Part shown: piece after piece, positions 1 to 34,611 of the stretch
How the letters are laid out: every line of letters begins with the position of its first letter
How positions within the stretch are numbered: position 1 is the stretch's first letter
Assembly (NCBI GenBank): GCA_007376745.1
Contig: VMGU01000001.1
Coordinates: forward strand, 1 to 34,611
DNA from: Parcubacteria group bacterium Athens0714_26
GTDB taxonomy: Bacteria; Patescibacteriota; Minisyncoccia; UBA6257; 02-FULL-45-10c
Direction: 5' to 3'
DNA length: 34,611 nt
The notes under the pieces: generated by a model
What the model was told of the DNA's origin: nothing
The model's database searches: none
Seen by the model: the letters and a program-made list of their open reading frames with translations, nothing else
Made by a program: the position numbers and the translations under genes

Positions 1-5
1 ATGTT

Positions 6-428
6 ATGGAGCTTTTCACCGTAGAAGTTAATCGTGAATTAACCTTGAAAGAAATGCTTGAGATTTATCCTTTTGAACGCGTGCATTACAACATCACGCC
101 CCAGCACTTCCCGATTATCGGCAGAGGAAGAACCCTGATCTCAATCGGCGCTTTGAATTTTGGCAAAAAAATTATTTCGGCGGAAGTTGAAAATACAATG
201 CGCATACTCGGCTATCGCCCGGCTAAAATTGAGGAGTTAATCGCTTTTAGCGAAATCTGTTTCAAAGACAAAGTATTGCGCCAAGCATCTGTTGCGGCAC
301 TCGGTTCTATTTGGGAAACCCCAAGCCGCGGCAAATGCCTGCCGTGCCTCTACGACAAAAGCCTTTATGAAAGCTACTACGAAGGCGGTTGGTCGCCCGA
401 ACAATATTTTGCTTGCGTCGCCGAATAA
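6..428 (+). CDS. hypothetical protein (140 aa)
   Basis: Single long ORF followed by hairpins at 435-457 and 471-490. I cannot name any catalytic motif. Confidence 0.5.
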   Translation: MELFTVEVNRELTLKEMLEIYPFERVHYNITPQHFPIIGRGRTLISIGALNFGKKIISAEVENTMRILGYRPAKIEELIAFSEICFKDKVLRQASVAALGSIWETPSRGKCLPCLYDKSLYESYYEGGWSPEQYFACVAE

Positions 429-434
429 AAAAAT

Positions 435-499
435 AAGCCCGGACAATCTCCGGGCTTAACCATATATAAAACCCGCATTGAACTGCGGGTTTTAAATTT
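435..499. terminator. two hairpins between convergent genes (aagcccgga/tccgggctt and acccgca/tgcgggt, with flanking A/T runs)
   Basis: Inverted repeats read directly at 435-457 and 471-490. A T-run follows on the + strand after 490 and on the - strand before 435. Confidence 0.6.
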
Positions 500-500
500 A

Positions 501-1016
501 TTACTGACTAAAGAACTGAAAAGCTATGTCCCGATTTATCCTCTGAGGCAGATTAAACAGTCCTTTTAAAAGACTAACAACCTGCAACCGGTCATGTTTG
601 TACTTAAAATACATCAAAGAGGAAAATCTGACCGGAAGAAAAATTGGGGTTTTGCCTATGGCCAACAGAGCAATCATCTCTTCACATGCCCTATCGTCAC
701 AGCAAGTATAAAGAGCGGACATAGAGTAACCGTCCTGCTCACTGCCTAAAACCGAAAATCTGGTCACTGGGCGCGTATGGCATCCAAGGCATACTCCTGA
801 AACAACGCGGTTTTCTCCCTGCCCCAGAAGCCATTCCAGATGTTTATGAAATTCGCTTGAACTGGAACCATTAACAAGGTTCTTGTCCATCATCTTTTTA
901 ACAAATACAAGATGACCGTATTCATTAAACATCAAAACTTCCAGCGTCTGACCCTCATAATCACCCGATTTCAATACTCGGGGCCCACTAGGTGCTTCCA
1001 AAACACCAACTGGCAT
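501..1016 (-). CDS. hypothetical Cys-rich protein (171 aa)
   Basis: Long ORF with an SD aggag (rc of 1023-1027) 6 nt upstream of the ATG. No recognisable family. Confidence 0.5.
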   Translation of the reverse strand: MPVGVLEAPSGPRVLKSGDYEGQTLEVLMFNEYGHLVFVKKMMDKNLVNGSSSSEFHKHLEWLLGQGENRVVSGVCLGCHTRPVTRFSVLGSEQDGYSMSALYTCCDDRACEEMIALLAIGKTPIFLPVRFSSLMYFKYKHDRLQVVSLLKGLFNLPQRINRDIAFQFFSQ

Positions 1017-1247
1017 GAATTGCTCCTTTCTCCCGTTTATAAAACAGGGGTAAATTTTTTCAGATCTTTTTAAATTTTATAAGAACAAATTTATTAAAAA
1101 AACAAAATAAAAAATATCTTGTTTAACTTATATATAGTATACCATATCTAATGTATTTGTCAAATTAACACAACCACCTGCTATTTGACTAAAGTCCGTA
1201 TTTTTAATCTAATTTAAATAGCTATTTATCAACATAAAGGGGGTATT

Positions 1248-1526
1248 ATGAACTGTTATTTGATAGGGTATGTTATTTATATCTTCGTTGGATTTGCCTT
1301 GGCCGAATTATTAACCAAAAGAAAAAGAAAGAGGGTTATAAAAAAGGCCGAAGCGGAAATAGCCCGGCAACAAAAAGAAATTTTTTATCTGATAATCCTT
1401 CTATTCTGGCCACTATTAATACTTTTATGCGTTGCCGCCGCGAAAGCCGCAATGGGCTACAATGAATACAAAACAATCCTTCAACAAGCTCATGACCAGG
1501 TCATTCAGCCCAAACCAATTATTTAG
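1248..1526 (+). CDS. small membrane protein (92 aa, 2 hydrophobic segments)
   Basis: SD aaaggggg lies just upstream of the ATG. The protein has two hydrophobic stretches separated by a KRKRKR-rich loop. Confidence 0.5.
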   Translation: MNCYLIGYVIYIFVGFALAELLTKRKRKRVIKKAEAEIARQQKEIFYLIILLFWPLLILLCVAAAKAAMGYNEYKTILQQAHDQVIQPKPII

Positions 1527-1536
1527 CTTGACTTTA

Positions 1537-1570
1537 TAAAACCCCGGTGGATTACCGGGGTTTTTATTTT
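1537..1570. terminator. bidirectional intrinsic terminator
   Basis: aaaaccccggt-ggatt-accggggtttt hairpin with A-run and T-run flanks, between convergent genes. Confidence 0.7.
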
Positions 1571-2478
1571 TAATCTTTAAGATATTTTCTAACAGCTATA
1601 AAACTGGACACCACGCCAAGAACAACACCAAAAAGCATCTGATAACTAAATAACTTCAGCAAATTACCATAAAAATAAGCGCTTAAATTCATTCCGTCCA
1701 TAAGCGTTTTCACATAAGGCGCGGCAACCGAAATAACAGGCATAACCAGAAGCATACTGAAGACGGCCGCGATAATCCCGTAAAGCACTCCCTGAATTAT
1801 ATAAGGGCCCCTTATAAAAGCGTTAGAGGCGCCCACCACTCTCATAATTCCGATTTCATCGCGCGTGGAATAAATATTAAGAATAATGGTGTTTAAAGTA
1901 ACTAAAATTGCCACAACCGCCAAAATTACCGTGAGGGCTACGCCGCTTCTTTGAGCGACGTCAACCATATTGGCCAAACGGTTAATGGCAACCTGATTCT
2001 GATTATAAGTGACTTGTTCAACCACATCCTGGAGATTTTGATTATTAAGATAAGCAGCTATAACCGGGTAATCTTTTGGATTATGAGCTTTAATATCCAG
2101 CGAGGCCGACAGAGGATTGCCGTCCAAAACGCTGATGGCCTCGGTAATAGTCGTGTCATTTTTATGCCTTTCGCGGAATTTCTCAAGCGCCTGGTCTTTA
2201 GACGTGTAACCAACGCTTTTAACTTCCGCCAAATCCTGAAGAGATCTTTGAATTTTTAAAATGTCATCTTCCGGCGCCGTATTTTTGAAATAAACACTGA
2301 TATCAATTTTTTCTTTTAAAATATTTATTGCCGAATCCGTCACAACCCTGAAAATAATAAGTCCTTCAAATACAAAAAGTGTCAGTAGCATTACCGCCAC
2401 CGTAGCCATAGACATCCAGCGATTACGCCAGAAACTTTGAAGCCCATATTTAATTATTCTATATAAATTAGTGGCCAT
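1570..2478 (-). CDS. ftsX: cell-division ABC permease FtsX
   Basis: The layout is an N-terminal TM, an extracytoplasmic alpha/beta domain (KIDISVYF...TSKDQALEKF) and 3 C-terminal TMs. It sits 3 nt downstream of ftsE. Confidence 0.85.
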   Translation of the reverse strand: MATNLYRIIKYGLQSFWRNRWMSMATVAVMLLTLFVFEGLIIFRVVTDSAINILKEKIDISVYFKNTAPEDDILKIQRSLQDLAEVKSVGYTSKDQALEKFRERHKNDTTITEAISVLDGNPLSASLDIKAHNPKDYPVIAAYLNNQNLQDVVEQVTYNQNQVAINRLANMVDVAQRSGVALTVILAVVAILVTLNTIILNIYSTRDEIGIMRVVGASNAFIRGPYIIQGVLYGIIAAVFSMLLVMPVISVAAPYVKTLMDGMNLSAYFYGNLLKLFSYQMLFGVVLGVVSSFIAVRKYLKD

Positions 2479-2481
2479 ATT

Positions 2482-3165
2482 TTAAGCAAGCACATACTTA
2501 CCCTTTTCTTCATCCCTGATTATTCTACCATTATCCAGAGTAACGACTCTTTTACTTAAACTATTAACAACGTCTTTATTATGGGTTACCAAAATCACCG
2601 TAGTACCCCGTTCGTTAATCTTAGAAATTAATTTTATAATTTCCACCGAGTTAATCGGGTCCAGATTACCGGTGGGCTCATCCGCTATCAAAACAGCCGG
2701 ACGGTGTATTAAAGCTCTGGCAATAGCCACTCTTTGTTTTTCGCCTCCGGAAAGTTCATGCGGAAAATTATAAGCCCTAGAAGACAAGCCCACCATATCC
2801 AAAACCTGCGGGACAAATTCTTCTATTTCGGACTGCGGACGGCCCTCAACTTCAAGCGCGAACGCAACATTCTCATAAGCGTTTTTAGTCGGCAAAAGAC
2901 GGAAATCCTGAAAAATGATTCCTATCCGGCGTCTTAACACGGGCAACTCCGCGAGCTCCATTTTATTAACTTCCTGGGAGTCAAAAAATATGCGGCCCTT
3001 AGTGGGCTTTTCTTCGCCGATTAATAATTTTACAATCGTTGATTTGCCGGCACCGTTTTTACCCACCAAAGAAACGAATTCGTTTGGCTTTATCCTAAAA
3101 CTAACATCTTCAAGCGCCGCCGAACCGCCATTATAAATTTTAGTTACATTTTGAAAAACAATCAT
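2482..3165 (-). CDS. ftsE: cell-division ABC ATPase FtsE
   Basis: Walker A GKNGAGKST, signature LSGGEKQR and Walker B LIADEPT are present. Size is 227 aa and it is paired with ftsX. Confidence 0.9.
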   Translation of the reverse strand: MIVFQNVTKIYNGGSAALEDVSFRIKPNEFVSLVGKNGAGKSTIVKLLIGEEKPTKGRIFFDSQEVNKMELAELPVLRRRIGIIFQDFRLLPTKNAYENVAFALEVEGRPQSEIEEFVPQVLDMVGLSSRAYNFPHELSGGEKQRVAIARALIHRPAVLIADEPTGNLDPINSVEIIKLISKINERGTTVILVTHNKDVVNSLSKRVVTLDNGRIIRDEEKGKYVLA

Positions 3166-3168
3166 AAA

Positions 3169-3595
3169 GTAATCGCGAATAACGCTAATTTACATTAAAT
3201 ATCGCAAATATTAATATCTGGATTTAAAACACGACGATATTTTATACCTTCTTTTGTAAAATATAACAAAATTCCCAGTTTAACGCCAGCAGATTTTAAA
3301 TATCCAAAAAGTTGTTTTACATGAACGTATCCAATAATAAAATCCGCATAATATCTGCCAATATTAATATTTTTATATTGCAAAGGAATATAGACTTCTC
3401 GTTTAAATTTTATTTTTCTCCTTTCAAACTCTTTCATTAAAGCTTTTTGATAATCTTTTTCAGATAATCCCCAGCCTAATTCATTAAATACCTCGAAAGT
3501 GGAACCAATAATTTTATAACTCAAATCAGGAAAAATTATTTTATCTTTATTTTTCATTCGCATTATTTGCTAATATTCGCGTTATTAGCGATTAC
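3169..3595 (-). mobile_element. GxxExxY-gene cassette bounded by imperfect inverted repeats built of ATTCGCG/ATTAGCG-type iterons
   Basis: The left end 3169-3190 gtaatcgcgaataacgctaatt matches the reverse complement of the right end 3569-3595 at 19/22 positions. The cassette occupies the whole ftsE-prfB intergenic space. Confidence 0.5.
3195..3563 (-). CDS. GxxExxY-family (PD-(D/E)XK fold) protein, apparently degenerate
   Basis: The GWGLSEKDY motif (GxxExxY) is present. Relative to the paralog at 13742-14155, the D..(I/V)ELK core segment is missing (YYADFIIGYVHVKQLF versus NYLDFLIDNKIILELKQG). Confidence 0.7.
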   Translation of the reverse strand: MRMKNKDKIIFPDLSYKIIGSTFEVFNELGWGLSEKDYQKALMKEFERRKIKFKREVYIPLQYKNINIGRYYADFIIGYVHVKQLFGYLKSAGVKLGILLYFTKEGIKYRRVLNPDINICDI

Positions 3596-4320
3596 TCCAA
3601 TCCAAGTTCGGATTCTATAAACTTATCCAGATCTCCGGCCAAAACATCATCCGGCTGACTACTTTCGGTTTTTGTCCGATGGTCCTTAACGAGTTTATAA
3701 GGATGCAATACATAAGAACGGATTTGGCTGCCCCACTCCGGCTTAACTTTAACCCGCAGCTGTGAAAGCTCCTGTTTCTGATTCTCCATCATCAGATTAA
3801 ACAATTTTGATTTTAACAGCCGCAACGCCCTGTCTTTATTCTGAAGCTGCGAACGCTCCGACTGGCAGCTGGCAACAACGCCCGTGGGAATGTGGACAAC
3901 CCTGACGGCGGTTTCAAGCTTCTGGACATTCTGGCCGCCGGGACCGCTGGAGCGAAAAGTATCTATTCTTAAATCGCTTTCGGGAATAACAATTTTTTGG
4001 TTTTCAATATCCGGTAAAATCGGCACCACCTCAATTAATGCAAAGGATGTATGCCTTAATTTTTTGGAAGAAAAAGGAGAAATCCTGACCAGCCGATGAA
4101 CTCCGGCTTCTTTTTTTAAAAAACCATACGCGAAATCTCCGCGAATTTCCATCGCCATATCATCAGTAATCAAAACCTTCCAGCCTCTTTTTTGGGCGTA
4201 TTTAAAATACATCAAGAAAAGCATCTTGGCCCAGTCTTTGGCGTCATCGCCACCAGCGCCGGCATAAACGCTAAGATGCGCGAAATTTTTATCGTATTTA
4301 TCCGTTAATTTTTTAAACAT
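3592..4320 (-). CDS. prfB: peptide chain release factor 2 lacking N-terminal domain 1 (242 aa)
   Basis: The SPF tripeptide (RISPFSS) and GGQ (SGPGGQNVQK) are present. The alignment I recall to E. coli RF2 starts near residue ~118. I take the ATG at 4320 as the start because the longer ORF to 4350 overlaps tRNA-Thr. Confidence 0.85.
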   Translation of the reverse strand: MFKKLTDKYDKNFAHLSVYAGAGGDDAKDWAKMLFLMYFKYAQKRGWKVLITDDMAMEIRGDFAYGFLKKEAGVHRLVRISPFSSKKLRHTSFALIEVVPILPDIENQKIVIPESDLRIDTFRSSGPGGQNVQKLETAVRVVHIPTGVVASCQSERSQLQNKDRALRLLKSKLFNLMMENQKQELSQLRVKVKPEWGSQIRSYVLHPYKLVKDHRTKTESSQPDDVLAGDLDKFIESELGLE

Positions 4321-4325
4321 ATTTG

Positions 4326-4396
4326 AGCCGAAGGTGAGAATCGAACTCACGTCTCTACTTTACGAAAGTAATGTTCTACCACTGAACTACTCCGGC
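4326..4396 (-). tRNA. tRNA-Thr (anticodon CGU)
   Basis: Hand-folded cloverleaf: acceptor gccggag/cttcggc, anticodon loop ttCGTaa, T arm gtgag-ttcgatt-ctcac. No CCA is encoded. Confidence 0.85.
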
Positions 4397-4485
4397 TTTG
4401 GGGAAATAAATTTTGTTAAAATCCGAGACTCTCAATATATATTGTAACCTCCACGAACTGCCGGGGACAATATCGGAGCGGCGGG

Positions 4486-4556
4486 AGCGAGATACCGGAA
4501 TCGGACCGGCGCCCTTACCTTGGGAAGGTAATGTACTACCACTATACTAATCTCGC
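4486..4556 (-). tRNA. tRNA-Gly (anticodon CCC)
   Basis: Hand-folded cloverleaf: acceptor gcgagat/atctcgc, anticodon loop ttCCCaa, T arm gccgg-tccgatt-ccggt. Confidence 0.85.
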
Positions 4557-4568
4557 AAAAATCAAATG

Positions 4569-5150
4569 CTATTGTGGCATAATTTTAATACCCTGACCAT
4601 CCCAACCAAATCCTTTTTTAAATACAAAAACACCCGCTTTTCGCTTTACTTCTTGAAGCCATTCGTTGAAATCTTCCCGCACTGATAGCATATCATCCTG
4701 GAGCACTTCGCGATAAGCCTCCGGAATTAATACAAGATTAACAAAGTCATCAGATGTTAGTCCATAAACAACTCCCGCTTTTTCTTTTAATTTATCCAAG
4801 TCGCCAACTTGTTCAATTTTCTTTTTAACTTTCTCATCAAGATTTTCCTTTTCCCGCGCTTTAACCTCCTGGTAAATCAGACTATTCTCAACTAATTTAT
4901 CAAGAACCGCCCGCCTAATTTCTTCAAGCTGATTTTTATCATCCAGCGCGGCAGGGTCAGCTTTAGACGCCACGATTGTCCCGCGGAGATAATTTACGGC
5001 AGAACCATAATATTTATCAGCCGCCGCGGCGCTGATAAAATGATAATTAACCGCAATAACCGGATAATAACCCCTGACAGATAGCCCATATAACCCCAAA
5101 CCAAAGGCTATAAATCCCAAAAATACGACTATGGCTATCTTTAAATTCAT
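4569..5150 (-). CDS. membrane-anchored protein, possibly a SurA-N/PpiC-type chaperone-like protein (193 aa)
   Basis: One N-terminal TM followed by a helical soluble region. The family assignment rests only on weak resemblance. Confidence 0.4.
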   Translation of the reverse strand: MNLKIAIVVFLGFIAFGLGLYGLSVRGYYPVIAVNYHFISAAAADKYYGSAVNYLRGTIVASKADPAALDDKNQLEEIRRAVLDKLVENSLIYQEVKAREKENLDEKVKKKIEQVGDLDKLKEKAGVVYGLTSDDFVNLVLIPEAYREVLQDDMLSVREDFNEWLQEVKRKAGVFVFKKGFGWDGQGIKIMPQ

Positions 5151-5154
5151 TACT

Positions 5155-5427
5155 TTAATTTGCCTTCGGAGGAACTATAATCATTAATTTTTCCCCGGGT
5201 TTTTTATAATTTAACCGCCCTCTTAATTCTTTTTCCAGATTTTGGGGATTGGAAAAATAATTCAAATCCGCCTGCAGCTGATAATTTTCCTCGGAAACGC
5301 TATTTATTTCCCTACTCAAATCCGAAACCGATTTTTCAAGCGATAATTTTTGTTCGTATAATTTATAAAGCTGAATGCCAATCACAATCATAACAATAGA
5401 TATAATTATAATTAAAATCGTTTTCAT
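5155..5427 (-). CDS. septum formation initiator (FtsB/DivIC-like), 90 aa
   Basis: Single N-terminal TM, then a leucine-zipper-like coiled coil, then YKKPGEKLMIIVP. This architecture is typical of FtsB/DivIC. Confidence 0.6.
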   Translation of the reverse strand: MKTILIIIISIVMIVIGIQLYKLYEQKLSLEKSVSDLSREINSVSEENYQLQADLNYFSNPQNLEKELRGRLNYKKPGEKLMIIVPPKAN

Positions 5428-5507
5428 CTGAAAAGATTTGGTTAATCCGTTAACTATTAATTCCTATTAAATTATACAACAAAAGCCGAGATGATTTGCG
5501 GCTAGCC

Positions 5508-7274
5508 CTATTTTTTAAGTAATTCCTTAAAAACCCGGGCCGGAATTTCAATTTTTGATTTAGACGCCAATTCGCTTAATTTTTCTTTGCCCCGCTTTTG
5601 CTTTTTCCAAAGTTTCATTTTTCTGGTTACATCGCCGCCGGTTTTCCCAAAATTACCGAGTTGTTTTTTAATCGCCGTAATAGTTTCTCTGGCCATAACT
5701 CGCCCGCCGCTAACCGCCTGGATGGCCTGGGAAAACTGCTGGCTAGGTAAAAGCTCTTTAAGCCGCTCCACGGTTTTTCTGGCTTCCCTTTCCAAATCGT
5801 CTTTGTGGACAATACGCGTCAATCCGCCCACATCGTGCCCGGCCACCAAAACTTCCAGCTTCGCAACTTCGGTTTTTTTATAGTCCGCGATTTCATAGCT
5901 TAAAGACGCGTAGCCGTTAGAAACGGACTTCAATCTGTCGTCAAAATCCCTGATTAATTCGGCGAGAGGCAAAGAAGCGGTAATCAATATGGTATTACCC
6001 AAAGTCTCGGTGTTTAAATCGCTTAAACGAAAAATTTCTCGCAGACCTATTACCGCGCCCATATACTGCGAAGGAGTCAAAATTTCCACTTTAGCTATCG
6101 GCTCCATCACTTCCAAATAATCAGGCGGAAAATCTTTCGGATTATTGATAATTACCCAATCGCCGCGGCGCGTTTTCACTTTATAAGAAACGGACGGAAA
6201 ACTATGAACGGTTCTTATATTAAATTCTTTTTCCAAACGTTCGGCGGTAATTTCAAAATGCAGTTTTCCCAAAAATCCAGCTTTAAGGCCCCTGCCTAAA
6301 AATTCGTTGGAGTCACTTTCAAATTTTAACGCCGAATCGTTTAATTTTAATTTGCCGGCGGCATCTTTTAAATTTTCATACTCATCGGCGTCTTCCGGAT
6401 AAAAAGAAACAAATACCACCGGTTGCGGCTCTTTATATCCATGCAAGGCGAAATTTTTTTCATCGGCTACCGGGATGCGGCTAAAAAACACCGTATCGCC
6501 AATCTTCAAAAGCTCGGGATTTTTCAAACCGGTGGCGATGTATCCAATCTGGCCATTTGCCATTTTTGAATCAACTTTAAGTTCGGGCGCGAAATGTCCC
6601 AATTCTTTCACCTTGAATTTGGCGCCTGTCGCTATTAAAACAGCGCTATCCCCTTCGTTTATTTCACCACTAAAAACCCTGACTTCGGCCACAACTCCTT
6701 TATGTTCGTGATAAAAAGAATCAAAAACCAAAGCTTGAAAAAAATCTCCTCTGGCTTCGCCTCGGTAACTGGGACTAGGAACTTTTTTAATAACTGCCGC
6801 TAATAATTCTTCAACGCCTTCTCCGGTTTTACCCGAAACTTTAAAAATTTCGTTTTCGCAGACACCTATCAAATCGGAGGTATTTTTTATAATCTCATCC
6901 AGGCCTGATGGATTCAAATCAATTTTATTGACCGCGCCGATAATTTTAAGTCCCGCTTTTTTCGCGGCGTGGAAATTGGCCAAAGTCTGCGCCTGGATAC
7001 CCTGGCTCGCGTCAACCAATAAAATCGCTCCTTCCACGGCAAGCAAAGCACGTGACACTTCGTAGGAAAAATCACTATGGCCCGGAGTGTCTATCAGATT
7101 CAGAATATAATCTTCATTATTTAACCGGTAATTCATTCTGACTGGAGCCATTTTAATGGTAATACCCCGCTCTCTTTCAAGCTCTAGCTGGTCCAGATAC
7201 TGTTCTTTCATGGCTAAAGTAGATTTACCGTGATCTATATGCGCGATAATACAAAAATTTCTTATTTGATTCAT
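5508..7274 (-). CDS. lepA: translation elongation factor 4 (LepA)
   Basis: G motifs AHIDHGKST, DTPGH and NKID are present, with a LepA-specific C-terminal region. About 14 aa appear to be missing right after the P-loop (see finding). Confidence 0.9.
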   Translation of the reverse strand: MNQIRNFCIIAHIDHGKSTLAMKEQYLDQLELERERGITIKMAPVRMNYRLNNEDYILNLIDTPGHSDFSYEVSRALLAVEGAILLVDASQGIQAQTLANFHAAKKAGLKIIGAVNKIDLNPSGLDEIIKNTSDLIGVCENEIFKVSGKTGEGVEELLAAVIKKVPSPSYRGEARGDFFQALVFDSFYHEHKGVVAEVRVFSGEINEGDSAVLIATGAKFKVKELGHFAPELKVDSKMANGQIGYIATGLKNPELLKIGDTVFFSRIPVADEKNFALHGYKEPQPVVFVSFYPEDADEYENLKDAAGKLKLNDSALKFESDSNEFLGRGLKAGFLGKLHFEITAERLEKEFNIRTVHSFPSVSYKVKTRRGDWVIINNPKDFPPDYLEVMEPIAKVEILTPSQYMGAVIGLREIFRLSDLNTETLGNTILITASLPLAELIRDFDDRLKSVSNGYASLSYEIADYKKTEVAKLEVLVAGHDVGGLTRIVHKDDLEREARKTVERLKELLPSQQFSQAIQAVSGGRVMARETITAIKKQLGNFGKTGGDVTRKMKLWKKQKRGKEKLSELASKSKIEIPARVFKELLKK

Positions 7275-8374
7275 GACACATGGTACCTGACGCCCGACAC
7301 ATTTTCAACTATATTCAAAATCTTTTTTTTAAACTTGGCTTTTGAAAATTTTTTAGCCGACTCGGTAATTTTTTGGCTGTTAAAAGATGATATCAAAAAC
7401 TTCTTTACGGCCATAATCAAGTCATCAGGCGTCTGCTGGTAAAAAAATATTCCGTTTATGCCATTCTGGACAATTTCTCTGGCACCGCCCTGCGAAAAAG
7501 CGATTACTGGCGTCCCGCACGCCAGAGACTCCGCCGCTACCAGACCAAAATCTTCTATTTGCGGGAAAATAACGGCTTCAGCTTCATTATACATACAGCG
7601 AAGCTCCGCCTCGCTGACAAAACCGGTAAAATTAATGCTAGCCGACCTGACTAATTTTTTAAGATTTTTAAGCTCGGGCCCGTCGCCCACGATTAAAAGT
7701 GGCAAACCCAATTTATTGAACGCCTCAATAATAAGGTCAAATCTTTTATACCCCATAAGTCTGCCCACCGCCAGAAAATATCCGCATTTTTTTATTTTTT
7801 TATCTTTGTAAAAAACTTTTAGGTCTACCGGCGGATAAAGAACTTCGGCTTTACGCCCATAATAATTTTTTATTTTATCCGCTATATAATTGGAATTCGC
7901 CAAAAAAATTTCCGGCTTTTGCGCGGTTTTGTAATCCCACCTGCGCAGATACCAAAACATCGGCGAAGTAATAAATTTTAAAAATTCTCCCCAATTAAAA
8001 TATTTATGATATTCCCACGCGTAGCGAAGCGGCGTGTGGCAATAAACTATGTGCGGCGCGTTTTCCCGGCCGGTAATTCCTTTCCCATAACCGGCGCTGG
8101 AGGATAAAATAATGTCATAATCATTTTCGGCTAAACGCATCATAGACGCCGCGAGAGGCATTAACGGAATAAAAAAACGATGATTTTTAATAACAATATC
8201 CCTGTCTAAAAAACTCGTACTTTTAACCTTACCCTCAAAACGGCCCAGTGTTTTTTTCTTATCGTAAAAAAGCGTGTACACGGGAGCGTCGGGGAAAATT
8301 TCGCAAAATGTTTCCAACACCCTCTCGGCGCCGCCGTATTGATTTAAATAATCATGGACTAAAGCTACTTTCAT
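7271..8374 (-). CDS. glycosyltransferase, GT4-type (GT-B fold)
   Basis: The C-terminal EDFGLVAAESLACGTPVIA matches the E-x7-E motif. Its stop overlaps the lepA start by 4 nt. Confidence 0.8.
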   Translation of the reverse strand: MKVALVHDYLNQYGGAERVLETFCEIFPDAPVYTLFYDKKKTLGRFEGKVKSTSFLDRDIVIKNHRFFIPLMPLAASMMRLAENDYDIILSSSAGYGKGITGRENAPHIVYCHTPLRYAWEYHKYFNWGEFLKFITSPMFWYLRRWDYKTAQKPEIFLANSNYIADKIKNYYGRKAEVLYPPVDLKVFYKDKKIKKCGYFLAVGRLMGYKRFDLIIEAFNKLGLPLLIVGDGPELKNLKKLVRSASINFTGFVSEAELRCMYNEAEAVIFPQIEDFGLVAAESLACGTPVIAFSQGGAREIVQNGINGIFFYQQTPDDLIMAVKKFLISSFNSQKITESAKKFSKAKFKKKILNIVENVSGVRYHVS

Positions 8375-8421
8375 ATGAATATCAGATTTAACCGTCTTTA
8401 TAATGTATAATTTATTGTATA

Positions 8422-9024
8422 ATGTCTTACCGAATTTTAAAAAGAATTATTGATGTCCTAGGAGCTTCGGCCGCGATTTTAATTTTTCTCCCGTTTGCGC
8501 TGTTTATCGCCGTGGCCATCAAATTGGATTCGCCCGGGCCGATATTTGTCAAATTAGAACGCATCAGCAACGGCAAAAAAATTTCGGTTTATAAATTCCG
8601 CTCAATGATTGACGGTGCCCATCAGATAAAAACCACATTGGCATATTTAAATGAAAGAAAGGATGGCCCATTTTTTAAAATCAAAAACGACCCCCGCCTA
8701 ACAAGAATAGGCAAAATAATAAGAAAATTCCGCCTTGATGAATTTCCCCAATTTATCAATGTGTTAAAAAACGAATTATCGCTTGTCGGGCCTCGCCCCC
8801 ACGAGCCTGAAGAAGTGGCCGCTTTCCCGGAAAATAGCCAACACATTGCGGATGCCAAAGCTGGCGTAACCGGACTTTCCCAGGTAAACGGCGCATCCGG
8901 CCTGCCCTTTTTAAAAGAACTGGAACTGGACGACTACTACATTAAAAACCAATCGTTTGGGCTGGATTTTAAAATATTTTTAAAAACGCTGGTAATTTTA
9001 TTCACCGACCCAACCGGGGTTTAA
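8422..9024 (+). CDS. polyprenyl-phosphate sugar phosphotransferase (bacterial sugar transferase, PglC/WbaP C-terminal type)
   Basis: An N-terminal re-entrant hydrophobic helix plus DEFPQ and GPRPHEPEE...KAGVTGLSQV motifs. Confidence 0.85.
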   Translation: MSYRILKRIIDVLGASAAILIFLPFALFIAVAIKLDSPGPIFVKLERISNGKKISVYKFRSMIDGAHQIKTTLAYLNERKDGPFFKIKNDPRLTRIGKIIRKFRLDEFPQFINVLKNELSLVGPRPHEPEEVAAFPENSQHIADAKAGVTGLSQVNGASGLPFLKELELDDYYIKNQSFGLDFKIFLKTLVILFTDPTGV

Positions 9025-9071
9025 AGAGAATAAATTTAGTTACAAATAATAAATATGATATAATTTATTTT

Positions 9072-10532
9072 ATGAAGAAGAGAAAGAATAAAGTCCGAGC
9101 GCGAGGTTTTTCGCTCACTGAAATTCTGATTTATGTAACCATTCTCGCGGTCGCCGGAACATTTCTAACGGGTATTGTTATAAACTCCCTTAAAGTCCAA
9201 AATCAACAAACTGCTTCACAGGAAGTTGGGCAACAGCTTAATTTTGTTCTGGAAAATATACAAAGATATATCCAAAGTTCCAGCCAGGTGGATATAGCCA
9301 CCAGCACACCTTCAACAACTCTTACCTTAAGAATGCAAGATGGCAACTTAGACCCTACTTTAATATATTTATCCGACAATAAAATTTTTCTGAAACAAGG
9401 GACGGGCGGCGCGGTGGCCATAACCAGCGATAAAATCGTTGCTAATAGTCTGAATTTTACAAAGATAGCCACTTCCGGAGGACATGATACGGTGCAAGTG
9501 GATTTAATGCTTAGCTATACCTCTCAAAGCGGCGGGTCGTCTTTTTCCAAATCATTAAGTTCGGCAATTGCCAGAGTTAACGCCGCGACTTTTGATTCAA
9601 ATTTAATTCCGGGAGCAGACAACTCCTATGATATAGGACTGACTTCTCCGAGGTGGAGGAATGGAAATTTTGCGGGTAATGTTTTGGTGAATGGCAACGT
9701 CGGCATCGGGACGACGGGGCCAAAAAGGAAACTTCAGGTTGCGGTAGATTCCACCTTCCCAACTCTCGGTATATCAAATGGACAGCTATTTCTTTCCAAT
9801 AGTGACGGGCTATGGGGAACATATTTTGGCGGAGACAATGGTACCGGAGTTGGGTGGATACAGCAGATGAGAAATGATTCAGCCACTGCTTATGCCTTGC
9901 TGTTAAATCCAGTCGGCGGCAACGTGGGCATCGGGACGACGAATCCACAATCTTCGTTGCATATTTTCAAGACTGAAGGTGGCGTTGGCACGAAAGATGC
10001 GACGATAACGCTCGGTGGATACACCACGCAGGGCGCGACTATTGCCAGCTACCGTTACGAAGGAGATAGTAATAGTAGAGGATTGATGTTTTCTACGCGC
10101 AATACTGGTGTAGGAATGGTAGATGCAATGACTATCACAGGGCCTGGCAACGTGGGCATCGGGACGACAAATCCAGGGGCTCTGCTTGATCTTGGAGCCG
10201 GTGAAAATGGAGTGTATCTTCAGAAATTCTTACTTCTTAAAACTGGAAATGCGCGTGCTGGGTGGGGTCACGGGTCTTATGAGGATAGATTATTTTTCCC
10301 ATCTGATGGACATATGTCCTTTGGGACTATATCAGTATCAGATGCTACTACTTGGTCGGAAAAGGTGCGGATTCAAAATGACGGCAACGTCGGCATCGGG
10401 ACGACAAATCCAACAAGTAAATTACAGGTTATGGGACTTTTGGAGTACGCAGACAACGCAGCGGCGACAGCCGCGGGACTTACAATAGGAGCTTTCTATA
10501 GAACCGGCGATATATTAAAAGTCGTTCACTAA
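9072..10532 (+). CDS. type IV pilin-like protein with a repeat-bearing C-terminal region (486 aa)
   Basis: Prepilin-type cleavage/methylation signal RG/FSLTEILIYVTILAV. Four GNVGIGTT(N/G)P repeats spaced about 75-79 aa apart. Confidence 0.7.
   Translation: MKKRKNKVRARGFSLTEILIYVTILAVAGTFLTGIVINSLKVQNQQTASQEVGQQLNFVLENIQRYIQSSSQVDIATSTPSTTLTLRMQDGNLDPTLIYLSDNKIFLKQGTGGAVAITSDKIVANSLNFTKIATSGGHDTVQVDLMLSYTSQSGGSSFSKSLSSAIARVNAATFDSNLIPGADNSYDIGLTSPRWRNGNFAGNVLVNGNVGIGTTGPKRKLQVAVDSTFPTLGISNGQLFLSNSDGLWGTYFGGDNGTGVGWIQQMRNDSATAYALLLNPVGGNVGIGTTNPQSSLHIFKTEGGVGTKDATITLGGYTTQGATIASYRYEGDSNSRGLMFSTRNTGVGMVDAMTITGPGNVGIGTTNPGALLDLGAGENGVYLQKFLLLKTGNARAGWGHGSYEDRLFFPSDGHMSFGTISVSDATTWSEKVRIQNDGNVGIGTTNPTSKLQVMGLLEYADNAAATAAGLTIGAFYRTGDILKVVH
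9693..10412 (+). repeat. four dispersed ~27-30 nt coding repeats ggcaacgt(c/g)ggcatcgggacgac(r)aatcca
   Basis: Copies start at 9693, 9918, 10146 and 10383. Each encodes GNVGIGTT(N/G)P. Confidence 0.85.
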
Positions 10533-10645
10533 AAACAGCCTAAAATTTAATGCCAACATCGAATAATATCTATCCCGAAACAAATGTTATTAACCGAGAA
10601 TGTTTAAAATTATCTTTTTATTTAAATTAATTTAAGTTATAATTA

Positions 10646-11098
10646 ATGAAGTCGAAAAAAATAATTAATCAAAATATGTCTAAAGTTACTCGTTCCGTTA
10701 TTTTAGGTTTATCAATAATAGTCATCGCGGTTGTGTTAGCACTTTTAATAGCTAAATTTAATATATTAAGCGTTTTCGTGCCCTCTCCAAAATACGCGGC
10801 CGTATATCTTACCACCGGCGAAGTTTACTACGGAAGAATGTCTATGTTCGGAGGATTTAAACTTTCCAACGTGGTTACTCTGCAAAAAGACAAAGACGGC
10901 AATATCTCCGTGCAAAAACTCAACGACGCCATCTGGAAGCCGAAAAATCCCGTTTCTTTCCAAAAAGACCATATCGTTTTCTGGTCATACTTAGACTCCA
11001 CCAGTCCGCTTATTGACGTAATTGAAAACAAAACGCAGGCAGCCGCCAATCAGCCAACCACAGATACCACAGTAACGCCCGCTCCTTCTAAAAAATAA
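10646..11098 (+). CDS. membrane-anchored hypothetical protein (150 aa)
   Basis: Long ORF with one N-terminal TM and a Thr/Pro-rich tail. Confidence 0.5.
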   Translation: MKSKKIINQNMSKVTRSVILGLSIIVIAVVLALLIAKFNILSVFVPSPKYAAVYLTTGEVYYGRMSMFGGFKLSNVVTLQKDKDGNISVQKLNDAIWKPKNPVSFQKDHIVFWSYLDSTSPLIDVIENKTQAAANQPTTDTTVTPAPSKK

Positions 11099-11112
11099 TT
11101 GTAAGTGAAATT

Positions 11113-11146
11113 AAAAACAACCCCGCTAAGCGGGGTTGTTTTTAAT
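11113..11146. terminator. bidirectional intrinsic terminator
   Basis: aacaaccccgc-taa-gcggggttgtt hairpin flanked by A and T runs, between convergent genes. Confidence 0.7.
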
Positions 11147-11151
11147 TAACT

Positions 11152-11430
11152 CTACGCAGTTATAACCTCTACTATTTTTATATAACGAACCTTACCATCA
11201 AACCTAATTTTTTTAGAAGAACGAAATTTAACCTTGCCGTCTTGCATCGCATAAATAGTATCGTCGGAACCCTGCTTTACGTTTTTGCCAGTCAAATATT
11301 TACTGCCGCGCTGACGCACTATAATCTGGCCAACCGATACCGTTTGGCCGTCCTGCTTTTTAATCCCAAGCCGCTTTGATTCGGAATCTCTTAAGTTTTT
11401 ACTTGTGCCCAATGATTTAGTATGCGCCAT
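11152..11430 (-). CDS. rpmA: 50S ribosomal protein L27
   Basis: MAHTKSLGTSKNLRDSESKRLGIK...IIVRQRGSK closely matches the conserved L27 N-terminus. Confidence 0.9.
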   Translation of the reverse strand: MAHTKSLGTSKNLRDSESKRLGIKKQDGQTVSVGQIIVRQRGSKYLTGKNVKQGSDDTIYAMQDGKVKFRSSKKIRFDGKVRYIKIVEVITA

Positions 11431-11494
11431 AACTTAAAATACTTTCCTTTATTGCTCTTTAATAATTTTAAAATTATATTAGAATATAAAGGTT

Positions 11495-11641
11495 ATGTCA
11501 ACAATAAAAAATTTCCTCAAAAGGCGTGAGATTATTATCTTCCTGCTTCTTTTTCTGATAAGCTCGTTAAGTTTTGGACTGGGATACCTCGCGGCCAAAG
11601 AATACAATCGTCAGCCGATTATTATAGAAAAATCGCCTTAA
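11495..11641 (+). CDS. possible small membrane protein (48 aa), below the ORF-track cutoff
   Basis: ATG at 11495, then MSTIKNFLKRREIIIFLLLFLISSLSFGLGYLAAKEYNRQPIIIEKSP. It has one clear TM and fills an otherwise empty intergenic region. Confidence 0.35.
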   Translation: MSTIKNFLKRREIIIFLLLFLISSLSFGLGYLAAKEYNRQPIIIEKSP

Positions 11642-11657
11642 TTAAAGTAAGCCAAGC

Positions 11658-12893
11658 CTATTGATTTAATTCGCTTTTTATAACCTCAAGGGCTTTATCC
11701 AACTGCGGGTCCTTGTTGGCGGCAACATCCTGCTCGGTTAAACCCACCGCAACGTCGGGAGTAAGACCGTTTTCATCAAGAGGTTTGCCGTCGGGCAGAA
11801 GCCACTGCGCAATAGTGATTTTTATGGTTGAGCCGTCTTTTAAATCCTGGAGCTCCTGCACGGTTCCCTTGCCAAAACTCTGCTCGCCAACCAGCTTGGC
11901 CTGACGATAATAACGAAGCGCGCCAGCCAAAATTTCGGAAGCGGAGGCGGAACCCTTATTGATTAAAACCGTAATGGGCAAATTTTTGAGGGCGGCATTC
12001 CCCCTGGAACGAAAATCTATTTTGTCACCATTTCTGAATTTTTCCGTCACAACCAAATTATTATTATCCACAAACCATCCCGCGATATTGACGGCTACCT
12101 CCAGATAACCGCCCGGGTCATTCCTTAAATCCAAAACAATGCCCTTGGGCTGATTTTTTAACACTTCTAAAACAGCATTGTAGAATAAAACTGGCGCGTT
12201 CTGATTAAATCCAAAAAGCTGGATATAGGCAATGTCGTCCATCATTTTTATTTTTAATGTCGGGATTTCAATTTTATCCCTAATAATGATTACTTCCCGA
12301 GGTTTTTTATCGTTACCGCGCAAAATCGTTAAAACCACCTTAGTGCCAATCTCACCTCTAATTTTTTTAACGGCATTGTCAACGCTAAGACCAACAGTAC
12401 TTTTTTTATCAATTTCAATAATCTTGTCGCCTGCCAACAACCCCGCTTTTGCCGCCGGCGAGCCCTCAAGCGGCGATACAACCATTAGCTGACTATCACG
12501 CACGTCAATTTCCGCGCCGATGCCGCCGAAATTGCCGTTAACATCCTGCTCAAATTTTTTAGAATCATCGGGTCTTAAAAATATAGTATGCGGATCGCTC
12601 AAAGAATTAACCAGCCCGTCAATGGCGCCATACACCATATCCAGGTCCTTCGCCTTGTCGCCTTTTATATGCTCATTTTTAAGCTTATCCCATACCTGCC
12701 AGAAAACGCTGAAATCAGCGTTAACTTTAACATCGGGCTCAATATTACTGACTCCTTTAATGATTAACGTCTGGGGCTTTAAAGTTCCAAGTTTATAGCC
12801 AGCGTAAAAAACTCCTCCGGCGAACAAAACTGACGCAACGATAATTGCGCCGGTTATAGCTATTTTTTTATTTAATTTTAAGAAATTTTTCAC
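11658..12893 (-). CDS. carboxy-terminal processing protease (S41, Ctp/Prc) with PDZ domain
   Basis: PDZ segment GSPAAKAGLLAGDKII, the S41 serine region GSASASEILAGAL, and GKGTVQ. The start is GTG. Confidence 0.85.
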   Translation of the reverse strand: MKNFLKLNKKIAITGAIIVASVLFAGGVFYAGYKLGTLKPQTLIIKGVSNIEPDVKVNADFSVFWQVWDKLKNEHIKGDKAKDLDMVYGAIDGLVNSLSDPHTIFLRPDDSKKFEQDVNGNFGGIGAEIDVRDSQLMVVSPLEGSPAAKAGLLAGDKIIEIDKKSTVGLSVDNAVKKIRGEIGTKVVLTILRGNDKKPREVIIIRDKIEIPTLKIKMMDDIAYIQLFGFNQNAPVLFYNAVLEVLKNQPKGIVLDLRNDPGGYLEVAVNIAGWFVDNNNLVVTEKFRNGDKIDFRSRGNAALKNLPITVLINKGSASASEILAGALRYYRQAKLVGEQSFGKGTVQELQDLKDGSTIKITIAQWLLPDGKPLDENGLTPDVAVGLTEQDVAANKDPQLDKALEVIKSELNQ

Positions 12894-12923
12894 TTCTTTA
12901 ATTCTACTTTAAATTAAAATTTT

Positions 12924-13274
12924 GTGAAGCTCCACGACCTACATCACTTTATTCTGACCAAAACTCGTAGTATCATCTATATAGAAAAACTATCAATACT
13001 TATGGAGGATTTTGAAACAGCAAGCAGAAAATATTTTAAGGTATTAGAAGATAGGGGCAAACAATCCAAAGTTTACAAGCCGCATCAGCTAGCAGGATTA
13101 GAGCTGGCAAAAATCCTGGACGACGACAATCATAAATCTCTTTACATAAAACTGGCGAAATTCTATGATAATACTTCACTTTTAAGTCTGGCAAAACGAA
13201 TAGACGAACGAAAGGATATCGACAACAAGGGAGCTTATTTTATGAAAATGCTTAAAAGTTTAAAAAATGATTGA
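12924..13274 (+). CDS. hypothetical protein (116 aa from GTG; could start at the internal ATG, residue 27)
   Basis: ORF only. It overlaps the def start by 8 nt. Confidence 0.4.
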   Translation: MKLHDLHHFILTKTRSIIYIEKLSILMEDFETASRKYFKVLEDRGKQSKVYKPHQLAGLELAKILDDDNHKSLYIKLAKFYDNTSLLSLAKRIDERKDIDNKGAYFMKMLKSLKND

Positions 13275-13779
13275 TTTAATTTTTACAATCAACGATAAAA
13301 AGGAAGAAAAATTTTTAAGACGCAAAACGTCTAGTTTTAATTTCGCCAAACACAAAAAACAGGATATCAAAGATTTAATTATTAAAATGAGAAATATTAT
13401 GAAAAAGGCCAGCGGCATCGGATTAAGCGCCAACCAAATCGGACTGGATTCAAGATTTTTTATAGCAAAAGTAGAAAATAAATTTTATACGGTATTTAAT
13501 CCGGAAATAGCAAAAGAATCCAAAGAAACGGCAACGGAGGACGAAGGCTGCCTAAGCGTGCCCGATCTTTTCGGGCCGGTAGAACGGGCGGAAAAAATAA
13601 CTCTTACGGGTTCGGACGCCAATAATAAAAAAATAAAAATCAAGGCATGGGGACTTTTGTCGCGGGTTTTCCAGCACGAAATAGACCACCTGAACGGCAA
13701 ACTTTTTATCGACAAGGCCAAAACTTTACGAAAATACGAAAATGGACACGAAAATACGAAAAAGGGCAGTAGTTTATAA
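13267..13779 (+). CDS. def: peptide deformylase
   Basis: Motifs GIGLSANQIG, EGCLSVP and QHEIDHLNG are present. The C-terminal tail (LRKYENGHENTKKGSSL) is encoded by the cassette repeat. Confidence 0.9.
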   Translation: MIDLIFTINDKKEEKFLRRKTSSFNFAKHKKQDIKDLIIKMRNIMKKASGIGLSANQIGLDSRFFIAKVENKFYTVFNPEIAKESKETATEDEGCLSVPDLFGPVERAEKITLTGSDANNKKIKIKAWGLLSRVFQHEIDHLNGKLFIDKAKTLRKYENGHENTKKGSSL

Positions 13780-14190
13780 AGCCGATTTGTTATACCCCGA
13801 ACTATGCTATCGAATCATTGGCATAGTATTTGATATTTTTTATAAAGTTGGATATGGCTTCACAGAAAAACAATACGGAAAAGCTATAGAAATAGCATTA
13901 AAAGAAACGGGGCTTGATTATAAAAAAGAATTGCCAGTAAGAATAAATTATAAAAATACCTTCTTAACCACTAATTACTTAGATTTTTTAATTGACAACA
14001 AAATTATTCTTGAATTAAAACAGGGTAATTTATTTCTCAAAAAAGATATTGACCAGATATATAAATATCTTAAAATTACCAATTTAAAACTTGGCTTACT
14101 AATAAAATTTACACGGTCGGGTGTAAAATTTAAAAGAATAGTCAATATAAATTAATTTCGTATTATTCGTATGTTTTCGTATTTTCGTAA
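13726..14190 (+). mobile_element. GxxExxY-gene cassette with perfect 17-bp terminal inverted repeats (ttacgaaaatacgaaaa) and TACGAA iteron arrays
   Basis: 13726-13742 equals the reverse complement of 14174-14190. There are 4-5 TACGAA/TTCGTA units at each end. The cassette is inserted between def and fmt. Confidence 0.6.
13742..14155 (+). CDS. GxxExxY-family PD-(D/E)XK nuclease-fold protein (137 aa, apparently intact)
   Basis: GYGFTEKQY (GxxExxY), then DFLIDNKIILELK (D...ELK core), then LKLGLLIKF. Confidence 0.8.
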   Translation: MDTKIRKRAVVYKADLLYPELCYRIIGIVFDIFYKVGYGFTEKQYGKAIEIALKETGLDYKKELPVRINYKNTFLTTNYLDFLIDNKIILELKQGNLFLKKDIDQIYKYLKITNLKLGLLIKFTRSGVKFKRIVNIN

Positions 14191-15049
14191 GCTCAAATTC
14201 GTATTTTTTGGTTCACCGGAATTCGCGGCGATTATACTGAATAAATTGGTAAAAGCAGGTTATAAGCCGGAACTTTTAGTTTGCGGTCCGGACGAACCGC
14301 TTGGCCGCAAAAAAATACTCACTCCGCCGGCGACCAAACAACTTGCCACAACAAGCGGCTGGCAAATAAAAATAATTCAGCCGGAAAATCTTAAAATGAC
14401 GGCTGAAGAAATTAAAAATATTAACGCCGATTTATTTATCGTCGCCGCTTATGCCAAAATCATTCCCAAAGAAATAATAGAATTGCCCAGACTCGGAACG
14501 ATTGGCGTCCACCCCTCGCTTTTACCGTATTATCGAGGCGCGTCCCCTATTCAAAACGCGCTGATAAACGGAGAAAAAGAAACCGGCACCTCTATTTTCC
14601 TAATAGATGAAAAAGTAGACCACGGCCCAGTCCTGGCCAAAAATAAACAACTGGTAACGGAAGATTCAAATTACACTACTTTAAGCCAAGAACTCGCCGA
14701 ATTGAGCGCCGACACTTTAATAAAAATTCTACCTGATTTTCTCGCGGGTCAAATCAAACCCGAGCCACAAGACGAAAACAAAGCCACTTACACTAAAAAA
14801 TTTATTACTGAAGACGGGAAGGTGAATCTGGATAGCGACTCGCCGGAGATTATTTTCAGAAAAATCAAAGCGCTAAATCCCAGTCCCGGAGTTTTTACGA
14901 CAATAAAAGCCAATAAAAAAGAAATTCGCTTTAAGCTTTTGGACGCTGTTTTAAATAATGGAAAATTAGAACTGTTACGGGTTCAGCCCGAAAACAAAAA
15001 TCCTATGCCGTATAAAGAATTTTTACGCGGCTATCACTTAGATACTTAA
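14171..15049 (+). CDS. fmt: methionyl-tRNA formyltransferase
   Basis: The HPSLLPYYRGASPIQ motif and a C-terminal Fmt domain are present. Its start codon and first ~7 codons lie inside the right inverted repeat of the cassette. Confidence 0.9.
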   Translation: MFSYFRKLKFVFFGSPEFAAIILNKLVKAGYKPELLVCGPDEPLGRKKILTPPATKQLATTSGWQIKIIQPENLKMTAEEIKNINADLFIVAAYAKIIPKEIIELPRLGTIGVHPSLLPYYRGASPIQNALINGEKETGTSIFLIDEKVDHGPVLAKNKQLVTEDSNYTTLSQELAELSADTLIKILPDFLAGQIKPEPQDENKATYTKKFITEDGKVNLDSDSPEIIFRKIKALNPSPGVFTTIKANKKEIRFKLLDAVLNNGKLELLRVQPENKNPMPYKEFLRGYHLDT

Positions 15050-15055
15050 CGTTAT

Positions 15056-16606
15056 TTATTTTACTTGAGCAGGCTCGGATTCACGGTAACGTCCCTTAGG
15101 CGTCACCCAAAAACCAAGTCTGAATTTACCTCCGAGCATTAACCTGGTTTGAGACTCTAGCGCCGGTATGGAGCCAAAAATAATAAGCGTAATCGGGAGC
15201 AACGCCCACTGAAAAAAATATAAAATATACTGCTTGGCTTTTAACTTTTCTCCGTCCGGCCTCGGTGGAAGAAAAATAATGCTTAGTATAGCCGAACTGG
15301 CTATGCCAACAGCGGAAAAACTCATTATAGCCCTCGTAATCCTCGGCAATTTATAAGAAAGCAAAGTAATGCCAAAACTTGCTCCGCCTATTATAAGAGG
15401 CAACCAGCCAAGAGCAAAAAGAATAATTGAGTTAGTAGCGTAGGAGTGAAATCCTTCTAAAATATTAAAAGTCCAATAAAGTTTCGCGCGAAGCGGAATT
15501 TTTTTATTTTTCCTAAAACCATCTAAAAAATACGCGATGTTCTCCGCGCCGAATCCCCATCTCCTTTGTTGCTTATAAACATTCACGAGCGTTTTCCAAA
15601 GAGTCGGCGCCACATTGGCGTCCATGGATACCGGATAAAAAAGCGGCACCACTCGCCAGTTGCCGTCATAATGCAAATAACACTGCCAAAAAATACGCGA
15701 GTCTTCCGACACAACATTTTTTTGCCAATAGCCGATTTCTACCAGCGCCTTAAAAGGCATAGCGTGGGAAGAAAAAGTCGTTAGCCGCTCTGCCCGCGCC
15801 TGTAACATCATATGCCAAAAAGTGGAGGAAAAAGAAACAACCCTACCAAAAGCCGGAGCCTCATAAATATTGTTGGTAAAAAGAGGAATGGGCTGGAAGC
15901 TGGACCGCTGCGGCTTATCACAAGTTAAAAAATGATAAGTTAAACAACCGAAATATTCCGGATAAACCTGCGTGTCCACGTCAAAAACCGACACTAAAAT
16001 ATTTTCGTAATTTATTTTTAGCGGGTCAATCAAATGTTTCTTAACTTCTTTGGCGGCCCAAGCCTCGTTTGACCCCTTGCCGGGTATTTCGCCCGGCAAA
16101 TCAGATGGGTGGCTTGTCACTAAAAATTTAAAAAATTTACCGGAAAACTCTTGCTTTATTTTATCCGCGATAATTGCGGCGGGCTTGCCAATTTTATCTT
16201 CGGTGGCTAAAACGACTATCATTTTATCTTTCGGGTAGTTGGATTTTATCAAACTTTCAAAAGTTTCTTTTACGATTCCGTATGGCTCGTCAAACATCGG
16301 TAGAATTATCAAATGATAAATTTCCTGATAATTTTTCTTAGTTCCAACAAGCATACCAAACCAATCGGTTTTTAAATTCTGACGAGTCTTATTAAAGGCA
16401 GACCGCAAATGCAAAGAAAGATATATTGTTTTTAAAAGCCAATAGGTGTCAAAAAGTATTATAAAAACAGCTATCCATACCGGTTTCTGCCATGACAAAA
16501 AAACGACTAAAATCAGCGTCGTCCAAGAAAGAAGGCCCGGAAGAATTTCAAAAAGCCTGTACATTTTGTGTTCTAAGAGCTTATCTATAATCTTATTAAA
16601 AAACAA
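15056..16606 (-). CDS. membrane-embedded processive family-2 glycosyltransferase (cellulose/chitin-synthase-like)
   Basis: FDVDTQ, SEDSRIF and QQRRWGFG (the Q(Q/R)xRW motif) flanked by multiple TMs. The start is TTG at 16606; an alternative ATG is at 16564. Confidence 0.75.
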   Translation of the reverse strand: MFFNKIIDKLLEHKMYRLFEILPGLLSWTTLILVVFLSWQKPVWIAVFIILFDTYWLLKTIYLSLHLRSAFNKTRQNLKTDWFGMLVGTKKNYQEIYHLIILPMFDEPYGIVKETFESLIKSNYPKDKMIVVLATEDKIGKPAAIIADKIKQEFSGKFFKFLVTSHPSDLPGEIPGKGSNEAWAAKEVKKHLIDPLKINYENILVSVFDVDTQVYPEYFGCLTYHFLTCDKPQRSSFQPIPLFTNNIYEAPAFGRVVSFSSTFWHMMLQARAERLTTFSSHAMPFKALVEIGYWQKNVVSEDSRIFWQCYLHYDGNWRVVPLFYPVSMDANVAPTLWKTLVNVYKQQRRWGFGAENIAYFLDGFRKNKKIPLRAKLYWTFNILEGFHSYATNSIILFALGWLPLIIGGASFGITLLSYKLPRITRAIMSFSAVGIASSAILSIIFLPPRPDGEKLKAKQYILYFFQWALLPITLIIFGSIPALESQTRLMLGGKFRLGFWVTPKGRYRESEPAQVK

Positions 16607-16629
16607 GCGTTTTTGAAACCGGGAAAAAC

Positions 16630-16657
16630 TTGGATTTTCCCGAAGAAATGTTATAAT
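16630..16657 (+). promoter_or_regulatory. sigma70-like promoter TTGGAT-N16-TATAAT upstream of tRNA-Glu
   Basis: Hexamers read at 16630-16635 and 16652-16657. The tRNA starts 14 nt after the -10. Confidence 0.45.
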
Positions 16658-16670
16658 CCAATAAATTATC

Positions 16671-16745
16671 GGTCCTGTCGTCTAGCCTGGCCTAGGACAT
16701 CGGCTTTTCAAGCCGGTAACACGGGTTCGAATCCCGTCGGGACTA
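16671..16745 (+). tRNA. tRNA-Glu (anticodon UUC)
   Basis: Cloverleaf nearly collinear with the E. coli tRNA-Glu pattern as I recall it: GUC-UAG...AGGAC D arm, anticodon loop ttTTCaa, T arm acggg-ttcgaat-cccgt. Confidence 0.9.
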
Positions 16746-16754
16746 CTATCAATA

Positions 16755-17612
16755 ATGAATAATTTAATTAAGAATGACTACATTCCATTTGATAAATCAT
16801 GGATTATAAGGATGGCGGTATTGGATTTATTAAATGGATACGATGACAGTGTGAAATTTTTAGAAAAACATCAAAAGGAATTAAGCGATGACTTAAAATC
16901 CCTGCACCGCGCATCAATTCAATGGAATTCAAACTCACCCATTGATGTCGGGGAATCCGGCACTTTATACAGATTTCTCAAGTTCGCATCATGGAAATTA
17001 AAACAGCGTAAAAAATTCATCATTAAAGGAACACTAAAGAGAAGAAAAATCTGCGATAATCCAGAAATTGTTAATTGGCCACTAAAAAAATTATTAACAC
17101 TTGATAATAAAACTTCGCAGTGGGCTAGCGCTTCTATTCTGACGGGAAATCAGAAAAGAATTACAAATCCGCCCTATAAATTACAAGTGACCTACGACGC
17201 GGTCGAACATTGGAATAATACAAGGGGTAAACGTAAGAGCTGGAAAATAAAATATGACGAAACCATATTAGAGCAAGCCTCGGCTTATTTACGATGGTTA
17301 AAGAATAAAAAAATGGAATTTTATCCAAAGCAATCGGAAGATTATTGTTTTGCGCGCGCGTTTGGAATCATAACAGCAAAAGAAGGCGAAAAAAGATGGC
17401 CGGGATTAAGAAATCATGAAAGTGATAGAATAGTTGAAATGGAACAAGCACTGCGTCAAAAAGAAATAGTCTCTAAAGATCATAGGGTTATACAATCTAT
17501 CGCGATGCTTAAAAAAGACAAGGTTAAAATAAAATACCCCGATTCTGTAAATAAAAGCTGGCCGCAGTTTTGGAGATTTTTGAAAGATTCTCCGTATTCA
17601 ATAACTCAATAA
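16755..17612 (+). CDS. short, divergent EPSP-synthase/MurA-fold (enolpyruvyl-transferase-like) protein, 285 aa
   Basis: Weak but ordered matches to AroA landmarks: DKSWIIR (like KS.SNR), VGESGTLYRFL (like GN(A/S)GT..R.L) and NHESDRIVEME (like KE(S/T)DR). It is about 140 aa shorter than AroA. Confidence 0.35.
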   Translation: MNNLIKNDYIPFDKSWIIRMAVLDLLNGYDDSVKFLEKHQKELSDDLKSLHRASIQWNSNSPIDVGESGTLYRFLKFASWKLKQRKKFIIKGTLKRRKICDNPEIVNWPLKKLLTLDNKTSQWASASILTGNQKRITNPPYKLQVTYDAVEHWNNTRGKRKSWKIKYDETILEQASAYLRWLKNKKMEFYPKQSEDYCFARAFGIITAKEGEKRWPGLRNHESDRIVEMEQALRQKEIVSKDHRVIQSIAMLKKDKVKIKYPDSVNKSWPQFWRFLKDSPYSITQ

Positions 17613-17628
17613 AAAATTTAATATCAAT

Positions 17629-18741
17629 ATGAAACCATCTGTTATTTTAGCTATTGAAACCAGTTGCGACGACACCTCTATCGCTTTAGTGAAATGCCAA
17701 GGCGGCATAAAAAATCCGCGTTTTGAAGTTTTAAAAAGCGTTGTTTCTTCACAAATTGCCGTACACAGACCGTTCGGCGGCGTAGTGCCAAACCTTGCCA
17801 AACGCGAACATATTAAAAATCTACCGATTATCTGGAAGCAATTCGCTAAAAGCCATCCGCCGTCAACCATCAACCAGATAGCCGTTACTGTCGGACCAGG
17901 CCTTGAACCCGCTCTTTGGACAGGAATAACTTTCGCCCAGGAACTTTCAGAAAAAATTAAAAAGCCGCTTATGGGCGTTAACCATCTGGAGGGTCATCTA
18001 TATTCCGATTTATTATCAACATCAAAAATCACAGAAATTAAGTTCCCTGCCACCGCCTTGATTGTCAGCGGCGGGCACACAATTCTTTTAAATATGAAAA
18101 ATTTAAATCATTGGACCAAACTCGGTGAAACTCTGGATGACGCGGCAGGCGAAGCCTTTGATAAAGTGGCAAAAATGCTCGGCCTTCCCTATCCCGGCGG
18201 CCCGGAAATTGATAAACTGGCGGTTAAAGGCAACCCTAACGCAATTAAATTCCCCCGCCCTCTTTTAAATCCGCAGCCAAACAAGAATAAACAAAATAAA
18301 TACAATTTCAGCTTTTCTGGCCTTAAAACTTCCGTGTTGTATTACTTACGAAAATACGAAAATAACGAAAATACGAAACAAGAAAAAAATATTCAACAAT
18401 CTGCTTTTCGTACTTTCGTACCAGTTCTTAATTTCGTAAATAAGGCCGATGTGGCCGCTTCTTTCCAACAAGCAGCAACTGATGTATTAGTTCAAAAAAC
18501 CGTCCGCGCCGCCAAGGAATTTGAATCAAAAACAATAATGCTTTCCGGCGGAGTTTCCGCCAACAAACTGCTCCGCAACACCCTAAAGCAAAAATCCGAG
18601 GAATTAAAAATAAATTTTCTGGCTCCGGAATTTGAATTTATTACCGATAATGCCGCCATGATAGCCGCCGCGGCGTATATTAATCTGCTTTCTAAAAAGA
18701 AAAAATTAAAGATAGAAGCTCGATCGGATTTAACCGTATAA
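17629..18741 (+). CDS. tsaD: tRNA N6-adenosine threonylcarbamoyltransferase TsaD
   Basis: GVNHLEGHL, SGGHT and GGVSAN motifs are present. It carries an extra segment at 18346-18440. Confidence 0.9.
   Translation: MKPSVILAIETSCDDTSIALVKCQGGIKNPRFEVLKSVVSSQIAVHRPFGGVVPNLAKREHIKNLPIIWKQFAKSHPPSTINQIAVTVGPGLEPALWTGITFAQELSEKIKKPLMGVNHLEGHLYSDLLSTSKITEIKFPATALIVSGGHTILLNMKNLNHWTKLGETLDDAAGEAFDKVAKMLGLPYPGGPEIDKLAVKGNPNAIKFPRPLLNPQPNKNKQNKYNFSFSGLKTSVLYYLRKYENNENTKQEKNIQQSAFRTFVPVLNFVNKADVAASFQQAATDVLVQKTVRAAKEFESKTIMLSGGVSANKLLRNTLKQKSEELKINFLAPEFEFITDNAAMIAAAAYINLLSKKKKLKIEARSDLTV
18346..18440 (+). mobile_element. gene-less miniature inverted-repeat insert (same TACGAA iterons as cassette 13726-14190) inside the tsaD reading frame
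   Basis: 18346-18362 is identical (17/17) to 13726-13742. 18405-18420 ttttcgtactttcgta is its inverted partner with 1 mismatch. Translated in-frame it reads LRKYENNENTKQ...AFRTFVP..NFVNK. Confidence 0.55.
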
Positions 18742-18770
18742 TAAATTGTCTTTGGTTTTTTATATAATGC

Positions 18771-18796
18771 CGTCACTATCACGCGTGATAGTGACG
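18771..18796. repeat. perfect 26-nt palindrome cgtcactatcacgcgtgatagtgacg downstream of tsaD
   Basis: Self-complementary as read. No adjacent T-run, so it is a hairpin or binding site rather than a canonical terminator. Confidence 0.6.
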
Positions 18797-18809
18797 AAAC
18801 ATCTTAAGT

Positions 18810-18846
18810 AAAAAAATCAGGCTATTAAACAATAGCCTGATATGTT
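18810..18846 (-). terminator. intrinsic terminator of gene 18849-19232
   Basis: tcaggctatt-aaac-aatagcctga hairpin. On the - strand it is followed by a T7 run. Confidence 0.65.
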
Positions 18847-18848
18847 AT

Positions 18849-19232
18849 TTAAATACCCACATATTCTTCCGCGTTGCCCAACACCGCTATTTGCCGGGCG
18901 GTTTCTAACCAGCCTTTCTTTTCTGTCCTCGCAACCAAACCAATTATATATGACCTGAATTTAAATGTTCCTCCTTTTCGATAATACATTACAGCGCTAT
19001 GATACCAGCCTTTTTTCACGAAATAATCTCCGAATTTTTTAGCTACCCAGATATCATTCTTGCCTTCTTTTTTATACCTCTTTTCCGCGAATCCCCAGAA
19101 ACCCATTTCGAAAAGTCGGTCACCAGACATCTTTTCCACCAACTCAGCGGTTGGTAACGATGACGATTTTTGGAATCTCCTTAATTTTTTCCTTGACACA
19201 CCCGTCCTTCTATCGGTCTTTCTTTTAACCAT
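18849..19232 (-). CDS. hypothetical basic protein (127 aa)
   Basis: ORF only, with a Lys/Arg-rich N-terminus. Confidence 0.45.
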   Translation of the reverse strand: MVKRKTDRRTGVSRKKLRRFQKSSSLPTAELVEKMSGDRLFEMGFWGFAEKRYKKEGKNDIWVAKKFGDYFVKKGWYHSAVMYYRKGGTFKFRSYIIGLVARTEKKGWLETARQIAVLGNAEEYVGI

Positions 19233-19393
19233 CGCATCCCCCTTTAATAAGATATCGCTACACCGTGGTGTAACGGCATGCTTTTAGTTGTGTAGAACTT
19301 TTTGTATTCTACTACTATTGTTAAAAATATCAATAGTCTAAGTGACTGGCAAATAATTGTTAAATCGCTAAAAATCTAATAAAATCAAAGAAT

Positions 19394-21499
19394 ATGAAAG
19401 AACTCTCTCCAGCCTATAATCCTAAAGAAGTTGAGGATAAAATTTACCAAGCATGGGAAAAATCCGGCTACTTTGCGCCAGAGGCGCATCGGCCACAGGC
19501 CGACAACCCGAATAATAAAAAAACTTTTACCATAGCCGTGCCGCCGCCCAATGTTACGGGTTCATTGCATATGGGCCACGCCTTAAATGCCACCATACAG
19601 GATATCTTAATCCGCAAAAAAAGGATGGAGGGTTATAAAACCTTATGGATACCCGGCACCGACCATGCCGGTATAGCCACCCAAAAAGTGGTTGAAAAAG
19701 AACTTAAAAAACAGGGGTTAACCAAACAAGATTTAGGCAGAGATAAATTTTTAGAAAAAATATGGGAATGGAAAGAAAAATACGGGAATATTATCTTAAA
19801 CCAATTCAAAAAAATCGGCTGCTCAATGGATTGGTCGCGCGCGCGCTTTACTATGGACGAAGAATACCAGAAAGCTGTTAATGAAGCATTTAACCACTAC
19901 CATAAAAAGGGTTGGCTCTACAAAGCGGAAAAAGTCATAAACTGGTGCGTTAAATGCCAAACCAGCTTATCGGATTTGGAACTGGAATATAAAGAAGAAA
20001 ACGGAAAGCTTTGGCATATTAAATATCTAATAGCCGGAGAAAAAGAATTTATAACAGTCGCGACAACCAGACCGGAAACAATGCTCGGCGACTCCGCCGT
20101 AGCGGTAAATCCGAATGACGAACGCTATAAAAATCTAATCGGTAAAAAATTAATCCTACCAATACAAAATCGCGAGATACCGGTTGTTGCCGATGAAGAA
20201 ATTGATATGGAGTTCGGTACCGGAGCCGTAAAAGTTACGCCAGCCCATGATTTAGTTGACGCGCGCATTGGTGAAAAGCACAACTTGCCAATTTACAAAA
20301 TTATTAACCAGATAGGAAGAATGACCGAAGAGACCGGCGCCATATGCGACGGATTAAAAATCTTCGAATGCCGCACAAAAGTGGTTGAAGAATTAAAAAA
20401 ACAGGATTTAATCGAAAAAGAAGAAGACTATAAGCACAACGTGGCAATTTGCTACCGCTGCGAAGGCGTTATAGAGCCCCTGCCCAGCCTGCAATGGTTT
20501 TTAAAAATGGATGAGTTGGCGAAGCTTGCTGTCAAAGCGGTAAAAACAGGAGAGGTAAAATTTTATCCCGAGCATTGGGAAAAAACTTATATGGCGTGGC
20601 TTGAAAATATCCGCGACTGGAACATTTCCCGCCAAATTTGGTGGGGGCATAAAATCCCCATTGAGGGAGAAACTGATGTTTTGGATACGTGGTTTTCATC
20701 GGCTTTGTGGCCGTTTGCCATACTTGGCTGGCCCGCCTCCGTTAAAACTACGGCGGGTAAACCAAACAAAACCGATGATTTAAAAAACTTCTACCCCACG
20801 CAAGTTCTTTCGACAGCAAGAGATATTATTAATTTATGGGTGGCACGGATGATTTTTTCAGGACTGGAGTTTATGAAAGAAAAACCCTTTAGCGATGTTA
20901 TAATTCATGGCACGATTTTAGCCAAAGACGGACGCAGAATGTCCAAATCGCTTGGCACGGGCATTGACCCGCTGGACATTATTGAAAAATACGGCGCCGA
21001 CGCCACGCGCTTCGGCCTTATCTGGCAATCAATGGGCTCACAGGACATCCGCTGGGACGAAACAGCCGTGGTAGCCGGCAAGAAATTCGCCAATAAAGTC
21101 TGGAATATCGCCCGATTCGTCTTAAAGCAAACTGCCGGGATAAAATCAGAAAATCCTGACGCAGAAAATTTAGCCGGTGAAAAAAATCTCGCGTCCGAAG
21201 ACAAAAATATTATTGACCTTCTGATAAAAACCAAAAAAGAAATAGAAGAAAATCTGAACGCGTACCAATTCGGCCAAGCTCTTCATATCCTATATGATTT
21301 TATATGGCACGACTTCGCCGATAAATACATTGAGCTAAGCAAAAACCGGACCGACGAACAAGCTAAAAAAATACTGTCCGCCATCCTGTTGGATATTTTA
21401 AAAATACTTCATCCTTTTATGCCGCATATTACCGAAGAAATCTATCAAAATTTACCAGGTAAAAATAAAGAATTTATAATGATAGAAAATTGGAAATAA
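19394..21499 (+). CDS. valS: valyl-tRNA synthetase (short form without the C-terminal coiled coil)
   Basis: HIGH-type motif PPPNVTGSLHMGHAL, editing-domain TTRPETMLGD and KMSKS-type RMSKSLG are present. It ends right after the HPFMPHITEE helix. Confidence 0.9.
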   Translation: MKELSPAYNPKEVEDKIYQAWEKSGYFAPEAHRPQADNPNNKKTFTIAVPPPNVTGSLHMGHALNATIQDILIRKKRMEGYKTLWIPGTDHAGIATQKVVEKELKKQGLTKQDLGRDKFLEKIWEWKEKYGNIILNQFKKIGCSMDWSRARFTMDEEYQKAVNEAFNHYHKKGWLYKAEKVINWCVKCQTSLSDLELEYKEENGKLWHIKYLIAGEKEFITVATTRPETMLGDSAVAVNPNDERYKNLIGKKLILPIQNREIPVVADEEIDMEFGTGAVKVTPAHDLVDARIGEKHNLPIYKIINQIGRMTEETGAICDGLKIFECRTKVVEELKKQDLIEKEEDYKHNVAICYRCEGVIEPLPSLQWFLKMDELAKLAVKAVKTGEVKFYPEHWEKTYMAWLENIRDWNISRQIWWGHKIPIEGETDVLDTWFSSALWPFAILGWPASVKTTAGKPNKTDDLKNFYPTQVLSTARDIINLWVARMIFSGLEFMKEKPFSDVIIHGTILAKDGRRMSKSLGTGIDPLDIIEKYGADATRFGLIWQSMGSQDIRWDETAVVAGKKFANKVWNIARFVLKQTAGIKSENPDAENLAGEKNLASEDKNIIDLLIKTKKEIEENLNAYQFGQALHILYDFIWHDFADKYIELSKNRTDEQAKKILSAILLDILKILHPFMPHITEEIYQNLPGKNKEFIMIENWK

Positions 21500-21522
21500 T
21501 TTAAATAATAACCAATTTCCAA

Positions 21523-22215
21523 ATGAACTACCTTCTTATAATTATTGGTTTATTGCCTTCTTTTGCGTGGCTTACTTTCTATCTTGAAGAAGACCCTCAT
21601 CCGGAGCCAAAAAAACTCATATTTTACACATTTCTTGCCGGGGCGGCCAGCACTTTTATAGTGCTTGGCCTACAACTGCTTTTTAGTAATTGGTTGGCCG
21701 CGAAAAACCTTAACCAATTTGCCTTTTTGCCAATGCTCGTATTGGCCGGCATCGAAGAGCTTTTTAAATTTCTGGCAGCATACCTTGTAGTAAGTAATAA
21801 CCGTAAGGAATTTAATGAGCCTATTGATGCTATGATTTATATGGTTGTGGCGGCTTTGGGATTTGCCGCCGTAGAAAACATAGCTGTGGTTTTTAAAAGC
21901 GGCGTACCCAGCATCGAAACCGCTTCACTGCGGTTTATAGGCGCCACGCTTCTGCACAGCATAAGCTCGGGACTACTGGGTTACTACTGGGCGCGTTCCC
22001 TGTCCCACTACGAAATAGGGCAAAAAATAAGATTGGCGCTGGTAGGATTTTTAGCCGCTACTTTGTTGCATACTATTTTTAACTTTCTTATAATAATATC
22101 AGAGCACTTGGTGGCACCGACTATCTTTTTAATAATATTCGCGCTATTTATTCTGTATGATTTTGAAAAATTAAAGAGATGTAAACAAACTGATAATAAA
22201 ATAAATATTAATTAA
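21523..22215 (+). CDS. PrsW-family intramembrane protease-like protein
   Basis: Polytopic membrane protein with GIEELFKF (EExxK) and HTIFNF (HxxxN/D) motifs. Confidence 0.65.
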   Translation: MNYLLIIIGLLPSFAWLTFYLEEDPHPEPKKLIFYTFLAGAASTFIVLGLQLLFSNWLAAKNLNQFAFLPMLVLAGIEELFKFLAAYLVVSNNRKEFNEPIDAMIYMVVAALGFAAVENIAVVFKSGVPSIETASLRFIGATLLHSISSGLLGYYWARSLSHYEIGQKIRLALVGFLAATLLHTIFNFLIIISEHLVAPTIFLIIFALFILYDFEKLKRCKQTDNKININ

Positions 22216-22231
22216 AAAAATAAATAAAAAT

Positions 22232-22729
22232 ATGCAAGACGAATCTAAAAAATTTTTTGAAAAATTAGCCGGTTCGGCGGAGGATGAAGTCATTAAAGAA
22301 ATTATAGAAACCTCGGACGAAGAGAATGATAAAGACGAAATAGTTTCCATTGAAAAAGAAAATTCTGCGGTAGCCAGCCAGGATATTTTTGAAGAAGGAG
22401 AAGGCAGCCTGACTATTGATGTTTACCAGGCCAAAGACGAAATTGTCGTAGAATCTACAATCGCCGGAGTTAAATCAGAGGACCTGGACGTATCCATTAA
22501 TAATGACTCGGTCACTATACGCGGTAAACGCGAAAAAGAAGCCAAAATTAAAGACGAAGATTACTTTTATCAGGAATGCTATTGGGGCAAGTTTTCGCGG
22601 ACTATCATTTTGCCGCAAGAAATAGATTCGGAAAATTCAGCCGCCAGCCTAAAGAACGGGATTTTAACCATTCATATGCCCAAACTCAACCGCCAGAAAT
22701 CCAAAAAGCTGAAGGTTAAGTTTGATTAA
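22232..22729 (+). CDS. small heat-shock protein (Hsp20/alpha-crystallin)
   Basis: Alpha-crystallin core: LTIDVYQAKDEIVVESTIAGVKSEDLDVSI...GKFSRTIILP...ASLKNGILTIHMPK. Confidence 0.85.
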   Translation: MQDESKKFFEKLAGSAEDEVIKEIIETSDEENDKDEIVSIEKENSAVASQDIFEEGEGSLTIDVYQAKDEIVVESTIAGVKSEDLDVSINNDSVTIRGKREKEAKIKDEDYFYQECYWGKFSRTIILPQEIDSENSAASLKNGILTIHMPKLNRQKSKKLKVKFD

Positions 22730-22750
22730 ATATCGTTCCCGCACCAGATT

Positions 22751-22780
22751 AAAAACCCCGCCAAAATTGGCGGGGTTTTT
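22751..22780. terminator. bidirectional intrinsic terminator
   Basis: aaaaaccccgcc-aaaatt-ggcggggttttt between convergent genes. Confidence 0.75.
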
Positions 22781-22791
22781 AATTTAAGCTT

Positions 22792-23877
22792 TTAAATTTT
22801 TCCTTTTTTAGACCCTATATAGCTCTTAATTCTTTTAAGACCTTCTTTGATGTCTTCTGTATCTATCGCGTAACTTAGCCGGATTCTTCCGGGGACTCCG
22901 AACCACACGCCGTCATAAACAATAACTTTATATTTATAAAATAAATCATTCACCGCCTGCGTGGAGTTTTTTATTTTAGGAAAAACATAAAACGCTCCTT
23001 CTGGCTTCCACAAATCAAAGCCTAAATCTTTTAACCCGTTATAAATCATATCCCTTCTTTGTCTCCAGATTTTTATCTGGCTTTCCACCTGATTCCTCGG
23101 CACCTTAGTGGCTTCATAAGCCATCTCCTGGCTTAAAATACTCGTATTCATTGAAGTACGCGCCTTGATTTCAACAATGCGATTAACCAAATCCTTGTCC
23201 CTGGCATAAAGATAGCCCACCCGGAATCCGCACATCGCGTAAGTCTTAGAAAAAGAGTTAATAGTCACCACGTACGGCCCATGAAGCAAATAATTTTCTC
23301 TTTCATAAATCAGGTCTTTATACACCTCATCGGATAAAATATAAATTCCTAATTTTTGCGCGATCTTTTCAATTTCTTTTAATGTTTCAATGGACTCTAT
23401 TTTTCCGGTTGGATTTGACGGCGAATTAATCAAAATCGCTTTGCACCCCTTAACTTTCTTTTTGAAATCGTCCAAATCAATTTTTCCCTCTTTTAAATCG
23501 GAAATAACCGGCTCCATACCGGCAAGCTTCACTAAAAATGGATAAGAATAATAATACGGCCTAAATAATAATAACTTGCCGCCTCCGAATTTTTGAGAAA
23601 GCGCGCGAATCGTCAAGTCCAGCGCCTCGGAAGCGCCATTAGTAATAACAAAATTCTCTGGGCGAGCTCCTGAATACTGCTTAGCCAAGGCTTTACGGAG
23701 ATTTATCTGCCCCTGGGTTAAGCCGTACTTAAAAGAATGGTACTCAGGAAGTATTTTATAAATCTGCGGAGGTGGCGGCAAATCCGGCTGTCCGCTGCCA
23801 AAAGAGATTATGCCATTACCGCGAACGCCGACAAAAAAAGTCGGGCTATTAATAAATTCTTTTTTATTACTACTCAT
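22792..23877 (-). CDS. PLP-dependent aminotransferase, class I/II
   Basis: SFSKTYAMCGFRVGY (PLP-lysine motif), NPTGK and GAS.AL segments. Confidence 0.8.
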   Translation of the reverse strand: MSSNKKEFINSPTFFVGVRGNGIISFGSGQPDLPPPPQIYKILPEYHSFKYGLTQGQINLRKALAKQYSGARPENFVITNGASEALDLTIRALSQKFGGGKLLLFRPYYYSYPFLVKLAGMEPVISDLKEGKIDLDDFKKKVKGCKAILINSPSNPTGKIESIETLKEIEKIAQKLGIYILSDEVYKDLIYERENYLLHGPYVVTINSFSKTYAMCGFRVGYLYARDKDLVNRIVEIKARTSMNTSILSQEMAYEATKVPRNQVESQIKIWRQRRDMIYNGLKDLGFDLWKPEGAFYVFPKIKNSTQAVNDLFYKYKVIVYDGVWFGVPGRIRLSYAIDTEDIKEGLKRIKSYIGSKKGKI

Positions 23878-23906
23878 AGAATAGAAATTATATTCTAATC
23901 TTGAAA

Positions 23907-25727
23907 TTATTGATACCCTTCAGCCTGTACTTTAAATGCCTTGGCATATCTGCCTTTTTTCTTCATAAGCTCTCCGTGGGTACCCTTTTCTACAATTTGT
24001 CCTTTATCTAAAACATAAATCCTGTCGGCATTTCGCACGGTGGAAAATCTATGAGAAATGATAATAACTGTTTTACCTTTAAATAAATCATAAATCTGGC
24101 TGAAAATCCTGCTTTCAGAAACCGCGTCTATTGAAGCCGTAGGTTCATCAAACACAACCACGGGAGAATCGCGGTAAAAAAATCTGGCAATGGCGATTTT
24201 CTGCCACTGGCCAGTACTGGGACGTTTGCCGCCTTTAAATTTTTCGCTCAAAACCTGCTCGTAGCCATGCTTATAATCCCCCACAAACGAATCAACGTCA
24301 GCCTTCTTTGCCGCTAATTTAATTTTTTCCATATCTAACACCTCGCCCGATTCACCCAAATAAATATTCTCTTTCAATGTCAAATACGAATAAGTATTAT
24401 AATCCTGAAAAAGAACGCCTAAATTCTTATACCAGCTGTCAATTTTTATGTCATTAATATTTTTATCATTTAAAAATATATTTCCCTTATCAACTTTATA
24501 AAACCTGCTTAATAATTTAACCAAAGTCGTTTTACCGGCGCCATTTTCACCGACAATGGCGATTTTTTCTCCCGGCTTTATATCTAAACTTAAATTTTTA
24601 ATTACATAATCATCCGTATTCAGGTATTTAAAGCTAACTCTGCTGAATTTTATCTCCGGCGCAGTTTCACATTTTTCTAATTCAATATGCCCGTCTTCTA
24701 TCATAGGCTTCATACTAAAAACCTCTTTGGCCTCTTTAAGTCTTATACTTCTTTCAAAAAGAGAAACAAAGTTAGTAGTTGCCCGCGATAAATTATCGGT
24801 AAAAATATCAAGCGATCTCATTTGAAACGTCGCATCGCCAACACTAATTAATTTATTAAATAAATTCTTTAAAATATTAAAATATCCAAAAATACTTGTT
24901 ATTTCTGTTAATGACCCGAGCATAAATCCGGAAAAATTCCATTTTTTAATAATAACCATATTTTCTTTTATGTATTTATCAATAAAAGTTTTGTATTTGT
25001 CATGTAAATACCTAAAAACCGAGGCGATTGTTATTTCTTGCAAATTAGACGACTCCGAAAGAGACGTATTAATCATGTTGGCGACTCTCCTCTCCTCGGT
25101 CGTTGCACGAATATATTGCCAGGATTTACGCATATAAATTCTATTTGATATTAATTTCGGCAACATAGAAGCAAAAATCAAAATTAAAATAATCGGCATT
25201 GTTTTCAAAATAACAAAAGAAGACAAAAGGAGTGCGGTCAACCGAGTTATAAAAAACGCTACTCCATCAAAATCCCTAAAAACCATTCTTATGGTTTCTT
25301 TTGTTCTTTGAATTTTATTAGCTACCTCAGGATTTTCTAATGTTTGTATACCAAGAGAATGAATGTGGTCAGTTAAAAACTGGATTGACTTAAAATCTGC
25401 CAAATACGACATTTTATTAGCTAGATAATTATATACAGAGCCCAATGCTAAAAATGTTAATTTATACACCAAATATAAAATTAACAAAGGGATTATTTCC
25501 GTTGGTTTCGCCACAGAATTAGTAGCGGTTTTTATAATTCCATCCAAAAGTTTTGCAAAAATATAAGCGCCTATCAACGAATCCAAACCAGTAAAAATAC
25601 TAATCAATGTATACAAAACAGTGCCTGAAGGGGACATCTTGAAATTAAAGCCGATAAGCCACCAAACAACATTCAAAAACTGCCGAAAAGACAGTTTTTC
25701 TTTTTTATCATTAATATTTTGTTCCAT
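23907..25727 (-). CDS. ABC exporter, fused permease-ATPase (MsbA-like)
   Basis: N-terminal multi-TM domain, Walker A GENGAGKTT, signature-like STGQWQK and Walker B VVVFDEPT. Confidence 0.85.
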   Translation of the reverse strand: MEQNINDKKEKLSFRQFLNVVWWLIGFNFKMSPSGTVLYTLISIFTGLDSLIGAYIFAKLLDGIIKTATNSVAKPTEIIPLLILYLVYKLTFLALGSVYNYLANKMSYLADFKSIQFLTDHIHSLGIQTLENPEVANKIQRTKETIRMVFRDFDGVAFFITRLTALLLSSFVILKTMPIILILIFASMLPKLISNRIYMRKSWQYIRATTEERRVANMINTSLSESSNLQEITIASVFRYLHDKYKTFIDKYIKENMVIIKKWNFSGFMLGSLTEITSIFGYFNILKNLFNKLISVGDATFQMRSLDIFTDNLSRATTNFVSLFERSIRLKEAKEVFSMKPMIEDGHIELEKCETAPEIKFSRVSFKYLNTDDYVIKNLSLDIKPGEKIAIVGENGAGKTTLVKLLSRFYKVDKGNIFLNDKNINDIKIDSWYKNLGVLFQDYNTYSYLTLKENIYLGESGEVLDMEKIKLAAKKADVDSFVGDYKHGYEQVLSEKFKGGKRPSTGQWQKIAIARFFYRDSPVVVFDEPTASIDAVSESRIFSQIYDLFKGKTVIIISHRFSTVRNADRIYVLDKGQIVEKGTHGELMKKKGRYAKAFKVQAEGYQ

Positions 25728-25823
25728 TAAATAAAAACTGAGATTTTAATATTGGCTAAATCAATCCCGTTGCACGGGATTGATCGCCCGATAATTAAAG
25801 TTTACCACTTTAATTATTTAGGG

Positions 25824-25905
25824 TGCTCGGGGCGGGAGTCGAACCCGCAAGCCTTACGGCGCAGCATCTTAAGTGCTGTGAGTTTGCCAATTTCTCCACC
25901 CGAGC
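25824..25905 (-). tRNA. tRNA-Leu (anticodon UAA)
   Basis: Acceptor gctcggg/cccgagc, anticodon loop ctTAAga, long variable arm, T arm gcggg-ttcgact-cccgc. Confidence 0.85.
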
Positions 25906-25946
25906 ATAATAATTATATTAAGAACTTGTCCTGCGATAAGATTCTG

Positions 25947-26170
25947 AGGCGTCGGTGAGAATCGAACTCACGTATAAGAGTTTTGTCCCGACGAAAAATT
26001 TGAGGCCTGGGCGAGAATCGAACTCGCGTATAAGAGTTTTGCAGACTCCTGCCTTACCACTTGGCTACCAGGCCGCCTCAAATTTTATGTCGGGATCCCG
26101 ACTTTCTTATTTTAATTTAAAATAGTGCGTCGGGACAGACAAATTTACCTTACCACTTGGCTACGACGCC
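25947..26170 (-). pseudogene. tRNA-Cys-like gene split into 5' and 3' halves by a ~150-nt insert that contains a complete tRNA-Cys
   Basis: The 5' half (26170-26136) reads ggcgtcg-ta-gccaagtggtaaggt. The 3' half (25984-25947) reads aaaactct-tatac-gtgag-ttcgatt-ctcac-cgacgcc-t. The acceptor and T stems pair perfectly. The anticodon-stem 5' strand is not complementary. Confidence 0.6.
26003..26074 (-). tRNA. tRNA-Cys (anticodon GCA), nested
   Basis: Acceptor ggcctgg/ccaggcc, D arm gcca-agtggta-aggc (A13:A22 type), anticodon loop ctGCAaa, T arm gcgag-ttcgatt-ctcgc, discriminator U. Confidence 0.85.
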
Positions 26171-26237
26171 ACACACTCAAAATCTTATGCTGGACTGCGG
26201 CTTAAAACAACTTTAAAATTCCTTTTTAAATAATAAA

Positions 26238-26570
26238 TTAATCGCTATGTTCCAGCAAGGCTTTTTCAACGCTGACGGCATTCTCCGGCCCGTAATCAAT
26301 TCTGAAATATATCCTGGGCATCGGCTTGATACTTATTTTTTGCATTAATAAATATTGTAGCCGGCCCTGAAATTTATTCAGAATCCCCAATACTTTTTCG
26401 GATTTATCCGAAGGAAAAACACTAAAGCTGACCGCGGCGTTTTCCAAGTCTTTAGCCACATTCACCCCGGTAATAGTCACCAAGGCTCCGGAAAACTCCA
26501 TTTCCCTTACCATAATCTCGGCAAGTTTTTCCTGTATTAAACTGCCAACTCTTTGCGGGCGATGTTTCAT
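26238..26570 (-). CDS. rbfA: ribosome-binding factor A
   Basis: N-terminal RPQRVGSLIQEKLAEI is the pattern typical of RbfA. It sits immediately after infB with a 4-nt overlap. Confidence 0.85.
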   Translation of the reverse strand: MKHRPQRVGSLIQEKLAEIMVREMEFSGALVTITGVNVAKDLENAAVSFSVFPSDKSEKVLGILNKFQGRLQYLLMQKISIKPMPRIYFRIDYGPENAVSVEKALLEHSD

Positions 26571-28018
26571 CTCAATATAAAATGATATCCGATTTCTATT
26601 TTTACGTCGCCACTAAGCAATATCCCGCACTCTTTACCCTCGGTAACGCTAACCGCGTCTTTTTTATTCTGCTGAAGATTGATAATTTTACCCTTACCAA
26701 TAATATCCTTTCCTTTTTGAATTTCTATCCAGGAATTATTTTTCATAATGCCTTTTATCACCTGTCCGCCGATGATTTGCTTGCCGGCTTTTTTGCCGAA
26801 CACCGCCAAAACCTCAAAATCGCCTTCTATTTTCTTTTCATCCAAATTCTTCAGATAACTTTCTACGGCTTCTATGAGTTCATAAATAATTTCCGAGTTG
26901 ATAATGGCTATTTTATTGTCTTTAGCGAGGTTTTCCGCCGCCTTATTGGCGCGCACTCTGAAACCTATGATAATAGACCCTGTGGCAATAGCATCCTTAA
27001 CGTCGCCGTCTGCGATATCTCCCACTGATTCGCCGATAAATTCTATCCCCTGATTTTCTCCCAAGGGAATTTTTTTAATGAGCTCGCTAAGAGCTTCGAG
27101 CGACCCGCCCACATCGGCTTTTAAAATTAATCTTATAACTATGTCTTTTTCGGATTTAACTACTGATTTTTTAACATTTATTTTTGACTTGATCTTTTCT
27201 AAGTCTTCAACAGTTAACTTACCGGCCAAAAATTCTTCGCCGACTTGCGGCAAATTTTCAAAACCCAAGACAATCGCTGGGCTGGACGGATAAAGCTCTT
27301 TAACCCTTTCACCTAAAAAGTTTTCCAGAATTTTTATCTTGCCTTTGGCGGTGGCTGTAGTAATAATGTCTCCCAGTTTCAAACTGCCGTCCTCTAAAAT
27401 CACATTAACCGTAAGGCCTCGCCTGTTGTCCAGCTCTGATTCTAAAATCACTCCTTTGCCGTGGCTTGTAGCGTCATACTTTAAATCCTCTACCTCTGCG
27501 GTGAGCACTATTAAATCCAAAAGTTCGTTAATGCCTTCTCCGGTTTTTGAAGAAATTCCGTGATAGCTTATACTCCCTCCATAACCTTCCAGTAAAACGC
27601 CATTAGCAGTCAGGTCATTTTTTATCTTCTCTATATCGGCATTAGATTTATCTATTTTAGTAATGGCCACTATAAAAGGAGTTTTTGAATCTTGTAATGC
27701 CTTGATTGCCTCTTTGGTTTGCGGCTTTACGCCTTCGTCCGCGGCAACCACCAAAATACCGATGTCGGCCACATGAGCGCCGCGAACACGCATTTTAGAA
27801 AATGCCTCGTGACCAGGAGTGTCAATAAAAGTTATTTTGTTGTTATTATGTATAATTTCGTACGCGCCTATGGACTGCGTTATGCCGCCGGCCTCTTTGG
27901 CAACCACGTTGGTCTTACGGATATAATCCAAAAGACTGGTCTTGCCGTGGTCTACATGTCCAACAACCACCACTATGGGCGGGCGTTTCAATGTTTTATT
28001 TTCGGTGGCCGAAGTCAT
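26567..28018 (-). CDS. infB: translation initiation factor IF-2 (short N-terminus)
   Basis: GHVDHGKTSLLD, DTPGHEAF and TKID G motifs, with C-terminal IF2 domains. Confidence 0.9.
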   Translation of the reverse strand: MTSATENKTLKRPPIVVVVGHVDHGKTSLLDYIRKTNVVAKEAGGITQSIGAYEIIHNNNKITFIDTPGHEAFSKMRVRGAHVADIGILVVAADEGVKPQTKEAIKALQDSKTPFIVAITKIDKSNADIEKIKNDLTANGVLLEGYGGSISYHGISSKTGEGINELLDLIVLTAEVEDLKYDATSHGKGVILESELDNRRGLTVNVILEDGSLKLGDIITTATAKGKIKILENFLGERVKELYPSSPAIVLGFENLPQVGEEFLAGKLTVEDLEKIKSKINVKKSVVKSEKDIVIRLILKADVGGSLEALSELIKKIPLGENQGIEFIGESVGDIADGDVKDAIATGSIIIGFRVRANKAAENLAKDNKIAIINSEIIYELIEAVESYLKNLDEKKIEGDFEVLAVFGKKAGKQIIGGQVIKGIMKNNSWIEIQKGKDIIGKGKIINLQQNKKDAVSVTEGKECGILLSGDVKIEIGYHFILR

Positions 28019-28073
28019 TGACTAAAAATAACAGAAATAGCCGATTTTGTCCAAAAAACAGGCCTTGAAACAA

Positions 28074-28102
28074 TTGAATATTAGGTCAATTTAGCTTAAA
28101 CT
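28074..28102 (+). promoter_or_regulatory. candidate promoter TTGAAT-N17-TAAACT for tRNA-Ser
   Basis: Hexamers at 28074-28079 and 28097-28102. Confidence 0.4.
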
Positions 28103-28122
28103 CTAAAAGTATTGGTGAGGTG

Positions 28123-28216
28123 GCTGAGGTGGCCGAGAGGCTGAAGGCGGCAGGTTGCTAACCTGTTATACGGGTTTAAATCCGTATCGAGAGTTCGAAT
28201 CTCTCCCTCACCGCCA
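28123..28216 (+). tRNA. tRNA-Ser (anticodon GCU) with encoded CCA, preceded by a 9-nt tandem duplicate of its 5' acceptor strand (28114-28122)
   Basis: D arm gccgagaggctgaaggc, anticodon loop ttGCTaa, long variable arm atacgg/ccgtat, T arm gagag-ttcgaat-ctctc, 3' end cctcacc-g-cca. The proximal 5' strand gctgagg gives a C2:C71 mismatch; the upstream copy ggtgagg pairs perfectly. Confidence 0.85.
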
Positions 28217-28252
28217 GATTGGCAACTTTGAACCGAAGTAGAATAAGGCTTC

Positions 28253-28969
28253 TTGGACAAAAGTAATATGCAAAAACGAACATTAACCCAAATTAAAAAA
28301 GCACTTCAAGAACTCTCAAAAAAGGGGTGGATTAAATCTAATCGCAGTCACAATACTGGAATAGGCAAAACTTTAGAGGACTATCTCGGTATTACGGAAA
28401 ACAATATTGCTCTGCCAGACTTTGGAGTAATGGAATTAAAATCTCAAAGACTTAATACTCTTTCGATGATGACCTTGTTCACCAAGAGTCCGGAAGGTAT
28501 TACAAACGCTGAAATAAGAAAACGCTTCGGTTATCCCGATCCTGAATTTCCTAAGATTAAAATTCTTCATCAAACCATCAGTGATGGTAAGAGAAATGGT
28601 ATGGGATTTCAGGCTACTATTGATGAGAAGCAAGGGAAATTATTGATTCTCAAAAAGGGCAAGCTTTTAGGATATTACAGTTTGGCGTTTTTGAGGAAAA
28701 AAGCTATCGAAAAAATAGGAGATGGGTTGATATTGGTTCGTGCTGAAACAAAAAAGATTCGGGGGCACGAATACTTTCACTATAAAGATGCTTATGTTTT
28801 GAAAGAAATTGATCCAACTAAGTTTCTTGCTCACTCAAAATATGATATCCGCTTAGGCGTTTATCATAGTGGTAAAAACGCAGGTAAACCACATGACCAC
28901 GGCTCGGCATTTCGCCTGACCGAAAAATCTCTACCACTTTTGTTTAAGATTCAGAAAAAAATTCTCTAA
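28253..28969 (+). CDS. type II restriction endonuclease, MvaI/BcnI (MutH-like) family
   Basis: NTGIGKTLEDYLGITENNIALPDFGVMELKSQR parallels the BcnI segment GQILERQFGVQENNITLGDLGEFELKGMR as I recall it, giving PD...ELK catalytic residues. C-terminal KPHDHGSAFRL parallels GPHDRGPHLRI. TTG start at 28253 has the SD taagg; an alternative ATG is at 28268. Confidence 0.75.
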   Translation: MDKSNMQKRTLTQIKKALQELSKKGWIKSNRSHNTGIGKTLEDYLGITENNIALPDFGVMELKSQRLNTLSMMTLFTKSPEGITNAEIRKRFGYPDPEFPKIKILHQTISDGKRNGMGFQATIDEKQGKLLILKKGKLLGYYSLAFLRKKAIEKIGDGLILVRAETKKIRGHEYFHYKDAYVLKEIDPTKFLAHSKYDIRLGVYHSGKNAGKPHDHGSAFRLTEKSLPLLFKIQKKIL

Positions 28970-30831
28970 TTCTTCCTTAGGACAACAATACTTTCCTTAT
29001 TCATTGTTTCCTCTAGAGCGCCAACAATATTTGTTGGAGAGTTTTTGATTGGCATTCTTTTCCCCGGAATATTTCGGACAATTATATCTTCGCAAGTAAA
29101 ACCTATCTTTTCTGCTAATTCCGCAATAATAAAGTCGGTTGGAATTCGTACTTGTTTAACCAGTCTATTTCCGACAACGAGGCAAAAGTATTTTCCTGGT
29201 TTAAGTATTCTATGAGAATGCTTCAAACATTCATTCAATCCGAGATTAAAACTCAATACATCTTTTGCCCTTGCTTCGTCTTGCTTAGCAATTTTTTCTA
29301 ATGATTCTTTGAGATAACCAGATGAAAGTGTGTGAATCAAATTTTTGGTAGCTCTACCCCCAAGGAGGTCGTTATCTACCCCAGAGGCATCATTTGGGTC
29401 TTCAAATACATCAATCCATTGGGCAGAGAGCCTAGAAAACTGTCCGTAAGCTACCGTAGTACGACTATCACCATATGGAGGTGAGGTGACTATGCAATCA
29501 ATAGAGTCCGCTTTAATTCCGTTGTCTTTTGATGAATCACCATAGATTATTTTTGTCCACGAATCCTTTTTTGCATCTTTGTAAAATTCACTCATTCCGG
29601 CGATATTTTTCTCTGTGTGTTTGCGAAATATCCCAATAACATCCGGATCATGTTTTTCCAGTTTTTCCCCTTTAACACGCACTAGTTTAAATTCCCCAGT
29701 CTTTGTATTTGAGGAATAGCGAACTGTCTCACTAAAAGCGACCATTAGAAAATTCTGAATGGTTTCATCTTTTATTTCTCGTATAGCTTTCTTTAATTTC
29801 GCAAGTTTAACGATTACCTTATCCTTAAACCAAAAATCAATATTCTTAAAATCTGGTCTTTTTATCTCGTTATCTTTAATTTTTTCTACTCTATCAAGTA
29901 AAGTGAGATATTCTTTTGTTAATTTTTGAGGATTGATTGGGGTTGTTTTTGCTTTCGCAAGAAAAATAGCTAGAGGATTAAGGTCAATACCATAAGCATT
30001 TCTCCCTATCAATCTACTTTCGACTAAAGCTGAGCCAGAGCCACAAAAAATATCGCAAATTGTATCACCCTCTTTACTATAAGTTTCTAGTAATCTTCGT
30101 CCAACCTGTGGAATAAACATTGCGGGATAAGTATGTATTCCGTGCGTGTATGATTTTGTTTTTTCACCTCTATAGTCCCAGGAGTAATCTATTTTACGGA
30201 CGTACTTCTCATCTCTTGATTGCCCTTGATCAAGTTGTGATTCAAGATTGCGAATAATTTTAACGACAACACCTCTCACTTCTACTTCATCACGATAAAT
30301 TGGGAAAAGTGTCGGATTTGCCGGCTGGAGTCTGAACTTCCCATTTTCACGATACAGCTTTTTGAGTGTTGCTTCATTGTCATCAATGACTACCACAACG
30401 GTCTGACCATTTTCTGCCACATCCTGTTTACGGATTACAATAATATCACCATCAAAAATACCTTCATCGATCATACTGCTACCTTGAACTCGCAGGGCAT
30501 AGTGTTTGCCTTGCTTTCCAATTTCATCTTTTGCTATCGTGATAGTCTCATCAGAAATTTCTATGGCTTCGATTGGCTGACCTGCGGCGATTGCCCCAAG
30601 AATAGGAATCTCTATCATCTGCTTTGCTTCTACTGTCGAGACAGCTCGTGGTTGATTGTGTTCTTTATTCAGAAATCCAGCATCTTGAAGTTTACTGATG
30701 TAATAGTGAGACGTGGAAGCAGAAGCTAGTTTAAATTTTTGCCTTATTTCCTCAAGAGAGGGAGCATATTCATGCCTTGCTCTATAAGATTTGATGAAAT
30801 CAAGGACTTGCACTTGCTTTTTTGTGAGCAT
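28966..30831 (-). CDS. fusion protein: full-length LexA-type repressor (wHTH + S24 autopeptidase, aa 1-~195) joined to an amino (N4-C/N6-A) DNA methyltransferase (aa ~230-621)
   Basis: LexA landmarks fall at near-E. coli numbering: Ala83-Gly84 in ILGAIAAGQP, GSSM with Ser119, ATLKKL with Lys157. MTase motif I is DIFCGSGS (30031-30054) and motif IV is TSPPY (29473-29484). It is one uninterrupted 621-codon ORF. Confidence 0.8.
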   Translation of the reverse strand: MLTKKQVQVLDFIKSYRARHEYAPSLEEIRQKFKLASASTSHYYISKLQDAGFLNKEHNQPRAVSTVEAKQMIEIPILGAIAAGQPIEAIEISDETITIAKDEIGKQGKHYALRVQGSSMIDEGIFDGDIIVIRKQDVAENGQTVVVVIDDNEATLKKLYRENGKFRLQPANPTLFPIYRDEVEVRGVVVKIIRNLESQLDQGQSRDEKYVRKIDYSWDYRGEKTKSYTHGIHTYPAMFIPQVGRRLLETYSKEGDTICDIFCGSGSALVESRLIGRNAYGIDLNPLAIFLAKAKTTPINPQKLTKEYLTLLDRVEKIKDNEIKRPDFKNIDFWFKDKVIVKLAKLKKAIREIKDETIQNFLMVAFSETVRYSSNTKTGEFKLVRVKGEKLEKHDPDVIGIFRKHTEKNIAGMSEFYKDAKKDSWTKIIYGDSSKDNGIKADSIDCIVTSPPYGDSRTTVAYGQFSRLSAQWIDVFEDPNDASGVDNDLLGGRATKNLIHTLSSGYLKESLEKIAKQDEARAKDVLSFNLGLNECLKHSHRILKPGKYFCLVVGNRLVKQVRIPTDFIIAELAEKIGFTCEDIIVRNIPGKRMPIKNSPTNIVGALEETMNKESIVVLRKN

Positions 30832-30871
30832 ACTGATAGTATAGATGATAATTAGAATGTATACAAGTATA
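30830..30871. promoter_or_regulatory. dyad-symmetric candidate operators in the divergent promoter region
   Basis: ATACTgatAGTAT (30830-30842) overlaps the MTase start codon and -10. TATACaaGTATA lies at 30860-30871. GTATA/TATAC half-sites are repeated. Confidence 0.35.
30838..30866 (-). promoter_or_regulatory. candidate promoter TTGTAT-N17-TATACT for the LexA-MTase gene, probably giving a leaderless or very short-leader mRNA
   Basis: On the minus strand the -10 ends 6 nt before the ATG. There is no SD. Confidence 0.45.
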
Positions 30872-30889
30872 ACTTATCCACAAAAAACT

Positions 30890-31132
30890 ATGGCAAATTA
30901 CCACGTTACAAAAGACAAAGAATCAGGTGATTGGAAAGCAAAAAGAGAAGGAGCTGATCGAGCTGCTGGTCATTATGACACCCAAGCAGAGGCAGAGAAA
31001 GCGGCAAAAGAGTTTTCTGCTAATACTGGTGGTGGTGAAGTGAGGATCCACAGTCCAAAAGGGCCAATCCGAGACAGCGATACAGTAGCCCCCGGAAACG
31101 ATCCATACCCACCTCGCGATAAAAAACATTAG
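30890..31132 (+). CDS. DUF2188-family small protein (80 aa)
   Basis: MANYHVTKDKESGDWKAKREGADRAAGHYDTQAEAEKAAKEF...GGEVRIHSPKGPIRDSDT fits the DUF2188 pattern (yhV...gW.vk.eg..ra...f.tk.eA...A...a....e..ih...G.i). The ORF-track start at 30845 is probably too far upstream. Confidence 0.7.
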   Translation: MANYHVTKDKESGDWKAKREGADRAAGHYDTQAEAEKAAKEFSANTGGGEVRIHSPKGPIRDSDTVAPGNDPYPPRDKKH

Positions 31133-31136
31133 GATT

Positions 31137-31847
31137 ATGAGTAGCTTGTTGCACCCAAGAAACATATTGAAGGGAAAAATAGTACAGATATTGATAACAA
31201 TTGTTGTTTTATTTTTTGGCCTGTATTTGGCATGCCCCACATTTAGAGATTACCTTTCTGAACAAAAGATTGATGCCAACTTTGTGCTGGGATTCTTAAC
31301 AGTCATTACTCTTATGGTCAGTATTTGGCAGAATACCAAAGATAGAAAGCTAACCTATAACATGAATGTTTGGGAGTCGGTGAGAGACAATGGTTTAGCA
31401 ATAATAAGTAAACTGATTGCAATAAGGCAAAAAAGTGACATTATCGTCAAAACTCTAAAGAGCCACCATGAAGCGATAAAGAATAAGCAAGTATTCATGG
31501 ATTTTAATGATACCCTGTCAAAAAGAGATATTGACGATGGATTTCAGATAGTGACTGCTTATGCGGATACGTATTTCAGAGAAGAGTGTGAAGGATGGAA
31601 TGAGATGCTAAACAAATTGAGTACTATGGCAACAGATAATATAAACGTAATCAAGAATTATCAGATCAATTTGCATTTAATTATGAGTGGGACTAATTTT
31701 ACAAATCCGACTCTAGATAAGTTGGATGAAATAATCGCTAATGCAGAAAAAACGGATAAAGAAATTGGTGAGATCACTGGGGAGATGAGAAATAAAATTA
31801 TCGAGAAGACAAATAGTATTAGTGATAAAATTAAAAATAATTTATAG
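31137..31847 (+). CDS. hypothetical 2-TM membrane protein with a helical C-terminal domain (236 aa)
   Basis: TM1 is IVQILITIVVLFFGLYLAC and TM2 is FVLGFLTVITLMVSIW. It starts 4 nt after the DUF2188 stop, so it is probably co-transcribed. Confidence 0.6.
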   Translation: MSSLLHPRNILKGKIVQILITIVVLFFGLYLACPTFRDYLSEQKIDANFVLGFLTVITLMVSIWQNTKDRKLTYNMNVWESVRDNGLAIISKLIAIRQKSDIIVKTLKSHHEAIKNKQVFMDFNDTLSKRDIDDGFQIVTAYADTYFREECEGWNEMLNKLSTMATDNINVIKNYQINLHLIMSGTNFTNPTLDKLDEIIANAEKTDKEIGEITGEMRNKIIEKTNSISDKIKNNL

Positions 31848-31995
31848 CGCTGACATTAAATTATTGAATAATCTACGGCACTTTGCCCCTTATCCGACTT
31901 CGGCTTTGGCGTCTCGAACCATTCTGGATGAACTTTGTAGATAACTCTTAGTTTCTGTATACTTTTATCAAGATCCTCGAATTTGAGCCGCTTTT

Positions 31996-32019
31996 TCCTT
32001 CGACTTTGCTCAGGACGAG
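31996..32019 (+). repeat. copy of the short repeat tccttcgac...gctcagga (would translate as FDFAQDE)
   Basis: tccttcgactttgctcaggacgag, related to the copies at 32969-32993 and 33018-33043. Confidence 0.5.
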
Positions 32020-32139
32020 TCGGTTCAAAGTCCCGGGCATCGTCCCCGCCAAAATTCGGAATTCAAATTTCCGTCAAAAATATGGTCGGCGCGAAGCGGT
32101 AGTAAAATAGATAAGCATCATTTTTTAAATTAGAGAGCT

Positions 32140-32775
32140 ATGCTAGATACCGATATATTTAGTAAATTTATTAAACATGCGAACGTTGCCCATCAGCAAC
32201 TTTGTGTATGGTTTTCGGCAAATAATGAATTTGCGAAACATCAAGTACGCTGGAACAAACTTGATCCTGAAATTGGACCATTTGGTCTAGAAAATTTCAC
32301 TCGGAAGCACGGGTGTAAATATAAGAATTTTTGGAGCATCGCTATCCCAACATTGCAACACGGATGGATATTGTCGACTGCACGACTCTTCGACCCAGCA
32401 TACCATCCATATGATAAGAAAAAATTAAAACCCCGAATTTGTTTAGAGTATGTCCTAATGAAACTCGATGACCAAACATTGTCAGATTCTATAAGAAAAC
32501 AGATTACCCCTCACGAATCGGTCATCAAATCATTAAAAGTTCATAGAGATAATGCTGAAACGCACAACGATGCCAATTTCACACCTACCCATATTGAGAT
32601 GGGAGTTGAAAATCTTTTCCAATGGCTAGAAGATATCATAGAATTAATCAGGATGTCTAAGCCATATCTAAATGGGTGTGGAATTATTAATATTACTTAC
32701 AACGAAAAGCTGGCACAGTGTGGTGTTGATGAAATTTTTGAAGATTTATTGCTTTCCGAAAAAAATGGGCACTGA
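32140..32775 (+). CDS. HEPN-like (AbiU2-type) protein, putative abortive-infection RNase (211 aa)
   Basis: KVHRDNAETHND contains R-x5-H with the R[DN]xxx[AST]H spacing of AbiU2-type HEPN domains. Composition looks all-helical. The gene stands alone in an accessory context. Confidence 0.4.
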   Translation: MLDTDIFSKFIKHANVAHQQLCVWFSANNEFAKHQVRWNKLDPEIGPFGLENFTRKHGCKYKNFWSIAIPTLQHGWILSTARLFDPAYHPYDKKKLKPRICLEYVLMKLDDQTLSDSIRKQITPHESVIKSLKVHRDNAETHNDANFTPTHIEMGVENLFQWLEDIIELIRMSKPYLNGCGIINITYNEKLAQCGVDEIFEDLLLSEKNGH

Positions 32776-32873
32776 CTAAGACGTCTAAATTGAGCCGTCG
32801 AGACAAGCTTCAGAAAACCCCTCAATAGCCTCACGTTAAAAAGTTTAAATCCTAGACACACCGCCAAACCTAC

Positions 32874-32909
32874 AAACAAAAAAGCCGAATGATATAAATT
32901 TCACTCGGC
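32874..32909 (-). terminator. minus-strand intrinsic terminator
   Basis: gccgaatga/tcactcggc hairpin. On the - strand it is followed by TTTTTTGTTTG. Confidence 0.5.
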
Positions 32910-32968
32910 GTAGTATTAATTTTAAAAGAGTAATTACTCCGCAACTTACTGCGGGACATCACTAAGGT

Positions 32969-33043
32969 AATCCTTCGACGAGCTCAGGATATTTTCGCCT
33001 TTGATTTTTAATTTGATAATCCTTCGGTGCGGCTCAGAATATT
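32969..33043 (+). repeat. two direct copies, 49 bp apart, of aatccttcg(ac/gt)g(ag/cgg)ctcag(g/a)atatt
   Basis: Copies at 32969-32993 and 33018-33043, read directly. Confidence 0.6.
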
Positions 33044-33049
33044 GTGGGC

Positions 33050-33088
33050 GAAAATAAAAAAATTGGGCGAGAGATTGCTCCCTCGCCC
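33050..33088 (-). terminator. intrinsic terminator of gene 33130-33453
   Basis: gggcgag/ctcgccc stem. On the - strand it is followed by AATTTTTTTATTTT. Confidence 0.7.
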
Positions 33089-33129
33089 ATAAACTAACTG
33101 AAAAGAACTGATGGAAATAAATAATGAAA

Positions 33130-33453
33130 CTAATTGATGATGGGCAATAAAACTTGCTGGCCGGCGTACAAACTATTTTTCAGTTTGTTTTTGCTGACAA
33201 TAATGTCTACCAGCAGACGCGTGTCGGTTTTCACGGAACATGTTTCCGCCAGATCCCATGTGCTTTCGGCGGCAGACTGCACTTCGTAAATTCTCCAGCC
33301 CACAATTTTAATATTATGTTCGTGTGCCCAGACAACAGGATCTTGATCATATTTCAAAATGGATTTCTGTCCATTTTTTAAAATAACCACTGACGCCAAC
33401 ACAGAAACCACCAATACTGCCAAAAACATCAATTTTTTCATTATTTCCTCCAC
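33130..33453 (-). CDS. small secreted or membrane-anchored protein (107 aa); the C-terminus is weakly LysM-like
   Basis: Strong SD ggagg, an N-terminal hydrophobic segment KKLMFLAVLVVSVLASVVIL, and a C-terminal ...WDLAE......N.L......AGQQVLLPI pattern. Confidence 0.55.
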   Translation of the reverse strand: MEEIMKKLMFLAVLVVSVLASVVILKNGQKSILKYDQDPVVWAHEHNIKIVGWRIYEVQSAAESTWDLAETCSVKTDTRLLVDIIVSKNKLKNSLYAGQQVLLPIIN

Positions 33454-33480
33454 GTATTTATTTTATAATGTTCTGAATAT

Positions 33481-33509
33481 AGTATAGCAGGTTTTATAAG
33501 TCTTGTCAA
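33481..33509 (-). promoter_or_regulatory. promoter TTGACA-N17-TATACT for gene 33130-33453
   Basis: Read on the minus strand: -35 is rc of 33504-33509 and -10 is rc of 33481-33486. Confidence 0.55.
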
Positions 33510-33519
33510 CCATTTGCTA

Positions 33520-33548
33520 TTGACATGCTATGGTGAGTATGCTATAAT
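33520..33548 (+). promoter_or_regulatory. consensus promoter TTGACA-N17-TATAAT
   Basis: Perfect hexamers at 33520-33525 and 33543-33548. It lies back-to-back with the minus-strand promoter 10 bp away. Confidence 0.65.
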
Positions 33549-33591
33549 ATATTATATAGTTGCACATTTACACGGGGGAGGGGGTGAGAAA

Positions 33592-33675
33592 ATGGGCAAA
33601 AAGACCATATGCACGGACGATAGCGGAGTCGTATGCTCCTACCAAGATTTCCTTGAGTCCCACGACCAGCAATAA
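33592..33675 (+). CDS. 27-aa sORF, MGKKTICTDDSGVVCSYQDFLESHDQQ
   Basis: Strong SD (gggggagggggtgag) upstream of the ATG, with the consensus promoter upstream and a dedicated terminator downstream. It is not in the ORF track because it is too short. Confidence 0.45.
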   Translation: MGKKTICTDDSGVVCSYQDFLESHDQQ

Positions 33676-33727
33676 TTTCAGGTCCGGACCATTTATAACA
33701 TCCTTTTTGTTTGTTCTTTATTTATTA

Positions 33728-33762
33728 AGAGGTAAGCCTTCACGGTTTGCCTCTTTTATTTT
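33728..33762 (+). terminator. intrinsic terminator of the sORF transcript
   Basis: AGAGGUAAGCC-uucac-GGUUUGCCUCU (two G:U pairs) followed by UUUUAUUUU. Confidence 0.65.
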
Positions 33763-33783
33763 AAAAATTAGCCGCTGGCAAAA

Positions 33784-33819
33784 CATCAAAAAAAGCTCTG
33801 TCAGGTATACCTGACAGAG
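33784..33819 (-). terminator. intrinsic terminator of the TraR/DksA-like gene
   Basis: Perfect 26-nt palindrome gctctgtcaggtatacctgacagagc (33794-33819). On the - strand it is followed by a T7 run. Confidence 0.75.
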
Positions 33820-33846
33820 CCTATGTGTGGGTTGAAACTTAAGTAA

Positions 33847-34095
33847 TTACGAAAGTCTTTTACCTTTAGACGCACATGCCTCGCAGTCATTGGCCGTAGG
33901 GCGAGCTTTAAGGCGTTCAGATTCTATCTTGCGTCCGCACGCGCAAAATCCGTAAGTCTTATTTCTTATTCTTATAAGGGCTTCCCTAAAATCGGACAGC
34001 GCGGCATAACACATGGCTCTTTTTTGATTAATCTCATTTTTTGCAAAAATGAGATTCGTCCGGTCAACTCCGTCATACACATCCTCGGAAGACAA
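33847..34095 (-). CDS. TraR/DksA-family C4 zinc-finger protein (82 aa from a TTG start; the N-terminus may be frameshifted)
   Basis: YGFCACGRKIESERLKARPTANDCEAC fits G.C..CG..I...RL.A.P.A..C..C, with one residue fewer in the first Cys pair. Confidence 0.65.
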   Translation of the reverse strand: MSSEDVYDGVDRTNLIFAKNEINQKRAMCYAALSDFREALIRIRNKTYGFCACGRKIESERLKARPTANDCEACASKGKRLS

Positions 34096-34342
34096 CGCTT
34101 CAATCTCTATAACCGCTTAATTCCACTTTTAATAAAATTATATCCTTGTTTATCCTGACCTCATTTGCCGCCATTTGAGCTTGTCCACACATATTTAATT
34201 TTCCCCCATCCAAAATTTATCTCTCCTTTACGAATAATCACCCTTCACCTCTTTTCTTATAAAGTTTGGCGATGCAAAACACTCGTTACCGTACCTCCTT
34301 TCATTTTTATTAGATGCCGGCTAAATTATTGTAGAGATAAAA

Positions 34343-34433
34343 TTAGGAGAAGTTGATACCCAAAGCTAAAGCCTAAGGCATCGGGGATAGGAGCAAAACG
34401 CATAGTAGCGAATTGCCGCCTCACTTCTCCTAA
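34343..34433 (-). ncRNA. 91-nt structured element closed by a perfect 11-bp helix (ttaggagaagt / acttctcctaa); candidate 5' leader or riboregulator
   Basis: The long-range inverted repeat encloses two internal hairpins (gcaa-uu-cgc/gcg-uu-uugc, and gcc-uua-ggc within ccc/ggg). It lies ~40 nt downstream of a minus-strand promoter. The strand assignment is an inference. Confidence 0.3.
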
Positions 34434-34479
34434 AATATTACTTTATATAAAAGAACGAATAAATATAAACGTAAACATA

Positions 34480-34507
34480 ACTATACCTCTTGCCACAATA
34501 TTGTCAA
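34480..34507 (-). promoter_or_regulatory. promoter TTGACA-N16-TATAGT
   Basis: On the minus strand: -35 is rc of 34502-34507 and -10 is rc of 34480-34485. Confidence 0.5.
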
Positions 34508-34611
34508 ACAGCTGTACTCGTCCATAACATTTGAGACTTTTCAACTGTTAATTTATTACAAATATAACGTAAGGGCGAAATAAGTCCAATCGACCAATGC
34601 GGACGTCTGGT

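Follow-up and report, generated by a model that had tools for sequence, protein, structure and literature searches.

A GxxExxY nuclease gene within inverted word arrays between def and fmt of a Parcubacteria bacterium: a putative mobile cassette with gene-less derivatives

Introduction

The genes def and fmt of Parcubacteria group bacterium Athens0714_26 are separated by a 465-bp unit in which an intact GxxExxY nuclease ORF is enclosed by a perfect 17-nt inverted repeat. This unit is probably a nuclease cassette that is, or once was, mobile and that has MITE-like derivatives, in the manner of the REPIN/RAYT system, although cutting by the nuclease is inferred and no biochemistry or genetics supports it. 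The function of GxxExxY proteins is listed as unknown (PMC3424549), and the searchable literature on GxxExxY, PF13366, TIGR04256 and CPR palindromes has been found to be essentially silent, with no description of such cassettes. The family is very large and multi-copy: the GxxExxY/PDDEXK_3 profile matches 16,719 representative clusters (50% identity) across bacteria. The analysis started from a 34.6-kb stretch of DNA (34,611 nt, hereafter the window), which is the visible part of the source genome; copies in this genome were counted within the window only.

Layout of the cassette between def and fmt

The cassette is oriented in the direction of the operon, on the forward strand, with def (peptide deformylase, 13267-13779) upstream and fmt (methionyl-tRNA formyltransferase, 14171-15049) downstream, both identified as ORFs with profile matches. 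A preliminary description, made from the sequence alone, had reported perfect 17-bp inverted ends, and TTACGAAAATACGAAAA (13726-13742) does recur, after 431 nt, as its exact reverse complement TTTTCGTATTTTCGTAA (14174-14190). The description had bounded the cassette by this 17-mer; the functional unit is instead an arm of four TACNAA words at fixed spacing. The left arm (13726-13763) comprises two word pairs spaced by 8, 12 and 8, with TACGAA at 13727, 13735 and 13755 and CACGAA at 13747, and can be aligned with the arms of loci L125, L214 and L019 and of the copy in tsaD described below. The right arm (14156-14190) contains four TTCGTA words, at 14157, 14166, 14176 and 14184, spaced from the outside by 8, 10 and 9. 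The four to five words per end counted previously are four on either side, and the fifth word on the right (14198-14203) lies inside fmt, in the F-V codons of KFVFFG. This word is present in L125 too and missing from L203, L205 and L206; either it belongs to the host by coincidence, or the element truly ends there.

The nuclease ORF (13742-14155, forward strand; 137 aa), supported by profile matches, a structural model and dN/dS, starts with an ATG (13742-13744) made up of the final base of the left repeat and the next two, as previously read, so placed that one word pair of the left arm precedes it and the other follows. The reading frame of def passes through the left arm, and the C-terminal tail of the protein (LRKYENGHENTKKGSSL) together with the stop codon is encoded by element DNA (13726-13779). 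The left repeat had been said to encode both; the stop codon is located at 13777-13779, 14 nt past the last word and within the GxxExxY ORF. The start codon of fmt and codons 2-7 (MFSYFRK) are encoded by the right arm (14171-14190), but the ATG (14171), which had been placed within the right repeat, is inside the word array and not inside the 17-mer: it occupies the spacer between the right-arm word pairs, 3 nt ahead of the 17-mer. The ancestral position of the fmt ATG now reads CTC (L8).

The GxxExxY protein

The ORF product matches PF13366 (PDDEXK_3; E 1.2e-27, 97.1 bits against a cut-off of 22) and TIGR04256 (GxxExxY, NCBIfam; E 6.6e-28, 97.4 bits against a cut-off of 35). Residues G39-xx-E42-xx-Y45, D81, E91-L-K93 and Q105-xxx-Y109 are invariant in 21 homologues, in agreement with the intact ORF and D...ELK core originally proposed. 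The ORF evolves under purifying selection (dN/dS about 0.09); the repeat-encoded residues 1-18 of the protein are predicted to be disordered. The AF2 model (pLDDT 90.7) has Cas4 SSO0001 (E 3.5e-5, TM 0.56) and lambda exonuclease as the best PDB neighbours in Foldseek, which also include AdnAB, MGME1, splicing endonucleases and Hjc, with I-Bth0305I among the weak ones. Judged by this model, the protein is a minimal Cas4/RecB-like PD-(D/E)XK nuclease, with an alpha-beta-beta-beta-alpha-beta core like that of nucleases of known structure; a sequence search of the PDB retrieved no homologue, and the neighbours exist at the fold level only. The existence of homologues with two fused domains suggests that the protein may act as a dimer.

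No DDE, HUH, serine or tyrosine transposase is encoded in the cassette, whose sole ORF is that of the 137-aa PD-(D/E)XK protein; no HUH-type domain was found in this ORF, since its Pfam and NCBIfam matches are PDDEXK_3 and GxxExxY only. The PADLOC models yielded no family at E <= 0.01 for the protein, so that the criterion for a defence component is unmet, and a scan of viral contigs with a Bacteroides homologue found nothing.

A family of cassettes with four-word arms

The sample of related cassettes comprised 80 loci from one clade with 39-70% identity to the query. The flanks of 70 related GxxExxY genes from metagenomes were scored for inverted repeats, a score of at least 15 being counted, along with 180 shifted controls. 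Flanking inverted word arrays, which the preliminary description had proposed to look for around other GxxExxY genes, were detected for 62 of the 70 genes and for one of the 180 controls; clear arrays were missing in 8 of 70 CPR copies and in 5 of 9 non-CPR copies. Across 137 arms, the pattern is one of four TACNAA words with spacings of 7-8, 10-11 and 8 nt (the middle one reaching 12 nt, as in the left arm of the def|fmt copy of the window), the arm being ~35 nt long and the enclosed gene ~130 codons. The lengths of the loops between the arms are bimodal, with 22 empty copies (0-77 nt) and 47 loaded ones (377-463 nt). In 37 of 38 loaded copies, the gene upstream points the same way as the cassette and ends within a few nucleotides of the arm. 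Donation of translation signals to the neighbouring genes, as initially inferred, applies to the def|fmt copies (the window, L125 and L068) but not to most other copies, where the preceding gene stops before the element and the following one starts after it. Outside the CPR, in Bacteroidota, Alphaproteobacteria and Gemmatimonadota, GxxExxY genes of Bacteroides, Bernardetia, Sphingomonas (at fabD|fabG) and Gemmatirosa lie within analogous arrays of different words. Together, the cassettes and the gene-less miniatures constitute a widespread and apparently undescribed family.

Within the window, TACGAAAATACGAA occurs 7 times at up to 2 mismatches against 0.85 expected, a count that none of 100 shuffles reached, and pairs of the form TACNAA-N1-3-TACNAA are found only at the def|fmt locus and at 18346-18439 (shuffle mean 0.6). 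An exact scan of genome contigs with the 17-mer returned 119 matches, mostly lone chance ones in unrelated phyla, among which ~20 CPR loci were informative.

Gene-less copies

The second copy in the window is a gene-less 94-bp miniature (18346-18439; left arm 18346-18378, loop of ~27 nt, right arm 18406-18439) hosted by the tsaD ORF (17629-18741, forward strand) and translated in frame as a segment of TsaD (LRKYENNENTKQEKNIQQSAFRTFVPVLNFV), which accounts for 19-24 extra residues at this position relative to L203 and L206. The left arms of the two window copies are identical over the first 18 nt, followed by one indel and 1-2 substitutions. Derivation of the tsaD miniature itself by deletion was considered; the similarity of its loop to the 3' end of the ORF is suggestive but too weak. 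The 22 empty copies are ~60-140 bp long, with inverted four-word arms and no coding capacity. In L160, the copy at 1067-1207, whose arms are identical, has kept the two ORF ends in its loop and is an internal-deletion derivative of a loaded copy, which means that an empty copy can come from a loaded one by deletion. At least some miniatures, one at the minimum, originate in this way. In L154, L181 and L187, loaded and empty copies on the same contig have common, lineage-specific arms.

The gene-less copies resemble MITEs in size, in their inverted repeats and in ends held in common with an autonomous element, and fall short of them in target-site duplication (TSD): direct matches from flank to flank in 65 elements equalled those of a re-paired control. 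In the loci compared, no filled and empty sites were similar enough to fix the exact junction.

Empty sites, other loci and residence at def|fmt

Empty def-fmt junctions, for which a search had been suggested, were found in the syntenic loci L203 and L206, where repeats are absent and the def stop touches or overlaps the fmt ATG with nothing between the genes, while all that L205 retains of the element is a left arm in decay within the tail of def. In the element-free relatives, def ends 6 residues earlier and the tails are unrelated; the idea that in L203 and L206 these tails derive from arms by decay was not convincing and has been dropped. The def|fmt copies of L125 and L068 carry an element-borne def stop and fmt start as in the window, and the fmt start region of L125 is homologous (MISYFRKPNFVFFG). 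By this comparison of sequences, the 465-bp unit is shown to be an insertion at the def|fmt boundary, as had been supposed from the usual adjacency of the two genes.

The closest relative of the cassette, P0002 (83% aa identity, same arms), is located not at def|fmt but at gspF|pilin, as is P0038, a decayed and frameshifted copy of P0002 with the same arms; the gspF|pilin copies of this element lineage occur in L214 and L215. The flank arrays, the empty junctions, the second locus and the gene-less miniatures all support the original proposal of a small selfish, repeat-bounded cassette. Available sequences support the view that the cassette behaves as a mobile element; homing and transposition remain unresolved, and no activity on the repeats has been demonstrated. 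At def|fmt, the divergence of the GxxExxY proteins (64% and 57% for L125 and L068, respectively) parallels that of def (59% and 48%), which is a better fit for long vertical residence or domestication than for ongoing mobility. The def|fmt copy may therefore be an old, vertically inherited resident.

Comparison with known systems

In REPIN/RAYT systems, REP doublets are mobilised by a REP-associated tyrosine transposase (PMC3116915, PMC3337134). The cassettes have in common with them a lone small enzyme gene between inverted copies of its presumed target repeat, many dispersed gene-less palindromic doublets in the same genome, and a long, largely vertical persistence at extragenic sites within operons. 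However, the enzyme is of the PD-(D/E)XK type (Cas4/RecB-like) rather than HUH/Y1, the arms are four direct 6-nt words whereas REPs are individually palindromic hairpins with a GTAG tag, and several loaded copies can be present on one contig, as in L215. Membership in REPIN/RAYT, defined by a Y1 HUH gene and REP hairpins with a GTAG or CGTC tag, is unmet. With the Correia and Rickettsia palindromic elements (PMC10969869), the family shares short, inverted-repeat-bounded multi-copy units at gene boundaries and the capacity to form transcript hairpins, and the in-frame insertion into the essential gene tsaD, which gives a translated peptide insert, is like that of the Rickettsia elements. Unlike Correia elements, which duplicate TA, the cassettes have no detected TSD; unlike bacterial MITEs, the family has subterminal multi-word arms instead of simple TIRs at the ends and an evident parent, in which a nuclease gene takes the place of one for a DDE transposase.

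Free-standing homing endonuclease genes include the intergenic seg and mob genes of T4-like phages, and I-Ssp6803I is a PD-(D/E)XK homing enzyme. As in the present case, a small nuclease gene is wedged between normally adjacent conserved genes, neither of which is inactivated, the same site is filled in divergent genomes, and decayed copies occur; to our knowledge, inverted word arrays are not a feature of homing genes, and neither are gene-less miniatures scattered over many sites. The ORF-bearing intervening sequences of 23S rRNA in Leptospira and Coxiella, with S23p (four-helix-bundle) ORFs, likewise place a small selfish ORF in the loop of a long inverted-repeat stem within an essential transcript. 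They differ in residing in rRNA, in being removed by RNase III and in encoding another protein family, whereas the cassettes reside in operons of protein-coding genes and gave no signature of an RNA helix. Tn7-like ends also consist of several direct protein-binding words per end, inverted between the ends, and TnsA of Tn7, which takes part in end cleavage, is a PD-(D/E)XK nuclease with a restriction-enzyme fold. Yet Tn7 depends on TnsB, a DDE transposase, and leaves TSDs of 5 bp, while the nuclease is the only protein encoded by the cassette and no TSD is seen.

Proposed mechanism and alternative explanations

In the mechanism that we favour, the nuclease would recognise the TACNAA words of both arms as DNA, most likely in dimeric or higher oligomeric form, which is inferred without binding data but in line with the conservation of the words between arms and the lack of G:U bias given below, and would cut at or near the ends of the element, for which there are no cleavage data. 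Cutting would then promote the copying of elements, loaded or empty, or their movement, without TSD, the chemistry of insertion being undefined. We know of no covalent intermediates formed by PD-(D/E)XK nucleases, so rejoining would need host functions. The broader proposition, that GxxExxY proteins are the mobilising enzymes of an unrecognised class of prokaryotic elements, recognise short-word arrays in the inverted arms and move both their own cassettes and MITE-like palindromes without TSD, the latter to intercistronic spacers and now and then in frame to genes, is put forward only tentatively and with some doubt; if it is true, the chemistry of transposition or homing would be unlike that of all known IS families. 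Mobilisation of the palindromes by the nuclease would represent a new enzyme class for bacterial mobile DNA and explain one class of palindromic repeats of the streamlined genomes of the CPR. A way would also be shown for selfish DNA to reside between essential genes (def|fmt, fabD|fabG) or even within one (tsaD), namely by bringing along a stop and a start codon or an open frame. The GxxExxY family gains a candidate DNA partner, namely arms with a consensus and spacing and with gene-less derivatives, and hence a directly testable role.

A rather unlikely but viable alternative is that a homing endonuclease gene parasitises an independent family of palindromes and spreads only by cutting the empty ones, whose loops then receive the gene through recombination over the homologous 35-45-nt arms, conserved sites such as def|fmt being re-invaded. 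This would account for the invariable position of the ORF in the loop, for the lack of TSD and for the occupation of def|fmt in three divergent lineages (the window, L125 and L068) while closer relatives are empty; the L205 relic and the P0038 frameshift fit a cycle of gain, decay and loss, and PD-(D/E)XK homing endonucleases do exist, I-Bth0305I being a weak fold neighbour. Against this, the empty L160 copy (1067-1207) derives from a loaded one by deletion, many unrelated sites hold loaded copies, the arms are short for homologous repair, and the arrival of empty palindromes at new sites is left unexplained.

It is less plausible still, and in our opinion improbable, that the unit is a domesticated, no longer mobile intercistronic module in which the arms, as a hairpin or a protein-binding site, tune the processing, stability or coupling of the operon mRNA, the nuclease being self-regulating or serving the host. 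The strong purifying selection on the ORF, the apparent co-divergence with def at def|fmt and the strictly intra-operonic, co-directional placement are consistent with such a module, as are the predicted closing of the transcript through arm pairing (z -4.85) and the predicted hairpin of the tsaD insert (-21.4 kcal/mol); RNase III processes Correia elements (PMC10969869). The conservation of the arms speaks otherwise: positions 1, 2, 3, 5 and 6 of the words are 97-99.6% identical between arms, compared with 73.5% for position 4 and 74% for the spacers, and no excess of G:U was found among the sense-strand arm mismatches (35 vs. 45). Since complementarity is not maintained in the spacers or at position 4 and a G:U bias is lacking, no sign of selection for an RNA helix is apparent, and the RNA-helix hypothesis is disfavoured. 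A domesticated module is also difficult to reconcile with the presence of the same lineage at different loci, with decayed and deleted copies, with close relatives that lack the element at def|fmt, and with one copy within coding sequence. Finally, the notion that the repeats are a chance or codon-driven feature of low-complexity A/T-rich coding sequence and the ORF an ordinary gene, which the window GC of 39%, words free of stop codons in most frames and the mostly lone chance matches among the 119 genome-wide 17-mer hits might encourage, has virtually no support left and is already refuted by the shuffle controls for 17-mer and word pairs, the excess of real over shifted flanks, the fixed four-word architecture of the arms and the orthologous sites without the element.

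No Rfam family matched at the element, six tRNAs being the only matches in the window at gathering score. A scan for promoters and terminators gave an overall count not clearly above that of shuffles and no convincing promoter belonging to the cassette. The same scan listed promoter-like sites at 14049-14076 and 14139-14166, in the cassette upstream of fmt.

The def-fmt element and its miniature in tsaD

The preliminary description placed a GxxExxY gene with inverted ends between def (peptide deformylase) and fmt (methionyl-tRNA formyltransferase), and its structural claims were borne out. The exact 17-nt inverted repeat (TTACGAAAATACGAAAA, 13726-13742; reverse complement, 14174-14190; 431 nt apart) was recovered along with the gene order def (13267-13779), a 137-aa ORF (13742-14155) and fmt (14171-15049), as were the iteron arrays, which consist of three TACGAA words and one CACGAA on the left and four TTCGTA words on the right, with a fifth within fmt. 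The middle ORF far exceeds the cut-offs of PF13366 (PDDEXK_3) and TIGR04256 (GxxExxY). The right boundary of the element could be either 14190 or 14203. The 14-mer TACGAAAATACGAA, with at most two mismatches, occurs 7 times in the window (39% GC) vs 0.85 expected, a count reached in none of 100 shuffles.

The same scan revealed a second word cluster at 18346-18439, a palindrome of 94 bp that has the same arms and, in its loop of about 27 nt, no gene, and which lies in frame within tsaD (17629-18741) and is translated as ...YYLRKYENNENTKQEKNIQQSAFRTFVPVLNFVNKAD..., 19-24 residues that are missing from the TsaD of syntenic relatives. The left arms of the two copies match exactly over their initial 18 nt; one indel and one or two substitutions account for the remaining differences. 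No other paired TACNAA words were found in the window, a stretch of just 34.6 kb from the source genome. The tsaD of another contig (L019:4237-5449, DAIDAM010000003.1) has a TACGAA palindrome almost where the window copy lies, together with three more heptamer-repeat inserts (AATCCGG/AAATTTC, ACCAGAG, AAATCAG), and its reading frame shifts twice; possible explanations include a pseudogene and misassembly of the heptamer copy number.

Architecture across loci

A profile built from 21 homologues yielded 80 metagenome loci that represent one clade. Inverted arrays around other GxxExxY genes were sought by aligning the upstream flank with the reverse-complemented downstream flank: 62 of the 70 evaluable loci score at least 15, vs 1 of 180 control windows shifted by 1.3-2 kb. 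An arm comprises four 6-nt words in two pairs (start-to-start spacing 7-8 / 10-11 / 8; 137 arms), with the consensus cTACgAA(a)tTACgAAt-nnn-TACgAAtaTACgAAt. The ORF ATG usually lies -1 to +11 nt from the fourth word and, in a second group of loci that includes the window, between the two word pairs. When all loci are pooled, the spacing from one arm to the next inverted arm is bimodal: 22 elements are empty (gene-less; 0-77 nt) and 47 are loaded (gene-carrying; 377-463 nt), with no element in the range 100-349 nt.

The upstream ORF is co-directional in 37 of the 38 loaded elements for which one could be called. The stop codon of that ORF falls only a few nucleotides from the outer arm end, and the downstream ATG is located about 0-9 nt past the inverted repeat when this is extended maximally, or 4-16 nt past the last word, so that the elements occupy the very short gaps between operon genes. 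On two contigs (L132:1205-1400; L141:2365-2483 and downstream of 2917), loaded elements adjoin tandem arrays in which TACGAA occurs up to 12-14 times, organized in repeat units of about 26 nt; these look like local amplification of arms.

Filled and empty sites

The orthologous def-fmt site carries the element in some lineages and lacks it in others. The nearest Fmt homologues are about 60-64% identical to the window Fmt, and three of them were traced to syntenic contigs (L203, L205 and L206) with the gene order L27, S41 peptidase, small ORF, def, fmt, GT2, tsaD. A search for empty junctions succeeded in L203 and L206, where the def stop abuts or overlaps the fmt ATG (aaaTAAaATG, aaaTAATG), with neither a GxxExxY gene nor repeats. 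Fmt of these two contigs begins M-K-[YI]-[VI]; the equivalent window codon is CTC, and the sole usable fmt start in the window is the ATG within the right arm. In L205, the GxxExxY gene is absent, the coding sequence of the def tail (LRKYNYEEENARGQQL) is a degenerate left arm and fmt is called from an ATG matching the GxxExxY start, an arrangement that we read, from its sequence, as a probable deletion relic. A 116-aa ORF that overlaps the def start (12924-13274) has no Pfam or NCBIfam match; it is syntenic in L203, L205, L206 and L068, and is a conserved def-operon gene of unknown function.

The def-fmt copies are atypical in that neighboring genes read into the arms. The filled locus L125 (def 59%, fmt 49% and GxxExxY 64% identical to the window) has the same junctions, and its Fmt begins MISYFRKPNFVFFG. 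In L068 (Candidatus Harrisonbacteria; def 48%, GxxExxY 57%), def runs into the left arm of a loaded element at its 3' end, and an empty palindrome directly precedes the def ATG (reverse strand, about 146-228 of the first 1150 nt), so that def is bracketed by two elements. Nuclease divergence parallels def divergence among these copies, which fits either an old insertion, inherited vertically and subsequently lost from the L203/L206/L205 lineage, or multiple invasions of one site.

The closest homologue of the window protein, P0002 (83% amino acid identity), carries the same arms, the AAAATGGAYRCGAAA spacer included, and resides at a site (L214) unlike that in the window, between a gspF/pilC-like and a pilin-like gene. 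On contig L215, two loaded elements (833-1240 and 2501-2809) flank one gspF-like gene, the second ORF being cut short by a frameshift; a frameshifted copy occupies the L214-equivalent site, and the other element lies across the same gene. Empty and loaded copies on one contig carry the same lineage-specific arms in L154, L160, L181 and L187. At L160 1067-1207, identical arms enclose what is left of the ORF, ~50 nt of its start and ~25 nt of its end; this copy is an internal-deletion derivative. Empty copies of the same architecture are present in MAGs of Saccharibacteria, Moranbacteria, Doudnabacteria and Harrisonbacteria. No target-site duplication (TSD) was detectable at the elements, and there was no closely related filled/empty pair from which exact junctions could be read.

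Selection on the words and the ORF

The arms were compared with each other in 66 elements ascertained through the protein. Identity is 97-99.6% at word positions 1, 2, 3, 5 and 6, vs 73.5% at position 4 and 74% in spacers. Mismatches compatible with G:U pairing show no sense-strand excess (35 vs 45 antisense; 174 of transversion type). The words are conserved and the pairing is not, which points to a protein that recognizes the words in DNA and not to selection for an RNA helix. The arms are nonetheless capable of pairing: as RNA, the tsaD insert has a predicted fold of -21.4 kcal/mol (z -4.75), and the def-fmt unit is predicted to close by arm pairing. An Rfam scan of the window returned nothing besides six tRNA genes (4326-4396, 4486-4556, 16671-16745, 25824-25905, 26003-26074 and 28123-28213).

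The ORFs are intact in 68 of the 80 loci, and the remainder look decayed. For the window ORF compared with that of L214, dN is 0.079 and dS 0.87, and the ORF is under purifying selection.

The GxxExxY protein

The AlphaFold model of the 137-aa protein has a pLDDT of 90.7, with the repeat-encoded residues 1-18 disordered. Its best structural neighbors are Cas4 SSO0001 (E 3.5e-5, TM 0.56) and lambda-exonuclease-type enzymes, followed by the lower-scoring AdnAB nuclease, MGME1, tRNA-splicing endonucleases and Hjc. The residues invariant in the 21-homologue profile are G39, E42, Y45, D81, E91, K93, Q105 and Y109, and the D...ExK...QxxxY set is what we take to be the RecB/Cas4/lambda-exonuclease motif set. 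No relative was found in the PDB by sequence, and no PADLOC model matched the protein. The GxxExxY profile matches 16,719 representative clusters (50% identity) at E <=1e-3. Many homologues of 250-277 aa contain two complete tandem domains and are thus fused dimers (P0251, P0255, P0267, P0270 and others), which suggests that the active form is a dimer. The function of PDDEXK_3 was given as unknown in a 2012 superfamily survey (PMC3424549), and no description of GxxExxY cassettes was found in the literature searched.

Interpretation

Comparison of loci shows the def-fmt unit to be an inverted-repeat-bounded insertion carrying a putative nuclease; the element is found at different loci, gives rise to miniatures that lack the gene, and is maintained by selection. 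Presence and absence at one site, the shift of locus within a lineage, the arms shared by empty and loaded copies, the deletion derivative and the decayed ORFs are evidence of behavior as mobile DNA. We infer that the nuclease would bind the words of both arms and cut at the element ends, which would drive movement or copying without a TSD; no enzymatic activity has been shown. The rival readings are a homing gene that invades pre-existing palindromes through gene conversion, and a domesticated operon module. The nearest analogue in logic is REPIN/RAYT (PMC3116915, PMC3337134), and the in-frame tsaD copy recalls the Rickettsia palindromic elements (PMC10969869); membership in either family was rejected because the unit lacks any HUH or DDE enzyme, REP hairpin or TSD.

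Copies outside the CPR

In a small sample of nine plasmid-borne GxxExxY genes from non-CPR phyla, clear inverted arrays of at least three short words were present at four loci, those of Bacteroides finegoldii (L211, word CACAGAGG), Bernardetia (L213, CACAGAGA), Sphingomonas parapaucimobilis plasmid NZ_CP155749.1 (L218:595-1023, (C/G)RCGCGARG) and Gemmatirosa (L220, CGCAGAGG). In L218, the gene with its inverted CGCGAAG-type arrays separates fabD from fabG, which are normally adjacent, a parallel to the def-fmt case from another phylum. Treponema, a fusobacterium and Prevotella have weaker or direct repeats containing CACGGAT or ACAAATC, and two of the nine loci have no repeat arrays. On a Fusobacteria plasmid (L210:995-1369, CP102406.1), the gene is flanked by a 22-nt direct, not inverted, repeat (CAGATTTAATCCGTGTACCTAT), an architecture unlike that of the CPR copies. 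Across phyla, the words share a loose common shape, YRC-R-RA-N, and their GC content tracks that of the host.

Follow-up and report, generated by a model that had tools for sequence, protein, structure and literature searches.

The tsaD gene of Parcubacteria group bacterium Athens0714_26, a member of the Patescibacteriota, contains a short segment that is probably a non-autonomous palindromic word-repeat element, which belongs to the same family as the arrays that bound a GxxExxY nuclease cassette and is a form of selfish DNA resembling RPEs and REPINs. The stretch of DNA that was analyzed, here called the window, is 34,611 nt long (GCA_007376745.1, VMGU01000001.1) and is part of an assembly of 636 kb (G000) from a genome that is 85% complete. 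The features of interest are listed in Table 1.

Table 1. Positions in the window of the tsaD element, its parts, its host gene and the GxxExxY cassettes.
Feature	Position	Strand	Remarks
Second GxxExxY cassette, inverted words of the AATCGC/GCGAAT type	3166..3595	-	
GxxExxY (PD-(D/E)XK) cassette between def and fmt	13726..14190	+	Candidate autonomous partner, 4.6 kb from the tsaD element
GxxExxY gene, product of 137 aa	13742-14155	+	Flanked by inverted TACGAAA arrays, 13726-13762 and 14156-14190
tsaD CDS, 370 aa	17629..18741	+	From the ORF list; open across the insert
Word-palindrome miniature, 94 nt, TTACGAAA...TTTCGTAA	18346..18439	+	Residues 240-270/271; also in L034, with identical junctions
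Left array, four words TTACGAAAA TACGAAAA TAACGAAAA TACGAAAC	18346..18379	+	
Codons 242-270, element-derived residues KYENNENTKQEKNIQQSAFRTFVPVLNFV	18352..18438	+	From the codon alignment against the empty allele L037
Core/loop, 25 nt, AAGAAAAAAATATTCAACAATCTGC	18380..18404	+	Defines the miniature subtype "type A"
Right array TTTTCGTA CTTTCGTA, decayed word CCAGTTCTTAA, then TTTCGTAA	18405..18439	+	

The element is composed of four TACGAAA(A) words, the core and three or four TTTCGTA words. An earlier note on this DNA had described the segment as a gene-less miniature of the def-fmt cassette, and the terminal words are indeed common to both. The first 17 nt, TTACGAAAATACGAAAA (18346-18362), are identical to the left end of the cassette (13726-13742) at all 17 positions, exactly as had been claimed, and equal the reverse complement of 14174-14190. 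With up to two mismatches allowed, TTACGAAAATACGAAAA has six matches in the window as compared to 0.06 expected from shuffled sequences, which places the identity well above chance for this composition. The inverted partner, TTTTCGTACTTTCGTA (18405-18420), pairs with the left 16-mer with one mismatch and is followed by a further TTTCGTA unit at 18432-18438, again in line with the original description. Terminal inverted repeats are thereby present as arms of 16-17 nt with 1-2 mismatches, in addition to the outer TTACGAAA/TTTCGTAA, and the single strand folds into a long hairpin (RNA z = -4.45, DNA z = -3.07). The left array aligns to the left arm of the cassette except for a 3-nt indel, and the type-A core is missing from the cassette. 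A copy located between atpH and atpA in another genome (G121) agrees with the tsaD element in its left arm and in the first part of the core, CAAGAAAAAA, which indicates that the type-A subtype is dispersed rather than confined to tsaD.

The window has 12 clustered TACGAAA words, every one of which lies in the tsaD segment or at an end of the cassette, and the search for further solo copies in the genome returned only one other cluster, located just upstream of a gene start (C49:418-493). Since this 85%-complete genome contains only two gene-less copies, it is doubtful whether the family is currently active in G000. Searches of Rfam and of plasmid and phage sequences with the tsaD segment gave no matches, and the eight matches to the core 20-mer TACGAAACAAGAAAAAAATA across 185,579 species genomes were all chance occurrences in unrelated phyla.

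The genome contains other repeats as well. A hairpin-bounded element, TGCTCCGCAGTGGAATTT...AAATTCCAGTGCGAAGCA, is present in two copies (C17:11215-11342 and C17:13457-13599) with ATTTCTAA/TTGAAAAT word arrays inside, and we take this pair to represent a further family of word palindromes in G000. Segments of 145-185 nt form two families (C26:5143-5326 and C34:4110-4285; C43:2965-3135, C6:9678-9822 and C32:3803-3968); they have perfect inverted repeats of 17-24 nt at their ends and conserved interiors, and may represent structured RNAs or small mobile elements of another kind. Furthermore, a 21-nt tandem repeat (YRQAGHA YRQTGHA YRQTG) lies in frame in a 415-aa ORF (C65:6663-6730), and a 48-nt repeat, GGCAACGTSGGCATCGGGACGAC..., which occurs four times with a spacing of about 228 nt at positions 9693-10430 of the window, is probably a repeated protein domain.

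The product of the host gene matches PF00814 (1.8e-82) and scores 371 bits against TIGR03723, for which the equivalog cut-off is 296. In an alignment of 60 sequences, every invariant column is retained, including H119, H123, D340 and the GGHT motif, so that the metal- and nucleotide-binding residues of TsaD are in place, and a genome search gave a single match to the gene. The earlier claim that the frame is kept through the segment is thus correct, and it concerns the sole tsaD copy of G000. The insert reads as LRKYENNENTKQEKNIQQSAFRTFVPVLNFVNK between FSFSGLKT and DVAASFQ, and we infer from the open frame that it is carried through into the protein. The spacing from SGLKT to ASFQ is 51 aa, compared with 27 aa as the modal value in relatives of the same order (12 of 29) and in 74 of the 112 scorable sequences among the best 120 database homologs. 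In the TsaD protein of T. maritima (6N9A), five residues correspond to 29 in the query.

Alignment to orthologs thus identified the segment as an insertion, with an empty site in the nearest relative. The earlier note had placed the added loop at about 20 aa, which was right as to the insertion and the preserved frame and close as to size, the measured net gain being 24 aa (72 nt). The element-derived codons have displaced about five host residues (D-N/H-P-x-x), including Asp at position 242, which is near-invariant (56 of 60 homologs) and is replaced by Lys here. The event was therefore a replacement of about 5-7 host codons, among them that of Asp242, rather than a clean insertion. The adjacent L-R codons, TTA CGA, are the first six bases of the element and correspond to CTC CGC or CTT AAA in the nearest empty alleles. 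No direct duplication was found at the insert junctions.

An AlphaFold2 model built on 60 homologs (mean pLDDT 88.8, pTM 0.88) superposes on solved TsaD structures with TM-scores of 0.82-0.87, its fold matching 4WQ5, 6N9A and 8IEY. The insert is located between two long helices (residues 230-253 and 272-297); pLDDT falls to 72, 53 and 52 in successive blocks of residues 241-270 and is 97 directly afterward. We infer from the model that the insert extends flexibly from the tip where the two helices form a hairpin, and that the enzyme is otherwise intact. The low confidence in the insert alone and the retention of the invariant residues agree with the earlier suggestion that the repeat is tolerated as a protein loop, which the structure places as the connection between the two helices. 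A splicing or intein interpretation was dismissed because the frame is open and splicing motifs are not needed, and an assembly artifact was dismissed because the insert of the L034 type recurs in three independent assemblies.

The distribution of the insert among relatives is at odds with the tree of the gene. The nearest homolog (P0002, locus L037), with 88.7% amino acid and 85.4% nucleotide identity outside the insert, has the canonical empty loop YYLRDHPSASKKDVAASFQ, whereas the same insert with the same junctions is found in a distant homolog with 66% amino acid identity (P0004, loci L034-L036). The inserts of the window and L034 are identical at 93 of 99 nt (93.9%) as compared to 67.2% in the rest of the gene, and third codon positions are 94% identical in the insert versus 44.5% outside (binomial P = 1.4e-10); the type-A core is the same at 22 of 25 positions. 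In a tree with the loop masked, the window sequence groups with P0002 and P0004 groups with P0039, both with support 99. P0039 is without the insert. Two changes are needed on this tree, and a clade of the two carriers is rejected by the AU test (p = 0.000588). A search with the insert region among 5.8 billion proteins recovered the insert only from the two carriers, P0001 and P0004.

From these comparisons, either the element would have entered twice at the same spot, or a colonized patch would have been passed between the lineages. When the window and L034 are aligned to their sister loci, L037 and L166, the flanks hold too few informative sites for a co-conversion tract to be traced. The two tsaD copies of the element show six differences, of which five are non-synonymous and one is synonymous, and one right-hand word that is intact in L034 (CCAATTCGTAA) has decayed in the window copy. 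For these reasons both the peptide and the window hairpin look unconstrained, and the peptide appears to be neutral cargo.

The TsaD loop holds short-repeat inserts of unrelated kinds in other loci (L007, L009, L016, L017, L031, L033, L024 and L030), among them a TACGAAT palindrome, ATCAGCG in four copies, CGCGAAT words, the heptamer CTAAACC and long hairpins rich in GC. Additions occur elsewhere in the protein too: the tsaD gene of L037 (1357-2490) has an in-frame GAATTAAGAAT/ATTCATAATTC palindrome after residue ~74, and that of L034 (10001-11206) has AAATCAA tandem repeats after residue ~74 and ATTTCTAA words after residue ~134. The TACGAAA-type inserts in TsaD, representing three independent types, all lie in the same loop (5 of 5). 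Since three insertion hot spots are used to a comparable degree in TsaD, this coincidence has a chance of about 1 in 9 and is not significant, and specific targeting of the loop is unsupported.

Miniatures of this kind were found in 5 of the 151 genomes of the order. A pattern search of metagenomes, which demanded two left and two right words, identified at least 120 loci with at least 111 distinct elements. Among the matches listed, the elements measure 40-126 nt (median 76) and have TACGAA..TTCGTA ends that are often extended by C/G. No target-site duplication of 3 nt or more was found in the 109 members examined among these matches, apart from one chance case, and no conserved target motif beyond a palindromic C/G preference just outside the TACGAA..TTCGTA ends. 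Element lengths in the listed matches are uniform modulo three, with no bias toward multiples of three, and the words contain few stop codons, 2.7 of the six frames being open as compared to 0.77 in shuffled sequence. Most of the listed copies are intergenic and about 3-5 of 120 are situated in real genes, including those for ValRS (L108), UvrC (L137) and TsaD, the last of these in the same loop (L136 = P0107). The ValRS copy is in frame in a variable linker (YENTKKETRFRSFV). The UvrC copy is likewise in frame (DENTKTYESTKTGGAIFRNFVDFRTFV), and the same gene has a second, GC-rich insert.

The gene in the def-fmt cassette encodes a protein that matches PF13366 (PDDEXK_3; 1.2e-27) and TIGR04256 (97 bits, cut-off 35) and retains the GxxExxY and D..ELK motifs. 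These are its only matches, which sets it apart from the HUH tyrosine transposases of REPIN/RAYT systems. The other two GxxExxY cassettes in G000, as well as cassettes in G121, G153 and G087, are bounded by inverted words that differ from TACGAAA, which shows that every cassette carries its own word set. Cassettes with TACGAAA-type words were also found in L066 and at the def-fmt junction of G121, which belongs to another family (L182; G121:C8:495793-496637). At the end of def in L034 (3147-3330) there is a truncated remnant, consisting of the left arm and the first ~11 nuclease codons, with an unrelated hairpin, CTGTCATTGCGA...TCGCAATGACAG, after it, and in L166 the def tail looks decayed. 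To judge from these sequences, the def-fmt junction has served as a home site either repeatedly or for a very long time.

It had been suggested that the GxxExxY cassette could mobilize the miniature in trans. The shared ends and the co-occurrence in GxxExxY-rich genomes make this plausible without proving it. At least three GxxExxY genes are present in four of the five miniature-bearing genomes as compared to 14 of 151 in the order overall, a threshold that was chosen post hoc. One genome (G001) carries a miniature and no GxxExxY gene, and the miniatures are not nearer to GxxExxY genes than background (3 of 120 loci among the matches listed). Whole GxxExxY modules with word-repeat flanks were also seen in frame and free of stop codons inside large housekeeping proteins (L174-L179), namely RecG in G025, LepA in G113 and G153, SecA in G130, a glycosyltransferase in G143 and an Ndh-like protein in G158, and about 17 of roughly 95 GxxExxY matches lie in open frames longer than 450 aa. 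Hence, full cassettes appear to be translated as protein insertions, just like the miniatures.

The hypothesis that we favor is one of spread at the DNA level: the element would either insert anew at a site for which it has a preference, or travel by recombination of short patches from a colonized allele. Such a process would make use of a nuclease that recognizes the word arrays or the hairpins, for which the GxxExxY protein, acting in trans, is the obvious candidate. In an indispensable gene, selection would retain only those copies that preserve the frame, contain no stop codons and reside in tolerant loops, and the stop-poor words would make survival in frame easier.

We also considered the possibility of vertical inheritance, in which the lineages of the window and L034 both have the insert from a shared ancestor, constraint on the words has preserved it, and P0002, P0039 and most other lineages between them have lost it. 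L034 is syntenic with the window and keeps the left arm of the cassette and the first nuclease codons at the end of def, G121 has its TACGAA-word cassette at the same junction despite belonging to another family, and the def tail of L166 looks decayed. Because of these def-fmt states, long residence at fixed sites is possible. The canonical loop of P0002, RDHPSASKK, is however homologous to the loops of many relatives and could not be recreated by excision, and the non-word core is nearly identical in the two carriers although third positions outside the insert are saturated. Nor is strong constraint evident, given the mostly non-synonymous differences and the decayed word, and the carrier clade is rejected by the AU test. 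On balance, we regard vertical descent as unlikely. A benefit to the host, with selection acting on the hairpin or the 24-aa loop through mRNA processing or stability, a regulator site or a partner-binding loop, would be consistent with the strong fold (z = -4.45), the 94% identity between two lineages and the recurrent additions to this loop in many lineages. We nevertheless find it quite improbable, since the insert is found neither in the nearest relative nor in 74 of 112 homologs (of the best 120), the peptide changes freely, one pairing word has been lost in the window copy, the AlphaFold2 model gives no ordered structure and Rfam no match.

Yet another explanation is that the segment arose locally, by slipped-strand expansion in place from a host TTA CGA seed and with no involvement of a mobile element. 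The same loop does contain slippage-prone tandem runs of heptamers or decamers in other loci (CTAAACC x4 in L031, ATCAGCG x4 in L009, and L033), and the L-R codons coincide with the first word. Yet the words in the element are inverted and not in tandem, the ends equal those of the gene-bearing cassette, and the sister alleles encode L-R/K by CTC CGC or CTT AAA and not by TTACGA. The same core is found in the tsaD gene of another genome and, in part, at an intergenic site, and this sharing between unrelated sites largely refutes a local origin, which we consider very improbable indeed.

The mobile word-repeat element that we favor has properties in common with several systems described before. 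Rickettsia palindromic elements (RPE; Ogata et al., 2000) are palindromes located between genes and in frame within genes, and as outlined in PMC10969869, they resemble the present family in being short palindromes, intergenic or in frame in unrelated housekeeping genes, in adding a peptide that is compatible with the protein fold and in inhabiting small, reduced genomes. A palindrome in frame in a coding gene is what the open frame of the sole tsaD copy displays. The differences are that the phylum and the sequence are unrelated, that the tsaD element consists of reiterated words of 7-8 nt and, at 94 nt, is shorter than RPEs (about 100-150 nt), that the TACGAAA family is mostly intergenic and that it has a gene-bearing partner with the same ends, which RPEs are not known to have. 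We would thus not file the tsaD element as an RPE itself; by analogy, the likeness is one of behavior.

REP/REPIN-RAYT systems are similar in their hairpin-forming inverted doublets without target-site duplication, in a single-gene "master" flanked by the same repeats as the gene-less copies and in a repeat sequence that is specific to each gene lineage. They differ in that the gene here encodes a PD-(D/E)XK nuclease (PF13366/TIGR04256) rather than an HUH/Y1 transposase, and the TACGAAA copies number only 1-3 per genome and occur also within coding sequence. MITEs are likewise small and non-coding, have terminal inverted repeats and share their ends with a larger gene-bearing element, and they occur in multiple dispersed copies, which agrees with the two gene-less copies in G000 and the at least 111 distinct elements in the metagenomes. 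The partner whose ends equal those of the tsaD element codes for a PD-(D/E)XK nuclease, however, and codons were replaced in tsaD. The term "MITE-like" in the earlier note thus holds for a gene-less element with shared ends and not for the target-site duplication, missing in 109 copies among the matches listed, or for a transposase of a known family. It is for these reasons that we place the element closer to RPEs and REPINs than to MITEs. The same insertion point in an orthologous essential gene of divergent hosts, empty in closer relatives, is also a hallmark of homing endonuclease genes, group I introns and inteins, and, as in those systems, a small nuclease accompanies the family. Unlike them, there is no splicing element, so that the segment would stay in the mRNA and presumably in the protein, and the tsaD copy lacks a nuclease gene.

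In the literature that we searched, there was almost nothing on GxxExxY proteins and no report of such palindromic in-frame insertions in the Patescibacteria. We tentatively suggest that TACGAAA-type arrays and GxxExxY nucleases could constitute an undescribed class of homing-like mobile elements in the Patescibacteria, in which the nuclease of each lineage would recognize the hairpins of its own words, and both miniatures and entire modules, the latter as in RecG, LepA and SecA of relatives, would be carried as translated insertions in host proteins. It is also conceivable, with similar reservations, that under such a homing-like interpretation cassettes and miniatures have repeatedly occupied identical positions in indispensable genes, as at the def-fmt junction, the tip of the TsaD helix hairpin and a turn in LepA.

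Our findings suggest that the remodeling of indispensable proteins by selfish palindromes, known from Rickettsia, also takes place in ultra-small bacteria. The presence of a candidate mobilizing enzyme, unlike the situation for RPEs, would offer a concrete role for the widespread GxxExxY/PDDEXK_3 proteins of unknown function. Comparison of near and distant relatives, with their empty and filled alleles, provides a dated case of an element spreading to identical codons in an essential gene, and part of the odd length variation in the housekeeping proteins of the Patescibacteria is explained in this manner. Annotators and users of structure prediction should be aware that such segments are derived from repeats. 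If the homing-like interpretation is true, minimal genomes would continually gain new protein segments from these elements.

Follow-up and report, generated by a model that had tools for sequence, protein, structure and literature searches.

Among the classic targets of mobile DNA are tRNA genes. Integrative elements such as phages and ICEs integrate in tRNA genes and carry a partial copy of the tRNA (attL/attR), and the free-standing GIY-YIG homing endonuclease SegB acts in the tRNA gene region of phage T4. Interrupted tRNA genes are known as well: archaea have split tRNAs, as in Nanoarchaeum, and bulge-helix-bulge introns, while bacterial group I introns occupy anticodon loops—e.g., that of cyanobacterial tRNA-Leu(UAA)—and can carry GIY-YIG endonuclease genes. 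In addition, short palindromic elements inserted in genes include REP/REPIN sequences, Rickettsia palindromic elements, and MITEs. In the cases of mobile DNA in tRNA genes known to us, an integrase takes part, and no more than a portion of the tRNA gene is restored by the element. New in the locus described here, and in its counterparts in relatives, are a whole tRNA, apparently a replacement, lying within the remains of the gene that it would have replaced, a breakpoint that is reproducible to the nucleotide, and tiny hairpins that covary.

The locus belongs to Parcubacteria group bacterium Athens0714_26 (assembly GCA_007376745.1, contig VMGU01000001.1); the whole stretch analyzed, 34,611 nt, is referred to as the window. 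The sequencing run SRR8863436 carries the locus as well. On the minus strand, an intact tRNA-Cys(GCA) is nested between the halves of a second tRNA-Cys, which is broken exactly at G34|C35 (Table 1). The outer 5' half reads GGCGTCG-TA-GCCAAGTGGTAAGG-TAAATTTG-TCTG, i.e., the acceptor strand GGCGTCG and an intact D arm are followed by TAAATTTG in place of the anticodon-stem strand, and the outer 3' half contributes the T stem GTGAG/CTCAC and the acceptor strand CGACGCC. The insert measures ~150 bp, of which ~78 nt is not tRNA. Across its two junctions the layout is ..GTCTG|TCCCGAC.....GTCGGGA|CAAAACTCT, and after the intact tRNA the window reads ..GGCCT|CAAATTTTTC|GTCGGGA; only 14 nt lie between the hairpin arm and the inner tRNA.

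Table 1. Features of the nested tRNA-Cys locus and its neighbors (window coordinates)
Feature	Position	Strand	Evidence or remark
rbfA, conserved upstream neighbor (synteny anchor)	26238..26570	-	Pfam RBFA, E = 2e-20
Outer tRNA-Cys leader arm ATAAGATTTTGAG	26176..26188	-	Pairs with outer trailer; homologous to inner leader ATAAAATTTGAG
Outer tRNA-Cys 5' half, positions 1-34, ending in G34	26136..26170	-	Repeat finder, blastn, comparison of joined halves
Left arm gtcccgacg	26136-26128	-	
Hairpin 1, stem TCCCGAC/GTCGGGA, 26-nt AT-rich loop, abutting G34	26096..26135	-	Fold and inverted repeat
14-nt palindrome GTCGGGATCCCGAC, junction of hairpins 1 and 2	26089..26102	.	Sequence search
Hairpin 2, stem TCCCGAC/GTCGGGA, abutting C35	25986..26095	-	Fold and inverted repeat (21 nt, 90%)
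Inner tRNA leader ATAAAATTTGAGGC; its AAAATTTGA pairs with the trailer	26075..26088	-	Sequence and fold
Inner intact tRNA-Cys(GCA)	26003..26074	-	ARAGORN; Rfam tRNA, 67.7 bits
Inner tRNA trailer; TCAAATTTT, including the discriminator T at 26003, pairs with the leader	25993..26002	-	Sequence, fold, inverted repeat
Right arm cgtcgggac	25993-25985	-	
Outer tRNA-Cys 3' half, C35 to discriminator U73	25947..25985	-	Direct repeat; blastn E = 1.9e-9
Outer tRNA-Cys trailer arm CTCAGAATCTTAT	25936..25948	-	Inverted repeat
tRNA-Leu(UAA), conserved downstream neighbor of tRNA-Cys in the clade (synteny anchor)	25821..25906	-	

The minimum-free-energy fold of the locus (-85.8 kcal/mol, z = -5.6) consists of two adjacent hairpins with identical stems, and the arms are better read as two equal hairpins, TCCCGAC..GTCGGGA, standing side by side. 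The "loop" of the second holds the inner leader, the inner tRNA, and the inner trailer, and the palindrome between them is composed of the right arm of hairpin 1 and the left arm of hairpin 2. Neither the arm motif nor the exact palindrome was found a second time in the window. A sequence check recovered, position for position on the minus strand, all the elements that the original prediction had listed. The leader-trailer helix that it described around the inner tRNA is confirmed. It overlooked a similar helix of the outer gene (13 nt, 92% complementary by repeat finder), and the inner leader and trailer are homologous to the outer ones. Also not seen at that stage were the equality of the two hairpins and the larger family, usually with a GIY-YIG gene, that is described below.

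We then compared the two tRNA-Cys copies. The repeat finder returned two half-copies, one of 48 nt (85%) and the other of 23 nt (91%), plus the inverted arms, and blastn with the inner tRNA as query matched the halves at E = 1.9e-9 and 1.1e-4. Joining the halves gives a tRNA-shaped sequence of 74 nt, which matches the inner gene at 62 of 72 positions. The outer acceptor and T stems are perfectly paired (7/7 and 5/5), as had been predicted, and, relative to the inner gene, carry three base-pair changes that are compensated in full (acceptor stem, two; T stem, one), which indicates that the outer halves were once one functional gene. The inner tRNA-Cys is a functional gene, and its acceptor strand, GGCCTGG, is of the type seen in two relatives (L002 and L004).

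The outer copy, as it stands, does not look like a working tRNA. Its anticodon-stem 5' strand is 2 nt longer than that of the inner gene and does not pair: TAAATTTG faces ACTCT, a mismatch that the original prediction had already pointed out, and the joined halves have no anticodon stem. ARAGORN read the joined halves as tRNA-Gln(ctg), out of register, and when run on the genomic locus with intron options and lowered thresholds, the check that had been proposed for an interrupted outer tRNA, it called the inner tRNA alone. No Rfam intron, ribozyme, or other RNA family was found at the gathering threshold, or at E <= 10 within 25780-26260. The only extra Rfam match at E <= 10 was a sub-threshold tmRNA T-arm similarity in the outer 3' half. 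We also considered bulge-helix-bulge processing and rejected it on junction geometry, since both junctions end one continuous 9-bp helix (G34:C35) with no 3-nt bulges. Among the ten ORFs checked in this 34.6-kb window of a MAG, none encodes a splicing endonuclease or ligase.

A diverged strain from another sample (L017; reads SRR33452760), with an RbfA identity of 95%, shares the layout up to the end of its contig and was compared with the window part by part. Four-fold sites of IF2 and RbfA, which served as a neutral yardstick, differ by 32%. The outer 5' half differs at 10 of 37 positions (27%), including a change of G18G19 to AG and others that affect the D stem, and all ten differences were assigned to the L017 lineage. 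The inner tRNA differs at 1 of 37 positions over the part compared. Hairpin 1, the palindrome, and the inner leader together differ at 3 of 61 nt (5%), namely two substitutions in the 40 nt of hairpin 1, one of them keeping a G:T pair, and one in the inner leader; the first 49 nt after rbfA are conserved as well. In L017, these comparisons indicate, the outer 5' half is free of tRNA constraint and changes roughly as fast as neutral sites. The outer 5' half of the window still looks pristine, with a D arm equal to that of the inner gene and a fully paired acceptor, which counts against our preferred explanation (below); this could reflect conversion by the inner copy, a recent event, or residual constraint.

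In six GTDB relatives and several metagenome relatives, the site is empty, with a single uninterrupted tRNA-Cys between IF2/rbfA and tRNA-Leu(UAA); another relative (L006) has two tandem Cys-type tRNAs. The downstream ABC-transporter gene has its best non-identical homologue, at 73%, in another sample (L021), where no tRNA lies upstream. Independent inserts were found at tRNA-Cys G34|C35 in L024/L025 and L003; each combines an intact tRNA-Cys with a GIY-YIG ORF and a pair of TC..GA hairpins. The empty sites, for which a search had been proposed, and the independent inserts together support the second of the two readings in the original prediction, that of an inverted-repeat element that carries a tRNA, entered a tRNA-Cys gene, and supplied a replacement. 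As for further copies of the insert, the architecture recurs in relatives, but the exact arm pattern TCCCGAC..GTCGGGA was found, among 111 loci, only in copies of the window locus.

A metagenome scan with the GIY-YIG ORF returned 80 loci. In 35 distinct loci, an intact tRNA-Cys directly follows the ORF, and 33 of these have a 5' tRNA fragment farther upstream. The acceptor strand of that fragment is fully complementary to a downstream 3' fragment and differs from that of the inner tRNA in L030, L031, L055, and L066, where the nesting is the same as in the window. A further state without the nuclease gene occurs in L110, a tRNA-Arg version with the inner tRNA between 12-nt inverted arms in L081, and the same breakpoint with its two hairpins reappears in independent loci that have diverged as well as in tRNA-Ser.

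From L003, L024, and L028-L077, we defined a family of hairpin-pair/GIY-YIG tRNA cassettes, which is common in related Parcubacteria. A complete cassette has a resident tRNA-Cys that is broken at G34|C35, and sometimes in the D or T loop too, by a pair of 15-nt palindromic hairpins; a short stub and an ~80-aa GIY-YIG gene of the Slx1/UPF0213 type fused to an intact tRNA-Cys come next, often followed by the matching 3' part of the old gene and a second hairpin pair. The window shares with this family the break of a tRNA-Cys(GCA) at G34|C35, the two adjacent TC..GA hairpins that fill it (with loops of 26 and 96 nt, vs. 3 nt elsewhere), and an intact tRNA of the same isoacceptor between 5' and 3' remnants. 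Absent from the window are the GIY-YIG ORF directly upstream of the intact tRNA, which L110 also lacks, and homology of the insert sequence, e.g., the junction CCTC|AAGG(A)GGC that follows the intact tRNA in many loci. What its insert has in common with the nuclease-bearing cassettes is thus architecture, not sequence, which counts against membership. Moreover, the intact tRNA of those cassettes is fused directly to the ORF, whereas the leader and trailer of the window's inner gene are homologous to those of the outer gene, so the window insert may have a separate origin. We found no description of such an arrangement in full-text literature searches on GIY-YIG, candidate-phyla-radiation (CPR) tRNA introns, Patescibacteria palindromes, UPF0213, and Slx1/YhbQ, and the family is apparently undescribed.

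To characterize the hairpin pairs, we scored them with a fixed-geometry finder. The junction gtctg|..|caaaac was found in 37 loci, which hold 30 distinct 30-mers at G34|C35; pairing holds in 98.6% of cells, and in 8 of 12 pairs both sides vary. The resulting covariation score of 0.409 compares with 0.112 in shuffles and was reached in none of 500. The ORF of the relatives matches Pfam GIY-YIG (E = 1.3e-17) and is intact in 63 of 65 distinct sequences. The structures nearest to its AlphaFold model (pLDDT 90) are UPF0213 BH0048 and the nuclease domain of Slx1 (TM 0.65-0.69), I-TevI being a much weaker match, and the predicted nuclease of ~80 aa is without a DNA-binding domain, i.e., little more than a catalytic domain. 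No GIY-YIG homologue was detected by tblastn in the 34.6-kb window.

The window probably holds an ORF-less member of this family of tRNA-targeting cassettes, in which the resident gene was killed and a replacement supplied, leaving the outer halves as dead remains. The outer halves would derive from a tRNA-Cys that once stood between rbfA and tRNA-Leu, and the insert, made up of two hairpins with the same stem, the second holding a complete tRNA-Cys with a short leader-trailer helix, would have entered it precisely at G34|C35 of the anticodon loop; the inner gene would now do the work of the outer one. As for the mechanism, we infer from the relatives that the predicted nuclease may cut tRNA genes at the loops of their own inverted repeats, with a target of about G|CAA, and that repair may then copy the cassette, the tRNA halves acting as homology arms. 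The putative order of events would be the one given here. Since the resident gene would be destroyed and the only good copy would sit inside it, such a cassette would not be easily lost. In the window lineage, the nuclease gene would have been lost or never have been present. The inner tRNA retains the presumed target TG|CAA, which counts against this mechanism, as it leaves self-immunity unexplained. A wider view, which we put forward tentatively and hold to be somewhat less probable than not, is that Parcubacteria harbor an undescribed class of selfish DNA that combines paired palindromic 15-nt hairpins and a replacement tRNA with a minimal GIY-YIG nuclease of the Slx1-like type, and of which the nested tRNA in the window would be a fossil. 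Members of this class would invade the loops of tRNA genes, most often tRNA-Cys at G34|C35, copy themselves via homology arms made of tRNA halves, and become indispensable by wrecking the resident tRNA while carrying the sole working copy.

We weighed this explanation against several others. Misassembly, which the original prediction had named as its possible undoing, is excluded by the assemblies at NCBI (L019), ENA (L018), and Logan (L020), which are identical at the locus, together with the shared layout in L017. The short-read contigs L017 and L020 both stop inside the repeated anticodon region, so the repeat is hard to assemble, and this is what a chimeric join of two tRNA-Cys alleles could appeal to; however, two long contigs of different assemblies (NCBI, 34.8 kb; ENA, 27.5 kb) agree across the entire locus, the order in L017 is the same up to its contig end, and such an artefact has a negligible chance of being real. 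Very improbable, too, is a functional interrupted or split tRNA, in which RNase P and RNase Z would free the inner tRNA first, and the arms would align the outer halves so that these, ligated or in two pieces, serve as a second tRNA-Cys. The original prediction had hinted that bridging helices might let the halves rejoin in this way, and the predicted fold does juxtapose them, but there is no anticodon stem, the joined product is out of register, the helix at the junctions is continuous, and no intron or ribozyme model matches. The compensated outer stems and discriminator U73 fit this reading, as does the undecayed 5' half of the window, unlike its L017 counterpart. Against it, the L017 copy has lost G18G19 and part of the D stem and diverges at close to the neutral rate, and equivalent fragments in relatives are truncated at variable points. 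On the preferred explanation, the outer halves would at most be passengers that flank the inner gene in a precursor transcript, with no rejoining.

A purely local rearrangement, i.e., duplication or triplication of tRNA-Cys followed by deletions or template switching at palindromes, would call for no mobile element or nuclease. Palindromes promote slippage, L006 has its tandem pair, and the inner and outer leaders and trailers are homologous, yet deletions in a tandem array are not expected to yield mutually pairing pieces at G34/C35 that differ from the middle copy by three compensated pairs, nor would one breakpoint and two-hairpin design be expected to recur in independent loci and in tRNA-Ser; we regard this origin as improbable. 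Slightly less so, though still unlikely, is exaptation, in which the inner gene would have come to use the hairpins, and perhaps also the outer halves, e.g., as promoter or processing helices. The inner tRNA start is preceded, at 8-13 nt, by a TAAAAT box, but a sigma-70 scan gave no promoter on the tRNA strand upstream of the inner gene. The 95% conservation of hairpin 1, palindrome, and inner leader, against 32% neutral divergence, and that of the stretch following rbfA would suit such a role; this conservation rests on one sister sequence and could equally reflect DNA-level needs of the element.

The preferred reading, an ORF-less cassette inside the remains of its target, sets the locus apart from each of the described systems. 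As in integrative elements, the target is a tRNA gene, often at its anticodon or T loop, a replacement tRNA sequence is brought in, and partial duplicates are left behind; here, however, a whole tRNA rather than a 3' part lies inside the old gene, which is left as halves, and the ~150-bp insert lacks an integrase and has two equal hairpins as its boundaries. There is also no room for an integrative element, since the 3' part of the tRNA is repeated only 17 nt after the intact tRNA. T4 SegB is a phage homing endonuclease (PMC13096335). The GIY-YIG gene of the relatives resembles that type in adjoining tRNA genes, in its patchy occurrence, and in having pseudogenes (L003, L024) and ORF-less states, whereas its ~80-aa product is nearer to UPF0213/Slx1 than to I-TevI and comes with tRNA fragments and hairpin pairs; the window has no such gene. 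Halves with pairable extra sequences and an interruption in the anticodon loop recall archaeal split tRNAs, but this genome is bacterial, the junction is at 34/35 without a bulge-helix-bulge or an anticodon stem, the "intron" holds a full tRNA of the same identity, and the outer half drifts. Like group I introns, the insert sits in the anticodon loop of a bacterial tRNA gene; no intron core was detected, however, the ~78 nt outside the tRNA would not accommodate one, and there is no sign of splicing. GC-rich palindromic units of 15 nt in inverted pairs inserted in RNA genes are reminiscent of REP and MITE types, although the cassette units are much shorter, lie in loops of existing hairpins next to G|CAA, and are tied to tRNA fragments and a GIY-YIG gene, not to a RAYT/HUH transposase.

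If the proposed mechanism is true, it would represent a new way for selfish DNA to become unlosable, through "addiction" to an essential tRNA, and would give a natural function to the poorly understood UPF0213/Slx1-like GIY-YIG proteins of bacteria. It would also be a source of tRNA pseudogene fragments that can mislead tRNA annotation in CPR genomes. The locus would further illustrate, in a bacterium, the long-standing view that conflict with mobile elements gives rise to interrupted and split tRNA genes.

Other genes occupy the equivalent site in relatives. A serine recombinase is present there in L003 only. In L045, tRNA-Cys and tRNA-Leu are separated by an HNH endonuclease gene, with similar sequence in L058, L065, and L048, which makes the locus a hotspot for endonuclease genes. 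Elsewhere in the window, a different 2x15-nt hairpin pair lies in the ValRS gene (19474-19503) and may be an in-frame insertion into a protein gene. Hairpin pairs may themselves be the smallest mobile units, entering the loops of hairpins and, in frame, even protein genes.

Sequence inspection, ARAGORN, Rfam, a repeat finder and blastn bore out in full the elements that the original prediction had listed for this nested tRNA-Cys arrangement. A resident tRNA-Cys is split between G34 and C35 by an insert of two equal hairpins that brings with it a complete tRNA-Cys (see table). The two 9-nt arms and the 14-nt palindrome of that description are present, but they are in fact the four stem strands of these hairpins; the palindrome, at the hairpin junction, occurs only once within the window. 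ARAGORN and Rfam called only the inner tRNA-Cys and tRNA-Leu at the locus, while both outer half copies and all arms were recovered by the repeat finder and blastn. In the predicted fold of the 241-nt region (−85.8 kcal/mol, z = −5.6), the outer acceptor stem and T stem form, as do hairpin 1 and, around the inner cloverleaf, hairpin 2.

Anatomy of the split tRNA-Cys locus in the window, in the direction of transcription
Feature	Position	Strand	Description
rbfA	26570-26238	minus	upstream neighbor; followed by a 68-nt spacer, then the outer 5′ half
Outer tRNA-Cys 5′ half	26170-26136	minus	GGCGTCG-TA-GCCAAGTGGTAAGG-TAAATTTG-TCTG; last base is the would-be G34
Hairpin 1	26135-26096	minus	TCCCGAC, AT-rich 26-nt loop, GTCGGGA
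Hairpin 2	left arm 26095-26089; right arm 25992-25986	minus	TCCCGAC/GTCGGGA, same stem as hairpin 1
Content of hairpin 2 "loop"	tRNA at 26074-26003	minus	14-nt leader, intact tRNA-Cys(GCA), 10-nt trailer
Outer tRNA-Cys 3′ half	25985-25947	minus	C35 onward, directly after hairpin 2: CAAAACTCT-TATAC-GTGAG-TTCGATT-CTCAC-CGACGCC-T
tRNA-Leu(UAA)	25906-25821	minus	downstream of the outer 3′ half

The source is a Parcubacteria MAG. Its locus was base-for-base identical across contigs from NCBI, from an independent ENA assembly and from Logan, and a diverged sister strain from another sample (L017; RbfA 95% identical) showed the same order of parts until its contig ended inside the inner anticodon loop. 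The three identical assemblies and the shared layout rule out an assembly artefact. The empty site that the original prediction proposed looking for in related genomes does exist: six GTDB relatives (IF2 47-57% identical) and several metagenome relatives carry a single, uninterrupted, ordinary tRNA-Cys here, in a shared neighborhood of tRNA-Ser, IF2, rbfA, tRNA-Cys and tRNA-Leu(UAA). In another homologous locus (L006, 2072-2146), a second, divergent tRNA with a Cys anticodon (GATCCGG..; anticodon at position 35) stands in tandem after the ordinary tRNA-Cys.

When joined, the outer halves matched the inner gene at 62/72 positions, the differences being three fully compensated base pairs and an anticodon-stem 5′ strand with 2 extra nt and no pairing. 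Since the three base-pair differences are compensated, the halves were formerly one functional gene. ARAGORN read the joined halves as a tRNA-Gln(ctg), in a shifted register. Relatives commonly share the inner acceptor stem, GGCCTGG; the outer stem, GGCGTCG, is atypical. In its T arm (25954-25973, minus), the outer 3′ half is identical at 20/20 positions to the window's tRNA-Thr(CGU) (4333-4352, minus), from which the T stem of the inner gene differs; this similarity weakly supports the view that the outer copy is this genome's native gene.

Does the outer copy still work, as in the reading of an interrupted but functional tRNA? Our neutral yardstick was the set of four-fold degenerate sites, 182 in IF2 and 37 in rbfA, which were 67.6% identical between the window and L017, corresponding to about 32% neutral divergence. 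The outer 5′ half differed at 10/37 positions and, combined with the outer leader, at roughly one-third of positions, while only 3 differences were found in the 61 nt of hairpin 1, palindrome and inner leader (one of them turning a stem G:C into G:T), and 1 in the first 37 nt of the inner tRNA. Most substitutions within the outer 5′ half were G/C to A/T; they converted G18G19 to AG and affected the D stem. Thus, this half now drifts freely in the sister strain, as unconstrained DNA would, while on this comparison the insert hairpin and leader are as well conserved as the working tRNA. Bulge-helix-bulge geometry was absent at the window junctions, both of which lie at the end of one continuous helix, and no intron or ribozyme match was found at the locus. 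Together with the missing anticodon stem, these observations argue that the outer halves are probably a pseudogene rather than a split or spliced tRNA. On the other side, all ten changes fall on the L017 branch; in the window, the outer D arm is still identical to that of the inner gene and the acceptor helix pairs at 7/7 positions. The D-arm identity could stem from gene conversion by the inner copy 96 nt away, and the intact state may mean that the event was recent or that some constraint persists.

Because hairpin 1 and the leader are so strongly conserved, they may have been co-opted to help express or process the inner tRNA; a promoter scan lent no support to a sigma-70 site. The 49 nt that follow the rbfA stop codon (26189-26237, minus) likewise differed at only 2 positions from L017, against 32% at neutral sites; this stretch, which includes TTGTTT 17 nt upstream of TAAGAT, is a conserved noncoding element and possibly a promoter or terminator.

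The same design recurs in relatives, which, together with the empty sites, supports the original reading of a tRNA-bearing replacement element that landed in a tRNA-Cys gene. In one relative (L024/L025; RbfA 64% identical), a tRNA-Cys 5′ half ending in ..GTCTG right after rbfA is followed by two 15-nt hairpins (TCTCGC-TAT-GCGAGA and TCTGGC-GTA-GTCAGA), a stub CAAAACAC, a small ORF and an intact tRNA-Cys; beyond this come ..GTCTG again, two further hairpins, and CAAAAC with the tRNA-Cys 3′ half. The ORF encodes a GIY-YIG nuclease (Pfam, E = 1.3e-17), and a copy 72% identical occupies the same position in L003, with a premature stop in both. A scan of metagenome contigs for this ORF yielded 80 loci. 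Among the closer loci, an intact tRNA-Cys begins 1-35 nt downstream of the ORF and is itself followed by tRNA-Leu; the more distant ORFs adjoin tRNA-Ser, tRNA-Arg, tRNA-Lys, tRNA-Ala or tRNA-Pro. A tRNA 5′ fragment preceded the ORF in 33/35 distinct tRNA-Cys loci, and in L030, L031, L055 and L066, its acceptor strand is perfectly complementary to the 3′ fragment downstream of the intact tRNA and differs from that tRNA itself, i.e., the nesting seen in the window. Other loci hold variants: no downstream fragment and a hairpin pair in the D loop (L108), the nuclease only (L111), an intact tRNA and downstream fragment without the nuclease gene (L110), or a tRNA-Arg version with the inner tRNA between 12-nt inverted arms (L081).

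At the G34/C35 breakpoint, 37 loci contained 30 distinct 30-mers, each made of two hairpins of 6 bp with a 3-nt loop, a first base T and a last base A. The loops read TNY in the first hairpin and RNA in the second; the most frequent loops are mutually reverse-complementary (TAC/GTA, TTC/GAA), so that the pair looks like an inverted duplication, and that of L042 is a perfect 30-nt palindrome. Covariation in the stems was strong: across these 30-mers, 98.6% of stem cells were paired, compared with 11-54% in slid controls, and both sides change in 8/12 pairs (covariation score 0.409 versus 0.112 in shuffles; reached by 0/500). The same hairpin pairs also occur in D loops (between TAGC and CAAGT), in T loops (between GGTG and CAATTCC) and, in L075, once within the loop of another such hairpin; the inserts therefore occupy the loops of inverted repeats that were already there, next to G/CAA. 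A fixed-geometry count gave 111 distinct pairs in the 438 kb of fetched sequence versus 5 in shuffled sequence. The window hairpins share the position, also begin with TC and end with GA, and have TCCCGC/GCGGGA-type stems; unlike those of relatives, their loops are filled, that of hairpin 1 with 26 nt and that of hairpin 2 with the tRNA unit.

A GC-rich 2 × 15-nt pair of the same geometry, TGCGCCAGAGGCGCA followed by TCGGCCACAGGCCGA, lies at 19474-19503 (plus) in the window's ValRS ORF (19394-21499), encoding APEAHRPQAD just upstream of PPPNVTGSLHMGHA. In Thermus thermophilus ValRS, this segment has 8 residues fewer, so the pair may represent a palindromic mini-element that inserted in frame. 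Similar pairs (TTCGCC..GGCGAA followed by TCCGCC..GGCGGA) occur in L042 (41-70), L045 (1598-1627) and L078 (763-792).

The GIY-YIG protein, of about 80 aa, has no domain besides the catalytic one. It forms at least 196 clusters at 90% identity, annotated ones being named [quoted passage not shown] and the ORF is intact in 63/65 distinct sequences. It often extends 18 nt into the intact tRNA, its stop being the TAA of the D loop (for example L040, 2235-2255, and many other loci, ending ..KKKF GLVAKW* inside the intact tRNA-Cys), so that RNase P processing of the tRNA would cut the ORF's mRNA upstream of the stop codon. A PDB sequence search returned UPF0213 proteins and Slx1, a structure-specific nuclease. 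The AlphaFold model (pLDDT 90.1) matched UPF0213 protein BH0048 (E = 8e-5) and Slx1 nuclease domains (TM 0.65-0.69, 30-33% identity), and the I-TevI catalytic domain only at E = 0.16. The predicted likeness to Slx1 fits, without proving, an enzyme that would recognize DNA by a hairpin or cruciform structure and not by a long sequence.

Independent loci share this breakpoint and hairpin design, usually together with a GIY-YIG gene. We propose that the nuclease cuts tRNA genes at the loops of their inverted repeats and that repair would then copy in the cassette, using a filled allele as template and the tRNA halves as homology arms; the outer halves would therefore be what is left of the recipient gene, and the interior would come from the donor. 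Because the only good tRNA-Cys would then lie inside the cassette, deleting the cassette would be lethal, while nuclease genes would decay (L003, L024) or be lost (L110, the window). The leader and trailer of the window's inner gene are homologous to the outer ones, whereas in nuclease-bearing cassettes the tRNA is fused to the ORF, which leaves room for a separate origin of the window insert within the same general process.

As in tRNA-targeting integrative elements, the invader at the window locus compensates for its own damage, but it has no integrase and carries a whole tRNA gene. The window's relatives are like free-standing homing-endonuclease cassettes, except that their putative nuclease belongs with Slx1/UPF0213. 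The hairpin pairs are reminiscent of REP/REPIN or Rickettsia palindromic elements but are smaller and loop-targeting. Likeness to archaeal split tRNAs and bacterial group I tRNA introns is superficial only, their defining features having been sought at the locus and not found. No description of the nested tRNA/hairpin/nuclease arrangement was found in the full text of open-access papers and preprints, an absence that speaks only weakly for novelty. Mobile DNA of a kind that enters tRNA genes and makes good the damage is already known, and the window contains a variant of it, an ORF-less relic of a seemingly undescribed family of tRNA-invading cassettes in Parcubacteria. That these are addictive elements of a new class, invading loops with a minimal structure-specific nuclease as their driver, is a tentative idea, to which we give somewhat less than even credence.

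Other elements adjoin these tRNA genes. In L003, a large serine recombinase (Resolvase, Recombinase and zinc ribbon; 6300-7719, minus) ends beside the 3′ end of the intact tRNA-Cys, and tRNA-Leu is missing downstream, suggesting yet another element integrated at tRNA-Cys. Fragments of tRNA-Leu with inserts (5′ piece GCCCGGGTGGATTAAACCG.., 3′ piece ..GAGTCCCACCCCGGGCA) adjoin intact tRNA-Leu(UAA) in L023 (about 2020-2100) and L110 (about 700-860); tRNA-Leu therefore carries the same kind of relics as tRNA-Cys. An HNH endonuclease ORF (Pfam HNH_3, E = 3e-8) lies between tRNA-Cys and tRNA-Leu in L045 (about 2310-2840), with similar sequence in L058, L065 and L048; with this second endonuclease family, the site is thus a hotspot for endonuclease genes. 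Elsewhere in the window (28253-30831), an MvaI/BcnI-family restriction endonuclease gene adjoins an unusual regulator-methylase fusion ORF, which combines a LexA-like DNA-binding domain, an S24 peptidase and an N6/N4 DNA methylase.

Follow-up and report, generated by a model that had tools for sequence, protein, structure and literature searches.

A probable portable promoter-operator block upstream of a LexA-fused methylase gene in a Patescibacterial restriction-modification cassette

The window analysed in this study is the 34,611-nt stretch of Parcubacteria group bacterium Athens0714_26 at positions 1 to 34,611 of contig VMGU01000001.1. It contains a gene encoding a LexA-methylase fusion protein (LexA-MTase) and, convergent with it, a restriction endonuclease gene whose stop overlaps the methylase stop by 4 nt (Table 1). 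On the other side lies a divergent DUF2188 gene, and the 58 bp between the minus-strand ATG (30831-30829) and the DUF2188 ATG (30890) agree with the original prediction made for this DNA, all letters of which were found where it had placed them. The promoter of the LexA-MTase gene lies in these 58 bp.

Table 1. Features at the LexA-MTase locus, in positions of the 34,611-nt window
Feature	Position	Strand	Remark
tRNA-Ser(GCT)	28123..28216	+	Abuts the restriction-gene end of the cassette
MvaI/BcnI-family restriction endonuclease gene	28268..28969	+	Convergent; ATG at 28268; Pfam MvaI_BcnI
LexA-MTase fusion gene, 621 aa	28966..30831	-	Pfam LexA_DNA_bind, Peptidase_S24, N6_N4 DNA methylase (N6_N4_Mtase)
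Start codon ATG	30829..30831	-	First possible start in frame
Dyad 1, ATACTgatAGTAT	30830..30842	.	Originally predicted dyad; best read as forward -10 plus relic of a reverse -10
-10 hexamer TATACT	30838..30843	-	TATAAT in most orthologues; 6 nt to ATG
Proposed operator, ATTCTAattatCATCTA	30842..30858	-	Two direct half-sites, period 11
R2, CATCTA	30847-30842	-	Half-site overlapping the -10
R1, ATTCTA	30858-30853	-	Half-site in the promoter spacer
Dyad 2, TATACaaGTATA	30860..30871	.	GTATAC at the -35 flank plus variable linker; window-specific
-35 hexamer TTGTAT	30861..30866	-	TTGAC in distant orthologues; 17-nt spacer
Consensus DnaA-box 9-mer, TTATCCACA	30874..30882	+	TGTGGATAA on the strand of the gene; exact match
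Divergent DUF2188 gene	30890..31132	+	Non-conserved neighbour of the cassette

The fusion protein carries the features of a LexA (S24) repressor, namely a wHTH (LexA_DNA_bind at residues 2-63), an S24 domain, the Ala-Gly site, the Ser nucleophile and the Lys base. Ala83-Gly84, Ser119 and Lys157 were invariant in 77 of 77 orthologue sequences, and the N-terminus is conserved as M-[LI]-T-K-[KR]-Q. A database search gave 5819 relatives, and the best 120 of these 5819 were all at least 88% identical. We compared 76 orthologous loci from Patescibacteria and other MAGs. Since many of these orthologues are closely related, the counts given below are not counts of independent events, and the strongest independent evidence comes from a handful of cases in which the LexA head and the putative operator were exchanged together.

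On the minus strand, the region reads in the order DnaA box TGTGGATAAG, a linker, the -35 TTGTAT, a 17-nt spacer, the -10 TATACT, 6 nt and the ATG. Our rereading of the promoter as TTGTAT-N17-TATACT, with the ATG 6 nt beyond the -10, was identical to that of the original prediction. A simple sigma-70 scan left this promoter below its threshold because the -35 fits at only 3 of 6 positions. The prediction had also proposed a leaderless mRNA, partly on the ground that no Shine-Dalgarno (SD) sequence precedes the ATG. That argument is uninformative, because only 9% of the first starts in this genome (ORFs of at least 200 aa) have an SD-like word. The geometry supports the proposal: the distance from the -10 to the ATG is 6-8 nt in 37 loci and 6 nt in the window. 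With the ATG so close to the -10, the natural reading is that transcription would begin at or next to the start codon and that the mRNA would be leaderless. Other kinds of control were also considered for this region. Rfam found only the tRNA-Ser between 27900 and 32300, and a 101-nt region folded no better than its shuffles (z = -1.41), so that an RNA element was rejected. Methylation-dependent control of the promoter was rejected as well: the conserved block never contains CCNGG, a site found in just 3 of 77 upstream regions.

Across 33 leaderless orthologues with unrelated flanks, conservation begins sharply upstream at TG[TG]GGATAAC and peaks at TTGTATAC and at (A/T)TTCTA(A/T)TTAT(T/C)TTCTATAAT. 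The block is kept in the leaderless orthologues while the flanks diverge completely, and it stops at the DnaA box, whichever gene lies beyond; in the window the linker from this box to the -35 is 6-7 nt. The DUF2188 gene is found upstream in only 2 of 80 loci, L038 and, as a weak match, L086. Co-repression of a divergent DUF2188 operon, as originally suggested, is only geometrically possible in the window and, given the rarity of this neighbour, is not a conserved feature. The sigma-70 scan called no plus-strand promoter for DUF2188, and the candidates were weak, namely TTGCTT-N17-TAGTAT (30814-30842) and TAGAAT (30853-30858), which has no -35. The latter had been taken for the plus-strand -10, and it is the reverse complement of the R1 half-site described below.

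The original prediction placed the operators of a dimeric LexA-type wHTH at two short dyads, ATACT-N3-AGTAT and TATAC-N2-GTATA, from which both the LexA-MTase gene and the DUF2188 operon would be repressed. Both palindromes exist in the DNA, and the promoter of the canonical LexA gene of the host also has a palindrome. GTATA/TATAC is over-represented here, with 4 copies where mononucleotide shuffles give 0.29 (P ~7e-4; the test was post hoc and covers one sequence); two of the four copies are a single self-complementary hexamer, GTATAC, and the orthologues average 1.2 copies. Dyads of this kind (5-bp arms, spacer of at most 4 nt) are frequent by chance, since two or more perfect ones arose in 21% of shuffled versions of the 64-nt region (5000 shuffles, dinucleotide counts preserved), and two were found in 18% of windows of similar G+C. 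Their spacings (3 vs 2 nt) and registers differ, and therefore a single dimer geometry cannot fit both. In the orthologues, no other parts of the region are as poorly conserved as the two stretches that hold the distinctive arms. The left arm of dyad 2 lies within the variable linker that joins the DnaA box to the -35, and the right arm of dyad 1 lies within the variable nucleotides separating the -10 from the ATG. The conservation check gave dyad 2 in only 1 of 37 leaderless orthologues, namely in the window. Dyads covering the -10 and start codon did recur, in 14 of the 37 with the other spelling ATAAT-N3-ATTAT, and also in L043, L071, L075 and L080. The recognition helix of the LexA head changes together with the direct repeat described below and with neither dyad, and the rarity of an upstream DUF2188 gene also speaks against the proposal. 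Taken together, we regard the dyads as very improbable operators. A 26-bp imperfect palindrome at 30839-30864 was rejected too. Its symmetry comes from the self-complementary GTATAC and from a -10 that in this sequence chances to be TATACT, and it disappears in orthologues with TATAAT.

Dyad 1 can be read in another way in the light of the long-leader relatives, as 36 of 40 long-leader orthologues carry a consensus promoter in the reverse direction at its position. The counterpart of this reverse-strand -10 in the window reads CATACT. The best reading is that dyad 1 may combine the forward -10 with what is left of a reverse -10 opposite it; in the window the -35 of the reverse promoter would have been deleted and its -10 damaged.

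The conserved element of the block that covaries with the protein is a direct repeat. The family consensus is TTTCTAT-N4-TTTCTAT, and its second half-site overlaps the -10. When periods from 5 to 25 were scanned, 71 of 76 loci had an exact 5-mer recurring at period 11, whereas any other period had one in just 1-15 loci, and the half-site spellings duplicated in this way were TTCTA, TTCGG, TCGGG, TCGAA and TTAGG. The spelling goes with the protein: the recognition helix STAH[YHF][YH] was always paired with TTCTA/TCGAA, and ST[VIA]H[EQK]H always with TTCGG/TCGGG/CCGAA/TTCGC; heads of the STVHEH type have their own repeats TTTCGGGT in place of the TTTCTAT of the STAHYY type. In L044, L052, L056 and L057 the methylase body is 88-91% identical while the head is only 41-44% identical, and the repeat is of the other type. 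Head and repeat have been swapped together as modules. Because the repeat changes with the LexA recognition helix even where the methylase body has hardly changed, it is likely the operator to which the fusion protein binds. The earlier proposal of autorepression by the LexA head therefore stands in part: the putative site overlaps the promoter of its own gene, where the head very probably represses, and this site is the direct repeat instead of the dyads.

A PWM was built from 48 orthologous operators, leaving out that of the window. Its top match in the whole 636-kb genome was the site at 30859-30840 on the minus strand (22.1 bits); the second match (19.1 bits) lies inside a coding region and the remaining ones scored at most 13.2. 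The scan, which included the region upstream of the restriction gene and the rest of the window, gave no second operator site, and a wider regulon was rejected, since only the promoter of the gene itself was found and the next match is intragenic. The operator of the window is the most degenerate of its class, with 22.1 bits against a family median of 30.5 and with R2 reading CATCTA, and repression may be weak in this window.

Another possibility is that the period-11 repeats are a real operator that is bound by the stand-alone LexA of the host (contig C42) or by another factor, the fused head having a role outside autoregulation, such as tethering the methylase to DNA. The genome does have a second LexA-like gene (215 aa), and PMC7739468 cites the Patescibacterial LexA as a direct-repeat binder. 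This stand-alone protein, on the other side, has a different helix (SNQAVLNYL), and its promoter shows the palindrome ATATGACTAAATAGTCATAT, not TTCTA repeats. The repeat spelling tracks the fused head although the methylase body is nearly unchanged, which implies that head and repeat are inherited as one module, and the same pairing is seen across many unrelated host lineages. We thus consider binding by another protein unlikely and retain the fused head as the candidate repressor.

At its upstream edge, 7 nt before the DUF2188 ATG, the block has an exact match to the DnaA box. Exact copies of this word number 37 within the orthologous promoters (9.9 kb) and 8 across the remaining 497 kb of these loci, a density about 237-fold higher in the promoters than in the remainder. 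It is found in either orientation at 1-9 nt from the -35, and several short LexA-like genes as well as other LexA fusions also have it upstream. The dnaA gene is encoded in the genome (contig C32); a cluster of the DnaA-box word was seen at C68:1790-1930. From its identity with the universal consensus and its enrichment, which are the two observations behind this reading, the box probably adds an input of replication status.

It could be argued that the block is a promoter only, in which the repeats and TGTGGATAA belong to the promoter architecture or have hitch-hiked in a recently spread mobile cassette, with no regulatory binding. Many orthologues are at least 88% identical, so part of the conservation reflects recent common descent, and the R2 of the window is degenerate. 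Against this, the block is retained although its flanks diverge completely, and orthologues down to 66% identity keep the architecture while the spellings of the repeats differ. LexA fusions with unrelated methylases also keep the architecture with different repeat spellings, and the DnaA-box word is present in either orientation with variable spacing. We find such a promoter-only explanation quite unlikely. Our data rather suggest, with fairly good confidence, that these 58 bp serve as the portable promoter-operator block of a mobile MvaI/BcnI-type restriction-modification (R-M) cassette, in which the methylase bears a complete N-terminal LexA.

According to this promoter-operator reading, the fusion would dimerize through its S24 domain and place two winged-helix heads on the two half-sites, and the bound heads would exclude RNA polymerase, leading to autorepression. 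After DNA damage, RecA* would stimulate the fusion to cut itself at Ala83-Gly84; the heads would part from the dimerizing body, and methylase synthesis would rise. We infer this cleavage-dependent induction from the conserved catalytic residues.

Methylase autorepression through an N-terminal helix-turn-helix (HTH) has a precedent in the self-repressing Type II methyltransferases with an N-terminal DNA-binding region, which include M.SsoII, M.Ecl18kI, M.EcoRII, M.MspI and M.ScrFIA (PMC3874152, section 17). The SsoII/Ecl18kI/EcoRII type shares with our cassette a methylase that has its own DNA-binding head, and its operator lies on its own promoter as a negative feedback on an antitoxin-like enzyme, as the putative operator does here. 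In Ecl18kI, competition of facing promoters is part of the control, and the long-leader orthologues here also have facing promoters. The differences are several: the methylase here carries as its head an entire LexA, whose S24 self-cleavage apparatus is intact, and not a bare HTH, the putative operator is a period-11 direct repeat and not an inverted repeat, and the methylase belongs to the N4/N6 (N6_N4_Mtase) and not to the C5 class. Downstream, the restriction gene converges on the methylase gene, whereas in SsoII/Ecl18kI R and M diverge with the inverted-repeat operator between them, and the block here includes a DnaA box.

The putative operator resembles the sites of LexA repressors that recognize direct repeats. 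The LexA box of Caulobacter and Alphaproteobacteria is GTTCN7GTTC (PMC9578287), and Patescibacteria are cited as a case of direct-repeat recognition in PMC7739468 (its ref. 52). These repressors share with the fusion the wHTH and S24 architecture, the conserved Ala-Gly/Ser/Lys and (G/T)TTC-type half-sites in direct orientation at 11 bp spacing, and the literal GTTC-N7-GTTC occurs in several orthologues (L094, L077 and L091). In contrast to them, the protein here is fused to a DNA methylase, and the half-site spelling has diversified between cassettes and is swapped along with the head. Also in contrast to the LexA SOS repressors, there is no regulon of DNA-repair genes here, as the genome holds no second PWM site.

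R-M cassettes must keep the methylase ahead of the nuclease, and the known solutions are C proteins, HTH heads on the methylase and antisense RNAs. C-protein systems likewise use a small dedicated operator-promoter block that times the expression of a mobile R-M cassette, and many orthologous cassettes here resemble them in having an XRE-type gene directly upstream of the restriction gene. The window differs in that it has no C gene, the restriction gene abuts the tRNA-Ser and the regulator is a part of the methylase.

A wider reading, which we offer as possible but doubtful, is that Patescibacteria attach to R-M methylases a portable control cassette with two inputs (DnaA box, direct-repeat operator and self-cleaving LexA head), that the block represents one copy of it, and that fuller versions have face-to-face promoters, both with operators. 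We found no description of such a cassette in the literature searched. If it is true, the methylase level would be set by replication status through DnaA and by DNA damage through RecA*, and heads would be traded together with their operators as modules, which would keep co-resident cassettes from cross-talk; L068 and L089 have two LexA-headed genes each, and the repeats of the two differ. The palindrome model was plausible, but its dyads are at chance level, and a conserved, testable putative operator now takes its place. Covariation of protein and DNA among dozens of natural variants shows this operator directly, and these variants would be a ready-made set of orthogonal repressor-operator pairs. 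This finding suggests that self-protection in ultra-small uncultured bacteria may be tied to DNA damage and possibly to replication initiation, a connection that can be tested directly.

The fusion protein of a LexA head and a DNA methylase (LexA-MTase) is very common, with 5819 relatives in the database; the best 120 of these, which were listed, are all at least 88% identical. Its database annotation is split, being LexA in some sources and PspGI methylase in others. Scanning species-representative genomes turned up 80 loci of 66–97% identity, mostly from many Patescibacteria lineages with a few in bins carrying other labels, and for 76 of them the region ahead of the start codon was extracted. 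The genome to which the window belongs, as one contig, is of the Patescibacteria type, small (636 kb) and of 39% G+C. The features of the region are collected in the table.

Features of the LexA-MTase control region and its surroundings
Feature	Position	Strand	Remark
LexA-MTase fusion, 621 aa	28966-30831	minus	domains LexA_DNA_bind, Peptidase_S24, N6_N4 DNA-methylase
LexA-MTase ATG	30831-30829	minus	
-35 TTGTAT	30866-30861	minus	17 nt to -10
-10 TATACT	30843-30838	minus	6 nt to ATG
R1 ATTCTA	30858-30853		half-site of putative operator
R2 CATCTA	30847-30842		half-site of putative operator
DnaA-box 9-mer, exact	30874-30882	plus	
Dyad 1 ATACTgatAGTAT	30830-30842		
Dyad 2 TATACaaGTATA	30860-30871		
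MvaI/BcnI-family restriction endonuclease ORF	end at 28969		convergent with LexA-MTase
DUF2188 protein ORF	ATG 30890		divergent from LexA-MTase
tRNA-Ser	28123-28216		adjoins restriction-gene end of the cassette
Reverse promoters (L075, L080, L082, L085, L090 and 31 more loci)	within ~90 nt upstream of LexA-MTase ATG		relatives of the LexA-MTase gene

The original prediction described a leaderless, autorepressed promoter on the minus strand, and its letters, from TTGTAT to the ATG, are correct in every position. The generic promoter scan did not call the LexA-MTase promoter because the -35 agrees with the consensus at just three of six positions. The whole layout, with its -35, a spacer of 17 nt, the -10 and an ATG 6–8 nt further on, is kept in 37 loci, so the promoter and its leaderless geometry rest on conservation and not on consensus strength. 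In kind, this reading of a leaderless and probably autorepressed promoter was right. The lack of a Shine-Dalgarno (SD) sequence, which had been used as an argument for the leaderless mRNA, carries no weight: throughout the genome, an SD-like word (GGAG/GAGG/AGGA/AAGG) stands ahead of only 9% of first starts in ORFs of at least 200 aa (25% when any start within 40 codons is counted). As 9% is near the chance level by rough estimate, SD sequences seem to be little used in this genome.

An alignment of 33 orthologues sharing the leaderless layout, with unrelated flanks, revealed a conserved block with a sharp upstream edge at TG[TG]GGATAAC. A linker of 6–7 nt with low conservation follows; conservation is high over TTGTATAC, reaches its top over (A/T)TTCTA(A/T)TTAT(T/C)TTCTATAAT, and drops again between the -10 and the ATG.

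An exact 5-mer repeated at a period of 11 nt was found in 71 of the 76 loci, against 1–15 loci for each of the other periods from 5 to 25. It occupies the whole spacer and reaches into the -10, of which it covers the first two bases. The spelling depends on the lineage (TTCTA, TTCGG, TCGGG, TCGAA, TTAGG), but the two copies change in concert, and the spelling follows the LexA head's recognition helix. Every STAH[YHF][YH] head pairs with TTCTA or TCGAA, and every ST[VIA]H[EQK]H head with TTCGG, TCGGG, CCGAA or TTCGC. The strongest single result for the operator assignment comes from four loci (L044, L052, L056 and L057), in which the methylase body is 88–91% identical to the window protein, the head just 41–44%, and the repeat is of the other type than in the window. 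It indicates that head and repeat were exchanged jointly as a module, as expected of a repressor and its operator, which makes the repeat the likely operator. The TAGAAT proposed as a plus-strand -10 is in fact R1 read on the opposite strand.

The operators of 48 orthologues, without the window's own site, served to build a weight matrix. Nothing in the 636-kb genome matched it better than the window site (22.1 bits); the runner-up (19.1 bits) falls within a coding sequence of another contig, and all others reached at most 13.2 bits. As the runner-up is intragenic and the rest score so low, the fusion protein seems to have a single target, its own promoter. Compared with LexA, it has the domains and catalytic residues, but the genome scan gave no regulon. 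The window score is far under the family median of 30.5 bits, and therefore repression may be weaker in the window. The LexA box of Caulobacter is a direct repeat, GTTCN7GTTC (PMC9578287), and several orthologues read exactly GTTC-N7-GTTC. PMC7739468 cites Patescibacteria as one of the groups in which LexA recognises direct repeats.

The genome of the window has a stand-alone 215-aa LexA-like gene (C42:689-1294, minus strand). Its upstream 80 nt carry the palindrome ATATGACTAAATAGTCATAT directly before TATAAT and no TTCTA direct repeats, and a near-DnaA-box, GTTATTAACA, is also found upstream. Two loci of relatives, L068 and L089, contain two LexA-headed genes each, and every one of these genes comes with a DnaA box and a period-11 repeat of its own; the two spellings in L068 are clearly distinct (TTTCTA and TTTTCGGT), which suggests orthogonal repressor-operator pairs in co-resident systems.

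Two palindromes had been proposed as the operators. Both dyads exist, but at chance level: two perfect dyads with 5-bp arms occurred in 21% of dinucleotide shuffles of this A+T-rich 64-mer and in 18% of contig windows of similar G+C. GTATA/TATAC is over-represented in this one 64-mer (four copies; post hoc P about 7e-4 from mononucleotide shuffles), but a single self-complementary GTATAC accounts for two of these copies; the mean in the orthologues is 1.2 copies. Dyad 2 was present in one of 37 sequences, the window itself, and its left arm falls inside the variable linker, while the right arm of dyad 1 falls inside the variable stretch ahead of the ATG. The palindromes are the wrong operator; the elements of the family are facing promoters and direct repeats.

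The facing promoters were found among 40 orthologues that have a 30–60-nt leader in place of the leaderless layout. An opposite-strand TTGACN-N16-18-TANNNT is present in 36 of them (0.37 expected from shuffles). The reverse -35 is the conserved GTCAA directly before the ATG, and the reverse -10 opposes the forward -10 across a few bases, as in TATACT-TAA-AGTATA of L075 and L080. The reverse spacer also has a period-11 repeat in 11 of these 36 loci. The control region would then be bidirectional across the family, which is close to the general idea of the original prediction, and the window retains the forward half alone. Leader-bearing close relatives of the window (L043, L071) carry ATACT-N3-AGTAT at the position of dyad 1, so the best reading of ATACTatcAGTAT(G) in the window is a forward -10 joined to a remnant of the reverse -10. 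The remnant reads CATACT, and the reverse -35 is absent from the window.

Co-repression of the divergent DUF2188 gene had also been suggested. Any promoter of this gene within the 58 bp would share sequence with the putative operator, which makes co-repression possible in the window, but it is not a conserved design: among the 80 loci, a DUF2188 gene with a 2-TM gene lies upstream in L038 alone, and L086 has a weak DUF2188 match. No convincing plus-strand promoter for DUF2188 was identified in the 58-bp region. At other loci the divergent gene codes for a SEC-C-motif protein, an AAA_15/AAA_21 ATPase, a SMODS-like nucleotidyltransferase, a TPR protein or an unknown protein. In L022–L093 the divergent genes are variable, often defence-like (SEC-C-motif, AAA_15/AAA_21 ATPase, SMODS/NTP_transf_2 nucleotidyltransferase), and commonly begin just 2–15 nt past the DnaA box.

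This box, TGTGGATAA, forms the upstream edge of the conserved block and matches, on the opposite strand, the universal DnaA-box consensus TTATCCACA. The orthologous promoters, 9.9 kb in total, hold 37 exact copies of the 9-mer, and the remaining 497 kb of these loci hold 8, at least 3 of which are immediately upstream of hexamers resembling a -35. The 9-mer can have either orientation, lies 1–9 nt from the -35, and is also found before other LexA-headed methylases (485–543 aa) and several short LexA-like genes. The genome encodes DnaA (dnaA on contig C32), and DnaA may bind the window box and modulate the promoter. DnaA-box words also cluster within about 150 bp at C68:1790-1930 (TGTGGATAA twice, GGGGATAAG, GGGGATAAC and TTATCCAAA), which looks like an origin of replication. 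The bin contains two distinct 16S rRNA 5' ends (C20:~2425, …GGCTCAGGACGAACGCTGG…; C43:~792, …GGTCCAGGATGAACGCTGG…); this fits its stated contamination of 6%, and the bin could be a mixture of two organisms.

The 3' end of a tRNA gene adjoins the restriction-gene end of the cassette in the window (28217-28267), L021, L039, L022, L049, L040, L089 and L035. The junction of about 50 nt is conserved across several lineages and contains …CGCCAGATTnCCAAGTTTGAACCGAAGTAGAATAAGG…. In many other orthologues the restriction gene is directly preceded by an XRE-type (C-protein-like) gene, which the window lacks.

We presume that the fusion protein, as a dimer, occupies R1 and R2 and keeps RNA polymerase off, giving autorepression. 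All 77 sequences have Ala83-Gly84, Ser119 and Lys157, so RecA*-stimulated self-cleavage is expected; it should release the heads from the part that dimerises and increase the synthesis of methylase following DNA damage, and the remaining S24-methylase portion would probably still be active. DnaA may supply a replication-linked input. Control by methylation state is unlikely, as no cognate CCNGG site is present in the control block. In its working, the block may be likened to the self-repressing M.SsoII, M.Ecl18kI and M.EcoRII (PMC3874152), but the window head is a complete cleavable LexA, the putative operator is a direct repeat, and methylase class and gene order differ. Literature searches on LexA-methylase fusions and on the promoter block found no description. 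Taken together, the control feature of the LexA-MTase promoter is well defined and directly testable.

Follow-up and report, generated by a model that had tools for sequence, protein, structure and literature searches.

DUF2188 proteins are widespread, uncharacterized and linked to defence. In Gram-positive bacteria, the SOS cell-division inhibitors YneA, SosA, ChiZ and DivS are encoded divergently from lexA. Cis-mobilizable elements (CIMEs) are integrase-less, att-flanked islands that accrete at the 3' ends of tRNAs or genes. A tie between DUF2188 and repressors cleaved by metallopeptidases has been published, with DUF2188 operons located divergently from CapH/CapP (Lau et al., bioRxiv 10.1101/2022.04.27.489752, citing Burroughs & Aravind 2020).

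Here, we analyzed a 34,611-nucleotide stretch of Parcubacteria group bacterium Athens0714_26 (contig VMGU01000001.1, positions 1 to 34,611), hereafter the window, in which a DUF2188 gene and the following gene for a protein with two transmembrane segments (2-TM) lie divergently from a gene encoding a LexA module fused to a DNA methyltransferase. The host is an ultra-small bacterium, and the locus is a small, presumably mobile defence island. The interpretation that we favor, at roughly even confidence when taken as a whole, is that of a cargo-swapping island in which the LexA fusion controls DUF2188, the 2-TM gene forming one of the fixed ends and riding on the DUF2188 transcript.

A tRNA-Ser island with fixed ends and swappable cargo

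The gene pair lies in an integrase-less island of ~3.8 kb (about 28186-32056) that is attached to the 3' end of a tRNA-Ser. This tRNA (GCT; 28123-28216, + strand), identified with ARAGORN and the Rfam tRNA model, has its last ~30 nt, from 28186 on, inside the island block. Homology with locus L014, which has another isoacceptor (tRNA-Ser GGA), begins at 28186, and the window is 89% identical to L014 over 28186-31996, with unrelated flanks. No integrase or recombinase ORF was found between 28217 and 32056. The left end is a conserved leader (28217-28260, +) located upstream of whichever cargo gene comes first; this leader of ~45 nt precedes five different cargo sets (L014, L007, L001, L003 and L009). 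In the window, the cargo consists of DUF2188 and an MvaI-type restriction-modification (R-M) pair, namely, an MvaI/BcnI-family restriction endonuclease (28253-28969, +; PF15515, E = 1.8e-45) and the methyltransferase with its complete LexA module (28966-30831, -; 621 aa).

The right end comprises the 2-TM gene (31137-31847, +; 236 aa), a probable gene remnant and a repeat that resembles a tRNA 3' end. In every locus examined, conservation covers the 2-TM gene and ~150-200 nt beyond it. The frame 31856-32062 on the - strand, which lacks a start codon and ends in ...KVHPEWFETPKPKSDKGQSAVDYSII, is probably a gene remnant: it is conserved downstream of the 2-TM gene but differently broken in L014, L007, L001, L003 and L008, and its relatives elsewhere are open frames of 99-127 aa. 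An identification of this frame as an integrase is unsupported, given that it has no Pfam match and that its intact-looking relatives are ORFs without known function. One relative of the frame lies near a truncated serine recombinase, and another follows a DUF2975 gene. The right boundary is an attR-like sequence resembling a tRNA 3' end (32022-32056, +; GGTTCAAAGTCCCGGGCATCGTCCCCGCCA), at which homology with L014 and L011 stops. The att-like repeat of the window is reduced to CCGCCA within this degenerate stretch; in the related L003 island, the tRNA-Ser end and the right boundary share 21 nt as a perfect direct repeat. Across loci, the island has fixed ends and a swappable slot that mostly holds R-M genes.

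The succession of a tRNA-Ser, variable genes and the 2-TM gene recurs, with RecG upstream in L001 and L003, as it would if the 2-TM gene were an ordinary chromosomal gene that flanks a tRNA-Ser defence hot spot and is unrelated to the island. We consider this explanation very improbable and rejected it as largely refuted, because none of the 60 relatives from the same family and order has the 2-TM gene, because it occurs in only three species genomes of 185,579 besides that of the window, and because the tRNA-Ser next to it is one of three isoacceptors, depending on the locus, the outer flanks being unrelated. Moreover, homology with L014 and L011 ends ~150-200 nt past the gene, at the tRNA-like repeat, and alignments with other loci extend as far as this repeat. 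We also considered a viral origin of the 2-TM gene, which is unsupported, with zero relatives in 2.9 million viral contigs.

DUF2188 and the 58-bp control region

The DUF2188 gene (30890-31132, +) encodes a protein of 80 aa with a predicted beta-beta-beta-alpha-beta-beta fold. This protein matches Pfam PF09954 over all of its profile (positions 1-62 of 62; E = 1.8e-20, 73.3 bits, with a gathering score of 22 bits), both models of the PADLOC candidate PDC-S16 over the full length (E = 1.2e-20 and 1e-18) and phrog_3220 (3.4e-15). An alignment of 17 homologues places the start at M-A-N-Y-H (30890) and not at the upstream ATG at 30845. With the AlphaFold model (pLDDT 83), Foldseek yielded no E-value better than 0.7, and the weak AP2- and HicB-N-like matches were discarded; a PDB sequence search gave no matches. 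The stop codon TAG (31130-31132) is followed after 4 nt by the ATG of the 2-TM gene (31137), so that both the ORFs and the spacing given in the original prediction hold. The dN/dS ratio of DUF2188 is 0.00-0.04 in comparisons with the copies in L014, L011 and L007, and that of the 2-TM gene is 0.07-0.17 across relatives with estimable dS. Both are real genes under strong purifying selection, and the sequence supports their assignment to one tight unit that would be co-transcribed.

Among 401 genomes of the phylum, 21 encode DUF2188. In seven of the 20 other patescibacterial loci, DUF2188 adjoins an S24/LexA-like gene (L072, L074, L075, L079, L083, L085 and L087) and in two more, an HTH_3 + Peptidase_M78 pair resembling CapH/CapP (L071 and L078). 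Adjacency to a cleavable repressor (9/20) is far above chance, which by our estimate would be about 0.5% per locus, and this excess suggests that control of DUF2188 by a damage-cleavable repressor is a recurring design. The genes downstream of DUF2188 vary and include Schlafen/AlbA_2, MBL, DUF3892, a multi-TM protein and a putative TIR protein, the latter recognized by eye only. No common operator was found in the intergenic regions of the stand-alone S24-DUF2188 pairs, each of which has different repeats.

The 621-aa methyltransferase of the window contains LexA_DNA_bind, Peptidase_S24 and N6_N4_Mtase domains (Pfam) and matches PADLOC MTase_II at 9e-133, and an AAG cleavage site as well as the GSSM and LKK motifs of the Ser-Lys dyad are readable in its sequence. 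The genome additionally encodes RecA and a separate canonical LexA, the latter on contig C42. The start of the methyltransferase gene (30831, -) is separated by 58 bp from the divergent DUF2188 start (30890, +). Promoter alignments predict a direct-repeat operator of the LexA fusion in this region (30841-30858, -; ATTCTAATTATCATCTAT), which lines up with TTTCTATTTATTTTCTAT in the promoters of other LexA-methyltransferase genes and with [TC]TTCTATTTATTTTCTAT in the promoters of the 621-aa type in L018, L052, L062 and L066; the L007 promoter carries a related repeat. The original prediction of a shared, dyad-bearing control region is thus right with regard to the shared 58 bp, but the dyad is better read as a direct-repeat operator. 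The operator overlaps the -10 element of the methyltransferase promoter (TATACT; + strand 30838-30843) and lies 32-49 nt upstream of the DUF2188 ATG. When fewer than three mismatches are allowed, it occurs only once in the 636-kb genome.

Next to the operator, a -35-like element of the methyltransferase promoter (TTGTATAC; 30859-30866, -), which includes a GTATAC palindrome, is conserved in position across promoters of the 621-aa type and is a candidate for promoter function. A DnaA-box-like 9-mer (TTATCCACA; 30874-30882, +) lies 7 nt upstream of the DUF2188 ATG, and TGTGGATAA or a one-mismatch variant is found upstream of most sampled genes for LexA and LexA fusions. A scan for sigma-70-like consensus sequences on both strands of the 58-bp region returned no promoter of 9/12 or better. 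The start ATGGCAA is common to three different divergent genes (window, L052 and L066), which may be a coincidence.

The R-M genes, being convergent, separate the 2-TM gene from the leader, which leaves the 58-bp region as the place from which this gene and DUF2188 would be transcribed. LexA-gated transcription of both genes is plausible but unproven, given that the operator of the fusion occurs once in the genome, inside this shared region. We propose that the locus is a variant of a design that recurs elsewhere: a small DUF2188 gene, located directly next to a cleavable repressor (S24/LexA-like or HTH + M78), heads a set of variable genes. Here, the LexA domain of the methyltransferase would take the place of the usual repressor. 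The single predicted operator of the fusion sits in the spacer and the -10 element of the methyltransferase promoter, and most likely the fusion represses transcription in both directions. Following DNA damage or the processing of phage DNA, self-cleavage stimulated by RecA would lead to increased expression of DUF2188 and the 2-TM gene, the latter simply riding on the DUF2188 transcript. If so, the 58 bp would be a compact bidirectional switch, and damage-gated immunity would extend to CPR bacteria.

Alternatively, the genes might be merely juxtaposed, with DUF2188 and the 2-TM gene transcribed constitutively from a promoter of their own, the LexA-methyltransferase unit having come to lie beside them in the cargo slot by insertion, and the LexA module regulating only its own gene. 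This possibility, which we consider rather unlikely, is in keeping with the lack of a consensus sequence by which the true promoter could be placed in the 58 bp, and with the demonstrable shuffling of cargo at the slot. Furthermore, the divergent neighbors of LexA-methyltransferase promoters with the same operator are many and unrelated, some of them housekeeping genes (Na/Ca exchanger, LPG synthase), so that divergent placement alone is no proof of co-regulation. However, just 58 bp are available, with the operator in the middle, and the frequency of cleavable repressors beside DUF2188 in other loci also weighs against mere juxtaposition. So does the comparison of the window with L007: the LexA modules of their LexA-R-M units share only 50% identity, yet both units have the same position and orientation beside a conserved pair (DUF2188, 95% identical; 2-TM gene, 90%), although this recurrence has n = 2 and may be due to chance, the orientation odds being 0.5.

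The 2-TM protein and its changing partners

As originally described, the 236-aa protein has two N-terminal transmembrane segments, placed by hydropathy at residues 15-33 and 45-63, and a helical domain: in the AlphaFold model (pLDDT 79), a transmembrane hairpin is followed by a long all-helical bundle, which would be cytoplasmic according to the positive-inside rule. The family comprises 14 clusters at 90% identity and 37 at 50%. With a limit of E = 0.01, none of the Pfam-A families matched the protein, nor did any PADLOC model; no E-value was better than 0.05 across Pfam, PADLOC and PHROGs or better than 0.5 in a PDB sequence-profile search. Foldseek searches of PDB and BFVD with the model retrieved generic helical bundles only (E >= 0.07), and no known 2-TM defence effector domain was matched among Pfam-A, PADLOC and PDB/BFVD folds.

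It had been proposed that the pair and the R-M genes form a four-gene system, in which the 2-TM protein would be a toxic effector that arrests growth or aborts infection and is switched on only upon self-cleavage of LexA. In support of such a system, the operator is unique and located in the shared control region, and the genes travel together in L014, L011 and L007, albeit within one island lineage; L007 has a different R-M unit (BglII + 530-aa LexA-methyltransferase) together with DUF2188. Some S24-DUF2188 cassettes also precede small membrane proteins, a multi-TM protein in L075 and, in L085, a 2-TM protein followed by a product that appears TIR-like by eye. However, the four genes are not a conserved system: in a neighborhood survey across the phylum, neither DUF2188 nor the 2-TM gene accompanies any of 19 other LexA-methyltransferase fusion loci sampled, and neither gene is found with the two abundant 621-aa types of the fusion.

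The 2-TM gene, in turn, follows at least eight other cargo sets that lack both DUF2188 and LexA; most of these sets are unrelated R-M systems. The cargo upstream of it includes Hypoth_Ymh; a T5orf172 gene with an EcoRI-type methylase and a GmrSD/HNH gene; a Type ISP enzyme; an N6_N4 methyltransferase with HinfI; an NTPase with His_Phos_1; and DUF2726 with an N6_N4 methyltransferase and DUF6996/6997. In these loci, free of LexA and DUF2188, the 2-TM gene ends ordinary co-directional R-M operons, and in L015 it stands alone. This distribution is a poor fit with an effector that is toxic and expressed only in the SOS response: it is hard to square with a protein that must stay off and argues against intrinsic toxicity. 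Together with the absence of a match to any known pore or toxin family or fold, it makes the toxic-effector reading of the four-gene system improbable.

We therefore return to the favored reading, under which the 2-TM gene would be the terminal gene of the island itself rather than a partner dedicated to DUF2188 or LexA. That it often trails unrelated R-M systems is explained by its fixed position at the end of an island whose cargo is swapped, and trailing genes of such islands should not be taken for dedicated effectors. Judged from its genomic context, the protein is probably a non-lethal, membrane-acting accessory, for example an anchor or a factor that excludes incoming DNA or superinfecting phages. 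Should a defence or exclusion activity be found, the 2-TM proteins would represent a new family without detectable relatives.

More speculatively, S24/LexA (here fused to a methyltransferase) and DUF2188 could jointly constitute a CI/Cro-like two-component switch, and the 2-TM family could be a new membrane-acting defence accessory that defines an undescribed class of integrase-less tRNA-Ser islands. DUF2188, with its beta3-alpha-beta2 arrangement, would then bind nucleic acid and act as a small counter-regulator or sensor by which variable defence cargo is set to the ON state after DNA damage, and the 2-TM proteins would possibly act as DNA-entry exclusion factors of patescibacterial islands that have fixed ends and a slot for the exchange of R-M cassettes. 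We consider the conjunction of these two proposals improbable.

Comparison with described systems

The DUF2188 protein of the window resembles PDC-S16 in matching both of its models; however, PDC-S16 is a single-gene candidate predicted from enrichment in defence islands, and is a candidate only. With YneA, SosA, ChiZ and DivS, the locus shares a membrane protein gene in an operon divergent from a LexA-type repressor. Unlike these inhibitors, to which it has no sequence or domain similarity, the 2-TM protein shows neither a LysM domain nor the form of a short single-pass peptide, being 236 aa long with two transmembrane segments and without a Pfam domain. Its gene is second in the operon, horizontally mobile and mostly found without any LexA, and the repressor of the window is not the chromosomal LexA, which is encoded on C42.

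As an element, the island is similar to CIMEs in its small size, its attachment to a tRNA 3' end, its far repeat resembling a tRNA 3' end and its lack of an integrase, and tandem duplicated tRNA ends are present in L001 and L003. It differs from them in having conserved ends and an internal swappable slot; its repeat is reduced to a few nucleotides, and mobilization is only putative.

The seven stand-alone S24-DUF2188 pairs likewise have DUF2188 directly beside an S24 repressor, either divergent from it or immediately downstream, followed by variable genes, and their DUF2188 proteins are 42-71% identical to that of the window (27% in L085). In these pairs, however, the repressor is a separate protein of ~200-220 aa with its own, different operator, whereas the only S24 domain adjacent to DUF2188 in the window is part of the methyltransferase. 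In the literature mentioning DUF2188, we found no description of the S24 version of the repressor-DUF2188 pair.

In the published CapH/CapP arrangement, an operon that includes DUF2188, in some cases as its first gene, and variable uncharacterized genes is preceded by a divergently oriented gene for a damage-cleavable repressor (bioRxiv 10.1101/2022.04.27.489752), and L071 and L078 contain exactly the HTH_3 + Peptidase_M78 pair. The layout in the window is the same, with the repressor gene upstream of DUF2188 on the opposite strand, 58 bp away. However, the island contains no M78 metallopeptidase gene, and its regulator is accordingly not of the CapH/CapP type: in place of an HTH protein cut by a separate metallopeptidase, a methyltransferase carries a self-cleaving S24 LexA module. 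In addition, the downstream gene encodes an orphan 2-TM protein, and the induction of DUF2188 operons, here as elsewhere, is only predicted. Beyond the known association of DUF2188 with metallopeptidase-cleaved repressors, the new element, if true, would be a systematic link of DUF2188 to LexA-type repressors that cleave themselves, among them a LexA domain supplied by a methyltransferase.

The DUF2188/2-TM gene pair and its shared control region

The observation behind the original prediction, a DUF2188 gene and a gene for a protein with two TM segments divergent from a LexA-methyltransferase gene, was confirmed, and its interpretation as a damage-induced effector module is partly supported. 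The link of DUF2188 to cleavable LexA-type repressors and the unique operator in the shared region form the solid part of that reading; its weak part is a four-gene system in which the 2-TM protein acts as effector.

Both ORFs are present as originally described. The 80-aa DUF2188 protein (30890-31132, plus strand; Pfam PF09954, E 1.8e-20; PADLOC PDC-S16, 1.2e-20) is followed after a 4-nt gap by the 236-aa 2-TM protein (31137-31847, plus strand), and both genes are under strong purifying selection (dN/dS 0.00-0.04 for DUF2188, and 0.07-0.17 for the 2-TM gene in relatives with estimable dS). Hydropathy places the TM segments at residues 15-33 and 45-63; by the positive-inside rule, both termini, and hence the helical bundle described below, are probably cytoplasmic. 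Divergent from DUF2188 lies the gene for a 621-aa protein (28966-30831, minus strand) that joins LexA_DNA_bind, Peptidase_S24 and N6_N4_Mtase domains. The Ala-Gly cleavage site (IAAGQP) can be read in its sequence, as can the GSSM (Ser) and LKK (Lys) motifs; the convergent partner of this fusion in the R-M pair is an MvaI/BcnI endonuclease.

The proposed control region common to DUF2188 and the LexA-methyltransferase gene holds for placement: a unique operator (30841-30858) sits in the shared 58-bp region between the fusion start (30831) and the DUF2188 ATG (30890), which lies 32 nt past it. An alignment of the promoters of 621-aa-type fusions from the window and from comparison loci in other genomes (L014, L011, L018, L052, L062 and L066) revealed a fixed module, consisting of a DnaA-box-like 9-mer TGTGGATAA, about 6 nt, a -35-like TTGTATAC, the direct-repeat operator [ACT]TTCTA[AT]TTAT[CT][AT]TCTAT, a -10 element (TATAAT or TATACT) that overlaps with the second repeat, a spacer (6-7 nt in most promoters) and the ATG. 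At the corresponding place, canonical lexA genes of the phylum (L044, L046) carry GTTC-N7-GTTC-like repeats. The window operator is the sole copy with fewer than 3 mismatches in the 636-kb genome, which also encodes RecA and, on another contig, a stand-alone LexA-like protein of about 212 aa (C42:671-1315, minus strand). Just upstream of the latter gene lies a perfect palindrome, TATGACTA-AA-TAGTCATA, unlike the direct-repeat operator of the fusion. Because the operator is unique and the second LexA has a different upstream element, the fusion looks like a dedicated local repressor. Furthermore, the convergent R-M pair lies between the leader that follows the adjacent tRNA-Ser and the DUF2188/2-TM genes, and thus the promoter of these genes must be in, or overlap, the 58-bp region. 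A LexA dimer on the operator would be expected to occlude this promoter; a consensus scan detected no strong promoter on either strand of the region.

The DnaA-box 9-mer, perfect or with one mismatch (TTATCCACA / TGTGGATAA), is located at 30874-30882 in the window and was also found upstream in L007, L018, L022-L025, L027, L031, L033, L040, L044, L052, L062 and L066. Most of the sampled LexA-fusion genes of the phylum have it, as does the canonical lexA gene in L044. The box precedes the -35-like element or the operator, about -60 to -85 from the ATG. Additionally, three unrelated genes divergent from 621-aa fusions share an ATGGCAA start 5-8 nt past the DnaA-like box: DUF2188 (30887-30893), and a 590-aa AAA_15/21 ATPase gene and a 136-aa ORF (starts at about 2935-2941 in L052 and about 403-409 in L066). 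This may reflect a portable promoter module that reaches the divergent start codon, or coincidence.

The 2-TM gene in a tRNA-Ser island

The match between the window and L014 is a single block (28186-31996, 89% identity) with unrelated flanks, and L011 matches 29113-32051. On the left, the edge falls within the final 30 nt of tRNA-Ser (28123-28216 in the window, 4991-5080 in L014, 766-855 in L007, 5418-5507 in L001 and 4853-4940 in L003), the isoacceptor being GCT in the window, L001 and L003, GGA in L014 and CGA in L007. A leader of about 45 nt (28217-28260) directly follows the tRNA end and is kept before five cargo sets (L014, L007, L001, L003, L009); the same leader thus abuts three tRNA-Ser isoacceptors. 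On the right, homology among loci starts in every case 20-100 nt into the 2-TM ORF and in most loci extends about 120-200 nt past its stop codon, ending in the window at a tRNA-3'-end-like sequence (32022-32056). This segment includes a start-less, broken 68-codon frame (...KVHPEWFETPKPKSDKGQSAVDYSII; 31856-32062, minus strand), which is conserved and variously broken in six loci and has no Pfam match. L003 carries a perfect 21-nt direct repeat at both island ends, and no recombinase gene was found inside the island. Our reading is that tRNA-Ser adjoins a small island without an integrase, with constant ends and a slot in which the cargo is swapped. In it, the 2-TM gene is the right-hand backbone gene and the R-M unit is exchangeable cargo. 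The backbone position explains why the 2-TM gene so often comes last, after unrelated R-M systems.

Relatives of the broken frame are open in other genomes (99-127 aa); the one in L090 has a truncated large serine recombinase nearby, and the one in L091 follows a DUF2975 gene. In L001 and L003, a second tRNA 3'-end copy 170-270 nt past the intact tRNA suggests tandem accretion of elements. A 211-aa ORF (32140-32775), called HEPN-like in the first reading, lies outside the right boundary of the island (about 32056) and has no match in Pfam or PADLOC and no significant match in PHROGs.

The 2-TM family is tiny, with a single-domain architecture: 5.8 billion proteins yielded 14 clusters at 90% identity, and 1.84 billion yielded 37 at 50%. 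We found the gene in just three other species genomes of 185,579, in no viral contig searched, and in none of 60 sampled relatives of the family and order; it is therefore a rare accessory gene, and its status as a core gene was rejected. In six loci it closes an operon of co-directional cargo genes, R-M or other, behind Hypoth_Ymh and three uncharacterised genes (L001), T5orf172, an EcoRI-type methylase and GmrSD/HNH (L003), a Type ISP enzyme, with a Zeta toxin gene downstream (L005), HinfI and an N6_N4 methyltransferase (L008), His_Phos_1 and an NTPase (L009), or DUF2726, an N6_N4 methyltransferase and DUF6996/6997 (L016). In L007 it follows BglII, a 530-aa LexA-methyltransferase and DUF2188, and in L015 it is solitary, flanked by prfB-ftsEX and an IS element. 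Distant members adjoin Eco57I (L050), lie among uncharacterised genes (L049) or, in L047, come after an FtsK-like motor gene, the island there also carrying SNF2 and a methyltransferase. At L047 169-2296, the family member (24% identity) starts 1 nt after the 470-aa FtsK alpha/motor/gamma gene, whose product, judging by its length, appears too short for the usual membrane domain, and is followed by ADP-ribosylglycohydrolase, SNF2 helicase and large N6_N4 methyltransferase genes.

No match to the 2-TM protein was found in Pfam, PADLOC, PHROGs or PDB sequence profiles. Structure prediction, proposed as a check with the original prediction, yielded a TM hairpin with the second helix continuing into a long helical bundle (AlphaFold, pLDDT 79), and neither PDB nor BFVD contained a matching fold. 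Intrinsic toxicity requiring tight SOS repression is unlikely, because the gene ends co-directional operons in the six loci. Our best guess, held with low confidence, is that the protein acts at the membrane without being lethal, for instance in DNA-entry exclusion, superinfection exclusion or anchoring.

LexA-methyltransferase fusions and the four-gene question

This LexA module is fused in very many proteins (3,528 at E up to 1e-10), and the 621-aa type alone comprises more than 100 clusters at at least 87% identity over the LexA module, far above the 14 of the 2-TM family. Outside the window, DUF2188 and the 2-TM gene face a divergent LexA-methyltransferase only in L014, L011 and L007. We surveyed 1.5 kb around each fusion in a 400-genome sample of the phylum, and neither DUF2188 nor the 2-TM gene was present at any of 19 further fusion loci. 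The divergent neighbours there include a C5 methylase, a ThsB-like TIR protein, His_Phos_1, Vsr, three SEC-C proteins, Hypoth_Ymh, a Na/Ca exchanger, an LPG synthase and uncharacterised genes. Opposite two widespread 621-aa types lie genes for an AAA_15/AAA_21 ATPase or a 310-aa uncharacterised protein. Given these heterogeneous neighbours and the 19 loci without the pair, the R-M pair, DUF2188 and the 2-TM gene are not a conserved system, and the predicted four-gene unit is not supported, the 2-TM gene occurring in many other contexts.

Between the window and L007, the LexA modules are 50% identical and the methyltransferase and endonuclease parts differ, whereas DUF2188 (95%) and the 2-TM gene (90%) are conserved in the same orientation. 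Thus, the whole LexA-R-M unit was exchanged next to the DUF2188/2-TM pair, which is compatible with a need of DUF2188 for a LexA-type neighbour and, with n = 2, a hint of selection for the DUF2188/LexA arrangement.

DUF2188 beside cleavable repressors

DUF2188 occurs in 21 of 401 Patescibacteria genomes, once each. At 7 of the 20 loci other than the window, an S24/LexA-like gene lies directly beside it, either divergent (L072, L074, L075, L083, L087) or immediately upstream on the same strand (L079, L085). We estimate chance adjacency within 1.5 kb at about 0.5% per locus, from one or two S24 genes per genome of about 0.9 Mb, and the observed frequency is many orders of magnitude higher. Two more loci (L071, L078) have a divergent HTH_3 and Peptidase_M78 pair; among the others, an HTH-SocA/Panacea gene is present at one and Zeta-like genes at two. 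What follows DUF2188 differs between loci (Schlafen/AlbA_2, MBL-fold, DUF3892, a shared 305-346-aa family, a multi-TM protein). Prophages Javan570 and Javan443 carry DUF2188 in the lysogeny/early region, close to CI-like repressors. The DUF2188 model (AlphaFold, pLDDT 83) is beta3-alpha-beta2, with no significant fold match in PDB.

The 305-346-aa proteins, encoded directly downstream of DUF2188 (L071 1735-2652, L074 2016-2945, L078 1622-2662), share, by eye only, the N-terminal motifs IRSL...IGF...P.PVG.A.R.NA.G; all three lack a Pfam match and may be an uncharacterised partner family of DUF2188. L085 (489-2354, minus strand) has the order S24 LexA-like gene, DUF2188, 130-aa 2-TM protein and 193-aa protein; the last begins FFSFHYDD and is TIR-like by eye only, so that the locus appears to be a LexA-headed TIR cassette. 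In the Mycobacterium prophage prophiT48-1 (gene 42; L101 2129-2722), DUF2188 forms the C-terminal part of a 197-aa annotated antitoxin, whose BrnT-like toxin is encoded next to it.

A DUF2188 protein has been named a putative Thoeris-island effector in a recent preprint. Furthermore, DUF2188 and DUF3892 operons divergent from the DNA-damage-activated CapH/CapP regulators have been described (bioRxiv 10.1101/2022.04.27.489752, citing Burroughs & Aravind 2020), and the adjacency of DUF2188 and repressor genes in Patescibacteria matches this published arrangement.
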